A stretch of 63,859 bases of DNA, filler included, from Hyphochytrium catenoides (taxonomy: Eukaryota; Protista; Hyphochytriomycota): the NCBI GenBank assembly GCA_900088475.1. It is 13 parts of 13 records of this genome, joined end to end, with 100 filler letters (N's around TTAATTAATTAA, not from the genome) between each part and the next. Parts side by side here need not be neighbours in the genome. Positions count along the whole stretch, not along the records: positions 1 to 9,344 come from FLMG01004155.1; 12 more parts are not named here. One strand, written 5' to 3'. The stretch's first letter is position 1. The number at the start of each line of letters is the position of its first letter. Position numbers and translations under genes: made by a program. The notes under the pieces were generated by a model. That model ran no database searches and was not told the DNA's origin. It worked only from the letters and a program-made list of their open reading frames with translations. Shown one piece after another: positions 1 to 63,859 of the stretch.

Positions 1-116
1 TGTAGGTATTCTTATTTAGCTGGTCTCTTTCTCTTTCTCTCTTGGTAAAGTACTACTTGTAGCTTTGCTGATCACACCGTCTCTCTTTCCTTTCTCTCTA
101 CCGCTCTCTTCTTTGA

Positions 117-237
117 CAATCTATCTCGAGGTCTTTCCCTTCTCCTCCTCCTCTCTTTATGTTGTCCTCATATCTTTCTTTGGCAATCTATCTCGAGGTC
201 TTTCCCTTCTCCTCCTCCTCTCTTTATGTTGTCCTCA
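117..237. repeat. Direct tandem duplication (54-bp identical core, 67-bp period)
   Basis: caatctatctcgaggtctttcccttctcctcctcctctctttatgttgtcctca occurs at 117-170 and 184-237. Confidence 0.95.
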
Positions 238-952
238 CGTGATGACCATAATCTCCCCACCAGGCTTCTGTCCTCATGATTCTTTCCCTGTCTCTCATCT
301 TGCACTCAGGCTTTGTTATTATATGCACGTACAGATCCTTGTATCTTCTAGTGATAGAGCAACTAGCAACGAGACCAGAAAAGAAACCAGAAAGGGAGCC
401 GGGATTCCTCGCTGTTACCTAAACAAGAACAAGCTGTTCATGTGGGGTGGGCAGAGGAGCCAGAGAGAGTACGTCAAGAAAGAACAATGCCTGCCCCCGC
501 TTTCTCTGTCAACCGTCCGAGGAGTCTCATCTATCATCTAACCCTATATATCTCAACTCAGTTCGACTGGCTTGAGGTCGATATAGCGCCTGTCCTCTTC
601 TTCTTACTTTGCCATCTTTCTGCTTTATGTTGGTGTCTCGTCTTTGGGCAGAGTCTTTAAGTAGCAGAAATGTCACTTGCGGGGTTTCCTCTCACCTCTC
701 TCTCTCTCTCCAAATTCTTAATACTACTCTCTCTCCTCCTCTCTCGACTCCTTTCTCCCTCTCCCCTCCCTTCCTGAATGATAAGGACTTCCTCCCCATT
801 TCTTCAAACTTTTCCCGGGAGCAAGTGGTGCGCTGCCTCAATAGCTCATTCCGGGTCTTCCAGCCCAAGTCAGAGTCGCAATCGCACGGAAATTTTGTCT
901 CTGCAAATCTCTTCTCTTCCTCCTCATCCCGAAGGAGGAAATCCCAGGAAGT

Positions 953-1552
953 ATGGCCAAGAGTTTCACCTTCTCTCTGTGCCTCTTGGCTGGGGCTCTC
1001 TGCTCTCTCTCTGCTCCTGCCGCGGCTCACCCTCCCCGATATGATTACGTCAAGTCCTGCTATCACTCCACGCATACGGACCTAGAGGTTAAGCCTCTGC
1101 TTGAGATTTGCCTCATCAATCCTCATCTACAAGCTCAGGATGAAACGGAGCTGAGACTAACAACTATGGACTTTTCCCTCGCCCGGAAAGTTCGTCCCTT
1201 CGGAACGGAAGGCACGAGTCTGTTTGCGTTTATCTCCCTCGGCCCTGATCAGGCTGAGAAGAAGAAGAGCGACATGTTTAAGCTCTTCTATGTCTCGTCC
1301 TCTACGGACAATTACGCCACTATCCACTCTCGAAGTATCAACGGAGCTTTCACAATCTTCAAGGGACCAGTGGGCATCCAAGAACGGATGTACACCGAGA
1401 CACAGTTCATGAAGAATGCAACTTCATTAATAGATATTGCCGGAGATAAGAATCTGAAGGTGAAGATCCTCGGAGTGGATGAGGAGGGCAACGTCAAGCA
1501 GAGCTGGGATTATGCTCTGAAGGACATGCAAAACGGCCCCGTGAGTTCTTGA
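953..1552 (+). CDS. Intronless 199-aa putative secreted protein of unknown function
   Basis: ATG-to-TGA ORF with non-repetitive, protein-like composition. The N-terminus MAKSFTFSLCLLAGALCSLSAPAAA|HPP looks like a cleavable signal peptide (AxA site). Confidence 0.75.
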   Translation: MAKSFTFSLCLLAGALCSLSAPAAAHPPRYDYVKSCYHSTHTDLEVKPLLEICLINPHLQAQDETELRLTTMDFSLARKVRPFGTEGTSLFAFISLGPDQAEKKKSDMFKLFYVSSSTDNYATIHSRSINGAFTIFKGPVGIQERMYTETQFMKNATSLIDIAGDKNLKVKILGVDEEGNVKQSWDYALKDMQNGPVSS

Positions 1553-3867
1553 TGAGAGCCTCTGGGCCTGCATGTTTCTTCCATAGGCAGCAAGACAGTT
1601 GAATGTAAGGAGAGAGAGCCAGCCCGTGGAAGATGGTCGGACAAGTTCATTACTATATGGTCCTCCTCTTCTCCATAACTATATTATACATATATAAGCA
1701 GTAGATGATTGTCTTTCCATGAATCTTTACCATCTCAGACAGGTTCTTCCTCCCAGGGCTTCAGATGATCCATCTACCGCCTGTAGACTTGCTTCAGAAC
1801 TCCATCATGCGAAGACAGCTTCCTTCGCTTTTTTCCTGAGTATCGTTCAAGCATAGGGTTCTACCTTCTCCTTATCTGTTCTTTCTTCTCTACTGCTTGC
1901 TCATTTCCGGCTCTCCCGGCTTTGAAGGCAGTCCCACGTTTCTTTAGACTTTCTGTTCTCCTGACAAACAGTGGACTCCTTTTTATAACGATTGAGCAAT
2001 CGCGGTGGGCCAGAAAGAGGGAAGAGAAAAAATGACTACTAATGTCAACGAAGAGCATCAGAAGGAGAGACGTCAACCTTTCTCTCCATAAGTTGTTCTG
2101 GGGCTCAACAGTCTCATGATCCTCTCACCTAGTAGGCAGGGTGAACATGCCCGTCGTCCACAGACTAGATATGAAAGTCAGAGCTGAAGTTGCTTCAGAG
2201 GTTCAGATCCTGTGCCAACCGCGGTCCATCAGCCCCTAGTGTCGAACCCCTTCATCAACAGCTGCTATATGTGACATGCTTGCTGATAGGAACTACCCAG
2301 GCTGAACCTAGAATCCATGAAGTGCCGTCAGCTCAAGAAGATTTTGAGTGAGAGGCCGAGCGACACACTTCTTTGCTTATGGCCCACTATCAAAGAAGAA
2401 AGGAGGATGTATGTTCATCATTCTAGGCTAGTAGGCAAGGTCGGTCGACGCCGAATGCCCTCGTTAGGATCCTGATCGTGCAGAAGTGCTGGCGTGAAGA
2501 GTATAGAGGCATGAAGACGACGGTATGAAGTAGCAGTTTATGCCCTGTTCTTCTTCGTCACGAAAAGGAGGCAATGCGTACGAGGAGGAGGAGGAGCCGC
2601 AGCAGCATCATAAGGAGGGAAACGCATAGCTGTAGATGAGAAGGAATCCTTACTGTTCTCCTCGCTGCTCAGAAAGACGAGAGAAACGGAGCTCCCATCA
2701 CTGTCACCTCTTCCTTTTATTTGAGTCTTCCTTCAGTGGTTAGTCGTCAACCACGTTAGCTCTTATTTCATGGTGAGATAGATCTGATGGTCGCGGACTC
2801 AGATAGTAAGTGCCGTGCTTAGACGAGGATATGGTAGGTGCAAGGAAGAACAGCATTGAAGTTGGCGTTAGATAGTGTCGTCACTAAGAGTCTCTCCTCC
2901 GCCTACTGAAGGCAACACCATCGACGGCGGTGATCTCCCGTGCTGGTCCATCTTCTCTGAGCATTCTCAGCAACTTAATCTAAACGATGGCCAGTTGATG
3001 TGCCCGTGAGACGTGGACATACACCGCAGAAAGAGAGCCCTCGAGTTTTCCTTGGTCCCGTTCTTCACGAGAACGAAGGTCTTCCCTTTCTCTTCTTCTT
3101 ACGTCTCCAACAGATGATTGGATGGAGATGATGACGAGGAAGTGAACTCCAGTCACTCCTGCAGCAGACCACGCTTCTTTCTCACTTCCTTCTTACCTTT
3201 CTAGCTCTTCCAACGCGCCTGACCATCTCCCTCCCGTCATGCAAATGCCCCTATGCTTATGCCGCCAGCAGCAGGGGCAGGAAGTAATAGGCTGCAGCGG
3301 CAAGCATAAGAAGTTTATGGAGGATTTTTATGGCCAGGAAGTGGGAAGGTGCAAAGTGCAGGTGCCTCTCCTTCGTTCTAACGTTGAAGAGACAAGTGTC
3401 ATCATCCGTCAGAGAACCTACAGACCCTTCTCTTCCGTCATAAGAAGTTGCGGCTCTCTGCCCTACGATGGCCAGAAGAGCCATGGAGCAGACAGCGCGA
3501 GGAGGAGGAGAAAGAGTGCGTGAAAAGGCGTGACGCTGTTTGGTCAAGGCAAAGGAGTTATAATGGACGGGATGTAATCAGTAGAGAGAAGAGGAGAGAG
3601 TGTGACCTGACGAGGAGAGAAGAAGGAGAAAGAAAGAGGGTCACGTCCTAGTAAGGCTTCAACTGTCCAACAAGGTTGTCGTTGAGACACAGTTCGAAGG
3701 AGAAAGGAAAGAAAAGAGAAGAGAGAAGAGGCGCAAACCCTTGAGAAGAGAAAGGCAGACCCAGAAGCAGCAAGAGCGGTTCCAGGAGCAGCCATTGTGT
3801 CGGTTGTAACGACCAATTTCAGGAAGACAGAATGAGGAACCAGGCAAAGAGGAAGAGGGGTAGCCAA

Positions 3868-3898
<31 letters not shown>

Positions 3899-3912
3899 GA
3901 GAGAGACAGAGA

Positions 3913-3943
<31 letters not shown>

Positions 3944-3945
3944 GA

Positions 3946-3976
<31 letters not shown>

Positions 3977-4120
3977 CCAAAGGGAAAGAGAGGGCAGTGG
4001 GAGGTTAGGGGAAGGGGAAGAGGAGGGTAGAAAAGGGAGAAAAAGGGAATAGGAGGTTCTTTTAGTAACGGCTCCCTTCTCCTTTAGAGTAGGGTTCAGA
4101 ATCTCTCTCTTTCTCTCTCT

Positions 4121-4172
<52 letters not shown>

Positions 4173-4210
4173 CTCTCTCTTTCTTTCTCTCTCTCCTCTC
4201 TTCTCTCTTC
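3868..4210. repeat. (GA)n microsatellite followed by a (CT)n microsatellite
   Basis: GA/GACA run at ~3868-3976 and CT run at ~4103-4210. Many similar tracts occur across the window (e.g. 5346-5400, 10737-10790, 11709-11833, 53660-53702). Confidence 0.95.
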
Positions 4211-5127
4211 TCACTTGGTGATCTTTCTTTCACCACTCATCCTCTCTCCGTCATTACGCTGCTCCCTCGTTGCTAACCCTTCCTCCTCCTCTTTTCTCTC
4301 CCAATTTGATTGTTGTTGGCCCCTTCAGCACCTTCCCTTCGCTCGCTGTAACGGACAACAGACCCTTCTGTGCTTCTTCAGTTCCTCTGACACGCCAGCA
4401 GACCCGCAGACTGCTGAGGTTGCTTTCTTTCTTTCCTTTGTGCATCTGCTGTCCAGCAGGCCATGGGCGGGCGCCGTGACGAAGAAGTCTGGGAGGAGGA
4501 GGACATAACTTTTTCGAGGTCATAAGAAAAAGAAGCTCAGACTGTGGTGTCTGCCGATCGTGAGGCGTAACGGCGTTAGCTGGCTACTACGAGGATAGCG
4601 GCTCTAGATCTGTCGTAGCTGTAGAGAGGGGAGAAAACGGGGAAAGAGAGTAGTAAGAAGAGAGAAGATAGAAGAGAGGAGGACAAGATAAAGAGAGACA
4701 GAGAGAGAAAGAAAAGAAAGAGAGAGAGAGAGAGGGCTGAGAGACAGAGAGGGAGAGAGAGACAGAGAGGGACAGAGAGAGAGGAAGAGAGAGAAAGAGA
4801 AGAGACAGAGACAGAAAGAAAGAAAGAAAGAGAGAGAGAGCCGAGAGCAGAGAGAGAGAGAGAGCAAGAAGTGAGGGGCTCGTTCTCTGTTATCGTCACC
4901 CTCTCTTGACTATGCGCCTGGCCGCCTGGCCCGCAGCAAGAAGGCCCAAGAAAGTAAAAAATGAACTTTGCCTTTTAACGTCTGTTACTGTCAAATGTCC
5001 TCGCTCATGTTGGCCCCATACAGTGACACCGAGATTGCCCATCACCCAGGAAAGGGAGAGGGAGAGAGAAAGAGGAAAGGAGGGATGCAGGAGGAGGGCA
5101 AGGACACAAGAGGGACAGAGAGGAAAC

Positions 5128-5158
<31 letters not shown>

Positions 5159-5343
5159 AGAGAAATATGCTAGAGGATATGCTTATGGGTCCTCTTTCTT
5201 CGTAGCCTCCAGACATCAGAAGGGATACTCCGCTATTTCCATGTACGATGATTGCCCAATCCAGATTGACGTAGCGAAGAAGGTAGACGAGAGAGTGAGG
5301 ATGGACAGGAAAGAGAGGAGAAAGAAAGAAAAGAGGTAGTGGG

Positions 5344-5393
<50 letters not shown>

Positions 5394-5999
5394 GAGAGAG
5401 AAAAGAAGGGAAGGAAGCTTGTTGTCTCTGTCACTACGCAAGGCGACAACGTAACCGTCAGCACAGAGGCTGAGAGAAGAAGAGTGACCATTCTAAGCAT
5501 CTCTCTGTCAAGTTCCGGGGCAGTTGAAGCTGGAGAGACACCAGCGGCTGTGGGCACGATGGCCTACGACTTTCTTCTTTCTTTAGCCTAACCAGCGCTT
5601 CGTCCTCCTCTCTCTCTCTCTTTCTCTTCTACTCTTTCTCCCTCTCTTTCTCTCTCTGTCTCTCTCTCTATGAGGCTCTGTTGCTTTCATTTCCTGAACG
5701 CCGTGAGAGACAGCAGCAGCAGACGGCGCTCGTAGCAAACAAGGAGTTGGGATTAAGAGAGCAGAAGAAGAAAGAGAGGCAATACGATGTTCCTTCTCCA
5801 TCTGTCTTTCCTGACCATGTAGCTAACAGTTACGGTCGGCAATCGCTCCTCAGTTTGGCATAGTTCCCGGTTGCACGTCTTTCAGAAGAGAGAAAGAGGT
5901 CAAAGAAGGAGAGACTCACAGATCGCAATCTCCTTTGCATCAGAGTTCACAGGCCAGCGCGGTTAGTTTAGAAGAGAAAAGCGAGGGTAGTAGAGAAAG

Positions 6000-8900
6000 A
6001 TGAAGACTCTCTCCCTCTCTCTTCTCCTTCTCTTGGCGCTTCTTACCTTGGCAACGGAGACTATCGATGGAACTTCTTCTTCTCCCAGCACTGTCGGTGC
6101 ATCTCCCGCGGCAGATGTCCTTGCGATCAAGGCTGTGGGCACACCGTTGACTGCGCAGCTCTTTCCACGCCTTGCCCGGATGTATCGGAGCGTTGCTATT
6201 GACTCTGAGGATTCTCTTTCGATGGTGGACGTTGACTATGACGACAAAGGGTCATTCCCTGCACGGGACGACCTGCTGGTCAAGCAGACAGCCCATCTTG
6301 CCGTGTTGGACTACATGCTACCTCCACAAGACTTCAAGACCTACCGCGACCTCGTCATGCTTCCATTCGCGGCAGCGGCTATCGTTCCTATCACCAACAT
6401 CGCAGAGCTTGGAGAAGGAGAGCGCATTGTGCTCTCCAGAGAAGTCCTCGCTGACATTTTTCAGGGGAAGATCCTTCATTGGGACGACCCGGCCATCCGC
6501 AGCCTGAATCCTAACGTCCCTCTTCCTCCAGAGGATATCAGGGTCATCGTCCCTGCAGTCGTTCAGCCGGTTACGGATACATTCACAGCTGCTTTGAGCG
6601 CCTTCAGTCCGGACTTTGAGGCAAACATTGGACGGTCACCGCTTCCAAACTGGTGCCGGGGAACAGCAGTGAGGTCCACCTCCGCCGACTTGCCTTATAC
6701 GACCGTTGTCTGCCAAGAAGGTAACAGTACGCGCGAGTTCTATGAGACCTTTGGTCTTGAGCCACGGACGGCAGCGGTAAGAAAAGTATCATCGTCCTTC
6801 TTCTTTTCTCTTTCCTGTTCTATTTTTGCCATCTCAGAGGCAGAAGCATCATCGTCTAACAACAGCTCTCTCTTCCGTGCTATAGTTCTCAATCTTGCCG
6901 TACGCAATCTCCTTTATGTACCTGACGGAAGCTATTGAGCGGGGCTTTCTCCCAGCCAAGCTTATCAACAAAGCTCAGGCAACGGTCACACCGTCCGTAG
7001 AGTCCACTACCAGCGCGTTGATGGCCGTAGAAGGAGTGTTTGACGGTCGATACAACGCGACACTAGTCGATACCGCCGCACCCGAAGGCTGGCCTATCGC
7101 GGCTATTTCTTACCTGACTCTACGAGGAAGGACTCATCTTGACGACTGCGTCCATCGAAAAGGCTTGGTGGACCTGTTTAGCTGGGCACTCAGCCACCCA
7201 GAATTTGTAAGGCTTGCCGGAGCCTCAGGCTTTGCTGTTCTCAGTGAGGGGTCACGCCTGAAGACGGTCTCTCAGCTGGTGAAGGTGGTTTCCTGCGTAC
7301 GGAACTGCTTCGGCGTGCCAGCGGCCATCTGCACGTGCATTGGCTCAGGGCGTCGATGCTCTATGGCCGGTGCGGTCTCTACTGATAATAAGAAGCTTTA
7401 CTTGGGCTATCCAACCTTTATCCAGTACTCTGTGGACGTCTTACTGGACGCCTTCAGTGCCAGAACAGAGTATGAGCTCATGCCCTTTGCAGACTGGAAT
7501 GAGGAGGATAGCCTTATGTTTGCGATGGTGGCGTCCGACACTACCAATGGTTTGGACTCTGGCCTCTTGTCAACGAGAAAGCTTCTCTCCTCAACGGCTT
7601 ATAACGAGACACTAACGGAGCTTTTGAATGCCAAGAGAGTGAGCATCACGCCGCTGTTCATCGGCACTATCGCTCTCATCGCCAGCCTAGACAACGTCAC
7701 GACCATTAACCTCACGCCGGAGCTGTTGGCTGACATTTACTTAGGGAAGGTACAGAGGTGGAATGATGCAAAGGTCCAGGAGTTGAACCCTGGCTCTCCA
7801 TTGCCGAACCTCAATATTACGCTGGTTCTTGATGTTGGCGCCAGTGAGATATCGAGGGCCATCTGCACCTATTTGTCAGCAATAAGCCAAGACTTTGCCG
7901 CCGTCTTTGCCAAGACAAGGAACCTTAACATGCTCCGTACCTTTCACTCTCGCGTGGTAGAGACACCTTCTTCTCGTGCATTGGAAGGCATGGTTAACAG
8001 CGTTAAAGGTGCTCTCGCTGCAATGTGGACAAGATCAGACGCCAATCTCCGGAAGAAAACCACAGTCTTGCTTGCTGCGGTCGGCGGAGATTCCACACGG
8101 CAGCCAGTAGGGCCTTCCATCTCTTCTATGAACGAATGTCTCGAGGGCTTGGGGTCTAATGCACTCGAAGTCCTCTCTCCCCATGCTATTCTCTTCAAGA
8201 ATCTCTCAGTTTACGGCTGCTATCCTCTCTCTATAGAGTATAACCTTGTCGCTAAGCGTCTCTGGATGGCAGATGCAGAAGATAGTGCAAGGAAGAATGC
8301 GATGTTTATGGACTGGATTCTGAAGACAAATCTTCAAGGAAGCTTGGCGACCCTCTCCCAAGATATGGCAGAGGCACTACTTAGCCCTATCGCCAACAGT
8401 ATCTCCCTAGGCCAAGCCTCTGTTCTGTCTCCTCAGCCTCCGTGCAGCCGAAAGGACATGGGCTACCTTCTGTCCGCCTGCAAGGAGCGTGTGATGACGG
8501 TAAGCTTCTACTGGCTGGGAGATGAGGACAATCGAACTTGTCTGGGAGGGCAAGAGCTAATCCCAGACATTGACATTGCCTGTGAGTTTGTCCCTTCGTC
8601 CTCTTCGGTGGGATCTGGCATCATCGCTCTGATAGTCATTTGCTGTCTGATCCTCACCCCGTTCCTATGGTTTACCTTCTACTATCGGTATTCTCAAGCC
8701 CTGGTGGCGTCTCAAGTTAACTTTACGCTGCTCTTTATTTGGGGAGCGCTCCTCCTGGCCATCTCTTCTGCCTCTCTCCTGGGAGAGAACAGCGAGGCCA
8801 ACTGCGTCCTCCGTCCTTGGGCTCTCAGCCTCAGCTTCTCCGTGCTCTTTGCTCCATTGCTAATGAAGCTCAAGCGCGTGTACACTCTCTTTGGGCAGAA

Positions 8901-9344
8901 AACGTTGAAGCGCGTTGTTGTCTCAAACCTTAAGGTAGCGGCGGAGACCTCGGCTTTCCTCTTTGTGGATGTGATCATCCTTTTGTCCTGGCAGTTTGGC
9001 TCCAAGATGACCACGATGACGGACTTCGAGGCCATTGACATCGTTGGGGATGTGCCCCGGCAGGTCTGTGATTATGGGACGGACATGGGGCTCTATGTGA
9101 TGCTTCTGTACAAGGCGCTGGTCCTCGGAGTGGGCGTGTATCTCGCAGTGAAGTCCTGGGACATCGTGGAAGACTACTCAGAGGCCAAACAGCTGGCCAT
9201 TGGCCTCTACAACGCCTGCCTCATGGGAGGACTGACCCTGTTGCTAACGATGGGGATCAGCACATCGTCCAGTATCAGAGTGATCCTCTTAGCTGTTTCG
9301 TGCTGCTTAGTCTCATTCATCTGCGTGGTCCTGGTGATGACTCC
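6000..9344 (+). CDS. Class C (GABA-B-like, 7tm_3) GPCR with signal peptide, two PstS-like (type II periplasmic-binding) domains and a Cys-rich juxtamembrane module; 3' end runs into a gap
   Basis: Exon 6000-6776, phase-0 intron 6777-6885 (GTAAGA...CTAAC...TAG), exon 6886-9344, joined in frame (RTAA|FSILPYAISF). PstS-like motifs: LADIFQGKILHWDDPAIRSLNPNVPLP, GWPIAAISYL, LADIYLGKVQRWNDAKVQELNPGSPLP, CYPLS. 7tm_3 motifs: CVLRPWALSLSFSVLFAPLLMKLKRVYTLF and YKALVLGVGVYLA...YSEAKQLAIGLYN. Confidence 0.9.
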
Positions 9345-9444
9345 NNNNNNNNNNNNNNNNNNNNNNNNNNNNNNNNNNNNNNNNNNNNTTAATTAATTAA
9401 NNNNNNNNNNNNNNNNNNNNNNNNNNNNNNNNNNNNNNNNNNNN
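9345..9444. other. Artificial contig-joining spacer (N-TTAATTAATTAA-N, stop codons in all six frames)
   Basis: The same ~100-nt spacer recurs at ~12746, 15906, 32491, 35212, 37364, 38788, 50061, 53930, 55316, 61451 and 62740. Confidence 0.97.
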
Positions 9445-10381
9445 GGATACCCAGCCACGATCAAGTACAAGCAGAAGGCAGTGACTGCTTCCATGAAGGC
9501 GAACCACTAAGTGGAATGAAGAGAGAGGAAGGCCTGTCGTTTTCCTTTTGTCTCTAATCTCTCTCTATTGCCTTACGCCTTCTCTCTTTCTCTCTCTTTA
9601 TGGCTCTCAAATTTTTTCCATAGAATTTCGGCAGCGTTATTATCGTCGGTCTCTCTTCTTTGCTCCCTTTCTCTCTTCTTTATCTAACTATAGCTCTGCA
9701 TAAAGACAATATACTAGCTAGAAACATACTTTCTCCTTGAAGCGCATGCTTCTGCTCAACTCTTTCTCTCTTTCGTCTCATTCTCTCTCCCCCTCTCCTT
9801 CTAGCTGCGTCTTCGCTGTCCTTCCATAATCATCACTGCGCTATGGAAGCCGCTTCTGCTTATAGTCTCTCTCTTCTTTCCATCAACGCACCTGCCAACC
9901 TATGTCAAATAGTTGCTCAACCTTCTCACAGCCTGTGTCTCTTTTGTCCTCGTCTCTCTCTTTCTTGGACAAGAGAATGGAAAGAGGACGTCGAGAAGAG
10001 AGAAATAGGAGAAAGAGAGTGATGGAGAGGAGAAGTGCTTCGCTCTAATTATGAAAAATAAATAGCCATTGTGTACGTACATATGATAACAGATAGACAT
10101 CGAGCCTCTCTCTCTCTCTCGCCCGCGGTTCCTCCTGTCACTTTTGTATCAAAAAGAGAGAAGAAAGCAGGAGAAAGCGAGAAAGACTAAACATACGGGC
10201 TAGCAGGCTTGGCCGAGAAGGAGGCTAAAAGAGGATGTCTGGACTACGGACATCCAGTGCAAGAGGAGAGCGTAAGTAACTCTCTCCTCTCTCTTAATGT
10301 CTGATGTGTCTCCTTTTCTCAACAATTTCTCCCTATGAATCTCTCTCTCTCTCTCTCTCTCTCTGTCTGTCTCTCTCGTGG

Positions 10382-10736
10382 CTAAGCTCCAAAGTCACCC
10401 ATGTCAGGAAGGTCAGAGTCATCCATGCCTCCTGCGTCTCCCTCTCCTCCATTGTTCTCTCCTGCCGCCATCTCAAACTCAAAGAGACGCATCTCAAGGT
10501 TTGTGATCTTTGCCTGCGCTTCCTTAGCATTGAGAACCATCTGCTCCTGCAACGCCTGTTGCAGCGAGAGAATATTGAAGAATGAGAGAAACAGAGAGAG
10601 AGAGAGCCGAGAGAGAAAGAAAGATAGACACAGTGTAAGCCGGACACAACGGAGAGAGAGAGTGCGTTAAGTGCCAGAGGTGGAGAAGAGACAGAAGCGA
10701 CTGAATAACGATACGACTGGCGAGGATGGGGGTACC

Positions 10737-10792
<56 letters not shown>

Positions 10793-11714
10793 GGAAGAAA
10801 AAAGGGAGAAGTGGATTGAACACCGTATGTACTAACCAGCCGCACCACGACCTCAGGAGAGAGACCAGGACAGACAGGAGAGAAAGAAGGAGAGAGAGAG
10901 AGCCGAAAAACGGAGCCGAAGTGTTTGAGGGGACAGGACCAAGAAGAGAGAGTTCACCTTGCAGCGCGCTTCTAAGGTCACATCTCCACCTCCTGCCTCC
11001 GAGGGTTGGCGCTGTTGCTCCTCCTTCGGACTTTCGACCGGAGCAGCTTCCGAAATTGTCTTCTTCTCTTCACTTTCTGCTCCTTTCTCTCCTCCTGTGT
11101 ATTCTCCCTTCTTCTCTCCTCCGGAGTCGGCAGCTGGGGCCGAAGGGGAAGGAGAGACTGTTGGTGGAGGAGTCTCGCTCACGGAGGGGAGAGCTCCTGC
11201 TTTAAGTTTAGATTCTATGATCTTCTGCAGCTTTTCTATGACGCGCTCTTGAGTTCCCACCGTCGACTGTAACAAAGAACAGAGCGAGTGAGGGGCCAGC
11301 GAAAGAGAGAGTGTTGACTGTTGTGAGAGAGATAGAGTGAAAGTGAGAGAGAGAGTGCAGAAAGAGAGAAGTGAGAGGAAATGAATGCGAGCAGGAAAGA
11401 GAAGGAGGGAAGAAGGAGCGAGAGGATGAAGGAGAGGGAGAGAATAGCTGAGGAGAAAGAGAGAGATGCAGTAGAATGGGAGAAAAGACCTTTAGATATT
11501 CTACAGTCCAAGAGGGTAAGAGAAAAAGAAGGAAAGTTAAAAGACCTTTAGATATTCTACAGTCCAAGAGGGTAAGAGAAAAAGAAGGAAAGTTAAAGGG
11601 AGAGGGGGATCTAGGCTTGTGGGGAGGAGACAACAGGTTGCATGGGGATGCGTGACAAGACTCAATGGAGAAACTTCAAGCTCTATAGTCTTCACACATA
11701 CAGCGAAAGAGAGA

Positions 11715-11768
<54 letters not shown>

Positions 11769-11801
11769 AGAGAGAGCGAGAGCGAGAGAGAGAGAGAGAG
11801 G

Positions 11802-11833
<32 letters not shown>

Positions 11834-12711
11834 GCTAGCTAGGAGCGGGAATTCCTCTGTAAGGTCGTCTCTGTCAATTGAGGGAGTGTTACGAGGCCAG
11901 CGAATCAGAAAGACTAGCTTCAAGATAGAAAAATGGAGAAGATACAACGGATGGCAGACAAAGACAGCGGCAGGAGAAGAGCGAGCGAAAGATAGAGAAA
12001 TGTGAGAGAGCTCGAGCGAGCGAGCGAGGGGAAAACCAACTTTGTAGACGGCGAGCTTCTGTTGATCCTCCTGAAGCCTCTGGATGTACGCAGCTTGCAT
12101 TGTGAGGGCCTTCTCAAGCTTCACAATGTGCGCCTGGAAGGCAGCGCGGAAGCATCGATGGAGAGAGAGAAACAAGAGAGAGAGAGAAAAGGAGCAGAGT
12201 AAGCACAAGAGAGAGAGCTTTCACTTTGTAGTTACGCTTGCTATGATAGGTCATGCCCATGTCTCCTCTGTTCTAGTGTCATATCAGTGCTTCTCTCCGG
12301 CCCTTGCTTAGGATAACGTCACTTCACTCTAATTTTCACTTCGCGTCTCTCTCTACCGTTTCTTATCCCTCCTCGCTCAATCATTTTCTCTCTTTCTGGT
12401 CTTACCCTTCGATTTCTGTCTCTCTAGATCTCTCTCTCTTCTCTCTCTCTCGGCCCCCGCTGTCGCACAGTCTCCTTTGTTTCTTCCATTGTCTCTCTCT
12501 TTCTCTCGCCCGCTCAAGTGTCTCTCACCTTAGTTTGCTTCAGCTTCTTCCCTTCATGCTCCACGATCTGCACTCTGTCTCGCAGCTCTTGGTTCTCTTC
12601 TTTCAGACTTCGCTGTCTCTCTGCCGATCGGGCCAAATGTTCCGCTAATGTCCGCACGTCTGGAAGACCCTGAGTATCTTCAAAATGCGCACGAAGAATG
12701 GCGTTGACTTC
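10382..12711 (-). CDS. Coiled-coil protein, CCDC33-like C-terminus (5' part missing)
   Basis: GT-AG exons 12711-12529, 12133-12041, 11266-10958 and 10555-10382 splice in frame: ...LKEENQELRDRV...AHIVKLEKALTMQAAYIQRLQEDQQKLAVYK|STVGTQERVIEKLQKIIESKLK...ALQEQMVLNAKEAQAKITNLEMRLFE...*. This resembles the CCDC33 C-terminal pattern (YK.T...QE.VIEKL; LE.Q...NA). Confidence 0.7.
11483..11597. repeat. Perfect 56-bp tandem duplication inside an intron
   Basis: aaaagacctttagatattctacagtccaagagggtaagagaaaaagaaggaaagtt at 11483 and 11539. Confidence 0.95.
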
Positions 12712-13280
12712 CTGCGATCAAAGGAGAGATGATGTGGGGGGGGGGNNNNNNNNNNNNNNNNNNNNNNNNNNNNNNNNNNNNNNNNNNNNTTAATTAATTA
12801 ANNNNNNNNNNNNNNNNNNNNNNNNNNNNNNNNNNNNNNNNNNNNCCATAATAATATGAACTATGAACTCTCTCTCCCTCTCTCTCACCTGTCGCTGGCT
12901 GGTCTGTCTCTCTCGGACTGTTTTGCTTTCTCTCTCTATCTCTCTCACTCAGGCACCTGTCCATGCCGCGGTCCGAGCTATCTCCTCTCGTTCTCTTTCT
13001 CTTCGTCTCTCACTCTCTCTCCTCCCCGCTACGTAGCAGCCTTTTCTGTTAGGAGGGTGCAGGGTTGAGGCTACGTTGCTATAAGCTTCAGGCTATATAA
13101 GGGTTATAATATAGGGGAAAAGAGCATTTCCTTGATCGCTCTCTCTCTCACTTTTTCCCTCTCGTCTCTTTTTCTTTTCGTCTCTCATTCTCTCTCCTTT
13201 CCGTCAACGTAGCAGAGGATAAGCCGTCATTCCTTACTTCCTTTCTCTCTCGATTCCCCTCTCGGATGTTTTGTAGCTGC

Positions 13281-15613
13281 TCACTCTGCAAGCACTGCGA
13301 TCCTGGGGTCTCTTGCGAGCGCTGCCTCCAGGTCCGCATATTTCTTCAGGGCAGTCTCTTCATGACGCGAGAGTCTCTGTTCCAAAATCTGGCAATTCAA
13401 GATGTACGAGACAGAGAAGAGGGAGAGAGAAAAGGAAAAGAGAAAGAAACATAAATGCAAGAGAGACAGACGAAAGGGCGTTAGCAACCAAGTGATATGA
13501 GGGAGCTGTCCACCCATGTCCCGGAGGAGAAAACTTAGAACCAAATAGATAGAGTCAAGCTCGAAGAGAGAGAGAGCGCTCCTTTATGCTATGTTTTCTT
13601 CTTCTGTACTTCCTCTGTAGTCTCTGTCCCCCGTAGAACAAAAAGAATATTGCTCTCCCTTTGCCGTCCTTGTCTCTCCTATCTCTTTCCTTTTCTGCCT
13701 GCTCTCGTTTTCCCTTCCTCTCCCTCCGTTGAGCACAAGCGCAATCTCTCTTCCTCTGTCTTCCCCCTTCCCTCTCTCTTCTGTTCTCTCCTTCTCTCTT
13801 TTGTTTCTTTCTTTTACTCTCCCTCTCCGTCTTTCTCTCATGACCTCTCTCCCTTTTTCTTCTCTCATTGCCGGATCTCTCCTCTCACCTGGATCCTGAA
13901 CATCGCCTCCGAGCAGAAGCGCTCAAATTCTTCATCTCCTCCGCTCTCCGCGCTTCTCTGTCCTCTCTGAAATGCCGCTTGCTTCTTTGCCAGAAGCGCA
14001 TTCTCTTCATCGAGTCTCGCCTGTATAATGTTAGCTCTTTCGACTAATCGCTCTTTTAGGGCGCGAAGACAGGAGTCTTGGGCCTTTTGTGCCTCTTCCA
14101 GGGAGAGAGGAGGCGCATGGGGCAGGAAAGGAGTCAGGTAGTCCACGATGCGTGGATCCCTCTGCGTTTATTAGGGTGAAAGGGAGAGAGAGAAGGAGTG
14201 AGAGTGAGAGAGAGAGGGTGGTGGAGAGAGAGAAAGAGAAAGGAGGGGAGAAAGAGAGAGAGAATGTTTTGGATGAGAGAGTGCAAAAGCAGACCTTCGG
14301 ATCAGAGCAAGAAAGTTCGTAAGGAAAGTTATACTCGTCATAGAAGACAGGGAAAAAGATGGAGAGAGAGAAAGAGAGAGAGAAAAGAGAAAGGTGAAGA
14401 CTAGGAAAGAGAGAGAAAGGAAGGATGGGACTGAGAAGATTAATCTAAACATAGGAAATGACTGCGGAAAGCATGGAGACGAGAGATGAAGAACAATACC
14501 AATTAAAGCAAGGAGGACATAGGAGAGAGAGACGAGACAAAGTGACAACCCCAGAGAAACTGAGATGGGTGCGGGAAGAGACAGAAAGTGAAAGAGATGA
14601 CAAAGAGGAATGTAGCAATAAGCAGGAAGGGGAAGGAAGGTAGCTGAGGGAAAAATGCCTGTCTCGCCGCTGACCTCCATCTGCTGCACTTCTCTCTCTA
14701 GATTCTCGCCATTGTCTTCAGCCTTCTGATGATGCTCATCCCACACCTGCACAGAAAACAGAGGACGGAAGGCGTTAGGAAGGAGAGTTTATTGGTGACT
14801 TAGGCGAGTGAAAAAGAGAGAGAGAGAGGGAAGCAAAGCGAGAGAGAAAGAGAGAGAGAGGGAGGGGGAACGAGAGAAAGGGAGTGAAAGACAAGACAAA
14901 TGGCAAAGAGAACGTCCCAGTAGTAAGTGCCCAAGGGAACCTTCAAGACCTTGCACCGCTGTCAAGAGGAGAGGGAGGCTATCAACCGAGAATGACGAGA
15001 CGGCCAGAAAGAAGTCTAGAGATGAGAGAGAGAGAAAACATCACCTCTCTTTCGAGAACAATGGCGTCCTCTTCTCTCATTCTGAAGTTCATTAGCTCCT
15101 GCATCTCAGCCTCCATCAGACGGCAGGACTGGTAACAACCACGCTCAGCCTGCAGGAGAGAGCCACAAAGGGAAAAAGAATAAAACATGAGACAACTGGA
15201 GGGAAACCGCCCGACAAAGAGAATGAGGTCACAGTCTTTCTCTCTCTCTCTCTCTGTGTCTCTCCTCCTTTACTCTTCCAGGCATTCGTACCTCTAGACT
15301 CTCGACAAAATCTTTTTGCAGCACACTCTCCTTCGGTGGTACGCTGTAGCTGTCAGCCATACGCACTTGCGGTGGCCTCTGCCAAAGAAGGCAACAGAAA
15401 GAAGAAGCGCAAAGCAAAAGAGAGATGATAAAGAGAGACGCGTCGGGATAAAAGAAAGAGTTGGTGAGGGACAGAAGAGAAAAGGAGAGAAAGGCCCGGA
15501 TAGGTTAGCTCACGAAAGGCTCCTCAACTTCATTGTCAAACATAAAGAGGGAAGCCATACCTGGCAAAATGGAGAAGCTGTCTCTCTCTCTCTCCCCATG
15601 TATCAATATCCTC

Positions 15614-15651
<38 letters not shown>

Positions 15652-15816
15652 AGCTTTCTCCTGTCTCTCTCTGTCTCTCTCTCCCCCTTATCCCCCGTCA
15701 GTTACCTCTCCATCCTTGTAGTAAACGCGAGAAGAGGAAGCAATCTTCCCCGGCCCAAAGTGATATTGAACGCGGATGGTTCCTTGCTGAAGATTAAAGG
15801 TCCGCTTGGCGATGTC
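13281..15816 (-). CDS. DRC7: Dynein regulatory complex subunit 7 (CCDC135/FAP50), C-terminal exons
   Basis: Exons 15816-15706 (DIAKRTFNLQQGTIRVQYHFGPGKIASSSRVY), 15378-15292, 15149-15045, 14746-14675, 14161-13889 (DYLTPFLP...CLRALKERLVERANIIQARLDEE...FCSEAMFRIQ) and 13388-13281 (ILEQRLSRHEETALKKYADL...DPRI). These are hallmark DRC7 C-terminal motifs. Confidence 0.92.
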
Positions 15817-16005
15817 CTGGACAGCAAGAGCACGGAACGTCAGAATGTCTAATCCACCGTTACCGCTTGAAAGAGAGAGAGAAGGAGAAAAGAGAGAAGG
15901 AGAGANNNNNNNNNNNNNNNNNNNNNNNNNNNNNNNNNNNNNNNNNNNNTTAATTAATTAANNNNNNNNNNNNNNNNNNNNNNNNNNNNNNNNNNNNNNN
16001 NNNNN

Positions 16006-17189
16006 CTCCTAAGTGGTCAGCACTATGGGGAGCTGACTGATGCAGACTGGTCAAAGGACGGAACGGAGCTTCTAATTACCTCCGCAGATGGCTACTGCTC
16101 TCTCGTACGGTTTAACGCAGGGGAGCTTGGAGAGAAACTGGACACCGAAGGTAATTGTGAAAGATTGGAGACTTGAGTTTGCCACGAAAGGGTCAAGGTC
16201 AAGGGGCAAAGGTCGGAAGTAAAATGATGGGGGGATTAGCGTTAGATGCTATCCAGCTCTGGGTGAGCTTTTGTTGAAACCCCGGTCCTAGCTCTGGGGG
16301 TCTGAGTCTGAATGGTTTGTTCGGCCAGCTATGGTGGCGATTGTAAGTGACGAACCATTGGATCTGCACAGTTGTCTTACTCTTTGTCTCCTTCAAGAGC
16401 TGCCGGGGAGTCTCCGCAGTTTGCTAGAATCAGCTAGAAGGAAGATGGATAAGCAGACGACTGCGGATGAAGAAGACAGGAGCAGATGCGACGTAGCGGT
16501 TGGCAAGGAGCGGAAGAAGGCAGAGGGAAAGCCACCAGTCACCGTGAAGAAGAAGATTGTACCTGAACTCATAGCTAAACCAACGCAACATGAAGAGGTT
16601 GAAGCGAAGGAGGATGCCCCACAGGTCTGTAGTCTGGGACAGTGAGCATTACGACTGGAGTTGAAGATTGATGCGGAGAGTTTAGTTGGTCCTAACGTTA
16701 TGGGAAATGGAGAGCGGAAGAGGCGGGCGAGAGAAAACTGGAGATCAAAATGGGAGTAAATTGCTCCACGAGGCCAGAGGCTCCTCCCTAAATATGGGCG
16801 GAGGATGAAAAGAACTCCAAAATAGATAGAGATAGCACACTAGGACAAGACATTTAAGTAACGCTATCCAATTCCTCTTCCTGTTTCATCAGGACAAGCC
16901 GCGAGTTGAGCCAGCGACTCAATCCAGCCAACAAAAGAAAGAAAAAAGGAGGATTACTCCGCAGCTTGTTGTTCCCAGTGAGAGGGAAGAGATGACGATG
17001 GCGCCTGTGGGAGGAAGTAGCGGTACCAAAGACAGCGTTGACAATGTTCCAATAGGAGAGACAAGCCCTCAGAAAGTGAAGGGAGGTGCCCCGTTGGAGC
17101 CGGTTTCAGAAGCTTCGCCGACAGCTGCTGGGGAGGAGCAACCAAGAAAGAAGAAGAGGATTACACCCACGCTCATCTCTGTCTCTTGA
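16006..17189 (+). CDS. CHAF1B: Chromatin assembly factor 1 p60 subunit (CHAF1B/Cac2/FAS2), C-terminal part
   Basis: The last WD40 blade reads HYGELTDADWSKDGTELLITSADGYCSLVRFNAGELGE (16006-16150). Exons ~16399-16624 and 16893-17189 encode a disordered tail with Asf1-binding B-domain-like motifs (KRRITPQLV, KKKRITPTLI). Confidence 0.88.
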
Positions 17190-17537
17190 GCCTAAACGAC
17201 CAACGTATGGCAGGCGTCTGCCCTCCCTGTCTGGGGTCTGGCATGAGTGCCGCTCTTTCGCCGAGCTATTATGGGCGCCGATAGAGACAGACGAGGTGAA
17301 AGCAACATGTAGAGAGAAAACCGACAAGCAGACACTGTTAATATGAGCAAGCAAGCAACAGCAGCTCCTGAAAGTTTGTATATAGTTGTTAATCCTTACG
17401 ACCGATGGTACTTTTCTACTGATGAACTCATGCTCAGCATGGAGCAGGAAACGAGCCTCTAAATCACTATGGTTCCGCAGGCAAGACAGTGCAGCATGGA
17501 ACGCTTCCCGATTCTACTTCTCATCCTAAAATATCGC

Positions 17538-20031
17538 TTACTCTGTCTTGCTCTCAAGCTTAAGCTTGCGCTTNNNNNNNNNNNNNNNNNNNNNNNNNNN
17601 NNNNNNNNNNNNNNNNNNNNNNNNNNNNNNNNNNNNNNNNNNNGAGCCATCCGCATTCAGGAACCATGGGCGGACCCGTCGGTACAGCTCGCGGTTGACA
17701 GCGGTAGCTAGAGGGACTGTGTAATGACGACAGCGACAACAAGGACGCATGAGTATTCGGATGGGACTGGGAGACAGAACAAGGAGAGAGGGGGATAGAG
17801 AAAAGACCCAATTGCCGGACTGGGGGCAAGGAGAAGGGTTCAGGCTCAGTCTTTTTCTGCTTACCAGACATAAAGAAGACATAGTATCCTGGGTAGAATC
17901 CATGCCAGAAGGCGGAGCAGAAGTATGTGGCAATCAAGGAGTTGTTAGTTCGGGTGTAGACATAGCGCTCCAGCCAGGACTGAGTCCCCTTGTTCCATGC
18001 GCGAGAACCTACGAACAGAGGGAGAAATGGGACCAAGGAGAGACAGCGAGTCTGCTTAGGCGATATGCGCTAACGAAGAGATAAAATGAGAGCAGACTTC
18101 ACCCCTTTGTGGAGGCACAGCAGGTGAATGGGACATAGAAACGATGCCATTACCTTCCCTAACACTCTGTGCAGTCTCAAACGCTAAAATGTCCATGTTG
18201 TTGACTCCAGACCATCCCTTCACGTTTCCTTCCTTATCATAGCCCTCGAAACCAAATCCAGCAAACACGCACGCGCCTTCAGCAACCTGCGGGAAGCCAA
18301 GTACGAGACGACCCATGTGTCCAAGAGAGTGCGTACGGATTAGCGAGAAGTGAGAGAGAGTAAAAAAAGGGTTTTCGGCCAAGGAAAGCCAAACATAGAC
18401 GACCAGGCAACGCTGAGGAAATATGCGTTCAAGGTTAGACGAGAGATAAAGGTGACAAATGAGGGATAAGAAGTAGCGCCACCACAATAGAGGAACACGA
18501 GAGCAACATTTACCTTCCACGCGAAATAGTACTTCATCCTAACAATGAGCAGCGTGAACCATGCGAAGGCTACTCGCTCTAGGAAGGGCTTAACCAGCAC
18601 CTTGGCGGAGTAGAGCATGCTAACATTGTAGGAGGAACTGAACACGACGTAGATCCCCATACAGGTTAGGCCAGTAGCCAGCCTGAGTGAAGGAGAGACA
18701 TAGAGACGGATGTCCTCAGCAGACCGATTTTTTATCGCACGTCTTCTAAGGATGTCTTGCACGGAACTACCTCCATCTAAGAAACAACCTCCACTTAATC
18801 TCGTCCCCTCATCCCAGCTTCCACCTACGACTTTGTCTTTCCTTACATTCGTCCGATCCATACCTGCTAAGGCCTGCGAGGAAGCGAGAAGGGATAGGTG
18901 CCTTCTTGCCGAACTTATAAAAGTTTGTGCCGTCTACAGTGTCCAAGTATTCCCGAAGTTCGAAGGCAGGGCCCGCAAAGATGGTGGAGAAGTTGTAGCA
19001 GTAGCCCAGGTACTCCAACAAAGAAGGGAACCCGGTTAGCGCGTACTTCCTTCGTGTCGCATATACTCGCGATAGGGTCTGTTTAAACCGAGCATAAGAC
19101 AGAATAACAACTCAATAAGATAGTGGGACAAGTGATAGAGGTGATTGCCTCCCAGCACCAACGCAACATATTATCAGATTTGCATATCAAAATGCTCTGA
19201 AGGACAAAGAAGGACCCAAAACAAGTGAGACCCAGAAGTGGTGCCCCAACAGAGGGGTAAATAACGATAAAAGTTGAAGGAAAGGCATGTTATTGCCCGA
19301 CAAGCTGATCTGGGATGAGAAGCCAAACTGACTTTATCGGCAGGGTTGCTGTTGATCCTGTGTGCGTCTACAACGCCGTCGTAATAGTTGAAAGCAAAGC
19401 TCATAAGCTTGATGGTCAGTATCATTTGAGGACCCGTGAAGTCCAAGGTCCATCCCATGTAGTCCACATACACACGGTAGAGATGGCCCAAGGATAGGTA
19501 ACCCTACACGTTTGGGAAGGGAAAGGTCATCGGCAGGTTAAAGATGAGGGCGCCAGTACCATAAGCTCATTATCTTACCATCAGAAAAACAGAGGATATG
19601 TAAGGAGCCCATTGCGCAGGCCCAAACCTCACAAGGCAATAAGTTACAGCGACTGTGATCATAGAATGAATCCATGTGTTTCCAAGGACCAACATGAACA
19701 TCAGGAGGCCCGTAGTAAAAGAGAATACGTGCTTTGCCGTGGTGCCCGGGAGGTTGGCAAAAATAAGACCTAGCGGGTAAGTGAGGAAGAGAGCCAGCAC
19801 ATACTTCAACTGGTCCTCTGGGAAGCCTAATGTCTCGGCAAGGCCCATTAGGGACTCCTCGACCTACGTTTTGACTTAGGTTAGGGATGCACATAAATGC
19901 GGACCTTCGATCAGAATTGATCCAACGGGCCAACTTACCCCTGTTGGTAGCCTCAGAGTCAGCTTCTCAGCCATCTCATCGATGGGGCTAAGAGCCGCCT
20001 GGAGCGTATCAAAGTTCAGACCAACCTCCAT
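17538..20031 (-). CDS. MBOAT-family lysophospholipid acyltransferase (LPCAT3/Ale1-like), multi-exon
   Basis: Motifs FPEDQLKYVLALFLTYPLG, LDFTGPQMILTIKL, PSLLEYLGYCYNFSTIFAGP, RMKYYFAWK|VAEGAC, WNKGTQSWLERYVY and SAFWHGFYPGYY (catalytic His). ATG at 20031. The likely end KLESKTE* follows an internal N gap. Confidence 0.95.
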
Positions 20032-21135
20032 CCTGCCCTAAAAGGTGCTGCAGAACTCAATATCGTCGCACCGCGCTAGGTATCAAGTCGACTCCGCAGC
20101 TCTTCCCAAGCTAGAAAATGCCTTTCTAAGCGGCTCGTTCATAAGGTGCCGCGTTCAACGCACAGAGCAGAGAGGGAGATCTTCAAACAATGACCGCGAA
20201 TCTCCGCGGTCTATTCTCCTCGTTCGCTTCTCTCCTCGTCGCAGCCTTCCATTGCACTTCCCTTCCGATCGCTTCGGATCATTCCGAGCTGATGATCGGT
20301 GATGGCCCTGCGACAAATTCGTAAAGTACGGTTTTAGACTCGTACTACTCTATGTAATTGTGGACCAGATACGAAAAATACCGTTTGAAGAGGCTATTGT
20401 TCAAATTTGGTTCTTTATGATGGAGGCGCTAGGTGGGATATGACCTCAGCAGCTGTAGAACTACGAGGGGCGGTTGGCACATAGGGCAGAGAGGGAGGAA
20501 CATGAGGAAGAAAGAACAATACGAACACCGAAGTCTGACACACCTCTAGATGGTTGACAAGACAAAGACACAGTCTTTAGCCTTATTGTTCACAGGACAA
20601 ACCCTCGACGTGTGTCCTTGGTCAGTTCGATAAGTATGTGCAACTCGGGTTAATTTGTAATTCGAGTATAATTGGAAGTTAGCTCTAAGAGAATGTTACA
20701 AATCTTTTCGGTTGTCCGGGTCATTAGACGATTCTTCCATGTCATTGTGCGTTACGGCACATTTCAGGTTGTAGTTCCGGGTTAGGCTCGAGTAAACGAG
20801 AATCCGCCAATCTTGGGAGCCAAGAATCAAAATTCGCTGGGAGGTTGAAGTATCCTTTCAGAAGATCTAAGAGCTTGAGGCTGAAATGCAGATAGAGATT
20901 TGCCATTGGGTTTCTGTCAGGGCCCTTTATTCAGTCCTTTCTGCAAGTTTGCCCAAGAGGGTTCCTCTAAAGTAGCTGAGGGTATTTGCCTTACGAGGAA
21001 CATTAACAGCAAATAGAAGGAACAGACGGATGCATGAAAAGTCTACCCGCCTAGACTTCGTGTTCTCAGAGCTGTCCTTACAACGACGCACTCAAAGGAT
21101 AGCATCAGAACCTTCTTCGATCGTCGGTTGAAGCT

Positions 21136-24100
21136 ATGAGGCACCTCAGGGTGGTGGCAGTATTTGTTTTCTGCCAGCTTTCAAGCTTCCTCATCGCGAC
21201 AGAGGCCTTAGTCTCAGAGGAACAGAAAATAAGTGCAGTCAGTGTTCTGCTCCCTTACGCCTCTGATACCACCTTTTATGTTTGGTACGAGCTATCGGCA
21301 CAGCATGGATGCTATTCCTGGTCCGTGGAGGATCCCGACATGCTTGTTCTCATACAAGTCCCAAAGGAACAGGCAAAGTTCACTCCAACGGATGACCGTA
21401 AGTCCCCTCTATTGACAAGGCATCTAAGATAGCTGAACCTGACTAGCCAATGCGCCTTTTACGACTGTATCGCAGAGCCGGAAGCCCTTCACGGTCCGGT
21501 CTGCTTCGATCGAGCGCGAATTAGATCTATATCTAAGAAGACGACTGTGGTTAGTGAAAATTCATCGCTGTTCTCGACTGTCTGCCTCTTACCCCACTTC
21601 TGCTGTACATGACCAGTCTACCACGGTCTTTGCAACAGACAAGCTCTCAGGCAACTCACTTTCCTGCGAAGTCTTTGTTGCCCCGATTCAGAGTATGCAG
21701 ATTTTGACTACGTCGCGAAGCATAGGCGTCGGCCAAATAGAGGAGATAGAGGTATGTACATGGCGAATGACCAAAACTCGGAAAGCAACGGGGCGGCTTC
21801 TGAATAGGAATGGAAATGTTAGAGACGTCATAAGTTCCTGCTCCACAATGCCCAACTCTACACTTTCTGCTTCTCAGGTGCAAGCGTACGACGCAAAGGG
21901 GAATGTTTTCTCTTCATTGGAAGGAATGCCATTCAGCTGGTCAGTGGACAAGCAGACACACCTCAATCTCCGACCACTGGTGCAGGTGGCGGTGGAGGTG
22001 AGACCAAATAGTTAGACAATTGTAGAGAGTGGAGCCTGGGGATCACTGAGGGAGTATATAGACGCTATTGCTATGGATGGATGGGTGATAATAGGAACAA
22101 TGATAGCTGGGATAAAAGCGCATCAATGTGTTCTGCAGGCATGGTATAGAAGCTATATGGCCTGCAGGCATGGTATAGAAGCTCCATCTTGCCTGACCTA
22201 AAGAGACCACCCGATTCTACGAACCATACATATTTTACCGGCCGTCACAGGTCACTCCGGCACGCGCTCGGATGGAAAGACTCGGCTTCTCCTCTGACAT
22301 GATCATGATCGAAGGCGTTTCCACTGGCAAAGCCACGGTGACGACTAGCCTCAAGCTAGCTAGGACTGTAACGGGGAATGTGTCAGAGGAAGGCGTGATG
22401 GACGACAACGCAGTACCTCCCGCTTCTGTAGTCATCAACGTGTTGGAGGCAATCACCCTTCGACCCTGTCCTCTTTGCCCCCCTTCTCTTAGGAGGGTAT
22501 CCCCGGCATCCGAAGTGCGCTACTTCCTCTATGTGCATCGAAACAACCGGCTCGTCTATGTGCCTACTCCGGACCCGCACTTCTCATGGGTTTCCTCCGA
22601 ACCCCTAGTTATGGCTGCGCGAGACGAGGGAATGATTCTTGGCAAGCAAGAAGGACGAGCTAGTAAGGAAGCTTTTCTCCGGCCTAACGCTATTTCTCTT
22701 GAGCATGTTTGCTGCTTCTGACATTTCACTCGTTTGGCTCAGTTTGAGGACACACTACTTTGAGAAACACACCGGCCCCACCTTCCTTTTTGGAAGTATC
22801 ATAGCTGTTTCTGTTAACTTGTTCTACCAGCTTCGTCTTCTTTCTTCTAGATGCTCTATCAGGATGCGTGAAGCCTCTGACGTAAAATTTAAATTTTTGG
22901 TAGCCATTCGTGTCAGGGATCTTCGCATTGAAGGCAATGAGTGCTCCGGGCTTGTCAAGGTGGCACCGCCATCGCAGCTGGGTCTGATTATCACTATGAA
23001 ACCGACATATGAGGAAGAGATTGTCATGGCAAAGTTCCCTACTTTTGCCGCTTATAGGGAAGCCGAGGAACCATTTCCTTTGCCCACCAAGGTGTTTGTA
23101 TCGTCGATAGCTCTCCGTTACGGTTCTCGGCCTGATCTTTCCTACTCACGCATCCCATTAAAGGGTATTTGTGCTGTGATGCTCTTTAGGGCGTTGCCAC
23201 TTCTCCCGAGTGATTTTGAGGGCCTCAATAAGTGCCTCTAACGTTCTTCTTTTTGCCACTCAATCCTTACCCATAGGAGAGTGACCTAACTTCCTTTACT
23301 GCTATCTGGTACTTGGTGCAGAATTCATCTTACTATGTTACAATCACGGTACGTTAGCAGAGTCCTCCTAACTTTAACTCATATCGAAGGCATAGCTGTG
23401 AGTTGTTGGCTTATTATCCCCTTACATGTATATTGAGAAGTCATTATCTCTATAGATCTCCGCCGGAGTGGCGGGGGCGGTTGTTTAAAGAGTCTATACA
23501 CCTTGCTCTCCCATCAGTCAGCACTTTAACGAACACCTTGCAGGTGGAGAGTGAAGACGGACATGATATTGTCGTTACCAAAGACATGCGGTTTTCAAAA
23601 GCGCTCGAGAATGGGGAAAAGCAGGGCGCCAAGCTTTTGGACGCCGAGAAGATTGCTACAATCGGAGTAAAGGTGAGCCTCAGAGATTACATAGTTCCCG
23701 TTGAGAAGGCGAAAGATAAGTTCATATCTCTCTTTAACCTCAAATGCTCGCTCTCCCTAGCGATCTACCCAGCTTGATCCTCTTTGTCGCCTCTTCTTCT
23801 ATACGTTATTCAGGAACCTGAGCTTGCAAAGCTCCCATTTCATCCTTCGCAGTTCCCTCTCGCTACTTTTAGTGAGGGACAAGGCATCCTTAGTGTAGAG
23901 TTGCCATACGTAGAGAATGAAGCCGCACAACTCAGGTAAGAAATAAGGAAGAACTATGAAGGGGGCCCAGTGATGGGTGGTGTTATCAAGTGCTGAAGAG
24001 AGCACGGAATAGAGCAGGATACGGCCATCTTTCCTGTAGGATATACGGTCGGACAGGACCATAGGGCACATTGTGACGAAAACGATCGCTCGGCGTTCAG

Positions 24101-27100
24101 CGAGCATCCCGGCTTTCGACGGTCATTCCCATCTTTTCGGGTACTTGTTTAAGAAAATCTAAGACTACCCATGCTAACACCTCGTATATGAATTACAGGT
24201 GGATTCCACCTGCAGGGAGGGTCATATCTGTTACCCAGAAAATAGTTGTTACCCCTCCAGTTGCCATTAAGCCCAAGAAAGCCCTCTTTCCTTTCATAAA
24301 GCATGAGGAAGAAGATGACAAACATCGGTCCGAGCACGTCAAACAACAGGACTTTAAGTGGACTGCAACCGGTGGTTCCGGCAGAATAAGTTGGACGTCT
24401 TATGACCAAAGGTAGCTACCATACGGTTGTACCTGGCTAACTCTTTGAAGCAAAGATCGCTAGAAGGCGACCCACCTCGGTCCTTCCAGCCCCATCCCAT
24501 ATTTTCTCCACTGTACTAGATGAGAGGCGCTCAAGCGCCCCCGGATCTGGCATCTAACAATTCCCTGTCTTTACTGACGCCGCGCTTCCTACCTTTTCAC
24601 TGTAGAATCATGTCACTCTCCGCTACTGGGCTAAGTGTTGTCGAGGGCCCAGGGTCAACCGTGTTAATGGCTGCGGATACCAACAATCTGGTCAACAGGG
24701 ACACAGCTTCCGTCGAGGTGGCAGAGCCGGAAGCTCTACAGTTCTCGGAAAGAAGATACGAGATGGAAGAAGGTAGATTGAGAAGAGTACATATTTATGG
24801 AGCAAGAGAAAGACGTCCTTGGAAAGCATTTAAGCTTCAAGAGGCTGGCGGCAGCTTTTGTGAGGCCACTTTAACAGGGAGGAGATCAACTCCTAGGAAC
24901 AGAGCCCTGTAGTTCGCACCTTACAGGCAACATATAGGGGAAAGAGTTTGAGTATGCGCATGCAACCAACTGTGGATCCGAACCTTAAGGGAAACGCTGC
25001 CAATGACCTGAGAATCATTGTTCTGCAGGCGAGTATACCCGTCTTACGATTCGGGCGCTAGGCCCCAGAGGACGAGAGTTCACAAACTGCAGCGCAATGA
25101 TCCCCTATATAACTTGGAGAGTGCAAGACAACCAGGTCCTACACATTCTCCCGGGTGAGAGTAAAAGGTGAGGCCGTAAGCGATCTGATGGAGCAAAGGA
25201 AGGCTAACTACGGGCTGATTATACAACTTGCAGAAAGTGTAGTGATACAAACTTAGGGAGAGGGAAAGAGAGATTAGAGGTGTAAGCGCAATAGCCCGGC
25301 GCTTACCCGGGAAGTACTTTTGACGCGAACAAACTGTCCATATGTAGGTGCACGCCGGACGATTGCTTGTCTCTCAGTGAAACAGATGTAGCACGAGGTT
25401 GTGGCAGTCTCCTCGTGAAAGGAATCCGAAAGGGCCTCACGTTTATCGAAGCAAATTATGAAGGATTGTCGGTACGACTGCTTGTCGTCCGCTACTTGTT
25501 TGTTCCGTGACACACCTATGATCCTATTTCTCTCAATTCTTCGGCCGGCCATCGCTTAAATACTCAGGATCTTTATCTTGCACTTGATATTGACTGCAAC
25601 TTTCGAGCTTGGACTACTAGATTATCCTCCTTCTTCTGGGTGGTCCCGTCCGCTTGTCTGGTTCATAACTCGTCACTTTCTGACATGACTTGCCAGGTGC
25701 GGGCTGAGATCTCAGTATACTCCGTGATAAAGCTGTTGCGACCAGTCCGGACTTTCTCAAATGGCTCTCACTTCCTGCTCCTCACTCCTGGAAGTTCTGC
25801 AACTGTCTCCTTTATCGGTGGTCCCGAGCCCTGGGTGCAACAGGCTCAGGACTGGTTTGTTGGTGCTGTGGAGGATTATGAGTCAAATAAGGTGAAGCTC
25901 CGTCATTTCTACCCCTTTCTTGAGGTTATTGCTTTCCTATCTTTTACCTTTTAGAGGCATTGTGGGTTCTTCTCATGCTCCGATTCTCGCGCCTGTGGAA
26001 GGTGCTTCCCTCGATATCTATTTTGGGTCTTGTAGCTTTCTCTCCTGCTAAATGCACACATCTTTGCAGGTGTCAGTTTGGCAGGAGAGAGCGAGAGACA
26101 GGGAGTTTCGAGTGCTCTGTCGGGACTATGGGAAGCAAACCTTGCAGTTTGAAGTGAGAAACAAGCAGTCACCGTTCCTCCCTTCACCAAAAGTGGCAAG
26201 AGCTCCAGTAACAATTTACTGCGAGGTACACGACATCCGTAATCTGTTTGTTTTTCGCTTGGATACACGTCGCCTTCCCGTACTCTATACTTTTGGAACC
26301 TGAGCAGGCAAGGTTCTTTGAGTCGTTGGACGCGTCCTTATAAGATAGCGTGCTCATTCTTCAATTCGACAATGCACTCTCGTCAATTTTTCTCACCACT
26401 TATCCCCAGCACCCAGCAACCCTAGAACTCCAGCTGCGAGAGTTATCGACTGATCCTTCCTTACGTGGCAGCGTGGTCACGGATAAGAAAAGAGAGCTCA
26501 CGGTTCCTCAAGGGCAACAGGTAGCCATATATCCGAACCCTGAGAGAGGCAAACCCGAATGTCAAATAGGATCTCGTTCCTTAAACATTGACTTCGCTTG
26601 GATCTAACTCATGGGTCCCATCTCCTCTCATGGTTTCTTTGATGCGCATTGCTCTACATCTAGTTCCTCGTCCATTTGAGAGCCATGACCCAAGAGCCGC
26701 TTCGCGGCCTTCCCTTTGACAATTTTACGTCGCTCGAAGTTGTTTGGGCCAATACTAATCCAGAGCTACTCTCGATGGACATCGGCGATGGGAATCATCT
26801 TGAAGGGACCGGCGAATTCGTCACTCTTGGAGCTTCAGAACCATTCATCTTAACCACTGGTATGCTGGGTTTTCGACGTCATGTGGAATCGCTCACCTCT
26901 TTGTTCCATCATGAACCTAATTCCGGTGTCTGCCACTNNNNNNNNNNNNNNNNNNNNNNNNNNNGAGAGGGGAGACTAACTGCTTCTTCATGGAGATATG
27001 CATTGTCGCTAATGCACGACTTACAGATATACAGCCTTACTGATGCAAATCAGGCGCTAGAGCTACCACTTGCAGTGAAGGATACGCTCAATTTGAGAGT

Positions 27101-30100
27101 GACAAATGCCATCACGCTGGTTCCCGCCCAAGCGTCTATATTCCTTTCTTCCTCATCATTCATGTCCTTGAGTAAGTACATAACTGTCTGCGTCTTCGTC
27201 CTTTCCTCTATTTGCCTACAAGTAGTTCCCTATCAAGTGTCCCCTGCGGTGTTCTGCAGATCATCTTGACGCTGCGGTTGCTCTTTAGCTGCTCCGACAT
27301 CTTTAACATTACCACGATCGCAGATTGCATAGGAGGCTCCGGAAGCTTCAAATTTTCGAGTAATTCAACCGACGTCATCTACATTGACACAGAAGCCACC
27401 GCAGCTAGCGCGCCTATTCCCTCCTCCAATTCCGCAGAGAGACTATGCGTGACTGTTCGGCCACGTGCCCGAGGAGCAGTGTTGCTCTCTGTTTTCGACC
27501 TTGAGATGGAAGGTCCTGGCTCTTCTTCAACTTCATTACTCTTCGTGTCCAAAGCCAGATCCATTGACCTTCAGGTGCAGCGACTGATGCCGGTGAAGAG
27601 TACGGCTCTTCTATCTATGATCGTTTTTGATGAAAGGTAGGCGACCTTGATGGAGTTTAAGGGAAAAGGAGATATGGTAAGAAAGAGTGAGATCACAAAG
27701 TATATGAATGGACTCTGAGGGAAAGGCAGGTGACATTCAAGGTCTCGCCGTTTAGGCGTATGCAAGTTGGGTTTTGTGAGTGTTGGTCATGCTTAGGGTA
27801 ACGAGGGAGAATAGTGCGACGTCGGTAGGACGCTTCCTACAGATGAACATCTTGCACAATTGTGAGCCTGACCTATAGCGAGGTTCTGCTTGCCGAGAAA
27901 CAACAGCGAGAGACACCCGGTTAGATTGGATAAGCAAATCTGAGGTCATGGCAGGTGCTTTGGTGGCTTACAAAGTTTTTGCATGCCATTTCAAAGAGGG
28001 GGAACTTTCGATGATTTCCAGCACCAGTTTATGGCCATAGAGATTGAAGCAGACGAGCGCTACCTAGAAGTTGAGACCGTCCAAGGACAAGATATTAATA
28101 TGAGAAGCCCTTCCTATCAAATCAAAGCTCTAACGGAAGGGATAACCACCGTTAGAGCAAGACTCCGCAATTCAGACGGGTCTGTCATATCCAGCCAGGA
28201 AGAAAAAGTGCAGATCTTCCGTCCCTTTTGTTTCTCCACTCGTCGACTTTTGCTTTTGGCCGGCTCGTCGACTTCTCTTCCCATGGAAGGTGGACTTGAG
28301 GAAGGGATCCTACGTAACTTCTGGACCTCGGAACCCTCAGTAGCAGGTATGGAACCGCGGAACGCCATCTATAAACACTTTTAAGCGTGGTCGTCCTAGC
28401 ATACTCTAGTCAGCCATTCTTCAGTCTCTGACTGGCGTCATGCCTGCCCTAGTCGTTCAACTTTCACTTAATATGCATTTCTCCGTCCCTTCATTTCCAT
28501 GTTCCTGTCTAAAGAGATTAGGCACATCGCCCTAAAGCTTGCCTTGCCGCAGTGGTTAATGAGCAGGGCCAAGTAGATGCACTGGCCGAAGGTCGGACGA
28601 CAGTGCACCTCTCTTACAGTCTTAGGGGAGATAATAATTCTGTCCTTGGGAACGACGCTATACAGATCGAAGTCGCCGAATTGGATGGTAGGCATCGTAG
28701 AGTCCTCTCATATCGAGCCTTCCATTCTCCTCTATTTTACATTCGCTCTTCCTTGACTTCCATTTTATGGCATTTGGGCATCTAGTTACGGAGGGTTTCT
28801 GAAGGTGCTCTCTGATTGCAAGCACGACGACTGCCTGATATGGCATGATCCCCTCTTTCTGCACTTGATCCGTAACGCTCTCAGTTTCGACTTCATCTCA
28901 TTAGTTGTCTTTTATCCTGTCACAGATATAAGTTTGAAGGCCTCGTCCTCAGATCTCTTGGTTGGAAGTCATAGTAAGCTATGGCTTCTGCCGACCTCGA
29001 AGGGGCGACCCTTCGATCTCTTCTCTCTCTCGGTGCTTTCTCAATGGCCGCGCATGCGAGGGGAGATCGACGAAGGAGTTGGCGGATCAAGGCGGATCAG
29101 GTTCTCACGCGGATATTCATTCGATGTGCAATGGGAGGTGAACAACTCGACGGTAGCCACCATTTCCAGGTCAGCTCCCTCTTACTCAAGCACTTTCTTC
29201 CTTCTGCAAACGAGAGTTCTACTCGGGTTCTAACGCTTAAGTCTTCGACACGCTGTCGTGCTTACAGCGTTTTTTATGATAGCTTATTTGTGTGGTATCC
29301 ATTCTTCGTGTAATAGGGGCCAAAGAGCTTCCTTCCAAGGCTTCTCTCTAAGCCAATGGACAACCTCTCTCGAAGGCTCCGCTCCAGGCGCTGTCAGAGT
29401 TGGCGCAAAGGTTACCATTTCGTTCTATTCTGGTTCTACTTCAACCCTCCTCCCGGAGAGAGAGCTGGTCTTTAGGGCCGAAAAGCAGTTCGCCATTTTT
29501 CGTCCGTTGCAGCTCTTATCTCCCCCTAACATGCTCCTTTTCCCAACTTCAACCTTGAGAATAAGGACAACCTTGGATTTAGCGGGGGGTTTGACTTACA
29601 GGCCACTCTCTCCAGAGGATGACAAAGTCGAGATTGACAGGTATAGAGATCAGTCATGGCTAAGTGACAACCATTTGGACTGACTCTTGTCTGATACTTT
29701 ACACTTGCCTATCCAAAGTGACAATTTTGCTACCTCTTCTCGTGATCGCTTAACTGATTATGCAAACAACCAGTCTTCTATATAACGTACTTTCTTTTTC
29801 TAACATGAGGCGGTTCCAAATTGGTAGGGAAGGAGTAGTCAAAGCCCTTCGTCCTGGGTTATCAACAGTTGTCGTGCATTCTCCNNNNNNNNNNNNNNNN
29901 NNNNNNNNNNNNNNNNNNNNNNNNNNNNNNNNNNNNNNNNNNNACATTGCCTATTTTTGCAAGCCTGCCTGGTCCTTCGTCGAGGGCTAACCAAGGGGCG
30001 GAGAGGACTAACCCTCCCATTTCTTTAGTTGTTGGGGGCACGATATCGCTTCCCTTTCTTTACTTTGACTCTCTGGGGAGACCTTTCCATGTGGGTTGCA

Positions 30101-32490
30101 TTACTCTTCCTGGAGGTTGTCATCTCATTTCCTGAATGTACCTCTTGTAATGGAAGTATCTAGAGATAGAATCGCTTCGGTTCTCTCCCACCAATTAAAA
30201 CTCTTTGCTATTGCACTCCCTCCTTCGCGGGGGAATCTTGACACTCCGCGTCTGAGCATGCTTCTGCTCTAACCATCGCTGCTCTCATTTTTTTTGGTGA
30301 GGATAGCTCAATGAAGGGCCGCAACCGATCCGTTGGACATTGAGTCAACCAGATGCAGTGACGGTTGCCAATGAGGATGGCCAGCGCCTTTTTATTCGTG
30401 CCCATCGTGAGGGTACCATTGTCCTTCGACTCTGGGTACCTTCTAAGCTCTGGTAATGGTCTGTCGCTTAGTAAACATCGTAACCTCGTGTCCTAGTGCA
30501 TCTAAGCAATGTTCCTCACTCTTTTGAAAGCCTTCTGGCTTTCTGAAAAACTTTTTTGTGAAGGTTCTGGTCCGCTATATCTGACGACCTGTTGCCGTCG
30601 CTCTCCTCTTCCCTCTTACTGATTACATAAAGTTGTTCCGAGGAATACCATGCCCTCAAATCTTCTACCGAGGAAGAGCGAAACGCGCTTTCTCTCGCCA
30701 TTTCAGAAGCATATGAGCAAAATCACCTGACAGCGAGCGTCGTGATACGAATATCCAGTGCTATTACGCCTCAAGGACCGGTTAGTTCCTAGCTCACCTA
30801 TATTTAGGCTGTCAAGTAGAAGCTCGCATTTGTAGCCTCATCCTACTTCCTTTACTGCCCGGATGTGTCGAAGTTCATTACCCTCTTATGCGAGCATCTA
30901 GCCATGGTCACCTACCCGTGGGGGGAACGAAGTTGCTAGTCATTCATTCATCGCCGCCACCCGATGTTACATTTGGATTGGATTCTGATGTTGCCCTAAT
31001 TGTTTGCGTCTCATCATTTCAGTTACACGTACCTCCTGGGGCTTGTATCCTCTTTTCCGCTGATCGAGAGTGGTTAGCCGAGAAAGCGGAAGGCCGGAGG
31101 GCCCTGTGGAAGACAGAGGACGCAACTGTTCTGAGCATTAAGGAAGACACTGGGGAAGCAAATGCAAAGAAGGTCTTGGAGTTACGGTGGTCTCCCTTGT
31201 GTTCATCCAAAGAAATTCTAAGTTTGCCGCGCTTTAAGGCTCACGATCGAGACTCATGTACACCCCCATATTTTGAACGACGGCGGTCATTCACCTGTGA
31301 CTCCTCATAAGTTCACTCTTGCACTATTATGGCCTTGTTATGCAAGTTCATCGACCTCTCTCATTCCAATGATAACAACGTTTTTCTTGTAGCGTGGTAG
31401 GACGACCGTCTCACTCATGGAGTCCGGCACAAAGCCCATTGAAGTGGTTATAGAGGACATCCAAAAGGTGGAACTTCGGGCTCCACTTGGACTTCTTCCG
31501 CTAGCAATAAGCTCGGCTTCAGGTAAACACTGTTCGGAGCTTTCAGTGATTTCCTGTTCGTTGTACCCTGCTCCCTTTCCAATCTTTTCTTAGTAAGGTT
31601 TCTCGCTTAGCAAGGGCTCCTCCCTAAAAACCGTTGTCTCATGATCATATAAGGGAAAGGCAAACATTTGGCAATACGGCTGGTGCTTGTAGGGGAAAGC
31701 GGAGTCGAAATTCAGACATTAGGTGAGTGTGGGCTCAGTGCCGTTCACGCTTGCACGTGATTATTACATTCTCTCTCTCTCTCTCTTTACTTGCACCGTA
31801 AATGTCAGTGTTGACCCGAGATCTTTGTCACTTCCCTGTTGTTCGTCACGCTCAGCCGCTCTGCAAGAGTCCGAGTCTCGTTCTTAGTATGCTCGACATT
31901 TCGCAGATCCGTCGATCCAGAACAATCTGGTTGTGGCCTGCACTACCGACCAACCCAAGCTATTCCTCGCTCGATCTGAGTGGAAGCCGACTGAGGGACA
32001 CTTCTGCCTCATTGAGGTCGATGGATAATCTTTGCTGTCGTTCCCGGCGACGGGTTTGCCCTTCTATAGCTTTCAATTCTTTCTAATGCCTTCTACTTCA
32101 CCCCCCTGTACTCAGGCATAACCATTCTCTCCTCCAGATTTCGTTGTCTTCGTGTTTGCTAACATCTCTGCTTATAATGCGTCTATTCTTTCTACTTTTG
32201 CAGGCAAAGCCATTGTCATCTCCTTTGACAGAGACCAACGTTCGCCTAGAGGTAACTGTACAGACTTTAACAGGGCAGAAGACAACAGGTTCCCTACGAA
32301 TCCCCCTGAAAACGGGATTTGCTTTATTCGACGCGCAGAACAGGCGAGAGAAGGACTGTCTCGTGATAGACCCCCGCGACAGAGAGGTAAGTAAGGCCCA
32401 TTGGGATCTCGATGACTTAGGAGAAGGCGAACTTCAGAATCTGGGCAGGATAGTAACAGAAGTAGAACCTGTCCATGAAATGAGCATAGA
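21136..32490 (+). CDS. NUP210: Nuclear pore membrane glycoprotein gp210, multi-exon, 3' end truncated at a gap
   Basis: Signal peptide followed by VLLPY...YELSAQHGCYSWS, CEVFVAPIQSMQILTTSR, VQAYDAKGNVFSSLEGMPFSW, ATGGSG, LLLTPGSSATVSFIGGPEPW and FDNFTSLEVVW. These are characteristic gp210 Ig-like repeat motifs, spread over many GT-AG exons. Confidence 0.92.
22133..22183. repeat. Short direct duplication (22-bp core, 29-bp period) in a Nup210 intron
   Basis: ctgcaggcatggtatagaagct at 22133 and 22162. Confidence 0.9.
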
Positions 32491-32703
32491 NNNNNNNNNN
32501 NNNNNNNNNNNNNNNNNNNNNNNNNNNNNNNNNNTTAATTAATTAANNNNNNNNNNNNNNNNNNNNNNNNNNNNNNNNNNNNNNNNNNNNGCAGAGCCGC
32601 TTAAGGGGGAGAAGCAAGCAGCAGAAGAGAAGACAGTGCAGGCGAAGTCTTTCTCTCCCTTCTTTCCTCTCTCTCTCTCTCTGCGTACCATGGTTCCTGT
32701 TAA

Positions 32704-35211
32704 CCTGGCTGGCAGGGATGATGATCTGTACTGATTCCGCATCATTGGTGTTCGGGATGGGATGATTTAAGATACAGATGCTTCGAATGACCTGGCCCGT
32801 CTTGCGGACCTTCTCCGACGGGAAGTAGGAAGGATCGCCTATGAAGATGTCGCCTTTGGCAATCTAAGAGAGCGAGGAGGAAGCGAATGAGAAAAAAAAA
32901 ACAGAGAGGAAGTATGCCCATGATAGTTTTAGCCTGTGGGCATGAGTCATGGGAAAGCCAAAGAAACTAACAATGATGGCGCTGCATAAAAGCTCCCTGG
33001 TGAGTATTTTGTAACATAAGAAGTCGAAGTTCGACGCACCTCGTTGCCAGCGCGAATGCCCCAAGCCTTCCCCTTGTCATCAAAGAGAATCTCATCCACC
33101 CTGCGTTGCGAGTGGAAAACGGTGAGAAAAGGAGAGAGTGATTAAGGAAGAGGTAAGCCAGTTAGAGACGAGAGGAAGTCGTAAGGAGGCGTGGAGACAT
33201 TGACCGTCGCGTCGTAGGATACGTACTGTCTGTTCAGCATGAAGGTGCCGCCGTGGATGGCACAGAGGCGAGAGAAGCTCTCGGGCAGTCCACCCAGTCC
33301 ATACAGCGGGTAGATGTACGGAGACTTCCCATACCTCTCCAGAGAGTACACATAGAGCTTAATAGCTCGAACCGTCTCCAAAGCAGGCTGTACGAGGAGA
33401 TAAGAGTGTGGTCAGAGAAGGAGGAGGCACGGAAGAACAAGGGGAGTGCACAGGACCCAGAAAGAGACAGAAACGGTCGAATTTGCTGCTTGCCACACCT
33501 GTGCAATGTACTTGTCGTCTGTCTTCAGCGCCATCGCATGTCCGGTGAAGGTCTGGGTGTTGTTGTCCACACCGAACTTGTCATAGAGCGCGCGCATAGG
33601 CACACGAGACAGACTGAGACCTACCCAATGACCAAAAGCAGAGGAGACCGTTAGAGTTGAGAGAAAGGAACGACGCTGCATCCTCTTATCAGGCACACAT
33701 GCTATGCGGGAGAGAGAGAAGAGAGAGAGAAAAGAGAGGGGGAGAGAGAGAGAGAAGAAAAGAGAGAAAGTAGGAAGGCAAGGCGGAAAGCGGAAGAGAC
33801 GGCTGTGGAAAAAAGCAAGTCTGTCCGCGTACCATCCCACGTTTCTGGTTTGTCTTCCTCGAAATTGGCGATGTACTTTAGCATCCCATGGAAGCGGCGC
33901 TTCTCAAAGATGCCCATCAACGATGTTCTCAGAGCCTCATCAGGGGTGGCAGGCACCTTATAAGTTCTAAAAGAAAAAGGTGCATGTGAATGGAAAGTTA
34001 ACAAAGAGATGTTGAAATGCTGATGAAGTGCCGGAGATCACGTAGTGAAGACATAAAGAGAGGAAAGAGATAGGAAGGGTCACACAGATAGGCGGGTGAG
34101 AACGGACGAGAGGGAGAGAGCACAAGTAAGGGAGAAACAAAAAAGAGAGAAACCAGGAGAGGAGTCATTGGGAACAGCATCGAGCACAAGCGGCCCAAGA
34201 GTATGTAGAGCCTCCCAGAAGAAAACGTTAGCTCATGATATCTTGAGGAAGAGCGACAGGCAAGCATGAGGGGGAGGTACGCCGAGAGACAAAAGAGGGG
34301 CAAAAAGAAACAATTCTAGACAGAAGCAGTGGCAGAGAATGGCGAAAAGGCTGCATATAGGATGCGAGGAGAGCAGTAGAAAGGGAGAGATGAAAAAGAA
34401 CTAGAGACAAAAGAGAGAGGAAGAAAGAGAGTTGAGCATACTTTCCGCCCTTGTACACGTAGCTCCCATCAATGCTCTTAAAGTCCAGGTACCGGGTGAC
34501 CTTGGTGTGCAGCAGGATCTTCACGAGGTTCCCGCAAGCCATGATAAACTTAGGAATGAGGTCCACATTGTAGTCTCGGCTTGGCCCGAGGTGGGAGGGA
34601 GGGTCCTGACCATTGCGGAACTTGGAGAAGAGGTTCTGGTGACAGCGAGAGAGAGAGGAAAGGATAGAGGATTGAGGGAGGGAGAGGGAGATGTGAGATG
34701 GGGGGAAAGAGAGACCGAAAGAGAAGAAAGCACCATCAAGGAGCCAGAAGGAATACGGAGCCGCAGTCAATTGGCATAGGCTTTGTCTTGTCGCTGCTCC
34801 ATCGACATGGATAAGGATAGAAGACAAAGAAAGAAGAGAGAGACAGATAGAACTCTTTGATCCTAGAGGACACCCTGGATAGAGCTTACATTGAGGCTGA
34901 GAGAGGCGGATTCTCCTCCATAGTAGTTGTTCCTGTCAATAACCAGCACCTAGACAAGTGAAGCACGAGGTAAGCACACGAAGCATTCAACGGCTGCATA
35001 AAACGCCATTTCTCCATCTTTCTCTCATTTGTTTCTCCCTTATTCTTTCGCCTTTGGGCCATCCAGTTCTTCGTCGCGCTCTGCTCGTTGTCACGTGGCG
35101 ATGGCGGTCTATTGACTGGCAGTGGTCTTACTCCCTACCTTCTTCCCGTTGACTGCCAGGAGACCGCTCATTATACAGTCTGTAAGCCCAGTGCCCAGAA
35201 TGATGGCATCA
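32704..35211 (-). CDS. GDI1: Rab GDP dissociation inhibitor (both ends cut by gaps)
   Basis: Motifs [111 protein letters not shown] and GDPSYFP. Confidence 0.97.
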
Positions 35212-35565
35212 NNNNNNNNNNNNNNNNNNNNNNNNNNNNNNNNNNNNNNNNNNNNTTAATTAATTAANNNNNNNNNNNNNNNNNNNNNNNNNNNNNNNNN
35301 NNNNNNNNNNNAGAAAGAGGCATTAGACAAAAAATCATGAGACGACTTAGAGAGACGAAGAGAGAGAGTGTGAACAGAGCCATTAGGAGAGATAAATGGA
35401 AGAAAAGAGCAACCACGAAAGAAAGACAGCGTGAGACAGAGTGAGATAACGGAGAAAACTAAAGACAGAGAGAAAGCTGGGTGAGACGGAAAGACCAAGA
35501 AAGAGAGAGGGAGAGAGAGAGAGAGAAAGAGAGATAGAGAGAGGAGAGTAAAGTCAGGCACCGAC

Positions 35566-36212
35566 TTGCTTTCTTTCCAGCTTCCTTCATATTTGGCCCC
35601 ATCGGGCCAGCTGTAGGTCCCTTGTCCGTCGAAGAGATTCTTCTGGAATGAGCCCTGCACCGGGGGAAGAGAAGTAAGCACCACACATTCATAATTGATG
35701 AGGCGGAGGAGAGAGAGGGACGAAACGGAGAGAGAGATGGGAGAGGGAGGAGGAGAGACAGAGAGAGAGAGAGACAGAAAGAGAGATTGTTGGGGCAGAG
35801 GAATGGCGACTAGGATTTGGGGAGAGAGGACAGGTTAGACAAGGAGAGGGAAGGAGACGAAGGATAAAGATAAGAGAGAACTGCGGTCTGGAGAGAGCCT
35901 TTGGCGGAAGGAGTCTCAGCGGTGTCACCTGATAGATGGCGCCAGAAGCGAACTTGTACTCTCCTGATAGGACACAGTAGATAAACGAAAGAGAGAAGAG
36001 AGAAATGGAGAGAGAAATGGGACAAGAGAAAGTCGTGAGCATAGTATATATGCCCATCAGCTTCCTGCGCCGCCTTCGGGCAACATTGTTCTTTTTCGTC
36101 TCTCTTCTCTCTCTTTCGTCTCTCTTCTCTCCCGCTCTCTCACCCCCTCTTCTCCTTCTCTTTCTCCTTCACTTTTCTCTCTCTCTCTCNNNNNNNNNNN
36201 TCTCTTCCTCTT

Positions 36213-36247
<35 letters not shown>

Positions 36248-36698
36248 CCTGTATCCTCGCGCTGTCTCATCTCACTGTCTTTCTTTTGTTTGCTTCTCTC
36301 CACCTTTGCCATGCATCATGTCTTCCTCCCATGTCCCTGTGTACTCGTCCAGTCCGCCTCGGAAGGTTCCACTTCCGTGTCTCTTCTTCTCATGGCCGAC
36401 CTGCTTGTACTCTCCCTCTTGCGGAGAGAGAGAAACCCAGCGGAGAGAATTAAGGAAGCGAAAAGTCAGCAGAGTGAGAGAGTTAAAGAGAGACGGAGGA
36501 AAGAGAGAGACAAAGAGAGGAGAGAGAAGATACCCACAGCTTAGGAGAGAGAGAGANNNNNNNNNNNNNNNNNNNNNNNNNNNNNNNNNNNNNNNNNNNN
36601 NNNNNNNNNNNNNNNNNNNNNNNNNNNNNNNNNNNNNNNNNNNNGAGACACAAGTACACAAGGCATTTGGGCATAGAGAAGGAATGAAAGAGAGAAGT

Positions 36699-36736
<38 letters not shown>

Positions 36737-36989
36737 AGAGAGAGAGAGATTCCAAGCGAGCAGAAGGGAGTGTCATTTGACGGGACATAACAAAAAATTG
36801 AAGGGGCGCTATCAGCAGGAAAGGGAATGGTGGGAGAGAAGCTGCAGCGGGAGAGACTCTCAATATGTTACCGTAGGTGGAACCGTCTGGGAAGGAGAAG
36901 CTGCCTTTCTGAAGGACAGTCTGCGGTGGCTGTTGCTGCGGCTGCTGCTGGTTCTCAGCGGGCTGAGGCTCCGCTGGGGCGTGGGCCAT
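35566..36989 (-). CDS. MORN repeat protein (MORN2-like), 3' end missing
   Basis: ATG at 36989. The exons give KGSFSFPDGSTY|EGEYK...KRHGSGTF...YTGTWEEDMMHGK|GEYKFASGAIYQ|GSFQKNLFDGQGTYSWPDGAKYEGSW. Confidence 0.85.
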
Positions 36990-37463
36990 GGTGTCCCAGA
37001 AAGAGAATGAGAGAAAGAGAGAAGGGAGACAGAGACACAGAGAGAGACAGAGACAGAGAGAGCGAGAGAGAGGAGGAAGTAGCAGGTGTTCTTCAGAAGT
37101 GACGCTTTTTCCTGAGCGGACGCTTTTTCGCAGTGCTCGCCGTGTCACCTCTGAGAGCTCAGCCTCACTCCGTCAGCTCCTCCTTTTTATCCGCGAGCCT
37201 TTGCCGCTGCCTCTCTTCCTTCCTTTCTCCTGCTTCCGCGTCTCTGCTAGTTCTCTTCCGCTCTGCCGGGCCGGCGTGGACTCTCCTTTCTCTTTTTTGC
37301 TCCATTCTCTATCTCTCTCTCCTCTCTCTTTCTCTATCTCTCTCCCTCTCTCTCTCCCCTCTCNNNNNNNNNNNNNNNNNNNNNNNNNNNNNNNNNNNNN
37401 NNNNNNNTTAATTAATTAANNNNNNNNNNNNNNNNNNNNNNNNNNNNNNNNNNNNNNNNNNNN

Positions 37464-38787
37464 TCCAGGACCATAAAGTTCAACTCCACCTCCTCCAAGT
37501 CATGGCCTTAAGCATAACATTTTCAGTAGGGAATAGGACCACGGGATTGGCAAGATAGACAACACTTTGAAGAGGAGGACCAACAACTACGTTGCCGTAC
37601 AATCGGGAAGAGAGTGAAGGAAGCGGGCAATGATAAGAGGCGACAGTATACTCTCAAGAACTCGATCCCAAAGGACAAAGTGTTAGATATAAACAGAGGA
37701 GCTACCAATCAGCAATGTCTACGCCATTACAGGCTATTAGCCATGGCTGATTGAGGCACGAGCTGGAGAGAAGGAGACTAAGGATTGCAATGTGTATGAG
37801 AGAAATTGCTACCAGAACAATGGAGCAGAAGGCGACGAAGCTTACTTTCTCCTAGATTTTTGTCGCAGATAGCCAGAAACTCGTCCAACATGATGGCTCC
37901 GTCCTTATTACTATCTACACTCTCAATCATCTATGATAGCAATGCGTCAGGCCCAGCATAGTCGAAAAGAAAAAAACAAGTCCCCAAAACAAGCCAGCAA
38001 GGCGATGTTGGGGCTAAGCGACTAAGGTACAGAAGCAGAAAGAGAAGCGAAGGTAGACCGAGGGGAGATGGACAGAGATCAAGTCCCACCTTTTGGAGCT
38101 TCTCCTGACTAGGGCGCTCACCTATTGCCTTGAGCAAGGCCAAGAGGTTATGAGGGTCCAGTTCCAGCTGACCTTGAGAGTTTGGCTTGGCATAGGCCTT
38201 AAACAGATTAGTGGTGACCTCCCTGATATTAACGTTAGGAGGAATGGTTAGCGTCAGATCGTGAAAGAGGTAAGCGGCTGGCACTAATGAGACGCGGTGG
38301 AGGCTCCGCTTTTGAGGAGGACTAGCTTAAGGGAGACAGGCGCGCTTGTGACCAAGATATAAGTGTCAACGTGTGAGAGAAGGGGAAGAAGCAATTCGAA
38401 GAAGAGCGTGAAGGGAGAGGCGAGAGAGTCGGTCCGTTCTCACTTGGGTGGGGGGATTTTTGGAGGTACAGAGCAAAGACAGAGACAATTTTCCATATTA
38501 TTTTGCATACGTTTCCTCTCACCTCCATGATCTCTGCTCGGTAGAGAATCCGAGCGACGCAGGTTGCTTTGCAGCCAGATCTGGAGAACTAGGAGCTAGT
38601 GCCCCTTGCATTATCGTAGCATTGGAGGCAAAAGAGGGAGCGGTTGCTTCAAGTACGGCACTAGGAGGCGATGGTTGGGTGGACGGTTGCAGAACAGGCG
38701 GTGTAGCGAGAGAGAGAGGTGAAGTTTCCTTTTTGCTTTCAGGAGCCTTCTCCTCGCTGCCCTTCTCACTCTTTGTAGGTCTCTCGT
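37464..38787 (-). CDS. EF-hand (calmodulin-like domain) protein preceded by a Pro/Ser-rich disordered region; partial at both ends
   Basis: Spliced exons give ...LLALLKAIGERPSQEKLQK|MIESVDSNKDGAIMLDEFLAIC...|HDLEEVELNFMVLD, with a canonical EF loop DSNKDGAIMLDE. Confidence 0.8.
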
Positions 38788-38887
38788 NNNNNNNNNNNNN
38801 NNNNNNNNNNNNNNNNNNNNNNNNNNNNNNNTTAATTAATTAANNNNNNNNNNNNNNNNNNNNNNNNNNNNNNNNNNNNNNNNNNNN

Positions 38888-41800
38888 ACCATCACAGTGG
38901 ACGTGGGGCTAGAAGGAGACGGAGAGAGAGCAATGGTTGGAGAGGCAGAAGGGCAGAAGCAGCGAGGGCATCTCGTCTCTGTGCAAATGAGTCCATTGAA
39001 GATACCGATGGGCACCTCCAACTGGAACATTAAGACGGACTTAGCCCTCGCGTCAGGGGCGAGAGGGATGAAGGAGAAGATGGCTGCCTTTCTCCCTGCT
39101 GTCCTCTATGGTGACAGAGATGTTCCTACTTCCGTCGTTATCAGAAACATTCGTCTCTCTCCTGCATCTGGCTCTCCGTCTTCCTCGTCAACTTCACCTG
39201 CAGACATTGATCAGCTCTCCTCACTGGAGCTTCGACTCTCAGGAAAGACGATCAGGAAGTACAACCCGCTCCATACCAAAGACGGAGAAGAGAGCTCTCT
39301 TCCTGTGGATCTCTCTCCTGTCCTGCCCAAGTCTTTCGCATCTCTTCTCTCGTCCTTTTCTCTTAAAGATATTCATAGTGCAGAGCTGGCGACAAAGGCA
39401 GGAGAAAAGCTGGATGTTAACGCTGCATTTTCCTATAGTTTCGGGCTCAATCTGAAGGCAGACGTGCCCTCTGCATCTGTACTTCTTGCCGTGGATGACA
39501 CCAAGCTCCTGCGAGTCTCTCTCTCCTCTCTCTCCATAGAGCAAGAAGGCACCATGAAGCCACAGCTTGGGTTGGACTTTAGTCTAACTGACAAGGGAGG
39601 GAACGGCAATGGGCAGACCGAGGAGGAGAGGAAGCGAGTGGCAGAAAAGATTGCTGAGATTGTCAACAGCCTGCTACAGAAGGGCCAAGTGTCTAAAGAC
39701 TTGGAGGTTAGAGAGATATACTTTGGCGCCAGCAGCGAGGATGAGAACGACCTTCTTTCGGCTACCTCTATCCTTCTCCCTACAGCTGGCACAGATGCCA
39801 AGAACTTCGTCCCAACTCTATTGAGCAAGCTGCTGGTCCCGGCTCTTCCTCTCTCTTCTCTCTCCTCTCTTGGCGTTGGACTCATCTCTGTAAAACTGAA
39901 GGCGAAGCCGCGGAAGTCCATGGACCTTGGAACAGAGCTGACAGGACTGAACAAGCTCCTCAAGCCTAAGATTTCTATGGATCTCGGATATGTACAAGGA
40001 GGCGTAGATCTCTCTTCTTCCCCTTTCCTCTCCTTTCTGATGGCTAAAGGTCTTCAAATGGGATCAGGAAAGAGAGAAAGGGAGGGAGAGGTGATGGCGC
40101 TGGATATGGGACTGCAGTTCAGAGACAACGAAGAGACGGCAGTGAGGATGAGCCAGTTGGTAAGCAACTTTCTCTCGGGCTCTGCTCTCTCTTCTTCTCT
40201 CTCTCTTGCCGGTCTCTACCTAGGGGCAGACGCAAAAGACGTCATCACGGCTTTCTCTCTCGTCTCTGTCAGCATTGACCTGGACAGAGTCATAGGCCCA
40301 GGAAGAGAACCGATCTCTCTCTCTCAGATGGCAGTGGACTTTGTAAAGCAAGAGCTAGAGGGGCAAGGAGAGGAGTCAGCAATGGTTAGGGACCTTAGAG
40401 ATCTGCGCTTTGCCACGCAGCCTCTCTCTTCTTTCTTGATTGGCGCGCTGGTGACTGTGGATATGGGCTTCAAGGTAGATATGGACCTGGGCTATGCAGG
40501 AGCAGGAGTTAGCCTGGATGGCACCAAAGCCTTCTCTGCCTCTCTCTCTCCCTTTGGAGTCTCTTCCTCTCCTTCTGCTACTCCTTCTTCGGTCAATATC
40601 TCTGCCCTGCTGCGTGTTCATGACGAGGAAGAAGAGCTGGCCGATAGGCTTGGGGCTATCACTGAGGAGTTTGGGCGATCAGGAAAATGGGGAGGAAGAG
40701 TAGAGTTTGGGAGACTTCTGTTTGGAGCCTCTTCTACTCCTGCAGACCTCATCCAGTGTTTCTCTCTAATCGCTGTTCCTCTCTCTCTTCAAGAGATTCT
40801 TCCTCCCGTTATAGACAACGCCCTCTCCAAGTTGCCGTTGCCTATCTCTTCTATGGAAGAAGTGAAAGATAAGCTGGGACTGGAGGTGGGACGAGCTGCC
40901 GTGGAGACAAGGAGACAGAAGACTTTGGGCGTGCAAGGCGAGGCTTCGTTCCGCAATCCCTTCCCTGTCGCTGTAGATGTTGGCTATCTCTCTACCTCTG
41001 TCTCTATTCAAGCCATCCCGGGCCATGGAAAGAGAGACGCCTCTCTTCTCTCTCTTGCGCTCCCTTCTCTCACTCTCTTGCCCTATAAACCTGGCAATCA
41101 GTCCGCCAGCCAACTGAAGCTGGACATGGCCGTTCGATTTGAGGAAGAGCCTTTGACAGCTCCATCAGTGGCTCGGGCGGTGCAGAACTTCTTGGGCGGC
41201 GGTCCATTAGCGACTCGGATCTCAGCTGGCAATCTCCACATAGGCTACAGCGCCGAAGACTATGTACGGAGCTTCAGGAAGATGAAGATCCCGGTAGATT
41301 TGGACCGGATCATCCGCGTCTCCGAGCCTATAGATTTAACCAGGAAGGTTGTCCAGGTGGTGGATGGGATGGTCAAAGGAGAAGTAAATGGCACCAGGCC
41401 GGCTGTCCTGCTGCAGTCTGCGGCTGTGGATATGCGGCCTCAGGACACGCTGGGGCTACAGGCTGCCCTAACTATTGATCTAGGGGCGATGATAGGCATT
41501 GAGTTCCCTGTGGCGGTCAGTCTCGGGCATCTCAAAACCGGTTTGAGCTTGGACGATGTTGACGCCTTCACGCTGAGGATGTCGGACGGTCTCTCTCTTT
41601 CTCTACCAGGAGAGAAGAAGACAGGAGGAGAGAAGATGGAGCTGAAAGGAGAAGTGCAGGTCCACGACACAGAGTCTCTTGCTGGCAAGCTTGAGACCAT
41701 CGTTGCTGCCTATAATAAGAATTCTGTCTTTCCTGGCTCTCTCTCTGTCGGAAGCTTTGTCTTTGGTGTCTCTGAGGAAGACAGTATCCAGGCATTCTCG

Positions 41801-44800
41801 GCAATCCTCCTTCCTCTCTCACTTGACCCACTCGTTCAACCCGTTCTTTCTTATGCTCTCTCTTCCTTGGGTCTTTCTTCTTCGGCTTCTCCTTCTTCGG
41901 GCGGCCTGAGTGGCCTAGTCTCCGCTGTGGATCTCGACATTGGCTACGCAGACATTGAGACGAAGCCTGGAAAGAAGTTAGACTTCAAGACAGAGGCGAG
42001 CTTTATCTTTCCCTTCCCTTCTGTGTCTCTCTCCGTGGGCTTCTTTGGCACTGGGATTGGGATCAATCAGGCTCCTCTTCTAGATGTCCGAAGTCTTTCT
42101 CCTCTCACTCTTTCCTCTTCTGTCTCCTCTCTCTCAACTTCGGTACTAGAGAGCAATAGGACCCACAGCCAGGACAAGGCAGAGAGAAGAGCGAGCAATC
42201 TCTCTCTATCTCTCTCCCTCGAGTTCAACGAGGATGGTAGGACCGCGGGAGAAGTGAAGAAAGTCGCTGAGAGCGTGATCCTGGGACACGGGAGAAAGAG
42301 TGAGTCTCAGGCTGTCGTCTCTTCCCTCGTTTTTGGCTTTAGCTCGGAGGACTACATCCGTGCTTTTCACCGGGTAAAGCTGGAGTTGGACCTGGACAAG
42401 CTGCTGGAGGTAGAAAAGAAGCGAGAAGAGCCTTCCCTTCTCCAAAGAGTGGAAGAGAAACTGGAAGCTGCAATAGAAGGGGCCATCTATGGAGGAAAGA
42501 ATGGCACGACCGAGACTCCCCTCTCTCTTCGCTCTCTTTCTCTCTCTGCTCTACCGCGTAAATCACTGAGTGTGGCAGCACTCGCAGAGGTGGACCTCCT
42601 CTCTCTCCTAGGCCTGCCATTCCCTCTCTCTCTCTCTCTCGGCTATGCCACCGCAGATATCGGGTTTGATTCCGTCGAAGGTTTCCATGCTGCTCTGGGA
42701 GACGGGCTGAAGCTGAAAAGAGAAGAGAAAGAGATAGCTCTTGGAGCGACGGTAGCGGTGAAAGACACGTTAGAGCTGAGAGAGAAGCTTGGACAAATAT
42801 TTGAGACGTACAGCGAGAAAGGTGTGTTCCCTGGTCAGATCGCTCTCTCGGGCCTTACTTTTGGTGCTTCTGCAGATGGAGAGAGAGAGAGAGGAGAGAC
42901 GATTAAGGCTCTCTCTCTCGTTCAGATTCCTCTCAACTTGAACAAGCTAGTGCGACCCCTTGCTAGATACGTGGGTGACTATGTCGACTCTCTCTTGAAG
43001 AGGCTAGGAGAGCAGGAGGATGTTCTTTCCTCTCTCCTTCAGGCGCTAGAGAAGGGAGAGAAGATGCAGATCAGTGATGGCCTTGCGCTCACTCTCTCTG
43101 GCCTTGACTGTGCTTTCGCTCCTGCCTCCAGACTGGATATTGCCACCGCTGCTGTTCTCACAACGCCTTGGAACTTGACAGCTTCTCTCCCTCTTGTCGG
43201 TCTCTCTCTTGGCCTGGACTCTCTCTCTTTCCTCTCTCTTGATGTATTGGGTCTCTCTCTCCTCTCTAGTGGCAAAGAGAACCCAGTAGACCTCAAGGTG
43301 GTAGCTTCGTTCGGGGAGAGCCAGGCTCTTATCGAGCAGATTGGCGTTCTTTCTCGCTCCTTTCTCTTAGGAGAGCAGCTCAAGGGTAATGTAAGAATGG
43401 GAGGAGCCAAAGTCGGAGGAACGGACAAAGAGGAAGACGTTATCCTTGCTTTTTCTAAGGTCTTCTTCTCTCTTGAACTGGAGAGACTTCTCTCTCCTCT
43501 TCTTCGTGGACTTTCAGCAAAGAAAGTAGATGTTCTGGGCCTCATGGAGAAGTTTAAGCTTCAAATAGGAGATGTGGCGCTGAAGGCGGAGACTGGCCGT
43601 GCTCTCTCTACGTCTCTCTCCGCTTCGATGGACAACACTCTTCCTGTCTCTCTCGCTGGCCTGGGCTATTTTGCACTCCCTAACGTGGGCGTTGACTCTG
43701 TGAAGATCTTAGAGATGCAAATGAAGAGTCCTCTATCTCTCTCGCGTGGAGTCAACCACCTGGAGGTCTCTCCAAGGGTGAGCTTTACAGGCGAAGGGGA
43801 CGGGAACAGCTCGTCTTCTCTCTCTCTTGCGCAAGAAAAGGTGGCCGCACTAGTGAAGGCTCTTCTTAACGAGAGGGAGACTGGACTCGACACGTCTCTT
43901 ACCGTCCAAGGAGTGTCGTTTGGCATAAATGAGAAGGAGAGAATCCGCACTTTTGAGAAGCTTTCTCTCTCTCTTCCTGCTGCCTCTCTACTTAACCGCA
44001 AACTGATGGATGTCCTCCTCCACCAGCTGACGGGGCTCAACAGCTCCTCCTCTCAGTCTCTCCCTGAGGTGCTGATGGATCGCTTAGGCCTTGAAAGCGC
44101 TAACATCGACGCTGCAGAGCCAGGAGCGCTGACACTGGACGCAGCTGTTAGCTTTCGAGACATTCTTCCTCGTCTCTCTATAGATTTTCCCTTCCTCTCT
44201 CTTTCAATTTCTTTAGATGGCACTGAGCTGGGCTCTTTGTCTATTTCTGAGGGCTTCCACCTTGGTCCAGTCGGAGAGAAAGGGACAGGCAACTCATCCT
44301 CTCCTTCTCTCTTCTCATCTCTCAAGTCAAAGGTACATCTTCTCTACTCTGATGCCCTGGCAGCAGCCGTGGCCAAAGTGATTCAACAGCTCCAGAGCCT
44401 GGATTCTCCTCTCTCGGGTACCGCAGGCGTGATGAAGCTGCGCTTCGGCTTCTCTCCTGAGGATAACATCTCTCTCTTTTCTCTCGCTGACCTGGCTTTC
44501 TCTCTCTCTCCCTTTCTCTCTCCTGTGAGAAAGAAGGTTCACGAGATAGCAGAAGGCGTGGCCTTTGGCACTAATCAACATCTCCTCACATCTGAAGATC
44601 TTTCTTTCTCAATCCCAGAAGGCGAGAAGAACCCGCAGCTGAGGATGGATGGAAAGGTAAAAGTAGCGGGACTGCCTCAGAAGTTCAGAGTCAATTTGCC
44701 CTTTATCTCTATGAATGTTGCCGTCAACGGGAGAGAGATGATGCTTCCCCGTTTCTCTTCTATGACGATAGACAATGGAGGAGAGATCTCTTTCTCTTCC

Positions 44801-46246
44801 ACGCTTCCTATCTCTCCTGACCGCTCTGTCATGGGAGACTTCTTCAATCTCTTTGTAGACATGGCTTTCCATAGGAATCTGGAGAACATGAAGGCAACGG
44901 TCTCTGTCTCTTCCCTGAAGTTTGGCTATGACGAGAGCTCTTCTTTCTCTCTTGCAAAAGCCGGAGTCGTGAGCGTTGTCCTGGATAGGGTCTTGAGAGA
45001 AGCATGGACGTTCTTCGATGAGAAGAGACCTATGGAGTTTGATGAGCTCAGGGCAAACTGTGTGCCAGCAGGAGCAGATGCCTATCTCACGGTTCTCCCC
45101 TTCAAAGGTCCTATTCTCTCTTCTCTCTCTATCCGCATCCCCTCTCTCTTGGGCTATGGCTATTTTAAGGGCGACACGGTCATCGGAGAGGGCTGGTTCT
45201 CTGATATCAAGGTAGAGAAGGGAAAGGGGGAGATCTCCTTCAAGATTCTCGTTCTTCCCGTGGAGCCAGGCATTGGAGAGGCTCTACAAGCCGCCGTACC
45301 ACGTCTTCTCCAGTGGAAGAGCTTCACAGAGGATATCTCCCTAGGAGGAGTGACTGTCTTCTCTCTTCCAGATGGGCGGCAAGCTACGCCCGAGTATGCG
45401 TCCGATATGTTCAGCTCAATGCGGTTTCTCACGCCTCCTCTCTATCTCTTCTCTCCACTCCGGCTCCGCCCTCACTTCAGACTCTTCCCTCTCGAGCTCA
45501 GACTAGACATTGGCTTTCACAACGGTGGACCGCTCTACGCAGATGTTAGCGATGAGTTCTATGTCAGAGTGAAGAACAGAGAAAAGACCATCGTGGACGT
45601 CTCCATCACTTCTCCGCTCATCATTCACAATAGCAAGAGTAACGGCGGCAACACGCTCATTTCTGCGCTGATAAAGCCGACGTTCTCTATATTGGACCTT
45701 CCTCGCATGCTCTTTGATCTCTTTATGATAAAGAAGCGCTACTCTATGGAGTTCGAGGCGATCAAGCAGAAAGAGACAATAGACTGGCTTGGCAATACGT
45801 TGAACCATGTCCCCGGAGCCGTCTTCCATCACCTGATTCCTATCATTATCTCTCTCTTCAAGCATACAAAGCTGGGAGGTCTACCCCGCGTAGATCAGAT
45901 TCCTACGGCTCGGATGCCTGAGGTGGAGATTGAGGAAGGGGAAGCTGAAGGAGACATGCCTTCCTTTGATGAGATGACGCCTTTGAACTCCACGAACAAT
46001 GGCACGACCCTCCACGCAAAGGAAGAGGGAGACGAAGAGCGAAAGATAGAGCCTCAGACAGAGAAAGTGACGGTGGTTGTGCCCGCGGCAGGAGAACGAG
46101 AAGTAGGAGGAACAGGAGCAAATGCTACTCTCACTGACTCTCCTCTTCCTACTTCTACGGTGCCAAAGTTGAGAAGTCTCCGTCAGCGCAGCGCTGGGCA
46201 GAAGGCAGCGGCCCAAGCAGGACGGAAGATGAGAAGAACGGAATAG
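38888..46246 (+). CDS. Giant intronless repeat protein (>2450 aa, N-terminus lost in the gap) with ~12-13 divergent beta-rich repeats, DUF3712/Tag1/LEA_2-like
   Basis: A 7.36-kb stop-free frame runs from the contig edge. A recurring motif G.S.ED.I.AFS.V.L.L.LD marks the repeats, alongside NPFPVAVDVGYL/(D/S)LGY-type strands, and there are many N-glycosylation sequons. The CDS is certain; the family call is inferred. Confidence 0.85.
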   Translation, partial: TITVDVGLEGDGERAMVGEAEGQKQRGHLVSVQMSPLKIPMGTSNWNIKTDLALASGARGMKEKMAAFLPAVLYGDRDVPTSVVIRNIRLSPASGSPSSSSTSPADIDQLSSLELRLSGKTIRKYNPLHTKDGEESSLPVDLSPVLPKSFASLLSSFSLKDIHSAELATKAGEKLDVNAAFSYSFGLNLKADVPSASVLLAVDDTKLLRVSLSSLSIEQEGTMKPQLGLDFSLTDKGGNGNGQTEEERKRVAEKIAEIVNSLLQKGQVSKDLEVREIYFGASSEDENDLLSATSILLPTAGTDAKNFVPTLLSKLLVPALPLSSLSSLGVGLISVKLKAKPRKSMDLGTELTGLNKLLKPKISMDLGYVQGGVDLSSSPFLSFLMAKGLQMGSGKREREGEVMALDMGLQFRDNEETAVRMSQLVSNFLSGSALSSSLSLAGLYLGADAKDVITAFSLVSVSIDLDRVIGPGREPISLSQMAVDFVKQELEGQGEESAMVRDLRDLRFATQPLSSFLIGALVTVDMGFKVDMDLGYAGAGVSLDGTKAFSASLSPFGVSSSPSATPSSVNISALLRVHDEEEELADRLGAITEEFGRSGKWGGRVEFGRLLFGASSTPADLIQCFSLIAVPLSLQEILPPVIDNALSKLPLPISSMEEVKDKLGLEVGRAAVETRRQKTLGVQGEASFRNPFPVAVDVGYLSTSVSIQAIPGHGKRDASLLSLALPSLTLLPYKPGNQSASQLKLDMAVRFEEEPLTAPSVARAVQNFLGGGPLATRISAGNLHIGYSAEDYVRSFRKMKIPVDLDRIIRVSEPIDLTRKVVQVVDGMVKGEVNGTRPAVLLQSAAVDMRPQDTLGLQAALTIDLGAMIGIEFPVAVSLGHLKTGLSLDDVDAFTLRMSDGLSLSLPGEKKTGGEKMELKGEVQVHDTESLAGKLETIVAAYNKNSVFPGSLSVGSFVFGVSEEDSIQAFSAILLPLSLDPLVQPVLSYALSSLGLSSSASPSSGGLSGLVSAVDLDIGYADIETKPGKKLDFKTEASFIFPFPSVSLSVGFFGTGIGINQAPLLDVRSLSPLTLSSSVSSLSTSVLESNRTHSQDKAERRASNLSLSLSLEFNEDGRTAGEVKKVAESVILGHGRKSESQAVVSSLVFGFSSEDYIRAFHRVKLELDLDKLLEVEKKREEPSLLQRVEEKLEAAIEGAIYGGKNGTTETPLSLRSLSLSALPRKSLSVAALAEVDLLSLLGLPFPLSLSLGYATADIGFDSVEGFHAALGDGLKLKREEKEIALGATVAVKDTLELREKLGQIFETYSEKGVFPGQIALSGLTFGASADGERERGETIKALSLVQIPLNLNKLVRPLARYVGDYVDSLLKRLGEQEDVLSSLLQALEKGEKMQISDGLALTLSGLDCAFAPASRLDIATAAVLTTPWNLTASLPLVGLSLGLDSLSFLSLDVLGLSLLSSGKENPVDLKVVASFGESQALIEQIGVLSRSFLLGEQLKGNVRMGGAKVGGTDKEEDVILAFSKVFFSLELERLLSPLLRGLSAKKVDVLGLMEKFKLQIGDVALKAETGRALSTSLSASMDNTLPVSLAGLGYFALPNVGVDSVKILEMQMKSPLSLSRGVNHLEVSPRVSFTGEGDGNSSSSLSLAQEKVAALVKALLNERETGLDTSLTVQGVSFGINEKERIRTFEKLSLSLPAASLLNRKLMDVLLHQLTGLNSSSSQSLPEVLMDRLGLESANIDAAEPGALTLDAAVSFRDILPRLSIDFPFLSLSISLDGTELGSLSISEGFHLGPVGEKGTGNSSSPSLFSSLKSKVHLLYSDALAAAVAKVIQQLQSLDSPLSGTAGVMKLRFGFSPEDNISLFSLADLAFSLSPFLSPVRKKVHEIAEGVAFGTNQHLLTSEDLSFSIPEGEKNPQLRMDGKVKVAGLPQKFRVNLPFISMNVAVNGREMMLPRFSSMTIDNGGEISFSSTLPISPDRSVMGDFFNLFVDMAFHRNLENMKATVSVSSLKFGYDESSSFSLAKAGVVSVVLDRVLREAWTFFDEKRPMEFDELRANCVPAGADAYLTVLPFKGPILSSLSIRIPSLLGYGYFKGDTVIGEGWFSDIKVEKGKGEISFKILVLPVEPGIGEALQAAVPRLLQWKSFTEDISLGGVTVFSLPDGRQATPEYASDMFSSMRFLTPPLYLFSPLRLRPHFRLFPLELRLDIGFHNGGPLYADVSDEFYVRVKNREKTIVDVSITSPLIIHNSKSNGGNTLISALIKPTFSILDLPRMLFDLFMIKKRYSMEFEAIKQKETIDWLGNTLNHVPGAVFHHLIPIIISLFKHTKLGGLPRVDQIPTARMPEVEIEEGEAEGDMPSFDEMTPLNSTNNGTTLHAKEEGDEERKIEPQTEKVTVVVPAAGEREVGGTGANATLTDSPLPTSTVPKLRSLRQRSAGQKAAAQAGRKMRRTE

Positions 46247-46510
46247 GAGAGGTTGCTTATGTTTCAGTGCCAATAGTACGTTAGTTAGGACTATTTAACT
46301 CTTTTTCTCTTCTTGCTCTTTGATAGAAGAGAGCGAGTCATATTTATGAATGATCACTATTACCTTATATACTAGCCCCATGTACTAGGCTCGCTCAGTC
46401 ACATCGTAGCTGTGACAGGTCTCTTCTGCCTTGACAGGGAGAGAGAAAGGCTAAATAAAGTGCTAGGAGATGCGCATGGTGGCGTCTTCCTCCAGGTGGT
46501 AGGCTCTCAA

Positions 46511-49500
46511 CTAGGAGCTGTCGATACGTACCTGGCAGACAGGGCATGCCTAACGAACAAAAAGCCACTGTCAATCGCAGCAGCAGTAGCAGATAGAATG
46601 GCAAACGAAGAGTAGCTCCATGTTCATCAGAGACAGATAAAGCGATCGGCAACATAGAGGATACAGAGAAAGAGAGACGGTTGGAGGTTATCCGCGTGGC
46701 GCACCTTATTATTGGCAAGCCATGGGTCGATGCAGTCCACATGGTAAGTGTGAATGCACGGCAGCGCGCGGACCAGCTCTCCATCCTGTAGATAATCGCG
46801 ACACACGGCGCATCTGGAGACATAAGAAACTTGCGTTAGCGCTTTAGCCGGCACTGCTGTCTCCTTCCTTTCTGATATTTCTCTCTCGATCTTCATGCGT
46901 ACCGCCGACCCTTGTGCTCTTTCTTTCTGTTCCTCTACCTTCACTCCATCTTTCAGCTCTAACTCAACCTTCACTTACTGAATCTTAGTGGAGCTGCCTG
47001 CCGCGTTGTAGTCGTATGTAGGAAGTCGGGAGATTTCAAAATCGGAAGCTCCTCTACGAAGACACCCACCGAGGTATGAGATATTGGAGTTAAGAGGACA
47101 CCAGCGAGCAAGATGGACAGAGAGAGAAAGGGAGAAGAGAGAGCGAGAAGAACAGCGATATAAATCTCTATGGTGCAAGGCTGGATTAGCACGGAGTTCA
47201 ACAGGATATGATACAAAGGGGCAGAAAAGCAAGAGCCGTGGGGCATAGTAGGCCTGTGCGAGAGAGGAGAGAACAGAAAGCGATTACAGAGGCGTAACGT
47301 AAGACCTTACCTTGGCTCCTCCACATATCCGGAAGCCCTAAATCGTAAAGTAGAGCTATTATACAGCGGAGGGAGCAAGAGTGAGACGCAGAGAGAGAGA
47401 AAGAGAGAGCGAAAAAGAGAGAAAGAGACGTCAGAGTGTTGAAATAGAGCTATTCTTAACAGATTGAGAAAATGAGCCTGCTGATGAGAATCTTGTAAGC
47501 ATGCGCTATAGCAAAGGAGGAGCATCGACATTCGAGAATAACACGCCAAACAGGGAGCCAAGGAGGTTCCTGCGCAAGTGCGCAGAGTCGCATAAAGCTT
47601 TCAGGCGCCTCTGAGTAAGTCAAAGGCTAACCGTATCATAGAACAAGCAGGGATTTGCAGAGAAAGGAAGCTGCTGTGACAACTGACATGAGCTCTGCTA
47701 GGGCTGGACCCTGATTCCGATTCATTTCTGCAAGTACAAACAAGATGAATATGCGAGCAAGACGGATGCACACACAGCTGGAGAGGAAAGAAAGGAGGTG
47801 AATGGAAAATAGGGGCTGAGTAATCCTACCGACTATTTGCCGCAGGTGATCTATCAATGAGCTCTGTACACGCGGACAGCAACAGTAGTTAGACCCTAAA
47901 GCCGTTCCAACCCCAAAGTAGAGTCGAAGCGAGAAGACTTTTGTTCGACACCATGCTTAGGACGAGTAAGCCCTCCAACCAAGAACCGATAATAGCGATG
48001 AATAGCAGGAGTTATCGCAGTGACAAGAGAAAGACTGGCCCAACTGCAGTAGCGCAGGAGCAAGAAGGTAGGACAGGAGAAGTCCTGTATCGTTGAGTGA
48101 GAACTTTGAACTAAGGCTTGAAGAGAGACCAAAACAGAGCCAAAGGATGTATCATGAAAGAGATGAACTTGTACCTGAAGCGTCGCCGCATTGGACCCAG
48201 AAGCGGAAGACGTTGGTGGAGCCGGAACGGAGGTGCCTCGACGTCTATCTTCTCTTCTAAGATTTCCGGTTGTTCGCCTTCGAGGACCAAGATCCCATTC
48301 ATAATATTCCTGAATAGGAGAGGCCAAGTACTCGTCTACAAAAGAATCTGAAGAGTCTGACGTAGACGTTGTCGGCCGGCGGCCAGGATCAGGACTGACG
48401 CCTGATAAGAACAATATCGTTAAAGGATAAGGTCAAAAAGGAAACACCAGCATAGTGGCATGCAGTCTTTCTCGCATAAAGCAGATAAGGGAAAACGATA
48501 CCAGCTCACACTAATCTACTATAGAAAGAACAGCACCAGGAACAACGCTGGCACAACAGAAGAGTGTTGAGTGAGCTAGCTCATTTGCCTTCCCCTCTCT
48601 TACTCTCTAAGACTCTATAGAAGTGGAACGGCATGCAGGGTCAACACATGGTCACGACCATGTATAAGAGAGTGAACTAACAGCCGGAAGAGTCTAATCA
48701 GGGCAGATCAAAGACTTAGTACCTCGTGGGGCTTCAGCTGCATCCGTCTACATAGGTAAAAGAGACCCACAGGCACGTTGAGAGGACACGGCGTTAGACC
48801 ACAGCCACAATTGGTGAAGAGATGACCCACATGGGCCAGAACAAAAAGAGACGGAATGCGTCCTCCTAAAGCGGAAAGGCAAGCCTAAGAAAGAAGGGCA
48901 TCAGATGGAGCATACCTCCGTGGGGAACATAACCATAATATCTTCGGCAATGCTCTCCATAGAACGATCAGCTTCATATCCCGATGTCAGGAGAGCGACC
49001 AACATTGAACGCGGTACATGGGGGAAGATTTCGCTAAGCTGCTCCGCGTCCTGTTGCGCCCTCCTTTCAAAGACACTCCGTATTCTTTGACGTACGGAAA
49101 GTATAGCAGAGGCAGGACGAGAAAGAGGAGGTGGATGGGTTGGAGGGGAAGGAGCTGGTAAACTCTCCGATTTCTGTTCCTCCTCTGTAGCGTGCGGGGA
49201 GGAACAGGGGTCGATCGTTGGACCGCTCTCTACTTCGCCCTCTCGTAACTTCACCTAGGTACTCGTGTTAGTCCTGGGCCATGAGGATTACCCGCAAACT
49301 GCCCCACTACCTTAACGGTGCAGTTACGGTCACTACGAGGCACAAGCCCAGACCGCTATACACGGAGAACTAGGACTATTGAGATTAGGACTCAAGCTTT
49401 GCTCATAAAAAGTAATAAAGAAAGAAAGAAACAAGAGCCGGAGCTGTTTTCTTACCTCAACCAGAAAGGAGCCACCTAGCGATACTGAGGAGTTAACATC

Positions 49501-50060
49501 GTCCATGTCTTCCTGACTTCTAGTGATGAGAGCGACCTGCAGCCATCACAATGTGAGACTAGGTTAATAGAGCACGCGAACTGCTGCTCTGCCCAAGCAT
49601 GGACGTGAGGCTTGCTACAGCCCTGAAGCGAAGAATGACGCCTCCTTACCCCGGTGCCCTTGTCCACCTTTAGAAGCGCTGTGTGCAGTCTAAAGGAGAG
49701 CATCAGTTGGCCGCTTTTCCCAACAGGGACGTGATATAATTTCAGCAGGACCTCCCCTCGTACTTTCTTCCCTATCTGCAAAGGACAGAGCCACACTCAG
49801 GGACACAAGGGATATAGAGGCGAGCACTCAACAACTGGAGAGGAAGCTTAGCGTGGCCGGAGACCAGGCAGCCGCACAATCTAATGACGCCTCCGGATCA
49901 CACCGCCAAGAGCTCAAGCAGAAGGGACAAGTAGATTGAGACGCGGGACGACGCAAACAAGAGAGATACGACGCAAACACGGTATTGCCAACAACAGGAC
50001 GCTCACCTTGAAGGCCATAGGAACATCATCCGCCGTGTAGTTTCTTATGCCATGGACCAT
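46511..50060 (-). CDS. PTEN/tensin-type C2 domain + CUE-like domain + RING-H2 E3 ligase (5' part missing)
   Basis: C2-like: VRGEVLLKLYH...LMLSFRLHTALL...DMDD. CUE-like: EQLSEIFPHVPRSMLVALL. RING-H2: RGASDFEISRLPT...QCAVCRDYLQDGELVRALPCIHTYHVDCIDPWLANNK|ACPVCQ. An alternative last exon could extend the gene to 46385. Confidence 0.8.
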
Positions 50061-51219
50061 NNNNNNNNNNNNNNNNNNNNNNNNNNNNNNNNNNNNNNNN
50101 NNNNTTAATTAATTAANNNNNNNNNNNNNNNNNNNNNNNNNNNNNNNNNNNNNNNNNNNNCTGTTGTCTCTACTGCCCGGAGGGTTTCGACTTATGAACC
50201 CACAGGAAGAGAGCTCCGAAGGAGCCTCTACTGCAAGAGCAATAGTTGGCTGCTCTATGTTGGCCAGTACTCAGCTAGACGGCTGAGGTGATGCGCTGGA
50301 GGTCAGGGAGACTTTAACTGGCAATCTTCTCTACTCAGACCTGTCTCGCCCGTCGGAATGAATCTCTTCTTGCCGCGGCGAGTTAGGCGCTTGCGTCTCT
50401 GTGTCCCTGGCACTGCTGGGGTGCTGCCATCTTGCCCCTCCTCTTCTCTTCTCTCTCTTTCTTCTCTTCCTCTCGCTTGCCTTCGGCTGCTCTCTTGTCT
50501 CTTGCTCTCCCCAGCAGCAGCATCTCTCTCTCTCTCTCCCCTTTCGCCTTCCCCTCTCATCGCAGCGTATGACACTCCTCCTCGTCAGAGCTCCTCCTGG
50601 ACTGGACCCACAATGGGTCTGTCCGCCTACCCACCCGCCCCCACGTCGCACATCAAAGGTGTGGGTTTGGACCTGCCTACAAATTTGCCTATTTCCGACC
50701 TCACCCACATGCCCCGCAGCGGCGACCGCCCCACGAACCACCCATCCACTCACCGTTCTGATGTTAGCAAGAATCAGCCGTTTTTCCCTCTCACTTGTCG
50801 TATGTGCTCCTCCTCCTCTCCCTCTTCCCTCCCCTGCTTTAATAAGAAGGAAGTCCTGTTATCCCCGCCTAAGTCCCCAGTAGATGATGGACCAGCAAGT
50901 GTGGAACAGTGTTCTTGAGCTTCGCGTCAGCAGTTGAGCTTTGTTGGGAAGGATGATGATCTTGCTGCCATCACTGTGGGATTGCGCCAGGTGCCTGCCT
51001 CTCTTATGGCATTATTATATTGGTGGGCGAGGGACTACGAAGTAGCAAAAGGGGTTGGTGGTAAGACGCGAGCACAGGAGTTGGAAAGGGCGGGCTGCAA
51101 TAGGTGAGATGAGTTAATGTTATTGAAGTCTTCTCAATGGCCAGACTGAACCATAGCATCAACCTGGTGATCATTCTTCCTTGGAAGGTAAATAGTCATC
51201 ACAGACTATATGCATGATA

Positions 51220-52000
51220 CTTGTATGGAGGAGTTCAATTACAAGCTCTTAGCTCTCGTTCACGAGCAGTCAATCCCAGACCTCTAACATACAGAGCTCC
51301 TCTACCCTGCGAGCGAAAAGAAAGCTTCTTCGCTAAAGCTTTCTCTCCTGCTTATTGTTTTTCACTAGAGTGTTCACACCTTCAACCACCACTCGTTAAT
51401 TCCGGCACCAAAAGAAAGAACAATGTATTATAGGACCTGCCTGGACTGAGTTAGTGAAGCAGGAGGTCACCACATATTGCGCTAAACCCGTTCCCCTGAA
51501 ACTTCGGGATCGGATCCATAGATGAACTAACCATACATCATGAATCAAGAAAAGAAGCAGATTCGGTTGAGGATGTACTGCTCTTGCTTCATCCGACGAC
51601 CACCCTTCCTTGAAGAAGCAACAAGTCGAAAGGAGAGTGAGTATTCATGATCTGGCTTGGCTTACAAGGTGTTTTTTCCCCAAGTGTTCCTCATCATAAA
51701 AGAGGAGTAAGCCCGAGGGTCCAGATTCTAAGCGTACTGTTCTGTTGCCTGTGCCAGAACGCCTTGGTGACTACTATGATTACGCTTCCGTCCAATCACC
51801 GTTCTATGTAGCTCTACTCGGTTCACTGTGCCTTATGTGTTGTCTAGCTAGCTGGTGGGTCTTGAATTCTTCGGAGTACCTAACACATAGTACACCATCA
51901 CCCTGTAGAAGGCACGCAACAATTGACCCTCTAGGAGAATAAAGTCCGCCGTATGGCGGGATACTGGGACGTCAGTACAAGTACTTCTCATCATCTCATC
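51220..52000 (+). mobile_element. Heavily decayed non-LTR (LINE) reverse transcriptase remnant
   Basis: Degenerate motifs appear in the canonical order across frameshifts and stops: PDL*HTELL (GPDG..E.L), LIPAPK...YYRT (IPK..YRPI), KEADSV (AFD.V), LQGVFSP-FLI (QG..LSP.LF), VACA (YADD region), VLNSS (LN..K) and QYKYF (KYLG). Confidence 0.6.
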
Positions 52001-53655
52001 ATCGCTTACTTTTCCTCGTTTCGGCGTACGTTGTTCTAATAGCCGTTAGTTCTCAGTACAGTGTTCAATGTAGTTCGGGCTCCACGCTCCAGCCTCGCGC
52101 CTGCCTGCAAGATATCCTGCTCAGCACTGGTTTGAGTGTGCAGTTCATGAGTTATCCCGCAGGCGCGAGGCTGGAGTTTGGAGCCTGGAGTGTGGGTTGG
52201 AGGTTGGAGACTGTTGAGGAAAAGAATGCGACCTTCTTCATGCATCAGCGCTGATAGACCCATCATCCCATTTACCCAGGCTTCTTTCGTCTTCTGGTGG
52301 AGCCGATGAACGGTGAACGGCAACTTCGCCAACTTGATCTCATCGTCACTACTCTAGGACCCCTTGTTGATAGTGAATGTAGTATACCAGCCCCAAGTCA
52401 AAAGAGAGAAAGGCTCTCGTAGCAGTATACGGTCTCTACACTAGTTCTATGGACCTCTGTCTGAAATTAGAACCCATCGCTTGCTAACCCTCTGGAAACT
52501 AGGAACAGCCATCATGCCTTCAGCAATGGGTTATGAGATGATTGACCAAGTGCTGAATTTTTATTGGCTCCTTTGTCTCTTTGGTTTCCATTTTCCCAAA
52601 TAATGAAATAAAAGCTACAATGGCCTCGTCCTCAAGCCTCCCATAATTCGTGACTTCTCCCTTTTGATTTGCTGAATAGAAAGAATGCAATAAACCTAAA
52701 TTCGGTTTCATTTATATAAAGTCTATACCAGCAACTAATAAAACACTTTGATAGCCTAAGATCTACGTAGGCCCCAGTTCAAGAGTTTCACATAGTGCAC
52801 AACTAATTTTTTTTATTTTTGTATAAAAAATCCTAAAAAGGTGGGGAAAGGAAGGGGAGTGCATTGCACCATTGGCAACACTTCTGGGGCTTCCTCTAAA
52901 CTTTCCCTGTTCCCCTGTACAGTATTTCTATTGGGTTTCTTCATTGTTCTTCAACGTCACACTTCTTCTCACTAGTTCTATCCTAGACATATATCCTCTG
53001 GCTCTTTCTCGATTTGTATATAGGTAATAACTATCACGGAACAGAGTTCGATAGATCTCTGTCTCTCATCCATCAAAATCTCTTTGCCTCCTCTACCTAC
53101 AGCACTTGCTCTGTAAAAGTTCCTAGAACTACATGTACCGATAGAGAGCGCCGTCTAGTGTGCTGCGGATTCTTCATTATGTTTTGCCCCCAGTTTTTTA
53201 GCTAGTTCTACTAATCTGCTTGTGTTGTTCCCCTTTCTCTGTCACAGTCCTAGAACCTCCAACAATCTGCTGGTACACTATCAGGAGTGATGGCAAGGAG
53301 CCGAAATATCTGTGGGCTCGACTAAGAGGCAGTTGTGGTTGCGCTTGTCCCTTCCAGACTGAAACAATCACAGCAGGGCATCTCGTGCATCCTCTGTCTC
53401 GAAACCATCCTTATCTTTGAGAGGTATACGGGTATAGACCATAAGGGTTGTGACTCTGTCTGGGAAAGGGGTCCTCTCTCTATGCTCTGTCATCGTCGAT
53501 AGAGTTGTAAAAATTGTGTTCAAGGTGTTAGCAGTGGAGAGAGTGCAGTAAGACAAATGCTGGATGGGTTCCGCCCCGCCGGAAACTATCAAAACAGCCC
53601 AAAACACAGCCCTGTGCCAACCATGATCTCTCTCTCCTCTCTCCTTTTTTCTCTC

Positions 53656-53710
<55 letters not shown>

Positions 53711-55021
53711 CACCTTCCCTCTCTCCATCCAATCTATACTATCTCTCACACAGCTAGGAAGGACATTTCTCCTGCCTTACTCTGTCTAGTTCTCTCCCTC
53801 AGCTCGCGGGCGTAGTATCTGACATCCTTTTTCTAATGACCTCTGCTGCGCCTTACTATCCAGTTCCTTCTCCCTTCTCTCCCCACCTTGTGGCCCGACA
53901 GTGGTTGCAGACTGAGCAGGAAGTGATGTNNNNNNNNNNNNNNNNNNNNNNNNNNNNNNNNNNNNNNNNNNNNTTAATTAATTAANNNNNNNNNNNNNNN
54001 NNNNNNNNNNNNNNNNNNNNNNNNNNNNNCTTATTAGGCGATACAGTAGTTCTACAGCTAATCTCTGCCTCTTCAATAGGCGACCTTTGACATGATAGTT
54101 TACAGACCTGCTGGCGCTGTCGTAGTCCTCGCGCGAGTACTAGAACTACTCCGTACACTTTTCTGCTCTACTAAAAGGATAGACTCTATCCTCAGTGCAG
54201 GTTGTTCTCTGTCCTAGCGCAACCCTTTCTCGATTAATTCACAAGGTCCCCAGCACTGTCATCACTAGTTATTTCCGTCTTTTTGTTTTAGGATACCGGC
54301 TAATAAAGTGGCCACGAGTACTACTGTTGTGTGCTGATGCATGCGCTCACGCTTGTGCCATGACTGCCCAGCCTATTCGATCTACCTTGAGGAAGGTGGC
54401 ATCCACGTCTAAAGAACCTTCACTAATCTGCTGCTCAGTTCTCTCTCGTTCATAGTAGTATGGGGGGCTAGGGTTAAAAGCTATTTGTGGTCCTGCCTCA
54501 CTACTATTATTGTTGTTCCTTTCTCACATCATAAAGCAACCGCCACGTTCGCATATAGTGCTGTTATCACAAGACACAGACGAGCAGTGGGACGGGCCGT
54601 CAACGAAGGATGAGGGAGTCAGAAGAGAAGACCATCCTAGGCCGACAGAGAACTGGATACCTTGAGGACTGTCTTCTCTTCCACTTCATGTCGCTTTTTC
54701 CAGCTTCTCAGGAACCGCCTTTGTAGATAGTGAAACGGTTCAAGAAAAGTAAAAAAAAGACACCGTTGATCGGGGACCCTTACTCATCAATCATTACGCA
54801 ACTTCCTCTCCATCTCCAACCCGCCTCAGTTCATTGCACTTGATAGCTCATAGCACTTGAATTTGGTCATCACAAGCCTGAAGTTCCTACCTGCTTCACT
54901 TATAACAGTAGTGAGGCTCAGTGAGCGCACTCCTATCGCCCTACCCCTGCCTACGCCTACTACAACGCGGAGACTGGAGGAGCGCTGTGTTTCGTCCCCA
55001 CGAACGAAGAATCACCAGACT

Positions 55022-55315
55022 ATGGTCCCGCCAGGGTCTACTTCGACTTGTGAGACTTCAGAGCCTTCAGCGAGGAAGTCATTCTTCTCCATCAAGTACT
55101 TCCATGTACTCCTCTTCCTCCTCGCAATTTGCACCGTAACAATTAGGACGGTACCAGCCTTTGCTCAACCCGCTCCGGATAAAGCGAAGGATCATTTTGT
55201 CCGTGTGGATCCCAAAGACTTTCGGTATTTCATTCACAAAGGGAAGCGCTTTGAATTTCAGGGAACAAATCAACGTGAGATACCAATTGGCCTCGCTGAA
55301 CATTCGATTGAGGAG
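55022..55315 (+). CDS. 5' fragment of a secreted or membrane-anchored glycoside hydrolase-like protein (GH5/mannanase-type N-terminus)
   Basis: A hydrophobic signal/anchor (YFHVLLFLLAICTVTIRTVPAFA) is followed by HFVRVDPKDFRYFIHKGKRFEFQGTNQ, resembling the FV.V....F...G..F.F.G.N start of clan GH-A enzymes. Truncated by a gap. Confidence 0.55.
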
Positions 55316-55463
55316 NNNNNNNNNNNNNNNNNNNNNNNNNNNNNNNNNNNNNNNNNNNNTTAATTAATTAANNNNNNNNNNNNNNNNNNNNNNNNNNNNN
55401 NNNNNNNNNNNNNNNAAAGTCCAGGTCCCACCCACGTAAACAGCCCAATGGTCCACCTTCCTT

Positions 55464-55509
<46 letters not shown>

Positions 55510-56675
55510 CCTCCTCTGTGTATGGTCTAAAAGAAAGCAATGAATCATTCTCTCACCCTTCCCCCGCAAAATATTAGCCTTCCTCCCCATTGTTCCGACG
55601 GTAGAAGAGGTAACCAAGCATATCAAAAAAAGACTTAGACAAACCCAGGTATGTTTCTCTCTTTTCTGTCTCTCTCTTCCCTGGTTTCTCTCTCTTTTTC
55701 TGTCTCTCTTTTGTCTGCAAGCCAATAGGAACTGTTTCTTAGGTAAACAGGCAGCAGTCAGTATGAGACAAGACAGGGAAAAAGANNNNNNNNNNNNNNN
55801 NNNNNNNNNNNNNNNNNNNNNNNNNNNNNNNNNNNNNNNNNCTCTCTCTCTCTCTCTCTCTCTTGTGGCCTTTTGCACCACTCGCTCTCGTCCCTTCTTC
55901 AGTCCTACCCTTGGAGCTGCTAACGTCGCCTAAGTCTGGGAGTCACCTCTTCTGTTCCTCTGATATTCCTGACCGCACACCCGACCTTTTAACGAAGAGC
56001 CCGAGCTTAGTGGAAAGATATCCCCAAGATTAAAGCTGGTATCTGAACGGATCACAGAAAGATGAACACATTACACCATAACATGGAGGTTAATAGCGGG
56101 TGTTATTGGCTCCCGATAATAGATACTAATAACGAATGTATCCTGGGCTAGCTGGGATTCGCGGCTCCAATACAGCGAAAAAGCAGACCGAAAGTAGCAA
56201 GCTAACTTTCAGAAGAAAGATGGGTGGGCTACTCTCCGTCCAAGCCAAAGGGAGAGAGACGATGACACCTCAAGATGGCTGTTCACTTTTCACTTTTCTC
56301 TCTCTCTCTCTTTCTCTTTCTCTCTCTCTCTCTCCTTTTCTCTTTCTCACAAACACTTTCTCTTTCTCTCATTCTGTCTCTCACTCGCTCTACCCTTATT
56401 TGAATCTATGCCCGCCATGCTGTGGTGGCTCTTGTGGGTTTATGACAGGGAATTCGATTCTCTCTGTCTCTCTGTCTCTCTCTTCTCTCTCTCTCTTTCC
56501 TCATGATGCTCTTCCCAAATCCGTATCTCTTACAGTCCTCCATCACAGTGAGGCTTAGGATAAACTTGGCTCTATCTTGGTTAAGGCAGGATATCTTTCT
56601 GACATTGTCTTTTGAACTATATTTTTCCCTCCTCTTCTTCTTATGGAGGTCTGGATTGAGAGGCAGAGACACAGG

Positions 56676-56709
<34 letters not shown>

Positions 56710-56901
56710 AGGAGAAAGAAAGAGAGAGAAAGAGAGAGAGAGAGTAAAGGAAAGATGGCAAAAAGGTCCATAAGAACCACCACGAGCCCTCGACCAAACA
56801 CTCTCCGAGCAGTCACTGGTCAAACCCATAGCAAAAAGGGACAGGAGACGGCGTTCAAGACAAACAGAGGGCGCTCTCTTTTTTTGCCTACTCTCTCTCT
56901 C

Positions 56902-56939
<38 letters not shown>

Positions 56940-59900
56940 TCTCCTTTTCTCTCTTTACCTCTGTGGATCGGATGCAGCAGTGCTCCTGTCGGCCGAAGGG
57001 ACTGTTAGATCTTTGGACACTGTGGGCAGAAGCGCACTCAATAAATTTTTAGGGGAAGCAAGTCACTTCCCTCAGATTTTATTGAGAAACTCTTTCTTTC
57101 GATACTTTGGCCGGCGTGTTGCTGTTCATCACCGGCATCTCTCTCTCTCTCTCTCTGATTGTCTGTCTCTTCTCATCTCGTCTTATGCTTTGATGTCCTG
57201 CCGTTCTCCGCTTGTGGCGCCCTTCCTGCTGGTTGCCGTCAGTCTTTCTAAAGATTTTTTGCTGTCCAAAGAGCAAGAAGAGACGAAGAGGTGAACGCCA
57301 ATTCTGGCATTCCTTCTCGTTTGACAAGCTCTGGTGGTTCTTTTTTGTCTTATGATGTACATGGGTTGCTCGTGTGCACCTCAGAGGTGGGCAGAGACAG
57401 AGAGAGAGAGAAAGAGAGAGAGAGAGAATGTGGCTGGGATATTATTGGAATGCGTGCCAGACTGAAGCGTGAGAGGCAGAAGAGAGACAAGATGGGGATA
57501 GAAGGGAGCAACTTTCACGCCACGTTTCCTCTTCTTGTGAATCGTGCTTGCTGCTGATGTTTGGCATTTCAAGGAACTAGTCCATAAGCTAGACACAGAG
57601 AAAGAGAGGGAGAAGGAAGAGAAGACGTGTACATCCCAACGACTTGTCGTCTCCCTTGCCCCAACTCTGCATCATCTTCGCTCCTTTATCCCCCACTCGC
57701 ACGTTGTGCCGCTTTCTCTTAGAAGATAGAGGCTTCGGGCTTTTCACCTTCTCCCTGCAGGGTCGGAAGATGAAAAGACAGGCGAGAGAAAAATTATGAA
57801 GAGAGAGAAAGGGAAGGAGAACGCTTGTGGGGAAGAGATTGACGTGGTGGATGACCAGCCAAGAGAGAGCTGTCCGAATGTGACAGCGCAATCAGTCTGG
57901 TGGCCGAGCTCGTCACTTTCTTCGTTGACGTCGATGCGAACCGTGCGAGGACAGCGAGGATCTGTTAGAGAAAGAGAGAGATAAAGAGAATAAACAGCCT
58001 CTCCTTCTCATCAACTATGCTCACATTGAGAGCCGGAAAGGAAGGAAAATGACTTTGGCCTCGTGGCTGCAACGCTATGGACTGCCTGTCATTGCTGTCC
58101 AAACCTAGACCAACAACAGAGAGAAAAAAGACAGGGAAAGGACATTCCCACCACCAACAGGCGTGAAGCAAAAGAGACGAGAGACATGAACCTCGCCCCA
58201 AAGAAGAGACGTTTGAGAAAAGAGAGAGAAAGAGAGAGAGATAGTGCATGAGCAACAGCAGCAGGAGAGAAAAAGTTTTGGTTCCTTCCGCAAAAGGATC
58301 ACGGGGGAAAGCTGGGAAGAACGTGTCAATGATGCAGACGATCACGATGTGGCGATAACTTTTTATGAAGATCTTCATGATGGTCTCTTCTTAAGAGAGA
58401 CGGCCGTCCAATAGTGCAGAGTGGCGGCACAGCCCGCCTTGTTCTAACGTCTGGGCGGCCGTCAGACGAAGCAGGAAACAGCGCCATCCACAGCCAACTG
58501 CCCGCCAAAATTTAGAAGGAAACTCTGGGAAGGAGGAAGAGACGACTGACTTTGCTCCTCATTGGACTTGTGCAGCCTGTCCATCGCTCGTTCAGCAACT
58601 CTACTTTCATAATAATGGTCACAGGAGAAGAAGAGACTCTCAGGGCAGCGCGGGCACTTCTACTCTCTTCTTTTCTTTTTCCCCAGAGTCTTGGTCACCG
58701 TCGACGAGTAAAACCAAATTATCCATCCCGCCGTGGTGGGATAGATTTTTCGTTCTTCTGTCTTCCTCCTTCCTCTGCAGCTTGGCCAGTTCTCAAGATG
58801 GCTTTCCCTCCTCCTTTCGCAGCCCTGGCTTCCTTTCGCCTCCTCGACCGACGGCACGATGGTGTTGACTGCTTTCCTCCTTCTTCTTCGAGGCAGATAA
58901 GATTAGCCTACTCTTATTAACTTGCCGCTGTCTTTCTCGTCTCCGCCTTGCAAGACACGACTGCGCCATAGCAAAGAGGAGTTTCTCATGCCGAAATCTA
59001 TCACGATGGCTTTGTATTATCTCTACTATCTTCCCTTTCACTCTGACCCTGTCTCTTCTCCTTCTAATGATTCTTCTATTTTTCACCTATAATGAAAGAG
59101 GAAAGTGACGAAGTGGTCTATTATCTGCTAATTTCTTCTTGACGCTGCAGTCCTGCCTCCATCTATCATCATTATGACAGGGCAGAAGTCATCATAAGTG
59201 ACGAGACGATGTCATCGACGACTGGCTTTCTCTGTTGTTACTCTCTCTCTACCATCTTCCTGGCCCCGCAGATCAGCAGCAGTGACGATGTTGACGTCAA
59301 AGAATAAAATTTAGAGGATGATACGCCAGGCAGTATGTTCCGCTATCTTTCTGTTCTCTGGCGCATCATCATGGAGACTGGAAGAGGCACAAAGAAGAAG
59401 TAAGGAGCCTGCTGCTTCTCTCTGTGCGCTACTTCTCTCCTCCTCGTCGCCCATCGCTGCCACGCAATCATCTTCTGAATCTGACAAGAACTATCGTTCT
59501 TGCACCATCATCATTGCCAAGCAGGTACGGAGAAGAAAAAAGCGAGATGTAGATGCTTTTTATAGAAGAAGTGAGAAAAGAAGATTATAATTTTGCCAGA
59601 GGACAAACAACAACGAAGGAAGAAAGCAAATATGTGCAAAAAGAAGAAGAGAGAAGGTAGACTGAGACGAGAGAAAAGCGGCGAGAGAGGAAAAAAGAGA
59701 TATGAAGAGAGAGAGAGAGAGAGAGAAATAAAGAGAGGATTAAAGAGAGAGCGCGAGAGAGAGAGAGAGATAAATAAAGAGAGAGAGACAGAGGGAGAGA
59801 GAGAGAGAGAGATAACGACTTGCGCCCGCCTCTTTGATATCTTTTTATAAATAACAAAATAAGAAGAAAGGCAAAAGAGGGAGACTTGACTACCCCAAAT

Positions 59901-60422
59901 AACATTCAGTCGCGAATTATTCTCGGCGATGTTTACCTCAGTAGCCGTAATTTTATATGGTATCCGAAATTTAAGGCACGCTGGGGCAGAGTGTGTAGGC
60001 TGCTCGCAGCTCGCTACTGTTTGCCCCAAAATATCAATGTAGGACGGTGGCAATTCAGGGTACGGGACACTAAAATGGAGAGTGGGGCCCATTAAAAGTG
60101 GGCACCACCTCTTAGAATCGTTAACAAGAGCTAATAGTGGATAATCATCATCATGGGCAGATCTCGCCCGAAAGTGGTGTTCGCTTTCAATCATGAACGT
60201 TATCCTTCTCCTTCTTGTTCCTGGTGCATCATCAATAATGTCTACGGCGGAGGCAGAGGATGATGCATATAAGAGTGATGATGATGGGCCTGCTCTCCAA
60301 TAGGAAGTCGTCCCTGCTGGGCTAACTGCAGAAGATGTCGTCTTCTTCTCTCGACAACAAGGTGTATCCTCGATTATCTACCTTTCCATATTATCAAGAG
60401 AATGAGCGCTGGCACTAACTCG

Positions 60423-60602
60423 TTATGATGATGAGTAGAGAATGAAATAGAATACTACGCTGTTACTTTTAATACCTGGCGTGCGCTTCTTCATTCATCA
60501 TTGTTGTTTTGAACGAAGATTGCTGATCATGCTCAAGGGCACATAGCAATATATTAAAGTAACAGCGTAGTATTCTACTTCATTTTCTACTCGTCATCAT
60601 AA
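60423..60602. repeat. Long inverted repeat / hairpin (~52-bp arms, 77-nt spacer)
   Basis: 60423-60474 is the reverse complement of 60552-60602 apart from 3 transitions and a 1-nt indel. Confidence 0.92.
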
Positions 60603-61550
60603 GGTCGCAGTATTAACTGATGATTCACGGACGAAGGGAGTCATGAACTGCAGCAGCAGCAGAAATGTCACCTCGTTAAACACTGCTATCCAGGGGAAGA
60701 AGATAGGCCGTTTCCAAGTCCTCCCTCCTCTCTCCCTCCTCCTCCTGTACAAGTGCAGAAGATGATATCGTGCACTGTTGGAAGCTGCATCATCATCAGG
60801 TCGTCCGGATGTAGTGGCAATAAGAATCTATACCACCGTCCTCCTCCTAGACAGAAAGCTCCCTGCTATTACATCAGAATGACGACGAGGAGGAGGCATA
60901 TCATAATCTCCTCCTCATGTCATTCAAGCAACGCATCCATTCATCACTATCATCTCTTGTTGGGAGGAGGAGGAGCCGAAGGAGGACAGAAGAATAAGAA
61001 CAATATCTATTTTAATAAAAATAAGTACTACTGTACCCAATCATCTCCACAAGTAAGGAGCCTCTTCCGAAGATACTGTTTTGTCACACGGAAGTAGTTT
61101 TCGGTAGGACAGGATCATCACCCCTTCAAGTCCTCATTACAAAGAAGTTTTGGTTGTTTTGGCCAGTCCGAAAGCAATGCCGTAAATAGAAAGCTGCCAA
61201 AACAAAAACTTAGGCATATCCTCCTACTGCCGAAAGCAACGATAACGTTGAGAAAGTGGACAGGGTTGATGCCGACCTTTGTATCCTTTGCCCTGTGTAT
61301 CTCGGATCAATTACTTTCGGGCAGTAGAACTATCACTTGAGTCTGTCTGTCGCTTCGTTTGAGAGATTGCACGGGCGCTGTCCACTGCGTTCTCCTCTCT
61401 TTCTCTTTTCTCACTCTCTCTCTTCCTCTTTCTCTCTCTTTCTCTCTCTCNNNNNNNNNNNNNNNNNNNNNNNNNNNNNNNNNNNNNNNNNNNNTTAATT
61501 AATTAANNNNNNNNNNNNNNNNNNNNNNNNNNNNNNNNNNNNNNNNNNNN

Positions 61551-62056
61551 AGAGAGAAGAGAGAGAGAGCGAGAAGAGAGAGAAGTGCCCGTCTTATTCT
61601 TCAAGGAAAGAAGATGCCGCATTCCTCTCGCAATGTTAAATGCTGTTTGTCCGTAGTAACACGCGAGACACACCCGCACGGGATCTGTGATGCCATACTG
61701 ACTGATAGTGAGAGAGAAAGAGAGAGAGAAAAAGAGAGAGAGAGTGGGACGGAGAGAGGAGAAGAGAGAGAGAGAGAGACGAAAAGGGAAAGGACAGGTG
61801 AAGGCGGAATTTCATCAAGCGACGGAAAAAGGTGAAGGCTAAGTCACAATGGGAAGAAAGAAAGAAAGAAGGAAAGAGAGAGAAAGAGAGGGAGAGAGGG
61901 AGAAAGAGAGAGAGAGAGACCTACGGAGAGGCTTTGATAGAGTGAGTTCAGAAAAAGAGGAAGGCTGAGGGTAAAGCTAAGCAAGACAAAGACGCGCTGG
62001 CGGAGTAATAAGGTACAGAGAAGGTTAAGAATGGAGTAGACCGTGACATGGGGGCA

Positions 62057-62097
<41 letters not shown>

Positions 62098-62206
62098 TCA
62101 CGGCAATGCAGTTTTTAGCTCCCTCGGACAATGATCCTCGCAGAAGATTCCTCCGCATGAACGGCAAAAGTGCTGGTAACAAGAAAGAATGTCCGTAGAC
62201 AGGGGT

Positions 62207-62251
<45 letters not shown>

Positions 62252-62388
62252 AGAGGGGAGAGAGTTGGACAGAAGCGAGTTAGAAAGCCCTTTTTGACCC
62301 AGTATGAGAGAGAGACCAAAGAGATATGAGAGAGGAAGTAATCAATAATTGAAGTGGAGAAAAGAAGAGAAGAGACGATGGGACAAAG

Positions 62389-62421
<33 letters not shown>

Positions 62422-62555
62422 TTCTATAGAGAGGGAAACTTACCGCTTTCCAGGTCTGGGAGAACGTTGACTTGCAGTCCACGCATTCTGTCCCTGTTTT
62501 GAATTGAGGACGAGGAAGAAGAGAGGAGATAACGTCCTCACCATCGTCTTCTCTC
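61551..62555 (-). CDS. FYVE-type zinc finger protein (partial)
   Basis: Exons ~62555-62444, 62172-62102 and 61701 downward splice to PQFKTGTECVDCKSTFSQTWKA|HFCRSCGGIFCEDHCPRELKTALP|QYGITDPVRVCLACY. All 8 Cys are present, as is the RVC motif. Confidence 0.85.
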
Positions 62556-62839
62556 TTCAAAGAGGAAGAAGTGGGAGAGAGGGAGAAAGAGAGAGAAAGA
62601 AAGTGATAAGAACACCCACGAAACATTACAGAGAGAGAGAGAAGAGAGACAATGTAGGCGAAGGATGACAATGAACCAAGAAGGAGTCTGAGGAAAGGGC
62701 GAGAGAACGGGTATGGAGGAGAGAGAGAGAGAGAGAGAGNNNNNNNNNNNNNNNNNNNNNNNNNNNNNNNNNNNNNNNNNNNNTTAATTAATTAANNNNN
62801 NNNNNNNNNNNNNNNNNNNNNNNNNNNNNNNNNNNNNNN

Positions 62840-62870
<31 letters not shown>

Positions 62871-63859
62871 AAGGTAAGCGTAGCAATGGAAGAGCTTTTC
62901 TTACTTGAAAAGGATAGAGGAGAACCAAGAAGTGAACCTGGAGTGAAGGGGAACGAATGGAGGTTATATTCTGGAGAAAGACTCTGATAGCAGCCAAATG
63001 TTGGCTATAGAAAGCAGTGATAGACGTTTGCTGATAGAGCAACCGGCGCTTTTTCCATGTAGAGCTCTGCAACAAACCAATCAAATATAAGCTATTGCTG
63101 AGAGTGCGAGTCTTTTCTTTTCATTCATGGTGACGTCGTCTATCCCTTTCTTGCTCAACGCAACCTCTGCAACGCCTAAAGCTATGCTCCTGGGATCCAA
63201 GTAAGGGGCTCAGAAGCCCCCCAAGAGCAGGCGTAAGGCTTGACAATGGCAAGGCTCAAGATTCTTGGGCCCATCCTTAGCGCATGGGAACGAGACTTCA
63301 GCTTAAGAGATCCCAAGCCTGTCGTTCCAAACAACCCTGCAGCTAGTTTGCCATCTAGGCGTGGGCCTGGGACCCTTCTGGTCACTAGCCACTACTAAGG
63401 ATAGAAGACCAGTCATTGCCTGGCTCTGGCGGCAGGGGCAGGGCAACTGGCTGCCGCATGGACACGCAGTGTCGCGCTCCGTCCAAGCTGACCAGACTCA
63501 AAGTCTCAAGATTATGGCAGGTGAACAGTGAACGGACCGTGCTGAAACCCATAAATTGGTGTTTTGGGATATTGCGTAGAGCTATTTTCTCAATTTCGTG
63601 AAGGAAAGAAAGAATCGATCAGATGCAATCAATGAAATGAATAAATTCCGCTGTTTTACCCATTAAATGATGGGCTTTCTAATGTTTCACGTCAAGTTTT
63701 TGGGATGTAACATTTCCTGTTTGATTGTTCGTTCCCTCCAAAAAAGGTTTTTGTTTTTGGTTTTGCCGCATGGGGAAGGGCGCTATGAAATGCAGATGAA
63801 GCTCTGTCTGCATCTTTTCTGAAGATTATCGGATTCTGGAGCTTCAGCGACGGCCAACA

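What the first reader, a model, noticed from the sequence alone, without database searches (positions are those of the whole stretch)
6000..9344. Class C GPCR whose ectodomain is a tandem pair of PstS-like binding domains instead of a Venus flytrap
Seen: signal peptide, PstS-like domain 1, a small Cys cluster, PstS-like domain 2, a Cys module and a GABA-B-like 7TM, all in one spliced frame. Known: animal class C GPCRs use a type I periplasmic-binding (ANF_receptor/VFT) ectodomain. PstS is the type II bacterial phosphate ABC-transporter binding protein, and PstS-like domains in amoebae and their giant viruses are known fused to kinases or cyclases. Inference: this is a candidate protist sensing receptor that couples a bacterial-type solute-binding module to G-protein signalling, apparently an uncharacterised receptor class.
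Basis: partly seen in the sequence, partly recalled or inferred. Interest (0 to 1): 0.85.

Follow-up and report, generated by a model that had tools for sequence, protein, structure and literature searches.

The report
Protist GPCR with tandem PstS-like ectodomain
This is a real two-exon protist gene for a GABA-B-like seven-helix receptor whose outer part is two bacterial-type phosphate-binding-protein domains; the design is widespread and already catalogued but untested, and this copy has lost the usual phosphate-contact residues.

Summary
Window 6000-9344 (+) carries one gene: exon 1 6000-6776, a 109-nt GT..AG phase-0 intron 6777-6885, and exon 2 from 6886 to the piece edge, cut inside TM7. 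The 1078-aa product has a signal peptide, PstS-like domain 1, a 5-Cys linker, PstS-like domain 2, a 4-Cys module and a 7tm_3 domain closest to GABA-B R2. The splice rests on a gapless alignment to an intronless homologue and on an intron at the same aligned position in a distant homologue. No RNA run was listed.

The "new receptor class" reading is only partly right. PBP_like_2 + 7tm_3 fusions were reported in a chytrid (2012) and in Plasmodiophora (2016, there called transporters). UniProt names a Plasmodiophora tandem homologue a family 3 GPCR. About 50 of 172 retrieved relatives have two or more PstS-like stretches before the 7TM. None has been tested functionally.

In the family, the membrane-distal domain often keeps the canonical phosphate motif R-x-D-x-S-G-T, and the proximal one never does. 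In this copy both are degenerate (distal PAVVQPV, proximal DVGASEI). It is therefore more likely a retuned or ligand-blind paralogue than a phosphate sensor.

Verdict: new member of a known but uncharacterised kind, of moderate interest.

The parts
6000..6776 (+). Exon 1 (aa 1-259). It holds the start ATG, the signal peptide and the first two thirds of PstS-like domain 1.
   Evidence: An in-frame TAG lies 12 nt upstream of the ATG. PBP_like_2 scores 36.6 bits and TIGR00975 85 bits. PDB PstS 5wnn hits at E 1.8e-16.
6000..6074 (+). Signal-peptide-like hydrophobic N-terminus (aa 1-25, MKTLSLSLLLLLALLTLA...).
   Evidence: Hydropathy segment 1-25. No signal-peptide predictor was available, so the cleavage site is not determined.
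6777..6885 (+). Intron, 109 nt, GTAAGA...pyrimidine-rich...TATAG, phase 0.
   Evidence: Sequence. The alignment to intronless P0152 is gapless across the junction. Metagenomic homologue L001 has a 46-nt GT..AG phase-0 intron at the same aligned position. DNA contigs of two runs span the intron unchanged, so it is genomic. There is no RNA evidence.
6886..9344 (+). Exon 2 (aa 260-1078 plus a partial codon). It runs off the piece edge inside TM7.
   Evidence: The open frame reaches the N run. 7tm_3 profile positions 6-245 of 251 are matched.
6114..7293 (+). PstS-like domain 1 (membrane-distal, aa ~39-395, interrupted by the intron). The canonical phosphate motif is lost: aa 185-191 read PAVVQPV where PstS has R-A-D-G-S-G-T, and the T10 equivalent is Pro. 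The S38 and D56 equivalents are kept.
   Evidence: HMMER alignment to PstS structures; MAFFT alignment with homologues; residue positions.
7294..7359 (+). Inter-domain linker with five cysteines (C396, C400, C408, C410, C417). Only the first is conserved in homologues, where it probably pairs with conserved C347.
   Evidence: Cys positions; alignment.
7381..8442 (+). PstS-like domain 2 (membrane-proximal, aa 425-778). It is degenerate: aa 575-581 read DVGASEI at the R135-T141 positions. C677 and C704 are invariant in the family. The N-lobe is poorly modelled.
   Evidence: Domains 1 and 2 are 34% identical over 93 aa, E 3e-13.
8443..8583 (+). Four-cysteine module (C779, C791, C811, C825) between domain 2 and TM1. 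It is not NCD3G.
   Evidence: Conserved with P0152, P0009, P0023, P0025 and others, and also found in 7tm_3 relatives that lack PstS domains. There is only a weak ELAPOR1_C hit, E 0.047, below cut-off.
8605..9342 (+). Class C type seven-helix domain (aa 833-1078). It has seven modelled helices and an ECL2 beta-hairpin. Key residues are C899/C987 (TM3-ECL2 pair), K920 (3.50 position) and E1025 (6.35 position). TM7 is cut just where the family has P-K.
   Evidence: 7tm_3 scores 104.3 bits. GABA-B R2 alignment. Model pLDDT is 85-95 here. Foldseek hits to GABA-B, mGlu, CaSR and GPR156. Family consensus.

Best explanation
Window 6000->9344 (+) is a two-exon gene of a microbial eukaryote. It encodes a class C (7tm_3, GABA-B-like) GPCR-type surface receptor.

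**Architecture.** The extracellular part is built from two tandemly duplicated PstS-derived type II periplasmic-binding-protein domains, followed by a four-Cys module. It belongs to a widespread protist and chytrid family that has been catalogued but never tested.

**Family logic (shown by sequence).** The membrane-distal PstS domain is the variable, often canonical, phosphate-type binding site. The membrane-proximal one is always degenerate. I infer that it acts as a rigid spacer or transmission element onto the Cys module and 7TM.

**Likely mechanism (inferred).** A ligand closes the bilobed distal domain. The movement is relayed through the proximal domain and Cys module to the 7TM, which keeps the class C TM3-ECL2 cysteines and the K3.50/acidic 6.35 pair. 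The 7TM then activates a heterotrimeric G protein.

**This copy.** The distal pocket has also lost the canonical phosphate contacts: R135->P, D137->V, S139->Q, G140->P, T141->V and T10->P. It most likely senses something other than orthophosphate, or it serves as a ligand-blind partner subunit.
For: - **Domain hits:**
- **Model and fold matches:**
- **Single gene:** the alignment across the junction to intronless P0152 is gapless. L001 has an intron at the same aligned position and phase.
- **Coding constraint:** of the 40 listed variants in DNA contigs of the same species label (26 more were not shown), 21 are synonymous and 19 non-synonymous, with no stop or indel.
- **Family breadth:** 3127 hits, 26 below 1e-30. 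About 50 of 172 retrieved proteins have two or more PstS-like stretches before a 7TM.
- **Named members:** Plasmodiophora CEO97692.1 and Mallomonas EP01041. Atlas clusters occur in Chlorophyta and Discosea.
- **Motif pattern:** 11 distal domains are canonical by the anchored scan, plus P0152 and P0040 by alignment. None of about 55 proximal domains is canonical.
- **Independent loss:** the window protein is sister to canonical P0152 (support 100/99), so the loss is its own event. The tree needs at least 5 changes of state.
Against: - There is no transcript evidence for the splice or for expression.
- The 3' end is missing, so the TM7 PKxY motif and the C-tail are unseen.
- Domain 1 could not be modelled, because a spliced protein has no reference and was not pasted. 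Pocket inference therefore rests on sequence alignment only.
- G-protein coupling, dimerisation and the ligand are all untested for every member.
- The organism is not identified, so the presence of G-alpha genes is unknown.
- The canonical/degenerate calls for homologues come from a regular expression and are approximate.
Confidence: 0.8

Rival explanations
1. It is a true extracellular orthophosphate sensor. Phosphate would still bind domain 1 or domain 2 through a non-canonical pocket, and the receptor would report external phosphate to G proteins.
For: Both domains are clearly PstS-derived. The closest full-length relative, P0152, and many other members keep the canonical R-x-D-x-S-G-T motif in the distal domain. 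The S38 and D56 equivalents are kept in domain 1.
Against: At least five of the eight canonical contact positions in domain 1 are replaced by Pro, Val or Gln; S38 and D56 are kept, and the backbone-contact position F11 reads Leu. In domain 2 the R135 and G140 positions are Asp and Glu, which would repel an anion.
Confidence: 0.1
2. It is a ligand-blind subunit, analogous to GABA-B R2. It would pair with a paralogue that has a canonical PstS pocket and would contribute the G-protein-coupling 7TM.
For: Both pockets are degenerate. The 7TM is most similar to GABA-B R2, and class C receptors work as dimers (established knowledge). Canonical and degenerate forms are interleaved on the tree. Purifying selection is still visible.
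Against: No paralogue from this genome was available. The similarity to GB2 is low (about 18-20% identity), and GB1, mGlu and CaSR follow closely. This is analogy only.
Confidence: 0.15
3. It is a solute transporter: a substrate-binding domain fused to a seven-helix permease, as proposed for the Plasmodiophora fusions.
For: This is the interpretation published for the Plasmodiophora homologues (PMC4815078).
Against: The membrane domain is a 7tm_3 GPCR fold with class C hallmarks: the TM3-ECL2 cysteines, the K3.50/E6.35 pair and the ECL2 hairpin. It matches only class C GPCR structures and no transporter fold.
Confidence: 0.03
4. The two ORFs are separate genes, or the locus is a decaying pseudogene, and the 'intron' is not spliced.
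For: There is no RNA evidence. ORF 1 continues in frame to a stop at 6938.
Against: Exon 2 starts in the middle of a PstS fold and has no signal peptide of its own. The alignment to P0152 across the junction is gapless. The intron position and phase are conserved in L001. There are canonical GT..AG ends with a pyrimidine tract. The 2459-nt frame is open, and the variants show an excess of synonymous changes.
Confidence: 0.03

Closest known systems
Plasmodiophora brassicae PBRA_005806 (CEO97692.1 / UniRef100_A0A0G4IR75) and the PBP_like_2 + 7tm3 fusions of Rolfe et al. 2016 (PMC4815078)
   Same: Several PstS-like stretches followed by 7tm_3 in one polypeptide, in a protist. The genes were also mis-split by annotators there.
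   Different: Identity is only about 20-28%. The Plasmodiophora protein keeps the canonical R-Q-D-S-S-G-T motif in its distal domain, and the window protein does not. The authors called these proteins transporters.
Metagenomic protein P0152 (1033 aa, JGI/IMG), the nearest full-length relative
   Same: Same order: signal region, PstS-like domain 1 with a Cys-bearing insert, PstS-like domain 2, 4-Cys module, 7TM. It is sister on the tree with support 100/99.
   Different: It is 28% identical to the window protein over 930 tree columns; its cluster representative P0002 is 33% identical over the matched stretch. It is intronless at this site. Its distal domain keeps R-H-D-K-S-G-T, and it has no five-Cys linker.
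Animal GABA-B receptor subunit 2 and other class C GPCRs (mGlu, CaSR, GPR156)
   Same: 7tm_3 fold, TM3-ECL2 cysteines, Lys at 3.50 and an acidic residue at 6.35, an ECL2 hairpin, and a bilobed ligand-binding ectodomain of the PBP superfamily.
   Different: The ectodomain is type II PBP (PstS-like, duplicated in tandem) rather than type I ANF_receptor. There is no NCD3G domain, and a different 4-Cys module takes its place.
Bacterial PstS (E. coli, Burkholderia 5wnn), the phosphate ABC-transporter binding protein
   Same: Fold and sequence family: TIGR00975 at 85 and 94 bits, PDB hits to 1e-16, and a Foldseek TM of 0.58 by target for domain 2.
   Different: The scores are far below the equivalog cut-off of 205 bits. 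The phosphate-contact residues are mostly replaced. The domains are fused to a 7TM rather than docking on PstCA.
Spizellomyces punctatus SPPG_06488 and other fungal Glutamate-family GPCRs with type II PBP domains (Krishnan et al. 2012, PMC3251606)
   Same: A PBP_like_2 domain N-terminal to 7tm_3.
   Different: I did not retrieve this sequence, so its tandem status and pocket residues were not compared.

Membership tests
Class C / Glutamate-family GPCR (Pfam 7tm_3) | 7tm_3 profile match above the gathering score | tested here: met
   104.3 bits against a cut-off of 33.5, profile positions 6-245 of 251
Class C / Glutamate-family GPCR (Pfam 7tm_3) | Seven-helix fold matching solved class C receptors, with an ECL2 hairpin | tested here: met
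   The model has seven helices and a hairpin, with pLDDT 85-95. Top Foldseek hits are GABA-B, mGlu, CaSR and GPR156. TM7 is truncated by the piece edge.
Class C / Glutamate-family GPCR (Pfam 7tm_3) | Conserved TM3-top and ECL2 cysteines, Lys at 3.50 and an acidic residue at 6.35 | tested here: met
   C899, C987, K920 and E1025 align with the GB2 residues. The generic position numbers come from my own knowledge of GB2 structures.
Class C / Glutamate-family GPCR (Pfam 7tm_3) | TM7 PKxY-type motif | tested here: inconclusive
   The sequence ends ...VLVMT plus a partial CC (Pro) codon at the piece edge. The family consensus has P-K at that place.
Class C / Glutamate-family GPCR (Pfam 7tm_3) | Type I PBP Venus flytrap (ANF_receptor) and NCD3G cysteine-rich domain, as in the animal members | tested here: not met
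   No ANF_receptor or NCD3G hit at E<=1. Two PstS-like domains and a different 4-Cys module take their place.
Class C / Glutamate-family GPCR (Pfam 7tm_3) | Coupling to heterotrimeric G proteins | not testable with these tools
PstS phosphate-binding protein (TIGR00975 / PBP_like_2) | Sequence and fold membership in the PstS family | tested here: met
   TIGR00975 E 4e-24 and 1e-26. PDB PstS hits. Foldseek TM of 0.58 by target for domain 2.
PstS phosphate-binding protein (TIGR00975 / PBP_like_2) | Equivalog-level score (same function) | tested here: not met
   85 and 94 bits against a cut-off of 205
PstS phosphate-binding protein (TIGR00975 / PBP_like_2) | Phosphate-contact residues T10, F11, S38, D56, R135, S139, G140 and T141 (E. 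coli numbering, established knowledge) | tested here: not met
   Domain 1 reads P, L, S, D, P, Q, P, V at these positions. In domain 2 the C-lobe positions R135, S139, G140 and T141 read D, S, E, I.
Protist/chytrid PBP_like_2 + 7tm_3 fusion receptors | PstS-like domain(s), here two in tandem, N-terminal to 7tm_3 in one polypeptide, with full-length homology to other members | tested here: met
   One-stretch alignments over the query's 816 aa to P0005, P0011 and P0014. P0152 has the same domain order, and Plasmodiophora P0031 has PstS-like stretches before a 7TM.
Protist/chytrid PBP_like_2 + 7tm_3 fusion receptors | Degenerate membrane-proximal PstS-like domain with conserved Cys pair | tested here: met
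   None of about 55 proximal domains is canonical. C677 and C704 are invariant in alignment A1.

The most novel reading that the evidence does not exclude
The tandem-PstS 7tm_3 family may be the extracellular phosphate-sensing GPCR system of diverse protists, with a canonical distal domain. Within it, copies like this one, with both pockets degenerate, would be either GB2-like ligand-blind transducer subunits of heteromers or receptors retuned to a new ligand. That would be a natural case of a type II binding protein driving a class C 7TM through a 'dead' duplicated domain.
Probability: 0.2. Interest if true: 0.7.

Novelty: new member of a known kind. Interest (0 to 1): 0.4.

Why it matters
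How free-living and parasitic protists sense external nutrients is largely unknown. No member of the PstS-7tm_3 family has a known ligand or signalling output.

The family pattern seen here makes concrete, testable predictions about which domain binds and which transmits. The distal domain is often canonical for phosphate, the proximal one is always degenerate, and the distal site has been lost several times independently.

This particular gene adds a divergent member (at most 35% identity to anything retrieved) with both pockets altered. It would serve as a natural negative control or as a retuned variant. It does not establish a new class.

Tried and rejected
- **Word-indexed protein search with exon 2** found only one kinase-PBP protein. 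The exhaustive HMMER search was needed.
- **RNA-seq support:** no RNA run could be listed. The DNA runs show only that the intron is genomic.
- **Upstream ORF 953-1552** gave no Pfam hit and no homologue, so it gave no clue to the organism.
- **Rfam** found nothing in the piece.
- **AFDB cluster search** returned class C relatives but with organism names withheld.
- **A search for the EukProt accession GILJ01** in papers found nothing.
- **Modelling domain 1 or the full spliced protein** was not done. A spliced sequence has no reference and must not be pasted. For that reason the second structure job was not spent, and coordinates are not returned anyway.
- **Pseudogene or two-gene readings** were rejected on the alignment, the conserved intron and the variant pattern.
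- **The transporter reading** was rejected on the fold.
Full report
**Observation**

The + strand holds two overlapping-frame ORFs, 6000-6938 and 6895 to the piece edge. Removing 6777-6885 joins them in frame into a 1078-aa product with no stop. This segment is 109 nt long, starts GTAAGA, has a pyrimidine-rich tract and ends TATAG. The frame runs into the N filler, so the gene is cut at its 3' end. An in-frame TAG lies 12 nt before the ATG at 6000, and the product starts with a hydrophobic signal-like segment.

**Domains**

- Pfam gives PBP_like_2 in exon 1 (36.6 bits) and again in exon 2 (26.2 bits, just under the 27-bit cut-off). It gives 7tm_3 at 104.3 bits.
- The NCBIfam PstS model TIGR00975 scores 85 and 94 bits. 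That is highly significant but far below the 205-bit equivalog cut-off.
- Both PstS-like domains hit solved PstS proteins.
- The two domains are 34% identical over 93 residues, E 3e-13, so they arose by internal duplication.
- The 7TM is closest to GABA-B R2 (E 1.8e-10), followed by GB1, mGlu, GPR158/156/179 and CaSR.
- The GB2 alignment keeps the TM3-top and ECL2 cysteines (C899, C987), the Lys at 3.50 (K920) and an acidic residue at 6.35 (E1025). The generic position numbers are from my own knowledge of GB2 structures.
- An AlphaFold model of domain 2 + Cys module + 7TM has mean pLDDT 70.5, with the 7TM at 85-95. It shows seven helices and an ECL2 hairpin.
- Foldseek matches the model to class C receptors and to PstS, TM 0.58 by target.
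- No ANF_receptor or NCD3G hit appears.
- The four-Cys module at aa 779-825 has only a sub-threshold ELAPOR1_C similarity.

**Gene model**

No RNA run was listed, so the splice rests on comparison.

- The spliced protein aligns without a gap across the junction to P0152, an intronless 1033-aa metagenomic homologue with the same domain order.
- Many metagenomic ORFs called by prokaryotic gene finders begin exactly where the window's exon 2 begins.
- For one of them, P0014, I fetched the DNA as locus L001. An upstream ORF encodes the first part of domain 1. A 46-nt GT..AG phase-0 intron lies at the same aligned residue, and removing it gives one 1358-aa frame.
- DNA contigs of two runs span the window's intron unchanged.
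- Of the 40 listed single-base variants in those contigs (26 more were not shown), 21 are synonymous. None creates a stop or indel. This fits purifying selection on a live gene.

**Family**

- The exhaustive HMMER search found 3127 relatives, 26 of them below 1e-30. The best is only 33-35% identical.
- Local domain mapping shows about 50 of 172 retrieved proteins with two or more PstS-like stretches before a 7TM.
- Named members are Plasmodiophora brassicae PBRA_005806, which UniProt calls a 'G-protein coupled receptors family 3' protein, and a Mallomonas annulata protein.
- ESM Atlas has clusters of 50 or more members with 7tm_3 + PBP_like_2 in Chlorophyta and Discosea.
- In the literature, PBP_like_2 on a fungal Glutamate-family GPCR was reported in 2012 (PMC3251606).
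- PBP_like_2/SBP_bac_1 + 7tm3 fusions in Plasmodiophora were reported in 2016. They were called transporters and wrongly thought unique to that organism (PMC4815078).
- Type II PBP domains such as OpuAC on 7tm_3 are described as conserved across eukaryotes (PMC3971589).
- I found no functional study.

The architecture is therefore known but uncharacterised.

**Binding sites**

The E. coli PstS phosphate contacts are T10, F11, S38, D56, R135, S139, G140 and T141 (established knowledge). The numbering was checked against the chain coordinates.

- Across homologues, the membrane-distal domain frequently keeps R-x-D/G-x-S-G-T. There are 11 cases by an anchored scan, plus P0152 and P0040 by alignment.
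- None of about 55 membrane-proximal domains keeps it. Many carry a different recurring R-x-x-x-[S/C]-D-x-N motif.
- In the window protein, the distal domain reads P185-A-V-V-Q-P-V191, and its T10 equivalent is Pro. Only the S38 and D56 equivalents are kept.
- The proximal domain reads D575-V-G-A-S-E-I581, which puts Asp and Glu at the R135 and G140 positions.
- On a maximum-likelihood tree the window protein is sister to canonical P0152 (support 100/99). Canonical and degenerate states need at least five changes, so the distal site was lost repeatedly.

**Mechanism**

What is shown: a secreted-type N-terminus, two PBP type II modules, a Cys module, and a class C 7TM with its hallmarks.

What is inferred: the distal domain is the sensor. 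The proximal degenerate domain and the Cys module relay closure to the 7TM, which activates a G protein. Because this copy lacks the phosphate contacts, it either senses another ligand or acts as a ligand-blind partner, by analogy with GB2. A transporter role is unlikely given the fold.

**Verdict**

This is a new member of a known, untested kind, of moderate interest.

Noticed in passing
window 953-1552 (+): A 199-aa ORF with a signal-peptide-like N-terminus (MAKSFTFSLCLLAGALCSLSAPAAA...). It has no Pfam hit and no homologue in the large protein collection. It may be a lineage-specific secreted protein or the first exon of one.
   Followed up: partly
window 3868-3976, 4102-4212, 4644-4875, 5109-5163, 5346-5401, 5608-5669: Long (AG)n/(TC)n microsatellite tracts fill the roughly 2 kb upstream of the receptor gene and switch strand between blocks. 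They produce the strong GC/AT-skew swings in the composition profile and spurious 'RERERE'/'SLSLSL' ORFs.
   Followed up: no
window 109-237: A 67-bp unit is repeated 1.9 times at 98% identity.
   Followed up: no
window 5900-9344 (DNA runs X1-X3): Two haplotype-like contig sets lie at about half depth each. They differ at roughly 1-2% of sites across the gene. This suggests a heterozygous diploid or mixed strains. Third-codon positions are enriched among the differences.
   Followed up: partly
homologues P0003-P0043 (membrane-proximal PstS-like domain), e.g. L001:3501-6095: In a large subfamily the proximal domain replaces R-x-D-x-S-G-T with a recurring R-x-x-x-[S/C]-D-x-N motif. This hints at a conserved alternative site rather than simple decay. 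The window protein and P0152 instead share L-D-x-x-[A/S]-S-[E/D]-[I/M]-S.
   Followed up: partly
L001:1973-6095 and the contigs carrying P0158: Metagenome gene callers split these eukaryotic receptors at the conserved intron into two or three 'prokaryotic' ORFs annotated as phosphate ABC transporter substrate-binding proteins. Neighbouring genes, such as Sec7 on the P0158 contigs, show that those contigs are eukaryotic. The family is therefore under-counted and mislabelled in metagenome catalogues.
   Followed up: partly
window 8443-8583 and 7tm_3 relatives without PstS domains (e.g. P0021, P0044, P0059): The four-Cys module before TM1 also occurs in 7tm_3 proteins that lack PstS domains. It looks like a shared stalk module of a protist class C subfamily, distinct from NCD3G. 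It has a weak ELAPOR1_C resemblance only.
   Followed up: partly
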